In this document: one piece after another, positions 1-24,885 of the stretch | Numbering within the stretch: position 1 is the stretch's first letter | How the letters are laid out: the number at the start of each line of letters is the position of its first letter | DNA from: an uncultured virus (IMG/VR IMGVR_UViG_3300027743_000024) | Taxonomy: Duplodnaviria; Heunggongvirae; Uroviricota; Caudoviricetes | Reading direction: 5' to 3' (one strand) | IMG/VR virus record: IMGVR_UViG_3300027743_000024 | Length of the DNA: 24,885 nucleotides | Notes under the pieces: model-generated | What the model was told of the DNA's origin: nothing | Seen by the model: the letters and a program-made list of their open reading frames with translations, nothing else | Database searches by the model: none | Position numbers and translations under genes: made by a program

Positions 1-48
1 AAAAAGAGATATAAATATAGTTTACAATACACAATTAAATAAAAAGAA

Positions 49-1230
49 ATGGAACAAAATTTAATATTAGACATTAATAGGATTTCTAAGAAACTTCTTG
101 TTAATGATATTTTCTATGGTTTGTTTTTGACAACAATAGAGAAAAAAGAATCAAAAGATGTGCCATTGGCTGCTGTTGGTCTTAATAAGAATACAATGGA
201 ATTCTGTTTAATAATTAATCCAGAAGAATGGTTTAAGCTTACAGATGAGATTAAGTTTGGTGTATTAAAACATGAGGCTATGCATTTAACAGCATTCCAT
301 TTAATAACTATGGATTTATATCCAAATGCTAAAATGGATAATATTGCTTGTGACATTGATATTAATCAAAAGATACCAAAGCAATATTTGCCAAAATGGG
401 GATGTTTCTTGGAAGAATTCCAAACAAAATATCCACTATTAAATTGGCAAGAAAATGCTGGTAGAGCTCATTATTACAAAGAACTTGGTAAATTATCTGA
501 AGAAGAAAAAGAGGAGATTGGTATTGATGAAAAATCACAGCATAAATGGGTTATAGTTGATGGTAAAGGTAAGCCATGTAATGGTGAATTAACTGATGCA
601 ATGAAAGATGCTATTAGAGTTCAGGTTGAACACACTATTGAGAATATAGCTGAAGAGATTCAAAAGTCTCAAGGTAATATTCCTGTAGAAATTGATAAAT
701 TGATTAAAGGATTTGTTAAGCCTAAGCCTAAGTTTAATTATGCCAAATATATCAAGAATTTTGTTGGTAATTCAACTAAATACATGATTGGATCAACTAA
801 GCTTAGAGAGAATCAAAGATTCCCAGGACAGCCTAAAATCATATTAAAACCAGTATCTAAAATGCTTGTATTGATTGATGAGTCAGGTTCTGTTTCAGAA
901 AAAGAATTGTATGATTTCTTAAATGAAATTCATCACCTATCTAAGAAAACTGATATAGAAATTAGACCATTTGACACTGCTGTAATGGATCCTGTTAAAT
1001 ATTCTGGTAAAGGATCATTTAAAAGAACTAATTGTGGTGGTACATCATTTACAGCTGCTGTTGATTTTTATAATAAAACCAAATACAATTCATGTATTAT
1101 ATTTACAGATGGATTTGCAGAAACTCCTCCAGTATGTAATAAGCGTTTATTATGGGTTATTAGTTCTAATGGTGATGAATCTCCTATAAAAGATCATGCA
1201 ACATGGATTAAAATCCCTCAAGAGAATTAG
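49..1230 (+). CDS. Metallopeptidase (HExxH) + VWA domain protein (DUF2201-like), partner of the MoxR-type ATPase
   Basis: N-terminal LKHEAMH zincin motif followed by NIACDIDIN. C-terminal VWA MIDAS motifs IDESGS, GGT and IFTDG. Confidence 0.88.
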   Translation: MEQNLILDINRISKKLLVNDIFYGLFLTTIEKKESKDVPLAAVGLNKNTMEFCLIINPEEWFKLTDEIKFGVLKHEAMHLTAFHLITMDLYPNAKMDNIACDIDINQKIPKQYLPKWGCFLEEFQTKYPLLNWQENAGRAHYYKELGKLSEEEKEEIGIDEKSQHKWVIVDGKGKPCNGELTDAMKDAIRVQVEHTIENIAEEIQKSQGNIPVEIDKLIKGFVKPKPKFNYAKYIKNFVGNSTKYMIGSTKLRENQRFPGQPKIILKPVSKMLVLIDESGSVSEKELYDFLNEIHHLSKKTDIEIRPFDTAVMDPVKYSGKGSFKRTNCGGTSFTAAVDFYNKTKYNSCIIFTDGFAETPPVCNKRLLWVISSNGDESPIKDHATWIKIPQEN

Positions 1231-1231
1231 G

Positions 1232-1247
1232 TGTCTTAGTTAAGACA
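1232..1247. promoter_or_regulatory. 16-bp near-perfect palindrome TGTCTTAGTTAAGACA, possible operator or parS-like site
   Basis: TGTCTTA-gt-TAAGACA inverted repeat in the short intergenic gap before the ParB-like gene; no U-tract follows. Confidence 0.35.
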
Positions 1248-1290
1248 TTGATTAAAATAAAATAACATAGTTATAAAAACAACTTAAAAC

Positions 1291-2019
1291 ATGAAAATTA
1301 CACAACATCCTATAATTGATATTAATGTATCAAAAGCTTTAGAATTGCCATTCAATAGACCTAAAATTGAGAAACAAATAAAAATCATAGGTCAATCTGT
1401 AGTTTCAGTAGGAATTCTTAGAACTCCTGTATTTGTAAAAACAAAAGCTATAACTGGTAGATATGAATTATATAGTCTTGATGGTCAGCATCTTATAGAA
1501 GCCTGCAAAAGACTTGATGTTAAAACTGTTAAAGGCATAGTTGTAGAAACAGATTCTATTAGTGAAATGGTAAAAATGATGTCATTACTTAATAATGTAA
1601 ACCAAAGATGGACTCTCATAGATTATGTTAATTCATATTGTGGTACAGGTAATGCTGACTTCTTTGCATTAAAAAACCATTCCATTACTAATGGATTTAC
1701 TATAGCTATATCAGCTAGTATTCTTAGTGGAACTAATGTTTCAGGTGCAGGGTGTAAAAGTATTAAGAATGGTACATTTAAAGTTAATGCTGTTGAGCAA
1801 GATGTTATTACACAAAATCTTATTGATGTATCTACATTGATTAATACAACTAATGCCAAATTTCATAGAGCATATCTTAATTTTTATAGATCACTTGGTA
1901 GCACTTATAATCATAAGAAAATGATAACTAAGATTCAAGCAAGCAAAGAGTTTGCTAAGTTACCACATGATCAAACTTATCTTTATGATTTAATTCACAA
2001 AACATATACAGGTAAATAA
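1291..2019 (+). CDS. ParB/Srx N-terminal (DGQHR-like) domain protein
   Basis: FNRP...GILRTPVFV...SLDGQHLIEACKRL fits the ParB-N pattern NR...G...PI.V...DGQHR..A, with R replaced by L. Confidence 0.7.
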   Translation: MKITQHPIIDINVSKALELPFNRPKIEKQIKIIGQSVVSVGILRTPVFVKTKAITGRYELYSLDGQHLIEACKRLDVKTVKGIVVETDSISEMVKMMSLLNNVNQRWTLIDYVNSYCGTGNADFFALKNHSITNGFTIAISASILSGTNVSGAGCKSIKNGTFKVNAVEQDVITQNLIDVSTLINTTNAKFHRAYLNFYRSLGSTYNHKKMITKIQASKEFAKLPHDQTYLYDLIHKTYTGK

Positions 2020-2020
2020 C

Positions 2021-2308
2021 ATGAGCGTTGACATAGAAGTAGAAAAACAAACTAATATAGATGAACTTATAAAAGAACTAATAGAACCTAGTAAGGCAAT
2101 TATATTATACAATGATGATATAAATACTTTTGAAAATGTCATAGACTGTTTGATTAAATATTGCAAACATAATAATGAGCAAGCAGAGCAATGTGCAATG
2201 CTTGTTCATTATAATGGTAAATGTGATGTAAAAAATGGTTCATTTGATGATTTACTTCCTATTTATACAGCATTATTAGATAATAAATTAAAAGTTATAA
2301 TAGAATGA
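2021..2308 (+). CDS. clpS: ATP-dependent Clp protease adaptor ClpS
   Basis: IILYNDDINTFENVIDCL...EQAEQCAMLVHYNGKCDVK; NDD and VH N-degron pocket residues present; resembles Bacteroidota ClpS. Confidence 0.93.
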   Translation: MSVDIEVEKQTNIDELIKELIEPSKAIILYNDDINTFENVIDCLIKYCKHNNEQAEQCAMLVHYNGKCDVKNGSFDDLLPIYTALLDNKLKVIIE

Positions 2309-2601
2309 GAAATAAATATGATGCTTATTATTATAATCCTAACAAAAAATTAATGAGTTCTAAATTTGTAATAAGTTCTAAGAATATGATTCTTAGAAAA
2401 TTAGATATGGATAGAAGAACAAGTATTTTATTGTATGATTTAGTTAAATTATTTATTAATGATTGCCATAGGTTTAAATGGGAAATAGATGATATTGAAT
2501 CATTTAAATCAATAATTAATGATTTAATTTATTCTCATGATAATGATAATTTTATTATTTGTATATTAATGATTAAAAATCTTAAAAGAAATGAAAAATA
2601 A
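2305..2601 (+). CDS. Hypothetical protein with C-terminal L-x-x-S-x-D-x-x-N motif
   Basis: ATGA overlap with clpS; contains NDLIYSHDNDNFIIC. Confidence 0.65.
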   Translation: MRNKYDAYYYNPNKKLMSSKFVISSKNMILRKLDMDRRTSILLYDLVKLFINDCHRFKWEIDDIESFKSIINDLIYSHDNDNFIICILMIKNLKRNEK

Positions 2602-2998
2602 AAATAAAGTTACTATTGAATCATTAGTTAATGTTATTGAATTATTTGATTCAGAAGATGAAGGCAATAAAGCTATTGCATATTGTTTATTAAATCAGTT
2701 TGATTGGAACACTTCATCTAAAAGACATTTGTTTTATTGTGAATTGTTTTGGTATGCATACACTGGGTGTTTTATTACTAACAAAGATGATTTATGCTAT
2801 AATCTTGAGAGAACATTTTCAAACAAGGTGTTAAAGAAATTTAAAGGATTTAGAAATTTAAGCAATAGATCACCAGAACCAATTATAGAAGGTCCTATTT
2901 ATTTAACAGATAATATGCAAGATAAAGCAAAAAGATTTTTAAAAAAGTATTTGAATTATGAAAAAAGTAAGTATTATTCAATAATTAATAATTTTTAA
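2591..2998 (+). CDS. Hypothetical protein with N-terminal L-x-x-S-x-D-x-x-N motif
   Basis: Overlaps the previous ORF; IELFDSEDEGNKAIAYCLL resembles segments of ORFs 6143 and 6951. Confidence 0.7.
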   Translation: MKNKNKVTIESLVNVIELFDSEDEGNKAIAYCLLNQFDWNTSSKRHLFYCELFWYAYTGCFITNKDDLCYNLERTFSNKVLKKFKGFRNLSNRSPEPIIEGPIYLTDNMQDKAKRFLKKYLNYEKSKYYSIINNF

Positions 2999-3002
2999 AT
3001 AT

Positions 3003-3569
3003 ATGATAACAGATTTAATAGCAAGACAAATAAGTTTTATCAAAAGCAAAGGTTATAGTGCTAGAGCGTATTCAAATTATGAGGTTAAAGTGACATTTAA
3101 CTTAGCATTGCCAATGTGGTGTAATGATCTTGACTTAATAACACAGCCTAATCATGCAATTCTATATGCCACAAATAGAAAAAATAATATTCCAAGGCAT
3201 TATGTTACATTTTTTAATAAAGATGAAGGTTATCCAGAAGTTAGTAACAATAAGTTTCTACAAATTAGTAGAATTTATAATATAAATGATTGGATTAAAT
3301 CTGGAGAAAACTATTTACATACATTAACCAATGATAGAGCTGATGTATTTAGAGAAATAGAATCTAATATTATATTAAAGAAAATTGGTGACCTAACTGG
3401 TCAATGGGATAGACTTACAAGTGGCAAGTTTAAGAATCCTGATCCTACATGTGATTCTAACTATGGAGCTTCTAAATTTTCTTCTAAATATTATGAGGGA
3501 GTTGTTGCAGAATTAGATTGCGATAAAGTGGTAGATCCAAGTGAATTAGTAGAACAAGTGATATTTTAA
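3003..3569 (+). CDS. Hypothetical protein
   Basis: 188-aa ORF tightly packed in the operon; no motif recognised. Confidence 0.7.
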   Translation: MITDLIARQISFIKSKGYSARAYSNYEVKVTFNLALPMWCNDLDLITQPNHAILYATNRKNNIPRHYVTFFNKDEGYPEVSNNKFLQISRIYNINDWIKSGENYLHTLTNDRADVFREIESNIILKKIGDLTGQWDRLTSGKFKNPDPTCDSNYGASKFSSKYYEGVVAELDCDKVVDPSELVEQVIF

Positions 3570-3597
3570 ATTAATAATTAATAATAAAAAAACAAAT

Positions 3598-4261
3598 ATG
3601 AGCAAACAAACACAACACAAACCTTCAGAGGTTTTGAATATTTTAAAAGATTTAATTGAAGCAAATGATAAACTTATGGCTAATGGACAATTGCCAGTAA
3701 GTGTGAGTATTATTGGTACTCACGGGATAGGTAAATCAACTATATGCAAGGAAGTTGCAAATGATTTAGGTCGTGGATTCTTCAAATTAAATTTAGCTCA
3801 ATTAACAGAACCAAGTGAGTTACAAGGTTTCTATTTAAAGGAGTTTAAATTGACAAAGATTGATGGTGATTTAACTAAAGAGTCTTGGGTAACTGAGAAT
3901 CTTATACCAAAATTTGTAGAAGATGGTTGGTCATATTCTACAGTTGTTAGAACAACATCATGTCCTCCAGACTGGGTTATTAACCTTCAACCTAATTCTA
4001 TTCTATGTCTAGATGATTTTAGTAGAGGTAATAGTTTGTTTTCACAAGCAGTTATGGAATTAGTTAATACTAATGAAATGATTGGTTGGGATTTGAAAGG
4101 TAAAAACATTCAGATTATCCTTAATGAGAATCCAGACAATGGTGAGTATAATGTATCATCTTCTGATGCTGCTCAAGGTGATAGGATGGCTAAGATTAAT
4201 ATGATATGGAATGCACAAGATTGGGCTGCTAGAGCAGAGAAAATAGGATTAGATGAAAGGT
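3598..4261 (+). CDS. MoxR-like AAA+ ATPase, exon 1 (spliced product predicted at 407 aa)
   Basis: Walker A GTHGIGKS, Walker B LCLDDFSR, sensor-1 LNENP, Arg finger DAAQGDR. The in-frame TAA at 4267 lies inside the intron. Confidence 0.88.
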
Positions 4262-4537
4262 TAAATTAATTAGCCGTTTTTAGTAGTAATACTAATTATT
4301 ATAAGTGGGCAAAAACGGTGAACCCTGAAATGGGAATACCGTGCTAAATTTAAAGAATAATATCTTTAAATCAGTGTAACGCATAGTAGATGAATCTCAT
4401 ATAAAGAGAATATAATTCTACCAAGAGTGTCCGCCAACCTATTAGGTTGAAAATATATGCTGAACTTACAAGAAGATGAATTGTAAGAACTAGAGGATAA
4501 AAAGCCTTTAGGGTAACAAAAGATTAAATTAAAATTA

Positions 4538-4554
4538 TTGGCATGATTTTTGCT
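4538..4554 (+). promoter_or_regulatory. Sigma-54-like -24/-12 promoter upstream of the homing endonuclease
   Basis: TTGGCATGATTTTTGCT versus consensus YTGGCACGNNNNTTGCW: one mismatch, exact spacing of GG(4540-41) and GC(4552-53). Confidence 0.55.
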
Positions 4555-4562
4555 ATAGATAA

Positions 4563-5501
4563 ATGATGAAGTTATTTCAAGATTACAAGAATTTTCCTAA
4601 AACTAGTGGTATTTATAAAATTACCACCTTACATAATAATGAATTTTATATTGGTTCTGCTTTATCTCTTAGAAAGAGAATGAAAGACCATATAAATGAT
4701 TTAAAAGGTAAGAGACACTTTGTCAACAGATTGCAAAGAAGTTTTGGTAAATATGGAGAATGTGATTTTACAGTGGAATTTTTATTCATTTCACCTAATA
4801 ACTTTAAATTAAATTCAGATAAACATAGAAAATTAGTTGTTTTAGAAGAAGTTCTAATTAATAAATTAGAAGCTAAATATAATACAATTAAGACTCCTAC
4901 AACTCAAATTAATAATCCTTCTACATCAAAAATTGTATATCAATATGCAATGAATGGAGAATTTATTAAAGAGTGGTGTAGTAGTATGGAAGTTCAAAGA
5001 ATATTAAATATTCAACCTCAAAACTCATTAAAAGATCTAAATAGATCTGCTGGTGGTTTTAGGTGGAGTAATACAAAATATACTAAACTTCCTAAATATA
5101 AGGCAAATCAAGGTAATTATTGTAGTAAGCAGATAAGTATATATGACTTATTTGGTACTTTAATAAAAACCTTTGATTCCATTACAGAATGCGCTAAAGA
5201 AATATTTCCTGATATTGAATTGAAGAAATCAATCCAAAATATTAGAAAATATAGTAAAGATAGCAGAGTATTGAATGGTTATAGATATGCTTTAGGTAAT
5301 GATTTAAAATTGGATAATTCTATTAATTTAAAACATAGAATCAATTTTATAGTATTACAATATGATTTAAAAATGAATTTTATAAATATATATGGTACAT
5401 TACAACTTGCTCAAAAGGCTACTAATGTAAAAAGTATATATGATAATTTATCTGGTAAAACTAAACAAGCAGGAGGCTTTGTTTGGCAAAAATTACAATA
5501 A
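4563..5501 (+). CDS. Intron-encoded GIY-YIG homing endonuclease with three NUMOD1-like repeats
   Basis: SGIYKI...FYIGSA..LRKRMKDH. Repeats VYQYAMNGEFIKEW, SIYDLFGTLIKTF and LQYDLKMNFINIY, ending in AGGFRW, NGYRY and AGGFVW. Start may be 4566. Confidence 0.93.
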   Translation: MMKLFQDYKNFPKTSGIYKITTLHNNEFYIGSALSLRKRMKDHINDLKGKRHFVNRLQRSFGKYGECDFTVEFLFISPNNFKLNSDKHRKLVVLEEVLINKLEAKYNTIKTPTTQINNPSTSKIVYQYAMNGEFIKEWCSSMEVQRILNIQPQNSLKDLNRSAGGFRWSNTKYTKLPKYKANQGNYCSKQISIYDLFGTLIKTFDSITECAKEIFPDIELKKSIQNIRKYSKDSRVLNGYRYALGNDLKLDNSINLKHRINFIVLQYDLKMNFINIYGTLQLAQKATNVKSIYDNLSGKTKQAGGFVWQKLQ

Positions 5502-5517
5502 TGATAATTAATCTCTG

Positions 5518-6077
5518 TGATTAATTTTGTTCTTTGGGCTCCTGAATTGCTTGAGGCTAAGAAATCTGAAGGCATATCAGCAAGTAACAATGTTAGTCCA
5601 CGTATGATGGATAAGTTCTTTGGTCTTGTGTCAACAATTGATGATTTGGAATCTAATTTAGATAAAATATCTACATTTGGTGATATGACAGTTGGTAAGG
5701 ATGTAACAAGTCAGTTGATTAACTTTGTTAATAAGAAGCTTGATAAATTGCCTTCTATTGATGATTTGATTAAGAAGTATGATGTTCCAACATCTAAGTC
5801 TCAATTAACTGCATGTTGTGGTGATAGTGAGAAAGATTCTGTAAACTGGAAATCTGCAACAGCTGCTATCCTCACTACAAGGATGTATAACTATATGAGA
5901 TATAATCAAGCTAGTATTACTAAAGATAATATTAGACAATATCTTGAATTAGTATTGCACCCAAGCTTTAGTGTTGATCAGAAATATCTAATGGTTAAAC
6001 AAACTATTAATATTTCTAATACATTTGCTATGGTGTTATCTGGTGATCCAAGATTCTTAAAATTCATGACAAAATAA
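5518..6077 (+). CDS. MoxR-like AAA+ ATPase, exon 2 (helical lid and C-terminal domain)
   Basis: INFVLWAPELL...VSPR (sensor-2-like) continues exon 1 in frame after splicing. The GTG 'start' at 5517 is the 3' splice junction. Confidence 0.85.
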
Positions 6078-6086
6078 TTATAAATT

Positions 6087-6127
6087 ATATGCGCATAAGT
6101 TGGAATTTCTCCTTCTTATGCGTATAT
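6087..6127. promoter_or_regulatory. Intergenic hairpin (13-bp stem), possible processing or regulatory site
   Basis: ATATGCGCATAAG(6087-99) pairs with CTTATGCGTATAT(6115-27) with one G.U; no U-tract follows. Confidence 0.55.
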
Positions 6128-6142
6128 TATAAACCCCTCATA

Positions 6143-6967
6143 ATGAAAATAGTAGAAACAGGAACAAACAAGTATATAGATCAACAACTATTTGATCATA
6201 TTAATTCAATATGGCTTAATTTTGATGTTGTAATTAATAATGATAGTAATCTTTTATTTGCAAAGAATACAACAGTTAATAGACTTATAACAGACTATTC
6301 AGGAACTGGAATTAGTAGAGTTATTAAGGTGGAAAAAGCTGATTATGTTGTTATAAACAGATTTGTATTAAGTTCATATCCACAATATTTTGATGGAGTT
6401 AACATAACAACAGATGATACAAAAGAAGTTGTTTATGGTATATACAACATGAGTGTTGAGGTTCAAGATGTAATTGAATTAATTTTAAATTTACATTTAA
6501 ATGGATCTAAAGCAATATTTGTAAATCAAAATAAATTAAATGAAAGATTGAACAATGGTTTTGTAATTGATAAAGAAAATTATATAACTATTAAAGAATT
6601 GGTTGACAGTGAACATACTGACAATCATATGCTTGCAGCTAATATGTTAATTCAAAGTGATTTAAAACAAAATTGGCAATGGATTCTTTATCTATATCAT
6701 AATTCTTTTTCAAAATTATCAAACTTTGATAATAAAAATATTATATATAATTATTTTTCAACATTAAATCTTGGAAATACATTAGGATCTTTTTGTAAAT
6801 CAATGGACTCATCATTATCTATTATTACAGATGAAGATGTTAAAATTAGAATGATACATATAGTTAAAGAAAAATTTGAAAGAAATATACGAAAATATTT
6901 TGATGAAATTGGAACAAAAAAGTTTAAATTAGATGATTTTAAAATAACATATGATGCTAGCAAATAG
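6143..6967 (+). CDS. Hypothetical protein, paralog of 6951-7781
   Basis: Likely start ATG 6143 (MKIVETG), downstream of the hairpin. Shares EKADYVVI, ELVDSEHTDNHMLA and the C-terminal KEKFE...KLDDFKITYD pattern with the next ORF. Confidence 0.75.
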   Translation: MKIVETGTNKYIDQQLFDHINSIWLNFDVVINNDSNLLFAKNTTVNRLITDYSGTGISRVIKVEKADYVVINRFVLSSYPQYFDGVNITTDDTKEVVYGIYNMSVEVQDVIELILNLHLNGSKAIFVNQNKLNERLNNGFVIDKENYITIKELVDSEHTDNHMLAANMLIQSDLKQNWQWILYLYHNSFSKLSNFDNKNIIYNYFSTLNLGNTLGSFCKSMDSSLSIITDEDVKIRMIHIVKEKFERNIRKYFDEIGTKKFKLDDFKITYDASK

Positions 6968-7781
6968 ACCAGAAAATAAAACACCAGATGAATATTGGCA
7001 TAAATATGATGCTATTGAATTAGATGCATTCTTTGATTCAATTAATTTTGAAACAGCTAGCATATCAAACATGTCTTTAAATTTAAGAGATAGTGGTGGT
7101 ATTTCTCAAGATAAATTAAGAGAAGCTGGCTTTAAGATTAAAAGAAATAAATTTGAAGCAGATATTATAGTTATTAGTGATATTAGATTATTAAACTATC
7201 GTTATTCTTATGATAATAAAGAATATGTTTTTCATGGTAGTATTGGAAAAAAAATTAATGAATTTATTGATGAAATTATATTTGATGAGCAAAATGCTAA
7301 GATTCCATGTAAATATATATTATTAAAAGATCTTTATAAGTATATTTATAAATACACTGGAGATTTTGATTTGTATAAATCATGTGATGAATTGTTTGAT
7401 TCTAATGATGATAATAACTCTAAAATGGCAATGGAATTTATTTCTAATGCAAATTGGACTGGTAATGAAATATATCTTAAGGAATTATTTAATAATTACT
7501 ATGACACTAGAATGAGAAGAAATCAATATAAGACATCAATATCTTTTAAGGGTTTTTTAAATTCATTAGATTTTGCTTATAAATATGTTAATTATTATCA
7601 AGCTGCACATTATGCTAAAGATTGTATTAATGATGAACATCACAATTTTGTTTATGATAAATTTAAAGAAAGATTTGAAGAATCATTGAAAGGATTGACT
7701 CAAAGTTATAAAATTAAAATAGACAAAATTGAATATTCAATTGATAAAAGAATAACTGATGATGATGAAGACACTGTATAA
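6951..7781 (+). CDS. Hypothetical protein, paralog of 6143-6967
   Basis: FEADIIVI, ELFDSNDDNNSKMA and KERFE...KIDKIEYSID occur in the same order and at similar spacing. Confidence 0.75.
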   Translation: MMLANRPENKTPDEYWHKYDAIELDAFFDSINFETASISNMSLNLRDSGGISQDKLREAGFKIKRNKFEADIIVISDIRLLNYRYSYDNKEYVFHGSIGKKINEFIDEIIFDEQNAKIPCKYILLKDLYKYIYKYTGDFDLYKSCDELFDSNDDNNSKMAMEFISNANWTGNEIYLKELFNNYYDTRMRRNQYKTSISFKGFLNSLDFAYKYVNYYQAAHYAKDCINDEHHNFVYDKFKERFEESLKGLTQSYKIKIDKIEYSIDKRITDDDEDTV

Positions 7782-8853
7782 AAAAGATTCAAAAGGTAAA
7801 ATTAGAGAATGGACAATATGTACAATTGATGATGAATTAATTCAAAAATCAGGCATTGTTGATGGCAAACTAGTTGAACATAATAAATTATGTAAACCAA
7901 AGAATGTTGGCAAATCTAATTCAACTACAGGAAGTGAGCAGGCTATATCAGAGATGGAATCATTGATTAAGTCTAAATTATCAGAAGGTTATTTTAACAC
8001 TAAAGATGAAGCTGAAAATGAAGTGGTTATTCTCCCAATGTTAGCTAGTGATTATAACAAGTTTTCTAAAAAGATTGATTGGAATAATTGCTATGTTCAA
8101 CCTAAATTAGATGGAATGAGATGTTTGGCTATTATTGAAAATGGTCAAGTTACTTTAAAGTCTAGAGATGGTAAAATAATTGAGAATATGGATCATATAA
8201 TTGAAGCATTAAAAATGATTGAAGATGATTGTATTTTAGATGGAGAATTATATTGTCATGGAAATTCATTTCAAGAGAATATGAGGCTTATTAAAAAATA
8301 TAGAAAAGGAGAAACTGAAAAAGTTCATTATCATGTTTATGATATAGATTCTAATCATGAATTTAAAGAAAGAACTAAAGAAGTTTTTATGTATTTACAT
8401 GATTTAAATAATGAATACATTGATGATGTTGACACTAATGAAGTAAAATCTATAGAAGATGTTGATAAATATCATCAAGAATTTTTATCTCAAGGTTATG
8501 AAGGTTCAATTATTAGACATGGTAATAAACCATATGAATTTGATAAAAGATCTACTAGTCTATTGAAATACAAAGATTTCCAGGATATAGATGCTGAAAT
8601 TATTGATATTACACCAAATGATTCTAATCCATTACATGGAACTCCTTTGTTAAAATATTCAGTTAATAAGCCTTCTGGTGTTTCTATTTCTACATTTAAA
8701 GCAGGAGTTAAAATGTCTCATGAAGAAAGAGTTGATTTATTAGCTAACAAACATTTATATATTGGTAAATTAGCTAACATTAGATTCTTTGAATGGACAG
8801 ATGATGGTAATCCTAGATTTCCAGTTATGATTGGTATTCACTTAGACAGATAA
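7759..8853 (+). CDS. ATP-dependent DNA ligase
   Basis: QPKLDGMR (motif I, KxDG), LDGELY, YEGSIIR, LLKYK and C-terminal PRFPV. Start may be 7762 or 7765. Confidence 0.95.
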   Translation: MMMKTLYKKDSKGKIREWTICTIDDELIQKSGIVDGKLVEHNKLCKPKNVGKSNSTTGSEQAISEMESLIKSKLSEGYFNTKDEAENEVVILPMLASDYNKFSKKIDWNNCYVQPKLDGMRCLAIIENGQVTLKSRDGKIIENMDHIIEALKMIEDDCILDGELYCHGNSFQENMRLIKKYRKGETEKVHYHVYDIDSNHEFKERTKEVFMYLHDLNNEYIDDVDTNEVKSIEDVDKYHQEFLSQGYEGSIIRHGNKPYEFDKRSTSLLKYKDFQDIDAEIIDITPNDSNPLHGTPLLKYSVNKPSGVSISTFKAGVKMSHEERVDLLANKHLYIGKLANIRFFEWTDDGNPRFPVMIGIHLDR

Positions 8854-8862
8854 AATAAAATT

Positions 8863-9948
8863 ATGAGCAAAAGAGATGAAATACAAGAGCGCATCTCTGA
8901 TGAATTCATAGATGCAGGTTTTAAAGGAATAATACTTGCTGCTCCTAGAAGTGGGAAAATTAGAATTACACTTAATTGTCTTAATACAAAAGATAATGTC
9001 ATGATAGCTTACCCAGAAACTTCTATTAAAAACAGTTGGCAGACTGATATAAAGAAGTGGAAATTTAAAGGTAAAAAGGTCAAATATACAACATATATGT
9101 CATTTAAGAAATTAAAAGACAAATGTGATGTATTGGTATTAGACGAGGTTCATTTAATATCCTCAGCACAAATGAAATGTATAGCTGAATATATCAATAA
9201 ACATGATATAAGCAAGGTTATAGGCCTGACTGGCACATTGTCTGAAGATACAGAAAAGGATCTCTTAGATGTTCTAAAATTACGTGTTTTAGTTGAGTAT
9301 CCAATTGAAAAAGCTATTGAAGATGGTGTAATTACAGATTATAGAATAGAGGTTAGAAGTGTTGATTTATCAACTGATAGAAATATCAAAGTGAAGTGGA
9401 AGGGTGGAGAGTTTCTAACTTCTGAAAAAAGCAGTTTTGATTATATTAGTTCAAAGATAAATCAAGAGCAAAGTCCTATCAAAAGGAAGATGCTTAGATT
9501 GCAGAGAATGAATATGATTAAGAAGTCTAAGTCTAAAATTGAACTTACTAAAAAGATTATTAAAGAATCTGAAGATAAGAGAATTTTAGTATTCACTGGA
9601 CTAATAGATGTTGCTGATAGCCTTGGAATTGATAGTTATCATTCTAAGAGCACTAACAAGTCAACTGCAGATGATTTTATGTCTGGAATTACAAGCAAGC
9701 TTGCTGTTGTAAAACAATTAAATGCAGGAGTCACTTTTAAAAGCCTTAATACAGCAATTATCAATTTCTTTGATAGTAATGCTGAAAATATGGCGCAACG
9801 CATTTCAAGAATTACATGCATGGAATATGATACACCAAACAAGATTGCACATGTTATAATAGTTTGTAGTACAGAAGAACAAGAAAGGGTTTGGTTAAAT
9901 AAAGCATTGTCTTTTTTTGATCCAAACAAAATTAAATTCATAAACTAA
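8863..9948 (+). CDS. Superfamily 2 (DExH) helicase-like protein
   Basis: APRSGKIR Walker A-like, LDEVH, GLTGT motif III, LNAGVT motif V, QRISR motif VI-like. Confidence 0.85.
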   Translation: MSKRDEIQERISDEFIDAGFKGIILAAPRSGKIRITLNCLNTKDNVMIAYPETSIKNSWQTDIKKWKFKGKKVKYTTYMSFKKLKDKCDVLVLDEVHLISSAQMKCIAEYINKHDISKVIGLTGTLSEDTEKDLLDVLKLRVLVEYPIEKAIEDGVITDYRIEVRSVDLSTDRNIKVKWKGGEFLTSEKSSFDYISSKINQEQSPIKRKMLRLQRMNMIKKSKSKIELTKKIIKESEDKRILVFTGLIDVADSLGIDSYHSKSTNKSTADDFMSGITSKLAVVKQLNAGVTFKSLNTAIINFFDSNAENMAQRISRITCMEYDTPNKIAHVIIVCSTEEQERVWLNKALSFFDPNKIKFIN

Positions 9949-9959
9949 ATTCAAATTAT

Positions 9960-10169
9960 ATGGTAGTAGAAAACTTAGATGAATTACAATTGTACATTAA
10001 TTTGCTTGAATCACAAAACAAGGCTAAATATAAAAATTATGATGCCATTGTTAAAGATTTAAGCTATGAATTTGGAATTAATATTACTAATGAACAACTC
10101 AATAAATTGTATTCACAAACAATTGAAGAACATATTGAGGATTTGAGAATGGTTTATGATAGATTATAA
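9960..10169 (+). CDS. Hypothetical small acidic protein
   Basis: 69-aa ORF that fills the gap in the operon. Confidence 0.65.
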   Translation: MVVENLDELQLYINLLESQNKAKYKNYDAIVKDLSYEFGINITNEQLNKLYSQTIEEHIEDLRMVYDRL

Positions 10170-10172
10170 TAA

Positions 10173-10787
10173 ATGGAAGTTAATATTGAAAAGTTGATTG
10201 AGCTCAAGCTTAGTCTAGAGGGCTATTTTGTGTTATGGAGTTTGTATAATGAAAAAGGAGAGTGCTTAGATAGATATTGTAGAAGTTCTATACACAAAAT
10301 ACCCACTAGAGTTTTTGAGCAATTAGTTGATGAGAAATATATTGATTTTAAGGGTGACAAAGATTTCACATTAAGCAATATGACATTGACTGATAGATTT
10401 AAATTAGAAGTTCTTGGATTGAAAGATTTGAAGGCAACTAGTTTTGATGTTGCTTTTCAACAATTAAGAGAATGTTATCCTACAAAAACACCAAGTGACA
10501 GAAGGCTACATCAAGATGTAGACAGATGTAAAAGACTATATAGAAATATAATATGTCCACTTGGTATTGTTGATGAGGAATTGCATTCTGTTATATTACA
10601 ATGCATTAACTACATAGTTAACCAAGCTACAAAGGCAAAGAAGTTGGATTATTTGCAGATGCTTCCAACATTTTTGTCTCAAAAGAATTGGGAAACTGTT
10701 AAAGATGATGTTGAAGCATTGATTTTAAAAAATGGATTTGTTGATAAAAAGAATTTAGATTTAGGAGGGTTTATGGATGATGTATAA
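10173..10787 (+). CDS. Putative replication initiator or helicase loader-like protein
   Basis: FQQLRECYPTK...YLQMLPTFLSQKNWE resembles the F..FW..YP.K...Y......T.LNQ..WE domain of phage replisome organisers; lies just upstream of DnaB. Confidence 0.5.
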   Translation: MEVNIEKLIELKLSLEGYFVLWSLYNEKGECLDRYCRSSIHKIPTRVFEQLVDEKYIDFKGDKDFTLSNMTLTDRFKLEVLGLKDLKATSFDVAFQQLRECYPTKTPSDRRLHQDVDRCKRLYRNIICPLGIVDEELHSVILQCINYIVNQATKAKKLDYLQMLPTFLSQKNWETVKDDVEALILKNGFVDKKNLDLGGFMDDV

Positions 10788-10998
10788 AGTTTTAAATAAT
10801 ACAGATGGAATATCTTTATTTGATATTATGGAGTTTTCTGAAAATAAAAACCTTGCTATTAAAATTTTTAATGATTCATATGAATGGTATGGAGAAAGAG
10901 ATATTAATGGAGTTTGTATATATAATGATATTATATACATAAATTTTGGAGGTATATTTGATGATAATGATGTAAAAAATTTAATAGAAAATGTATAA
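10777..10998 (+). CDS. Hypothetical protein
   Basis: 73-aa ORF overlapping both neighbours. Confidence 0.55.
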   Translation: MMYKVLNNTDGISLFDIMEFSENKNLAIKIFNDSYEWYGERDINGVCIYNDIIYINFGGIFDDNDVKNLIENV

Positions 10999-12049
10999 AG
11001 ATGTATTAAGGAGTAATATTGATAGTGGTAGACTTGGCTTAAATAAGGGATTGCCTCATGGCTTCAACAGACTTGTAGAGTTTTTACCAGGTATACAACA
11101 AAGTACATACTATCTGATTGGCGCAGAATCATCTGTTGGTAAATCAGCCTTTGTCAATAATTCATTTGTGTTTAATCCTATAGATTGGTATATTGCAAAT
11201 AAGAATAATACAGATGTAAAATTAAAAATACATTATTATTCATTTGAGATATCCAAAGAAATGATGCTATATAAAGCGGTGTGTAGAAAGATTTGGATGG
11301 AGTATGGAATATTGCTTGATATAAATTATGTCTTATCTAGGGGTAAATATAGATTATCACAAGAACATTATGATTTAGTTATTAAAAGCTTGGATTATTT
11401 TGATGAGATGGAAGATATTTTATATATACAAGACATACCAGAGAATCCTACAGGGATTTGGCATAAAGAATTAAAATATGCTGCAAATAATGGTAAAGGC
11501 TTAGTTGATTATAAATTAGAGGGAGATTATACTCCTAATGACCCAAATCTATATACATTAATTGTTGTAGATCATATTAGTTTGATTAAAAAGGAGAGAG
11601 GTTTTAATACTAAAGACCTTATTGACAAGTTATCTGAATATATGATTATATTGCGTAATAAGCTTAAATTCACTCCAGTTATTATCCAGCAGCTAAATAG
11701 AGCAGGTAATGATCCAACTAGGATTAAAATGGATAGAATGGAGCCAATGTTAAGTGATTTCAAGGATTCAGGTAATACAGTTAATGACAGCAATGTTTGT
11801 TTGTCATTATTTAGTCCAATGAGATATGAAATGGAGCAGCATAGGGGATATAAGATTAATCCAAAAGATGGTGGACTAGGTTCCAGATATAGAAGTTTGC
11901 AGATTTTGAAGAACAGAGATGGTGAGGCAGACAAAACTATTGGTATGGAATTTATAGGTGAAGTTGGTGCTTTTAGTGAGCTTAAAAAGAATAGTGACAT
12001 GACAGATGCAGAATATGCAAGAATAAATAAAATTAAAAAGAGTTTTTAA
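10991..12049 (+). CDS. dnaB: DnaB-like (SF4) replicative helicase
   Basis: GAESSVGKS Walker A, YSFEI, IVVDHI Walker B, QQLNR, DFKDSG, ILKNRDG. Confidence 0.92.
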   Translation: MYKDVLRSNIDSGRLGLNKGLPHGFNRLVEFLPGIQQSTYYLIGAESSVGKSAFVNNSFVFNPIDWYIANKNNTDVKLKIHYYSFEISKEMMLYKAVCRKIWMEYGILLDINYVLSRGKYRLSQEHYDLVIKSLDYFDEMEDILYIQDIPENPTGIWHKELKYAANNGKGLVDYKLEGDYTPNDPNLYTLIVVDHISLIKKERGFNTKDLIDKLSEYMIILRNKLKFTPVIIQQLNRAGNDPTRIKMDRMEPMLSDFKDSGNTVNDSNVCLSLFSPMRYEMEQHRGYKINPKDGGLGSRYRSLQILKNRDGEADKTIGMEFIGEVGAFSELKKNSDMTDAEYARINKIKKSF

Positions 12050-12723
12050 TGGGTAAAATGATTTTAGTAATTGGAGATCCAGGTTCTGGTAAATCCACAG
12101 CAATTGAAACTTTAGATCCATCATCTACTGTTATTGTAAAGCCTAATAATAAAGCTTTACCATTCAGAGGTGGTGCAGTTAAATACAGTGCTGAATTAAA
12201 CAATGTTGTAATAGCAAAAGAATTCAAAGAATTAGAAGGAGTTTTGACTGGTATTAATAATAGTACATCTGGTAAGATTAAAACTATTATTGTAGAGGAT
12301 TTAACTCACTATTTTTCTCATAGAGTTATGAAAGATGCTAAAACAAGTGGTTTTCAGAAGTGGACAGATATGGCCCTTGATTGCTTTAATTCATTGATTA
12401 AGTTTGAGTCAAATTTAAGAGATGATTTAAGTGTAATTGTAATTGGTCATACAGATAGATCAACTGATTCACTCGGTAATACAATTATTAGTTTACAAAC
12501 TCCAGGTAAATTGTTAGAGAATAATATTAAGATTCCTTCTTATTTCACTTACATGTTGCACACTGATGTAATTGAAGTGAATAATAAAATGGAATACAGA
12601 TTCCTGACTAATTTTGATGGAACAAAAGTGGCTAAAACGCCAAAAGATTGCTTTCCTAAGTATATTCCAAATGATTATGCTTTAGTGTTAGAAACAATAG
12701 ATAAATATCAAAAAGGAGAATAA
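12049..12723 (+). CDS. AAA_24 / Sak4-like phage P-loop ATPase
   Basis: GDPGSGKS, IIVED, VIGH and terminal AKTP; followed by the SSB-like gene, as in typical recombination modules. Confidence 0.8.
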   Translation: MGKMILVIGDPGSGKSTAIETLDPSSTVIVKPNNKALPFRGGAVKYSAELNNVVIAKEFKELEGVLTGINNSTSGKIKTIIVEDLTHYFSHRVMKDAKTSGFQKWTDMALDCFNSLIKFESNLRDDLSVIVIGHTDRSTDSLGNTIISLQTPGKLLENNIKIPSYFTYMLHTDVIEVNNKMEYRFLTNFDGTKVAKTPKDCFPKYIPNDYALVLETIDKYQKGE

Positions 12724-12724
12724 T

Positions 12725-12964
12725 ATGAGACAGATTAGTATGAAAGAATTCACAGAAGATGTGAATAATATGATGCCTAAAGGAGAATTAATTAAAAAAT
12801 ATGGTATTAGTGCAGACAATGTTAAGAAAATTGCTAGACAATTGGGATTGACTATTAAACGTGCTACTAAGCCTAAGTTTGAATTAATAATGGATCTTGA
12901 AGAAACAATTACACAAGCTCCTCAACAACAAGAAAATGAACAAGTTTTGAATACAATTCAATAA
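12725..12964 (+). CDS. Small HTH-like hypothetical protein
   Basis: ELIKKYGISADNVKKIARQLGL resembles a helix-turn-helix. Confidence 0.55.
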   Translation: MRQISMKEFTEDVNNMMPKGELIKKYGISADNVKKIARQLGLTIKRATKPKFELIMDLEETITQAPQQQENEQVLNTIQ

Positions 12965-12996
12965 CAACCAATAATAAACTTTAAATATAATAAGAA

Positions 12997-13575
12997 ATGG
13001 AATTAAATTTTAATGATGCAGCAATTAGTACAGGATCTACAAGTAATTATATGGAACCAGGTAACCATATTGTTAAAGTGACTAAAGTGGAGAAAGGATT
13101 AAGCTCTAAAGCTCAATCTCCATATGTTGAAATCACTGTAACAAATGAAAAAGGTGCTACATGTGCTCAACAATATTATTTGAACACAGCAGTTGCTGAA
13201 GGTAAAAAGCAATCAGCTTGGAATATCTCTTCATCTGCAATTCTTACAATTGTTGCTGCTGCAAATAATACTGATGAGGCTGGTGCTAAATCTAAACTTG
13301 CTGGCTTAAATGGAGAAAACATTGATGCTAAATTAGCAACATTGCTAGTTGGTAAACCATTTGCAATGACATTGAATGGTAAATGGATTAACCCAGAAGA
13401 TACAGCTAAGAAATCTTGGATTAAAGCTGAATTTGGTTCATATTTATTTGCTGTACCAGTTGATAAATTTGACAAGCTTTCTAAGAAAGTTTATGTTAAA
13501 GGTGAGGATTTGTCTGTTAGCAATAGCAGCAACTCTCATGTTGAAGTTTCTACACCAAGCACAACAGTTTGGTAG
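12997..13575 (+). CDS. Putative single-stranded DNA-binding protein (DUF669-like)
   Basis: EPGNHIVKVTKVE...S....PYVEITV pattern; low-complexity tail ending in W; positioned between the AAA_24 ATPase and primase. Confidence 0.6.
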   Translation: MELNFNDAAISTGSTSNYMEPGNHIVKVTKVEKGLSSKAQSPYVEITVTNEKGATCAQQYYLNTAVAEGKKQSAWNISSSAILTIVAAANNTDEAGAKSKLAGLNGENIDAKLATLLVGKPFAMTLNGKWINPEDTAKKSWIKAEFGSYLFAVPVDKFDKLSKKVYVKGEDLSVSNSSNSHVEVSTPSTTVW

Positions 13576-13584
13576 TAATTAATT

Positions 13585-13629
13585 AAGGGCAACTGCCATT
13601 CTGTTTTATGCAGAGTGGCAGACCCTTTT
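13585..13629 (+). terminator. Intrinsic terminator or attenuator-like hairpin after the SSB-like gene
   Basis: CTGCCATTCTG(13593-603)/CAGAGTGGCAG(13611-21), extended by AAGGG/CCCTT, then a short T run. Confidence 0.65.
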
Positions 13630-13641
13630 ATATACTAATAC

Positions 13642-14649
13642 ATGGATTTAAATTTTGAAGATGCTAATATATCAATTACTTCTAATGAAATATTATCTAA
13701 GATTAGTGAGTTGGATATATTTAAAAAATATATTAATAATTTCAAAGATGTCAATAAAAGCTTTTGTTCTGAATTAAGAGAGGATAAGCATCCAAGTTGT
13801 AGAATTTATACTAATGAGTATAATACTATTAGGTATAAAGATTTTTCAAATGGAGATAATTTTGATTGCTGGAATTATGTTATGAATAAATTTAATTGTA
13901 ATTATTATGAGTGTCTGAATATTATATCTAATGATTTTAATATTAAAAATATTGTTTTTGATATAAATCCAAGAGTTTTAGTTCTTAATGATGATTTACA
14001 AATTCATTCTTTAATGAATCCTAAAAATAAATCTAAAATTGAAATTATAAGACAAAATTGGACTGGTGTTGATTATGATTTTTGGAATCAATATTTAATT
14101 ACTTTTGAAATGCTTGATTTTTATAATGTTGTTTCTGCTAAAAATGTAATATTATATAAAAATGACAAAAGATGGATATTTAATTATACTAAAACATCTC
14201 CTAAGTATGGTTATATTTTTAAGAATAGCACCAAAGCTTATGCTCCAAATGAACTTGGAATTGGTAAGTGGATGTATGATGGCAATAGTGATAATGTAGA
14301 AGGCTTAGATCAATTAGATATGTTTGGAGAATTAGTTATTATAACTAAAAGTCTAAAAGATGTTATGGATTACAGAATGATTGGTATGAATTCTATAGCA
14401 TTACCAAGTGAAACTTCCAAACTTAAAAAATCTGTAGCTGATGATTTATTATTAAGATTTGACAATATAGTTGTTAATTTTGATTTTGATAGGCAAGGAA
14501 TTGAAAGTACAAAAAAGATTGTCAATGAATATGGTTTTAATCATTTCTATGTTGATGATGAAAAGGATCTGAGTGATTGGATCAAGAAAAACAAGTCTCT
14601 TAATGGGGCTAAAAAAATGATATATGGAAAGATTAAGAATTTCATTTGA
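13642..14649 (+). CDS. DNA primase (Toprim), crAss-like type
   Basis: N-terminal CSELREDKHPSC...KDFSNG zinc-binding-like region; Toprim IITKSLKD and NFDFD..G; C-terminal KDLSDW. Confidence 0.85.
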   Translation: MDLNFEDANISITSNEILSKISELDIFKKYINNFKDVNKSFCSELREDKHPSCRIYTNEYNTIRYKDFSNGDNFDCWNYVMNKFNCNYYECLNIISNDFNIKNIVFDINPRVLVLNDDLQIHSLMNPKNKSKIEIIRQNWTGVDYDFWNQYLITFEMLDFYNVVSAKNVILYKNDKRWIFNYTKTSPKYGYIFKNSTKAYAPNELGIGKWMYDGNSDNVEGLDQLDMFGELVIITKSLKDVMDYRMIGMNSIALPSETSKLKKSVADDLLLRFDNIVVNFDFDRQGIESTKKIVNEYGFNHFYVDDEKDLSDWIKKNKSLNGAKKMIYGKIKNFI

Positions 14650-15037
14650 TCCTGATGGACCATGGGTTTATAAATCATATAGAGATGTTCTTCAAGCAAT
14701 GATGTGGGAAGAAGCTAAATATGAACTATATTTAATAACAAAGGATGACACTGGTGAGCCTTTAGAAATTGCAGCACAATTAGGCATTAACCCAGCAAAT
14801 GTTTTTTATGGGATTATTGATAATGATGCAATTGTAGTACAATTAAATGATAGTAAAATAAAAATATATTTAACACCAATAATGGAGGTTTTTACATTAA
14901 CTAATGAAACAAGTGTTGATACAGTTGCAATATTAGTTGATAGTAAACAGGATATATATAACATACAGCCAAAATGGTTTCAACAACTAAAGTTTTGGGT
15001 AAATAGATTATATAGTGGGCAAGAAAAAGAGTGTTAA
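14624..15037 (+). CDS. HAD-superfamily-like protein, possibly catalytically degenerate
   Basis: ISFDPDG motif I-like and LYLITK motif II-like; no clear acidic motif IV. Confidence 0.5.
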   Translation: MERLRISFDPDGPWVYKSYRDVLQAMMWEEAKYELYLITKDDTGEPLEIAAQLGINPANVFYGIIDNDAIVVQLNDSKIKIYLTPIMEVFTLTNETSVDTVAILVDSKQDIYNIQPKWFQQLKFWVNRLYSGQEKEC

Positions 15038-15443
15038 GAAAGTTCCAGTGGCAAAACCAAGGAATAGTGGTACAATGACAGAAAGTGCATTTTGGAGCTT
15101 TATAAGGAGTGCTCTTAGACAAAAGAGTAGATGGTGGAAACCAATTAGTGAGTGTAAGAGCTTGTCTAAAAGACCATATAAAGGGCCCAATAAAAGACAG
15201 AAGTTTGAGTATCAATGTTTTGAATGTAAGAAATGGCATCCTGACAAGAATATTGCTATTGATCATATTAAGCCTGCTGGAAAATTAAATTGTGCAGAAG
15301 ACTTACCTCTATTTGTAACAAAACTATTTTGTGAGATTGACAACTTACAAGTGTTATGTGAACAATGTCATTTGGTAAAAACTGCATTAGACAAAGAAAG
15401 CATTAAACAATCAAAATTAATTGAAAATGGGAAAACAGACTAA
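15015..15443 (+). CDS. HNH endonuclease
   Basis: YQCFEC...IDHIKP...NLQVLCEQCH..KT. Confidence 0.88.
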   Translation: MGKKKSVKKVPVAKPRNSGTMTESAFWSFIRSALRQKSRWWKPISECKSLSKRPYKGPNKRQKFEYQCFECKKWHPDKNIAIDHIKPAGKLNCAEDLPLFVTKLFCEIDNLQVLCEQCHLVKTALDKESIKQSKLIENGKTD

Positions 15444-15888
15444 AATATTTATTATTTCTTTTGTATTAACATTTGTTAGTTTATCTTTTGTTCAAGATAT
15501 TGCTTGTAATGATGTTAGTTCAAATTATAATTTAAAAGCTGTTGATACAACTGCTTCTGCAGATGGTTTTGATTTTAATCATAAATCAGTTTATAATATG
15601 ATTCTTATTGCTGAAATTGATCATCCTAAAATTGTTCTTAAGCAATCTATATGTGAGACAGGTCATTTTAAATCAAATGTATTGAAGAAGAATAACAACT
15701 TATTTGGTTTCCATAATGGAAAAGAATATTTGAAATTTGATTCATTATTTGATTGCTGTATTTATTATAAGAATTGGCAAGACAGACATTATGGTGGAGG
15801 TGATTATTATTTATTTTTAGATAAATTTAAATATGCTGCTGATACAAATTACGTTAACACATTAAAAAAAATAAGGATAAATGTATAA
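15427..15888 (+). CDS. Glucosaminidase (GH73-like) peptidoglycan hydrolase with N-terminal hydrophobic segment
   Basis: QSICETGHF, NNLFG and YAADTNY motifs; IFIISFVLTFVSLSF signal or TM segment. ATG 15427 preferred over TTG 15421. Confidence 0.8.
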   Translation: MGKQTKIFIISFVLTFVSLSFVQDIACNDVSSNYNLKAVDTTASADGFDFNHKSVYNMILIAEIDHPKIVLKQSICETGHFKSNVLKKNNNLFGFHNGKEYLKFDSLFDCCIYYKNWQDRHYGGGDYYLFLDKFKYAADTNYVNTLKKIRINV

Positions 15889-16054
15889 AGTTCCATCAGA
15901 AGTTTTAGAAATGTTTAGAGATCAGTTGAAGATAACAGGTGATATGCTTGACATTGAACATAAAGGAGGTAAAATACGTCCTATAGATGTTAGTGAAATA
16001 TTAATGAACAATACTAAATTATTACAACTAATAAAAGATAATTATGGAATATGA
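15881..16054 (+). CDS. Hypothetical 57-aa protein (not in the ORF track)
   Basis: MYKVPSEVLEMFRDQLKITG...KDNYGI*; overlaps both neighbours and fills the gap. Confidence 0.65.
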   Translation: MYKVPSEVLEMFRDQLKITGDMLDIEHKGGKIRPIDVSEILMNNTKLLQLIKDNYGI

Positions 16055-16334
16055 CAGAATAATATATGATTTAAAAAAAGAAAAAGAGCTTTCTAAGCTT
16101 GGTTTTAAAAAGTGTTGGTTTAGTGATAAATCTGGTTATTGGTTTGAAAAAAAAGTTAAATACAAAGATTTTAAACTTCAATTTATTTGTGAAACAGATA
16201 GAAATTTATTTTTAATGTCAGCAAAAACATTTTCATATTATAGTAATAAAATGAATTCACCTAGTTATGAAGATATTAAGAAGTTTAAATGTGATTTAAA
16301 AACAATAAAACAAACTCTAAATAAATATAAATGA
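16044..16334 (+). CDS. Hypothetical basic protein
   Basis: 96-aa ORF overlapping both neighbours. Confidence 0.65.
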   Translation: MEYDRIIYDLKKEKELSKLGFKKCWFSDKSGYWFEKKVKYKDFKLQFICETDRNLFLMSAKTFSYYSNKMNSPSYEDIKKFKCDLKTIKQTLNKYK

Positions 16335-17140
16335 AGATAGCTGTAATAGATTTAGATTCTATAGCATTTACAATTGGTCATCCAAACAAACAATTAGATG
16401 GTGATGGTAATCCAATGAGAACTGATGATGACAGCAAGTTTCTTTATATTGATAAAACAGATGAAGAGTTAATTGATGCAGCTGATAGTGTTATGTCAGC
16501 AATTATTATGAAAGGTGGTTTCACCCACTACATAGGATTTATTAAAGGTAGCAAGACTATAGCAGAAAGAAAGGAAATTAACATTGATTACAAAGCTAAT
16601 AGAAATAAAGAATCTCCAGGCTGGTGGGCATTTGTTAAGAAAACTTTAATTGAAAGATGGGGTGCTATTTCTGTAGATAATATGGAAGTTGATGATGCTG
16701 TAAATATAACAAGAATGAAATTGTCTGATAGCTACATTGTTGCTATGGATAAAGATTTGTTGCATTTGCATGGATCTCATTATAATTGGTCAAAAGATGA
16801 ATGGAATATAATTGGTTTTGAAGAAGCATATACTAAGTTTTGGTCAGACATGATTACTGGCCAATCTGGTGACAACATTAAAGGCATTCCTAAGAAAGGT
16901 GCTAAATATGTTGAGAATATGTTATTAGAACAAACAATTATTCCATTTAGAACTAGAGTTTTTGATGAATACATCAAGCATTTTGGTGAATATGAAGGCA
17001 TTAAAGAATTTCATAAGAACTATTCATGCTTAAAGATTAAAGAGACATGTGAAGGATTTGAAATTCCATCACCAATAAAATTTGAAAGAGAGAATATTAA
17101 TGAGCAAGCGCAGAGAGATAAACCAGTTGATTCAATATAA
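16331..17140 (+). CDS. 5'-3' exonuclease / flap endonuclease (T7 gp6 / T5 D15-like)
   Basis: VIDLD, YKANR, EVDDA, MDKDL and H3TH-like GQSGDNIKGIP. Confidence 0.9.
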   Translation: MKIAVIDLDSIAFTIGHPNKQLDGDGNPMRTDDDSKFLYIDKTDEELIDAADSVMSAIIMKGGFTHYIGFIKGSKTIAERKEINIDYKANRNKESPGWWAFVKKTLIERWGAISVDNMEVDDAVNITRMKLSDSYIVAMDKDLLHLHGSHYNWSKDEWNIIGFEEAYTKFWSDMITGQSGDNIKGIPKKGAKYVENMLLEQTIIPFRTRVFDEYIKHFGEYEGIKEFHKNYSCLKIKETCEGFEIPSPIKFERENINEQAQRDKPVDSI

Positions 17141-17696
17141 AAAGAAATCAAAGAATTTTATTCTTCCTATGTTAGGAGTTCCAATTTCTCAATTTGAACC
17201 CCATATAATTGACTGCAATATAATTATAGAAGGGTTTCCAAAGATTGTTGTTATATTTGATAATGTAGATGAAGAGCCACTTAAGATGATTATTTATAAG
17301 CTTCAGAGTGATTATTTGTTTTTAGATTGTGAATATGATGATGATGATAAGGAAGTTGTGTTATTTTTTGATGTCCCCAAGGAATTCAAAAATGATTTTG
17401 AATTGTTTTTAACTGGTTCTTATTCAAAGATGAGTGATGTCTACAAAAATAGACTTGTTCAATACTTTGGTAAGTCTACATGTGAAGACTGGGGACTTGT
17501 TACAATGTGGGATACAATCTATCCTAAAGAACACAAGAAAAAACAAATTGCTGAAAAATATGGAGTTGATTTAGATAAAATATCAGAATTGATTTCAAGT
17601 CCAGATATAGAGCATGAAATTTACAAAACAATAAAAGAATTAAATATTATATATGACAAAGCAGGACAGGGTAGGCACAGTGTTGAGGAAATTTGA
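17100..17696 (+). CDS. Hypothetical protein
   Basis: ATG 17100 preferred over TTG 17082; motifs FILPMLG and F..GSYSKMS; function unknown. Confidence 0.7.
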   Translation: MSKRREINQLIQYKKKSKNFILPMLGVPISQFEPHIIDCNIIIEGFPKIVVIFDNVDEEPLKMIIYKLQSDYLFLDCEYDDDDKEVVLFFDVPKEFKNDFELFLTGSYSKMSDVYKNRLVQYFGKSTCEDWGLVTMWDTIYPKEHKKKQIAEKYGVDLDKISELISSPDIEHEIYKTIKELNIIYDKAGQGRHSVEEI

Positions 17697-17832
17697 TCAT
17701 TTATGGCAAAAGAAGTCAATGACATTTTGTGATGTAATTAAACAAATAACTAACGGTAATTTGGAAATGACTGATGATGAGATAACTCAAGCATTAAAGG
17801 ATATAAATCCAGATGAGAAACAAACAAAATAG
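17653..17832 (+). CDS. Hypothetical 59-aa protein (not in the ORF track)
   Basis: MTKQDRVGTVLRKFDHLWQKK...DDEITQAL...*; ends 2 nt before the sigma factor start. Confidence 0.6.
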   Translation: MTKQDRVGTVLRKFDHLWQKKSMTFCDVIKQITNGNLEMTDDEITQALKDINPDEKQTK

Positions 17833-17834
17833 AT

Positions 17835-18383
17835 ATGATTGAATGTAAACTAGAAGATTTTGAAAATTACAGGAAAGATCTTTTTAAATATGCTTGTAGT
17901 TTATTAAAAACTAGAGGTTTTTGTGCAAAAGATGGTGAATTAAAATGTTTTGGTGAAGATTTAGTACAACAAACTTATTTGCAGCTCCATAGTTGGGGCA
18001 CAAGTAAGTTTGTAAGTGAAAATCATCTAAAGAATTTCTTAACTGGTGTTGTATATAGAGAGTACCTTCAGCTTGTTGATATAAACAGAAGAGGTGCACA
18101 ATATATATTACTTAAGAAAGATGTTTTTGATAAAATGTATTCTGAAGAGTTTAAGCAAATTGATATAAGAAAACATCATAAACCAACACAAGAATTCTTT
18201 GATTGTGTAAGTTCTTTTAAAAAAGAGCTTGATGATAGAGAGGTTCTTATATTAAATGGTTTGCTTGATGGTTATAGTCAAAGAGAAATATCTGAAAAAA
18301 TACATTTAAGCATTACAATAGTTCATACAACTGTTAAAAAAATTAGAGATAAATATAAAAAACATGAAAGCACAAATTGTTAA
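17835..18383 (+). CDS. ECF-like sigma-70 family factor
   Basis: Region-2-like EDLVQQTYL and region-4 HTH LDDREVLIL...GYSQREISEKIHLSITIV. Confidence 0.78.
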   Translation: MIECKLEDFENYRKDLFKYACSLLKTRGFCAKDGELKCFGEDLVQQTYLQLHSWGTSKFVSENHLKNFLTGVVYREYLQLVDINRRGAQYILLKKDVFDKMYSEEFKQIDIRKHHKPTQEFFDCVSSFKKELDDREVLILNGLLDGYSQREISEKIHLSITIVHTTVKKIRDKYKKHESTNC

Positions 18384-18849
18384 ATGTTCAAGTGACACAT
18401 TCTGGTATTCAAATATTTCTTTACCAATTGAAATTGAAGTTGAATGGCACAGAGGTTTTTATAAAATTATTGATGGAGAGTATTCTGGTAAATTTGTAGC
18501 TAATTCAGATTTTATTAATGATGAAGACTATGAAACAAGAGTATTTGGTTCAGGTGCAAAGCGTGATGGAGATGACAATAAACCATATGTTCATAATCTA
18601 CAAGGGTATACCAGACTTAGGTTTGGTTACCTAACTAGAATGGGAGCAAATAAATATGGTGATGGTAATTTCCTTAAAGGAATGCCTAAAGAGGATTCAA
18701 TTAAGAGCCTTGATAGACATTTAGCTAAATACCTTGATGGCGATATGTCAGAAGATCATCTTGCAGCAATTATTTTTAATGTTCAGCTTATAATGCTAGA
18801 AGAAAAGAAAGAAGGGATGCAAGCTGACCATTACTTCTTAATACAATAA
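18364..18849 (+). CDS. dATP/dGTP diphosphohydrolase domain protein (DUF5664)
   Basis: FGSGAKRD, GANKYGDGNFLKGMP, SLDRHL, EDHLAAIIFN. Confidence 0.85.
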   Translation: MKAQIVKCSSDTFWYSNISLPIEIEVEWHRGFYKIIDGEYSGKFVANSDFINDEDYETRVFGSGAKRDGDDNKPYVHNLQGYTRLRFGYLTRMGANKYGDGNFLKGMPKEDSIKSLDRHLAKYLDGDMSEDHLAAIIFNVQLIMLEEKKEGMQADHYFLIQ

Positions 18850-18874
18850 AGAATGCAAATTTTAAATTAAAACA

Positions 18875-19843
18875 ATGACAAAAAGTCAAAAAGTGGTTTA
18901 CAATTGGTTAATGGAAAGACGTGGATATTTAAAATGTTCTGCTAAAGTCATTAATAAAGTGATTGACACTAAGTCTTCTTTAAAAGATATTGGAATTGCC
19001 ATAAAACAAGCAAGATCTGACATCAAATTAGGCGTTAGTGTAATTAGTCCCAATAAAGCTAAAAGCTCTGTTAAACTAGCTAAAACACCTATTAAAAAGA
19101 TTAAGAGGTTATTCTTTGACATAGAGACAAGTCCAAATATAGTTACATCATGGAGAGTTGGTTACAATTTAAATATTGGTCCAGAGAGCATAATTAGAGA
19201 GAGAGCTATTATATGTGTTTGCTGGAAATGGGAAGGTAGCTCTAAGCAATATTCTTTAGAGTGGGATAAGGGTGATGATAAGCAGCTGTTAAAAGAATTT
19301 GTAGAAGTTTTATATGAAGCAGATGAAATATGTGGTCATAATAGTGATAAATTTGATATTAAATGGTTAAGAACTAGGTGTTATATTAATTGCATTCCAA
19401 TGTTCCCATCATATCAATCTATTGATACATTGAAATTAGCTAGAACTGGCTTTTATTTTAATTCCAATAAACTTGATTATCTTGGCAAGGTTTCAGGATT
19501 TGGAGGTAAAGGAGATACTGGAGGAATGCAAACATGGAATAGTATATTGTTTGATAATTGCCCTAAAGCAATGAAGAGAATGGTTCATTACTGTCATAGA
19601 GATATAGATTTATTAGAAAAGGTTTATAAGAAACTTGATAGTTATACTCTTGCAAAAACTCATGCTGGTGTTTTATTAGGTGGAGAGAAATGTTCTTGTT
19701 CATCTTGTGGAAGCAATAATACATATTGTAATAAAACAAGAGTGTTAGCCACTGGTATGATTAAAAAGCAAATGGCTTGTAAGGATTGTGGTAAAATGCA
19801 TTCAGTTTCAGAATCAACTTATAAAAAAGAAAGAGGGGTATAA
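18875..19843 (+). CDS. Stand-alone DEDD 3'-5' exonuclease (RNase_H_2/YprB-like) with C-terminal Zn ribbon
   Basis: FFDIETS (Exo I), GHNSDKFD (Exo II), YCHRD (Exo III), CSSC...CKDC. Confidence 0.85.
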   Translation: MTKSQKVVYNWLMERRGYLKCSAKVINKVIDTKSSLKDIGIAIKQARSDIKLGVSVISPNKAKSSVKLAKTPIKKIKRLFFDIETSPNIVTSWRVGYNLNIGPESIIRERAIICVCWKWEGSSKQYSLEWDKGDDKQLLKEFVEVLYEADEICGHNSDKFDIKWLRTRCYINCIPMFPSYQSIDTLKLARTGFYFNSNKLDYLGKVSGFGGKGDTGGMQTWNSILFDNCPKAMKRMVHYCHRDIDLLEKVYKKLDSYTLAKTHAGVLLGGEKCSCSSCGSNNTYCNKTRVLATGMIKKQMACKDCGKMHSVSESTYKKERGV

Positions 19844-19844
19844 A

Positions 19845-20528
19845 ATGAAAATATGGCACTTTAGTGATTCACACATGCTTCACAGTAGAATATTGGTTCC
19901 AGATGGAATTGAAATGGCTATTTTTAGTGGAGATTGCTCAAATCCAAGAGATAAATACTCTAATGAGCAGGAAGTTCTTAATTTTATAGAATGGTATGGA
20001 AGTCTTAAAATACCATATAAAATTATGATTGCTGGTAATCATGACACATCTATTGAGGCAAAATTTGTCACAAGAGAACAGATTGAGAGTAAGGGAATCA
20101 TATATCTAGAGAATGAATCTAAGGAAGTTGGAGGGTTTAAGATATGGGGTTCTCCTTTTACACCAACATTTGGTGAATGGGCTTTTATGAGATCAAGAGA
20201 CAAGCTACATAATTTATGGCAAACAATACCATTTAATTCTGACATTGTAATAATTCATGGACCTCCAAAAGGAATCCTTGATTTGTCTTATAATAGAATG
20301 AATGTTCTTGAGTTTTGTGGATGTAATGCCTTAAAAAACAGAATGCTTGAAATACAACCAAAATTAATGTGCTTTGGGCACATTCATAACCACAAAGATA
20401 TTATTAATGCTGGTTGGACTAAATTAAATAAATATCAGACAATATTCAGTAATGGATCTTGTGTAACTGATGGTAAATTTGAATATGGTCCAACAAGTCA
20501 TGGCAATGTCTTTGATTTAACAATTTAA
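19845..20528 (+). CDS. Calcineurin-like metallophosphoesterase
   Basis: SDSH, SGD, AGNHD, HGPP and GHIH motifs; ATG 19845 lies right after the previous stop. Confidence 0.92.
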   Translation: MKIWHFSDSHMLHSRILVPDGIEMAIFSGDCSNPRDKYSNEQEVLNFIEWYGSLKIPYKIMIAGNHDTSIEAKFVTREQIESKGIIYLENESKEVGGFKIWGSPFTPTFGEWAFMRSRDKLHNLWQTIPFNSDIVIIHGPPKGILDLSYNRMNVLEFCGCNALKNRMLEIQPKLMCFGHIHNHKDIINAGWTKLNKYQTIFSNGSCVTDGKFEYGPTSHGNVFDLTI

Positions 20529-20539
20529 TAATAAATAAT

Positions 20540-20746
20540 ATGAAGCAAGTTAATAGTTTTCAAAGAAAAAGATATGAAAAAGTTGCAAAAGGTGTATACA
20601 AATACATTAGCTCTACAACAAAAACTGGTAAGGTTTTAACCTCTAAGAATACATATAGAGTTTTAAAAACTTCAAATGGTAAGAAATTTGAAGCTTATTT
20701 TACAAACAAAACAAAAGCTATTCAATTTTACAATAGCATTAAGTAA
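20540..20746 (+). CDS. Small basic protein, possibly AP2/Arm-type DNA-binding
   Basis: GVYKY...TYRV...NGKKFEAYF.....AIQFYN suggests three strands plus a helix; last gene before the terminator. Confidence 0.55.
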   Translation: MKQVNSFQRKRYEKVAKGVYKYISSTTKTGKVLTSKNTYRVLKTSNGKKFEAYFTNKTKAIQFYNSIK

Positions 20747-20748
20747 AT

Positions 20749-20787
20749 AAATAAATCCCCATAGTTTTGCTGTGGGGATTTATTTTT
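20749..20787. terminator. Bidirectional rho-independent terminator
   Basis: AAATAAATCCCCATAG-ttttg-CTGTGGGGATTTATTT with A-rich and T-rich flanks, between convergent gene blocks. Confidence 0.85.
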
Positions 20788-20863
20788 AATAAATAGTTGT
20801 GAAACTATTAGAAATAAAATTACATGAATTAAAGTTTAAATACTTTATGTGGGGTAATTTTTT

Positions 20864-20911
20864 GATATTGGCGAAGTTTTTATTAAAGAAAATTTCGCCT
20901 ATCTTTTTTTT
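20864..20911 (+). terminator. Second terminator-like hairpin
   Basis: GGCGAAGTTTT(20870-80)/AAAATTTCGCC(20889-99), followed by TATC and T8. Confidence 0.65.
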
Positions 20912-20915
20912 ACTA

Positions 20916-23900
20916 TTAGTTGTTTAGTTCTGGTAAAATTTCATCAGATATAATTTTTTGAATCTGACCTAATGGAGCTAATCCTGGAACAACTGCTGGA
21001 AGATTTTTAAACCAGAATTCATTGTTACCTTTTAAGCTTCCTTTCTTAATTTTATAATCACCTAAATAAAAAGCATGAGGTACATTCATTACAACATTTT
21101 TAACATCTGCCATTAATTTAGCTATTGGAAATGCATTTTTTGCCATATTTGTTAAATTTGATGGTTGATAAAAATATAATAAATCCTGGCTCATTCTATT
21201 AAGCAATGTTAATTGAAGCTTTATAAATGGGTTTCTCATTCTTTTTTTTCTTTCATCATCATCACCTTTTAGTCCAGCAGATATAAGCAATATAGTTCCA
21301 ATCATAATTAATTCAGCTATATTCTTTCTCATATTATATATCTCTACAGCTGTCATGTTCCCTTTTGCTAAAGCTTTTTCAGAGCTTATAATTGGAAGAA
21401 ATATATTAGAAAATGTGTTATTAACACTACCAGACATAAATATATTTCTTGATGCAGATCTATATCTACCTTCTGTTGCAGATTGCAATCTATCATCCCA
21501 TTCTTTTGCATCACCAAATCTTGCTTCAATTGCTGCAGGTATCCATTTTTTAAATTGAATTGCGGCTCTAAATAAAACCATTTGTTGCAATGTAGATGCT
21601 TCTCTCTGAGAATACCTACCATGTATTTGTGCATTTAACTTTTGAATTTTATTTGATAATTCAGAAGATTCTTTTTCTGTGATTGCATCACCTTTAGCTG
21701 TATTTGTACCATCTGCATTCATATATCCCTCATGAATTAACATTGCAAGCATTGTTCTTGATTGTAAATAAAGCTCTCCTCTTTTTTGCATTATATACAT
21801 CTTTTCAAGCATCTTTGCAGATGAAATCTTTTTTTTATCTGCTGTTAAATTTTCTCCAAGATCATAATCAGCTAACTCTTGCAAAGGGTTTAATTTTATT
21901 AACCAACTATGCATTAATGAACTTTTATCTGAATTTGTATAACTAATCTGTCTAAAAAATATATTACTTGCAGAATGTAATTCACTAAATGTAAAATGCT
22001 TTCCACCTACTGCTTCAATAATGTTTGACATGTCTCCAAACATAACATTGGCAATTGCAGTTATTGGAGACAATCCAATTCTTAATAAGGAGTTTAATTT
22101 AAGGCCTAAATCTACTAATGCCTCAATTCTAATTTGTTTATATCCTATTTGATTTCCATCTTTATCATATATTTTTAAAAACTTAAGAGGTATTGGCTTC
22201 ATTTCTTCTTTTTTCATTTCACCCTTAAGTTGCATATCTATGACAATTTGTGTCATTTTAAAAGCATTACTATTTTCACCAAATACTTTTCCTTTACCAT
22301 TTGAAGATATAAGTTCTCTAGGAACAACTTCTCCGTTTTCATTTTTTATATATTTTATTTGTTCTTGCAAAAGTCTAGTTTCTGGCAATGCAGCTGATAA
22401 TTCAGCATGATTATTTGCATATGCTGCAAACTCAAGCAATCCACTTCCAAGATCTCTAGACTTTTTATCAGAATCAATTTTCTGTCTAAACATAACAGGT
22501 ACAGCATCAGCTAATAATTCTTCATTAGATGAATAACTGTCAAATAAAAAGTTTTCTGTTGGTATAACTCTCTTTAAATCTGAAACTAAATCTGACTTAA
22601 CTTTATTAATCATATAAAATTTACCAACTTTATATGGTAAATTATATTCTGCATTTGCAAGAACCTCTTGATAGAAATTATAAAAATGTAAAAGTTCTGG
22701 AGTGTTGTTTATTTTATCAAATGCTGGATTTGTTTTACCATTTTTAGTATACTTTCTTGTAAGCTCAAGTGTACCAAATGCATTTTCTTGTATAAATAAA
22801 TCATAAACTTCTTGCAATTTCATTCCATTGTCTTTACCCCAAGCTGAAAGCTTGTCAACCTCTAACTGAACAACTTCTTCTAGTTCTTTGTTTTTAACAG
22901 ATGCTTTGTTTTGAGCATTCTTAATAACATAACCTATTGTTTTAACAAGTTGACTCATTGAGTCAAGTAATGAACCAAAATTCTTTGCAGACCATCTAAT
23001 ATCTTTAGTATCTTTATCTATAGACTTTTCTGTTATAGGAGTTTTAGATGTATTGTATTTATTAGCTGTATTTAGATTATGTTTTACAATGTGTGGATAA
23101 AGATCCTTTCTCAGGCTTCTTATTCTATCAGTTATATTAATTTCTGCATTACCACCAAAGTCTTCAAATGTATTTAATATATCAAATGCACTAACAATGT
23201 TTTCCATTGTATATTCATCTATTTCATCTGGAAAATTCTTTATAAAGTTTTCAACCCAATCAAGATGTTCTTTAGCCATAGCTATGTATTCATCTCTATC
23301 TTGGTCTTCATTTGCCTGATTAAATCTTGCTATTAAATTATTTAATTCAGTTTCTAATATAGTATATTGATCAGTGCCTGGAGAAACTTTAAATAGATTC
23401 TTTTTTAATGTATTTATTCTTCTAATAAAAAACACATATTGTTCTTTAAATGCAGGTTCAGGCTTATCCCTTTTTTTCTCTTTAGATTCATCTTCTTTGC
23501 TTGCAAATGTTTCATAAACATCTTCTTGCATTGAATTATAGACAGCTTCAGCTCCTTCTTTTTGATCTTCAATAACATTTGATGCAACTGAAAAAGCTTG
23601 TTCATATAATGAATTTGTTCTACCTATATTAACAAGGCTTAATATATAGTCAAATATCTCTTGAAATAAATTATCATATTTAGATATATTTTTAGATGCT
23701 TCTATATCTTTAAGTTTCTTAATTAATCTAGGATCAGTAAATAATGCTACAATAAATTCATCAACATTTGTTAATCCATAGAAATCTTCTTTATCTAATT
23801 TAGATATTGCATATTCATATAGTTTTTGAAAATCTTTAGAAACTGTTGAGCTATCTCTTAATTTATTATGTGTTAGACTGTGTAATATCTCATGCAAAAT

Positions 23901-24593
23901 AACAGTTTCTACACCACTAGCAAAGTTTGCATTTTTGGCAATATATATAGTATTTGTACTTCTATCATAATATGCATTTGCTTTATTCTTTGATTCATAA
24001 TTAACAATATTTCCATCTTTCATATTATAATTATCTACATCTTCTAAAACAATTTTTAAGTTGTTATATTTAGAATATGTAATTAATTTAGCAGCAAGTT
24101 TTGCTAGTATGTGACCAGATGAGCCTATTTTTTTAAGTATATCTACAGCTGTAGTTTCATTTGATTCAGCAAAATACTTTTCTTTTATCAAAGGATCTTT
24201 ATAACTTTTTTTCTTTTCTTTATTAAATAGTTTAGTTTGTGGAATTCCTGGAACTAGTTCTACTCTGTAAGCATATTCTGTTTCAATGATTTTTATCCAA
24301 TCAATGTCTTGCAATGTAAGCTCTTTATCTAAAGCATCAAATGCTGCTTTATTCTTTTGATAAGCTTTACCACCACGCAGATTGCCTGCTATTGACTTTT
24401 CAGTCATTATCTTTGGTATTGTATAGAACATTTTCCCATTAGATGCTGTGAATCTATTTACAGATATTAAACCAGCATCCTGAAGCTTATACATCACATC
24501 ATAATATTGTGTTGCTAATCCTTCACTTCCGTTATTAAGTTTCTTAAGAAGCTTATATAACTCACTTTTCTTATTTGGACATGATAAAGCCAT
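20916..24593 (-). CDS. Large putative virion cargo or ejected protein with zincin-like metallopeptidase domain
   Basis: 1225 aa; ANAYYD..TNTIYI...ILHEILH...NVDEFI zincin pattern, mostly helical elsewhere; terminal gene of the opposite-strand block. Confidence 0.7.
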   Translation of the reverse strand: MALSCPNKKSELYKLLKKLNNGSEGLATQYYDVMYKLQDAGLISVNRFTASNGKMFYTIPKIMTEKSIAGNLRGGKAYQKNKAAFDALDKELTLQDIDWIKIIETEYAYRVELVPGIPQTKLFNKEKKKSYKDPLIKEKYFAESNETTAVDILKKIGSSGHILAKLAAKLITYSKYNNLKIVLEDVDNYNMKDGNIVNYESKNKANAYYDRSTNTIYIAKNANFASGVETVILHEILHSLTHNKLRDSSTVSKDFQKLYEYAISKLDKEDFYGLTNVDEFIVALFTDPRLIKKLKDIEASKNISKYDNLFQEIFDYILSLVNIGRTNSLYEQAFSVASNVIEDQKEGAEAVYNSMQEDVYETFASKEDESKEKKRDKPEPAFKEQYVFFIRRINTLKKNLFKVSPGTDQYTILETELNNLIARFNQANEDQDRDEYIAMAKEHLDWVENFIKNFPDEIDEYTMENIVSAFDILNTFEDFGGNAEINITDRIRSLRKDLYPHIVKHNLNTANKYNTSKTPITEKSIDKDTKDIRWSAKNFGSLLDSMSQLVKTIGYVIKNAQNKASVKNKELEEVVQLEVDKLSAWGKDNGMKLQEVYDLFIQENAFGTLELTRKYTKNGKTNPAFDKINNTPELLHFYNFYQEVLANAEYNLPYKVGKFYMINKVKSDLVSDLKRVIPTENFLFDSYSSNEELLADAVPVMFRQKIDSDKKSRDLGSGLLEFAAYANNHAELSAALPETRLLQEQIKYIKNENGEVVPRELISSNGKGKVFGENSNAFKMTQIVIDMQLKGEMKKEEMKPIPLKFLKIYDKDGNQIGYKQIRIEALVDLGLKLNSLLRIGLSPITAIANVMFGDMSNIIEAVGGKHFTFSELHSASNIFFRQISYTNSDKSSLMHSWLIKLNPLQELADYDLGENLTADKKKISSAKMLEKMYIMQKRGELYLQSRTMLAMLIHEGYMNADGTNTAKGDAITEKESSELSNKIQKLNAQIHGRYSQREASTLQQMVLFRAAIQFKKWIPAAIEARFGDAKEWDDRLQSATEGRYRSASRNIFMSGSVNNTFSNIFLPIISSEKALAKGNMTAVEIYNMRKNIAELIMIGTILLISAGLKGDDDERKKRMRNPFIKLQLTLLNRMSQDLLYFYQPSNLTNMAKNAFPIAKLMADVKNVVMNVPHAFYLGDYKIKKGSLKGNNEFWFKNLPAVVPGLAPLGQIQKIISDEILPELNN

Positions 24594-24885
24594 TATAAAC
24601 CGCAGATTTTATTTTTTAATTCTCCCATTTCTTCATTATTTGTAACAGGTGTTTCATTTATTATTTTTTGAGCAGCCTCAAATTCTGGCCCCTCTAAAAA
24701 TGAACTAACATCCATTAGCAATTCTTCTTTCTGTTTATCAAATTTAGGATTGCCAACTAATATAGTCTTTTTTTCTGACTCTTGCAACTTTTCAGTAGAT
24801 TCTTTAACACTAGTAGATGGTTGAGTTTCACCTTTTTCTTCTTTAGTCATAAAATCAGATAAATATTTATTAGTAGTAATTATTT
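24593..24885 (-). CDS. 3' end of a larger gene truncated by the window edge
   Basis: The frame stays open from ATG 24850 to the window edge (IITTNKYLSDF precedes M). Its TAA overlaps the next ATG (TAATG). Confidence 0.7.
   Translation of the reverse strand, partial: IITTNKYLSDFMTKEEKGETQPSTSVKESTEKLQESEKKTILVGNPKFDKQKEELLMDVSSFLEGPEFEAAQKIINETPVTNNEEMGELKNKICGL

Follow-up and report, generated by a model that had tools for sequence, protein, structure and literature searches.

The window analysed here is a 24,885-nucleotide stretch of DNA from an uncultured virus (IMG/VR IMGVR_UViG_3300027743_000024), in which positions 49–7781 hold a single co-oriented cluster on the + strand whose neighbouring genes overlap or are separated by gaps of at most ~60 nt. 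The genes around it encode a ligase, helicases, a primase, Sak4 and exonucleases by Pfam and PHROG annotation, and the region opens the replication/early-gene block of a freshwater phage that is uncultured and ~80–95 kb in size. A sequence-only reading had proposed that a HExxH-VWA protein, ClpS, a MoxR-type ATPase and four proteins sharing a motif are packed together here, and this arrangement was confirmed. Its gene list was nevertheless incomplete, as it omitted a ParB-like gene (1291–2019) and a gene for a 188-aa protein (3003–3569), and ORF 5517–6077 is the C-terminal half of the same, intron-split ATPase gene.

The first gene of the cluster (49–1230) encodes a zincin-like (HExxH) metallopeptidase with a VWA domain (COG3864 type), with matches to the Pfam families DUF2201_N, a putative metallopeptidase (30.7 bits; cut-off 23.2), and DUF2201, VWA-like (35.3 bits; cut-off 26.4), and to phrog_1314 (E = 1.9e-47). 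The HExxH residues (H75, E76 and H79) and the MIDAS residues (D277, S279, S281, T332 and D354) were invariant in 12/12 aligned relatives, and homologs at 22–27% identity were found in 123 phage records. Its partner, an AAA_5 (MoxR/midasin-like) ATPase, is a single gene split by a 1256-nt group I intron (4262–5517) with a GIY-YIG endonuclease. ORF 3598–4269, which includes exon 1 (3598–4261), matched AAA_5 (29.1 bits; cut-off 22) and covered positions 26–188 of the 356 in phrog_1297; exon 2 (5518–6077) is contiguous with exon 1 in L001, L002, L004 and other related viral contigs, and the uninterrupted gene was found in L001 and L010. Joining the exons gave a 407-aa ORF with 406/407 residues identical to L001. 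By sequence, the closest solved structures were midasin AAA domains (E = 8.7e-16). Walker A was invariant among aligned relatives, and Walker B reads DD, the usual form being DE.

The intron has much in common with mobile phage group I introns that carry GIY-YIG endonucleases. The last base is U for the exon and G for the intron, a close relative carries the intron-less allele, and the insertion interrupts the ATPase gene where it is most conserved. Its core (~4262–4521) matched Rfam Intron_gpI weakly (24 bits, E = 3.5e-4) and resembled sequence in 59 phage records by blastn, the best 20 of these 59 matches lying under unrelated genes or unannotated sequence. In contrast to such introns, the endonuclease ORF (4563–5501; Pfam GIY-YIG 35 bits, NUMOD1 34.2 bits; phrog_7168 homing endonuclease) follows the entire core, in the 3′ part of the intron, rather than occupying an internal loop, and the Rfam score is under the gathering score of 50, with splicing predicted from sequence. 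L027 carries the intron core at the same ATPase site (81% mean column identity), and three sites in the ATPase and VWA genes carry introns and homing endonucleases among relatives.

A phage pair of MoxR AAA+ ATPase and metallopeptidase-vWA protein has been described (PMC7824862). This pair (COG0714 and COG3864; PHROGs 1297 and 1314) is present in N4-like Schitoviridae, Bacillus AR9/PBS1, Alteromonas AD45 and group 2.2 jumbo phages. The two genes adjoin each other in each of the three annotated records of cultured phages that were examined (N4-like Salmonella phage SP-058, Bacillus phage AR9 and Alteromonas phage AD45-P1) and are neighbours in all relatives found, which bears out their earlier interpretation as a conserved pair. 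The window shares with these phages the same two-domain VWA protein (PF13203 and PF09967) beside an AAA_5-type ATPase, but differs from them in that identity is just 22–27%, the VWA gene comes first and is followed by a variable spacer, and the ATPase and VWA genes of its clade are intron-invaded.

In related viral contigs the order of the core is VWA, variable spacer, ATPase and two tandem genes (6143–6967 and 6951–7781). By profile comparison, the families of these two genes are paralogs (hhalign probability 76%, E = 2.3e-5, 218 columns), and we refer to them as paralog A and paralog B herein. Counted from the ATG that its relatives use, paralog A is 274 aa long (the ORF opens at 6089). Paralog B, with 276 aa, has an N-terminal alpha/beta domain and a helical-repeat domain, a layout that we assign to paralog A as well. 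The paralogs follow the ATPase in 16/16 distinct contigs with enough downstream sequence, and in a survey started from paralog B both follow it in 18/18 loci with upstream sequence, 4 further loci that were not assessable being left out of this count. The ligase, helicase and primase block shifts position among relatives while the paralogs keep their place, and they remain with the ATPase where ligase and helicase have moved off (L024, L011, L012 and L014). A Pfam search with paralog A gave no match, and none of the 115 metagenomic homologs of paralog B carried a Pfam family. The AF2 model of paralog B (pLDDT 89.9) gave weak matches to BRCT-domain folds over residues 37–132 (Z 4.4–4.9) and to HEAT/ARM/TOG-type repeats over residues 135–213 (Z ~5). 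The synteny suggests that the paralogs are functionally linked to the ATPase; the weak BRCT-like match and the adjacency to the ligase are likewise compatible with a role in replication or repair apart from the MoxR-VWA pair.

Both paralogs share a ~38-aa helical motif with two small proteins of the window. It lies at residues ~150–187 of paralog A (6089/6143–6967), in the helical-repeat domain of paralog B (6951–7781), at the C-terminus of a 98-aa protein (2305–2601) and near the N-terminus of a 135-aa protein (2591–2998). A 38-column HMM built from the two paralog families alone and searched against 13,503 ORFs recovered all four window proteins (E = 5e-20, 4e-18, 0.15 and 0.23), and none of 13,503 reversed-sequence decoys scored at E ≤ 1; the four-member family noticed at first reading is thus real. 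Taken alone, the two small ORFs are borderline members (E 0.02–0.23): 2305–2601 gave E = 0.048 against the 6143 family by hhalign, 0.032 with the motif HMM and 0.023 with a short model (13,503 ORFs, 0 decoys), and 2591–2998 gave E = 0.016 against the 6951 family by hhalign and 0.02 with the motif HMM, or 0.15 in the large ORF set. All 80 HMM matches at E ≤ 1 fell in VWA/ATPase loci (408 kb) and on the module strand, and the 705 kb making up 68 further phage loci yielded none, so the tie of the motif to the MoxR-VWA pair is stronger than could be seen from the window. No motif was found in the N4-like, AR9 and AD45 loci, which also lack the two conserved paralogs, and the extended module is therefore confined to one clade. 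Where matches were placed, small motif ORFs occupied the spacer (L001, L003, the L004 group, L011, L019 and L024), the position just upstream of VWA (L036) or that between ATPase and paralog A (L012 and L036), and L036 carried 13 motif ORFs. The conserved positions of the motif resemble the core residues of a helical hairpin, and descent by partial duplication, without docking, could explain the motif.

Among relatives the VWA-ATPase spacer ranges from empty to 5 kb. As it held no gene in 5 of the 18 contigs in which it is complete, the small proteins are dispensable for the VWA-ATPase pair. The ParB-like gene (phrog_12305, E = 1e-11) is an accessory insertion: it is absent from L001, where the VWA protein is 97% identical and ClpS follows VWA directly, and homologs lie upstream of helicase-ClpS in 18/73 viral ClpS loci. 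Wherever the 188-aa gene occurs, it immediately precedes the ATPase. Its product matched nothing in Pfam, PHROG, NCBIfam or PADLOC; the AF2 model (pLDDT 75.7) has a confident core (1–143) and a disordered tail (144–188) ending in an invariant Phe, and its fold weakly resembles type III secretion chaperone/YbjN-like proteins (Z 5.8). In comparisons with L001, dN/dS was 1.46 for 2305–2601 (3 synonymous and 22 non-synonymous changes, hence few changes) and 0.38 for 2591–2998, and it was 0.22 for the 188-aa gene.

These data allow a reading in which there is no extended system: only the ATPase and VWA protein would cooperate, the paralogs would be BRCT-like replication/repair scaffolds beside the ligase, the small motif ORFs fast-evolving fragments copied from the paralogs, and ClpS, the ParB-like gene and the 188-aa gene independent arrivals at a recombination hot spot. 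The fold matches of paralog B, the replication-gene context, the variable spacer size, the high dN/dS of 2305–2601 and the heavy recombination traffic implied by introns and homing endonucleases inserted at three sites in two genes would all agree with it. We nevertheless regard it as doubtful, since the paralogs keep to the ATPase when ligase and helicase move, motif ORFs occur nowhere else in the 705 kb of other phage DNA, the small ORFs are in frame, on one strand and often overlap the stop codons of their neighbours, and two of the three small or unknown spacer ORFs tested gave dN/dS of 0.22–0.38.

It is improbable that the pair is instead a virion-assembly chaperone that folds and trims structural proteins, with unrelated neighbours. 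Folding of structural proteins has been suggested for group 2.2 jumbo phages and demonstrated for the Acidianus two-tailed virus's tail (PMC7824862), and the same domain pair is present in the window. However, the window pair lies among same-strand replication genes rather than structural genes, the AR9 pair is behind an annotated early promoter, and the SP-058 pair adjoins dUTPase and a replication initiation protein. Such a role would also leave the strict linkage of two paralogs and a motif family unexplained.

ClpS (2021–2308) matched the Pfam ClpS domain (58.3 bits; cut-off 23). As in the N-degron adaptor that serves ClpAP, its NDD and H residues are retained; they align with the pocket of the E. 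coli protein and are also conserved across the 5 phage copies compared. Unlike the adaptor, it fell well short of the NCBIfam ClpS equivalog cut-offs (37 vs 117 bits). Its nearest cellular relatives are Bacteroidota, including named Flavobacterium isolates at 49–56% identity, which supports the earlier guess of a Bacteroidota host, probably of Flavobacterium type. The gene was present in 3/18 complete spacers. Of 73 viral ClpS-bearing loci found with a ClpS alignment, 5 had the ATPase and 4 had the VWA gene, and every one of these belonged to the clade of the window; VWA/ATPase was missing nearby in 68, and in 53 ClpS lay <500 nt downstream of an SF2 helicase, a coupling that our literature searches on ClpS did not find in print. 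Jumbo phages were previously noted to encode ClpS (PMC7824862 and PMC6102473), whereas here it occurs in mid-sized phages and is helicase-coupled in most viral loci. Two huge phages with ClpS had no VWA/MoxR within 8 kb, no ClpS is annotated within 4 kb of the N4-like, AR9 and AD45 pairs, and a tblastn search of 50,697 phage records detected ClpS in only 3. The neighbourhood survey thus leaves the motif genes linked to MoxR-VWA and clpS largely unlinked, and ClpS looks like host-derived, separately acquired accessory cargo outside the conserved core rather than the integral part it had been taken for. As a consequence, the targeted-degradation pipeline first proposed, in which the peptidase cuts host proteins, phage ClpS passes the new N-termini on to the Clp protease of the host and the motif proteins serve as adaptors, is unsupported and very improbable, even though its parts share one co-oriented cluster with a motif ORF overlapping or abutting clpS in the window (where the start of 2305–2601 overlaps the clpS stop), L001, L011, L024 and L036, ClpS retains its pocket positions, and the Flavobacterium genomes searched carry clpS and a ~850-aa ClpA/C-like unfoldase.

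Our preferred reading, which we hold to be about evenly balanced between right and wrong, is that the four-gene core (zincin-VWA, AAA_5 ATPase and two paralogs) and a variable motif-protein slot form a coupled chaperone system, for which we infer every physical interaction, client and timing. The ATPase and VWA protein would be chaperone and cofactor, as in MoxR-VWA pairs, with the MIDAS site holding a client that the fused peptidase may be able to cut, and the two paralogs would be the constant third component. Phages fill the hypervariable slot between VWA and ATPase with small proteins bearing the paralogs' ~20–38-aa helix-turn-helix motif, and the shared motif may couple these to the paralogs by like-with-like contacts. 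In a minority the spacer also contains a host-derived clpS and the 188-aa gene, with ClpS as an independent passenger that might by itself redirect the host Clp unfoldase, and a mobile group I intron has additionally invaded the ATPase gene. Against the module stand the weakness of the fold matches (Z below 6), the DD of Walker B and the one small ORF with dN/dS above 1.

The coupling is modelled on the effector-associated domains proposed for bacterial ternary MoxR-vWA conflict systems (Kaur, Burroughs, Iyer and Aravind, 2020; PMC7159879). Both systems combine MoxR and vWA with a constant third component, which here would be the two paralogs, and in each a small, mostly helical, non-enzymatic module recurs in several copies, within that component and in the products of neighbouring genes. 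In contrast to the systems described there, the proposed third component here gave no match to VMAP, iSTAND or any other Pfam family, the motif-bearing partners are very small proteins in which no effector domain is recognisable, the motif sits internally in the constant proteins and not at their termini, and the system is phage-encoded; the likeness is one of functional analogy only, not of membership. What is new is that the motif family is tied to the phage MoxR-VWA pair.

The window is AT-rich (G+C about 28%), and a single co-oriented, densely packed gene block spans it from base 49 to about 20.7 kb. At the head of this block, all on the + strand, are genes for a putative metallopeptidase fused to a VWA-like domain (49–1230; PF13203 and PF09967 above cut-off, phrog_1314), hereafter the VWA protein, a ParB-like protein (1291–2019; phrog_12305) and ClpS (2021–2308; PF02617). 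These are followed by three ORFs with no match in Pfam and PHROG scans (2305–2601, 2591–2998 and 3003–3569), the N-terminal half of an AAA_5 ATPase (3598–4269; phrog_1297 positions 26–188 of 356), a GIY-YIG/NUMOD1 homing endonuclease identified by family scans (4563–5501) and three further ORFs to which family scans assigned nothing (5517–6077, 6089–6967 and 6951–7781). Downstream lie genes for an ATP-dependent DNA ligase, an SF2 helicase, a DnaB-like helicase, a Sak4-like protein, a primase, an HNH endonuclease, a 5'-3' exonuclease, a sigma-like regulator, a dATP/dGTP diphosphohydrolase domain, a polymerase exonuclease subunit and a phosphoesterase. Since replication genes follow it, 49–7781 heads a replication/early-type module. 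No tRNA was found in the window, an Rfam scan of the whole window returned nothing near a gathering score, and PADLOC assigned no defence family to the nine proteins submitted. The polymerase exonuclease subunit is 50% identical to its counterpart in Flavobacterium siphophages, matches to the SF2 helicase are restricted to 29 Flavobacterium psychrophilum phages of 88–90 kb, and the runs containing the sequence are mostly freshwater and sediment metagenomes.

Three other features of the window were noted. The ORF at 18364–18849 encodes the N-terminal domain of a dATP/dGTP diphosphohydrolase (PF18909, 43.8 bits), an enzyme known from phages with 2-aminoadenine in place of adenine. Inside the replication block, 15015–15888 holds mutually overlapping ORFs for the HNH endonuclease (phrog_1985) and a glucosaminidase-domain protein, and the endonuclease ORF also overlaps the ORF preceding it. 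On the - strand, a 1225-aa ORF (20916–24593) without a PHROG or Pfam match coincides with a change of strand and of GC skew.

The VWA protein contains DUF2201_N (PF13203; 30.7 bits versus a cut-off of 23.2) and then DUF2201 (PF09967; 35.3 versus 26.4 bits) in N-to-C order, and its phrog_1314 match covers residues 10–389. H75, E76 and H79, which we take to be the catalytic HExxH residues, and D277, S279, S281, T332 and D354, presumably the MIDAS residues, are invariant in 12/12 sequences. The ATPase matches AAA_5 at 29.1 bits (cut-off 22) and has an invariant Walker A, GxxGxGK[ST]; its score against bpMoxR was 19.8 bits, below the cut-off of 27, and the NCBIfam MoxR models did not match it. Among the matches listed, the nearest solved structures by sequence are midasin AAA domains (E 8.7e-16), and neither RavA nor CbbQ appears among the 60 PDB matches listed. 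At residues 138–143, Walker B reads L-D-D, invariant across three aligned sequences. The usual form in AAA+ proteins is D-E, and an ATPase with L-D-D at this position may be slow or regulated.

The VWA protein has homologs of 22–27% identity in 123 phage records, among them those of N4-like phages, AR9/PBS1 and the Alteromonas AD45 phages. In SP-058, AR9 and AD45-P1 the homolog is adjoined by an ATPase annotated as MoxR-like or AAA, and in AR9 an annotated early promoter precedes the pair; these cases bear out the sequence-only reading that MoxR-VWA pairs are known in phages. Searching phage records by tblastn with both ATPase halves gave nothing at E 1e-5. The available part of Iyer et al. 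2021 (PMC7824862) describes a MoxR and metallopeptidase-vWA pair in jumbo phages and proposes a role in virion assembly. The MoxR-type/zincin-VWA pair is the already-known part of the window system.

IMG/VR was scanned using the VWA protein as well as an alignment of ATPases, which yielded 28 loci, several of them two views of one contig. All loci found share the order VWA gene, spacer, ATPase, paralog A, paralog B, where the spacer is a variable stretch and paralogs A (family named from 6143–6967) and B (6951–7781) are encoded in tandem. The VWA gene lies upstream of the ATPase in 18/18 contigs covering the spacer, and paralogs A and B lie downstream of it in every one of the 16 distinct contigs with enough downstream sequence. 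A scan with paralog B recovered 22 loci, and the 18 that include upstream sequence all read ATPase, paralog A, paralog B, the remaining four starting too close for the upstream order to be judged. This ATPase-paralog linkage is kept while the ligase, the helicase and the DnaB-to-primase block switch sides between contigs. Two of the loci, L005 and L017, are one 89,726-base contig whose end truncates the VWA gene and whose start carries the missing tail of that gene; it probably represents an entire genome of about 90 kb, either circularly closed or terminally redundant.

The paralog A and B families align with an hhalign probability of 76% (E 2.3e-5, 218 columns) and, judged by this alignment, are paralogs. 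Neither protein has a Pfam match. Paralog B has 115 homologs in a set of 5.8 billion proteins. These are unnamed or labelled 'hypothetical protein', come almost entirely from metagenome assemblies and belong to no Pfam family. The paralog A profile found 65 representatives among 1.84 billion, and the ESM Atlas held nothing usable for it. An AF2 model of paralog B (pLDDT 89.9, pTM 0.79) had no Foldseek match in the PDB at E<=0.001, Sir4 H-BRCT being returned at probability 0.6 and E 0.1. Residues 37–132 of the model gave BRCT-type fold matches at Z 4.4–4.9 that are too weak for membership (3qvg_B, Z 4.9, rmsd 2.5, 69 aligned; 3ii6_Y, Z 4.4; 9i04_C, Z 4.4). Residues 135–213 gave many HEAT/ARM/TOG/MIF4G matches at Z 4.2–5.7, a range common for helical segments and likewise too weak for membership. 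Complex prediction for the VWA protein with both paralogs scored 0.00 (mark 0.32) and is evidence neither way.

The ATPase ORFs of the window were compared with those of relatives. In L001, a close relative whose VWA protein is 97% identical, one unbroken ORF covers the counterparts of 3598–4269 and 5517–6077, and the gene is likewise uninterrupted in L002, L004, L010 and others. The sole joint giving the L001 reading (…GLDERL/INFVLW…) has U4261 as the last base of exon 1 and 5518 as the first of exon 2, so the intron is 4262–5517, a length of 1256 nt with G as the last base. Joined in this way, the ORF encodes 407 aa, of which 406 are identical to L001. A focused 371-nt search with Rfam Intron_gpI (RF00028) matched the full model at 4253–4487 with 24 bits (E 3.5e-4; gathering score 50). 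By blastn, 4275–4521 matched 59 phage records; among the 20 matches listed, these fell in unannotated sequence or within unrelated genes, including capsid, terminase and tape measure, a scatter that fits a mobile intron core. With an ATPase just 65% identical, L027 carries the intron core at the same codon with 81% mean column identity and, by eye, changes on both sides of stems, and an endonuclease 59% identical to that of the window follows; Rfam group I models matched neither this copy nor an insertion in L003. The intron site is the most conserved block of the ATPase protein, and contigs of four runs (two labelled RNA, probably DNA) carry the intron-bearing allele and no joined form. As read from these sequences, the window ATPase is a single gene split by a probable group I intron that carries the GIY-YIG/NUMOD1 homing endonuclease.

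Other insertions were observed in both genes. In L004 (8858–10001), and likewise in L005–L007, L015, L018, L020 and L028, an insertion of about 1.1 kb separates residue 72 of the VWA protein from residue 73, immediately ahead of HExxH; it contains an ORF of 278 aa that by eye shows two LAGLIDADG-like motifs, and it matches a group I model of Rfam at 31 bits. A second site in the ATPase, near residue 145–162, holds an endonuclease-bearing insert in L003 (9771–10494) and a 1122-nt insert in a relative's contig (runs X21 and X22; window 4032/4078). These three intron/endonuclease insertion sites show strong conservation of the VWA and ATPase genes.

The paralog families align gap-free over 38 residues, a pattern that we read as a putative helix, turn and helix, with a third helix in the large proteins. 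The two small ORFs of the window matched this motif weakly (hhalign E 0.016 and 0.048; HMM E 0.02 and 0.032 among 3,711 ORFs). In relatives, small + strand ORFs with the first ~20 motif residues, mostly at the C-terminus, fill the spacer (L001, L003, the L004 group, L011, L019 and L024), and L012 has a small motif ORF between the ATPase and paralog A. The 5-kb spacer of L036 is an array of motif ORFs with clpS mid-array, and this locus has 13 motif ORFs in total, some upstream of the VWA gene. These relatives settle the motif membership of the small window ORFs. As a control, an HMM built from the paralogs alone was run on 13,503 ORFs (1.11 Mb) at E<=1 with reversed decoys. All 80 matches fell in VWA/ATPase loci (408 kb) and on the module's strand; the 68 ClpS-bearing loci lacking the module (705 kb) gave none, nor did the reversed decoys. 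This upholds the earlier proposal that the motif family is tied to MoxR-VWA. A short motif model placed 82/82 matches likewise, and the motif was absent from the N4-like, AR9 and AD45 loci. Between the window and L001, dN/dS was 0.38 for 2591–2998 and 0.22 for 3003–3569; for 2305–2601 it was 1.46, from 3 synonymous and 22 non-synonymous changes. The new part of the system is that this clade's pair is extended by two strictly linked paralogs and a motif family restricted to its surroundings.

Wherever it is present (the window, L001, L010, L011, L012, L024, L025 and L036), the gene for a 188-aa protein (3003–3569) lies directly upstream of the ATPase. Searches returned close relatives only, and ESM Atlas scores reached 0.83–0.84 only. 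In its model, a confident alpha/beta core of 143 residues is followed by a disordered tail, and the fold matches to type III secretion chaperone/YbjN-like proteins are weak (Z 5.8). The tail is partly acidic, with Phe as the last residue in 8/8 sequences; such a tail resembles the C-terminal tips found in bacterial SSB and T7 gp2.5. An identity as SSB was rejected, as the model lacks an OB fold and the fold matches include no SSB.

The window ClpS scored 58.3 bits against PF02617 (cut-off 23) and 37 bits against the best NCBIfam ClpS equivalog (cut-off 117), so that equivalog level is not reached. Its NDD and H positions match those of E. coli ClpS in alignment and are invariant in 5/5 phage copies; the E. 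coli residues at these positions, N34, D35 and H66, presumably hold the amino group at the substrate's N-terminus. Almost all of its nearest cellular relatives are Bacteroidota, with named Flavobacterium isolates 49–56% identical. Three Bacteroidota genomes were searched: the two from Flavobacterium have clpS after prmA and an ~850-aa ClpA/C-like frame that scores 787 bits where the ClpA model requires 993, and the third gave partial ClpA/C-like matches only, of at most 409 bits.

The sequence-only reading had also linked ClpS to MoxR-VWA, and here the neighbourhoods speak against it. clpS is present in 3/18 contigs with the whole VWA-ATPase spacer, another contig begins inside clpS, and in 5/18 the VWA and ATPase genes are within 26 nt of each other. 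Starting from ClpS instead, we recovered 73 viral loci; the ATPase is present in five and the VWA gene in four, all from the window's clade. In 56 of the 73, ClpS has an SF2 helicase homolog upstream, at a distance of <=500 nt in 53, and a ParB-like gene is found in 18/73. Pfam scans of six ClpS loci found ResIII/Helicase_C and then ClpS in five and ClpS without the helicase in L053, with DUF2201 in none of the six. In INPHARED, tblastn found ClpS in three huge uncultured phages only, and in the two examined ClpS has no VWA or MoxR neighbour. The window itself has the SF2 helicase at 8863–9948 and clpS at 2021–2308. A ParB-like gene often precedes SF2 (ResIII/Helicase_C) helicase-clpS pairs in the ClpS loci (L037–L105); that of the window (1291–2019) is an insertion relative to L001, where clpS directly follows the VWA gene. 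ClpS in jumbo phages has been published, in the parts available of PMC7824862 and PMC6102473, and our literature search found no report of ClpS with MoxR-vWA in phages, or of ClpS with a phage helicase.

We conclude that clpS is host-derived cargo, which in this clade landed in the variable spacer and in the window sits directly after the ParB-like gene that L001 lacks. The gene neighbourhoods thus divide what had been read as one targeted-degradation system: the motif genes are linked to MoxR-VWA, whereas clpS is an optional neighbour. The proposed pipeline, in which the peptidase creates N-termini that ClpS routes to the host Clp protease, is biochemically conceivable, but the optional presence of clpS here and its helicase linkage elsewhere take away its main support. 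Mid-sized environmental phages commonly carry ClpS of the Bacteroidota type, usually coupled to a replication helicase; this points to N-degron targeting serving phage replication and not a MoxR pathway.

As a functional analogy, not as membership, the closest systems are the bacterial MoxR-vWA ternary systems. In the available part of PMC7159879, a constant third component and proteins of adjacent genes share small helical effector-associated domains, which are thought to couple the components by homotypic contacts. The third component there is VMAP, iSTAND, FtsH-type or a beta-propeller, whereas the window paralogs match none of these; among 25 distant relatives of paralog A, Pfam found no VMAP, iSTAND, FtsH or beta-propeller, and three unrelated matches were uninformative. 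We consider it unlikely that the module is a phage-borne counterpart of the ternary systems, with a hub, motif-plugged small proteins and clpS sometimes drawn in. Were it so, the zincin-VWA protein, the AAA_5 ATPase and the constant scaffold pair would form a remodelling and cleaving hub, and the short helical motif common to scaffolds and small proteins would plug small effectors or target-binders into it. The set of small proteins would be expandable and fast-turning-over, with up to 13 in one locus, and those plugged in would serve host takeover or counter-defence. In some phages clpS would be drawn into the spacer slot, and hub products or bound targets would then be passed to the host Clp unfoldase.

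Many phages carry MoxR-VWA-peptidase pairs (123 records), yet their role is only proposed, as far as the available part of PMC7824862 goes. This clade offers handles particular to it, namely two strictly linked partner proteins and a motif that marks candidate clients or adaptors, and this motif-marked candidate set makes the function of the pair testable directly.
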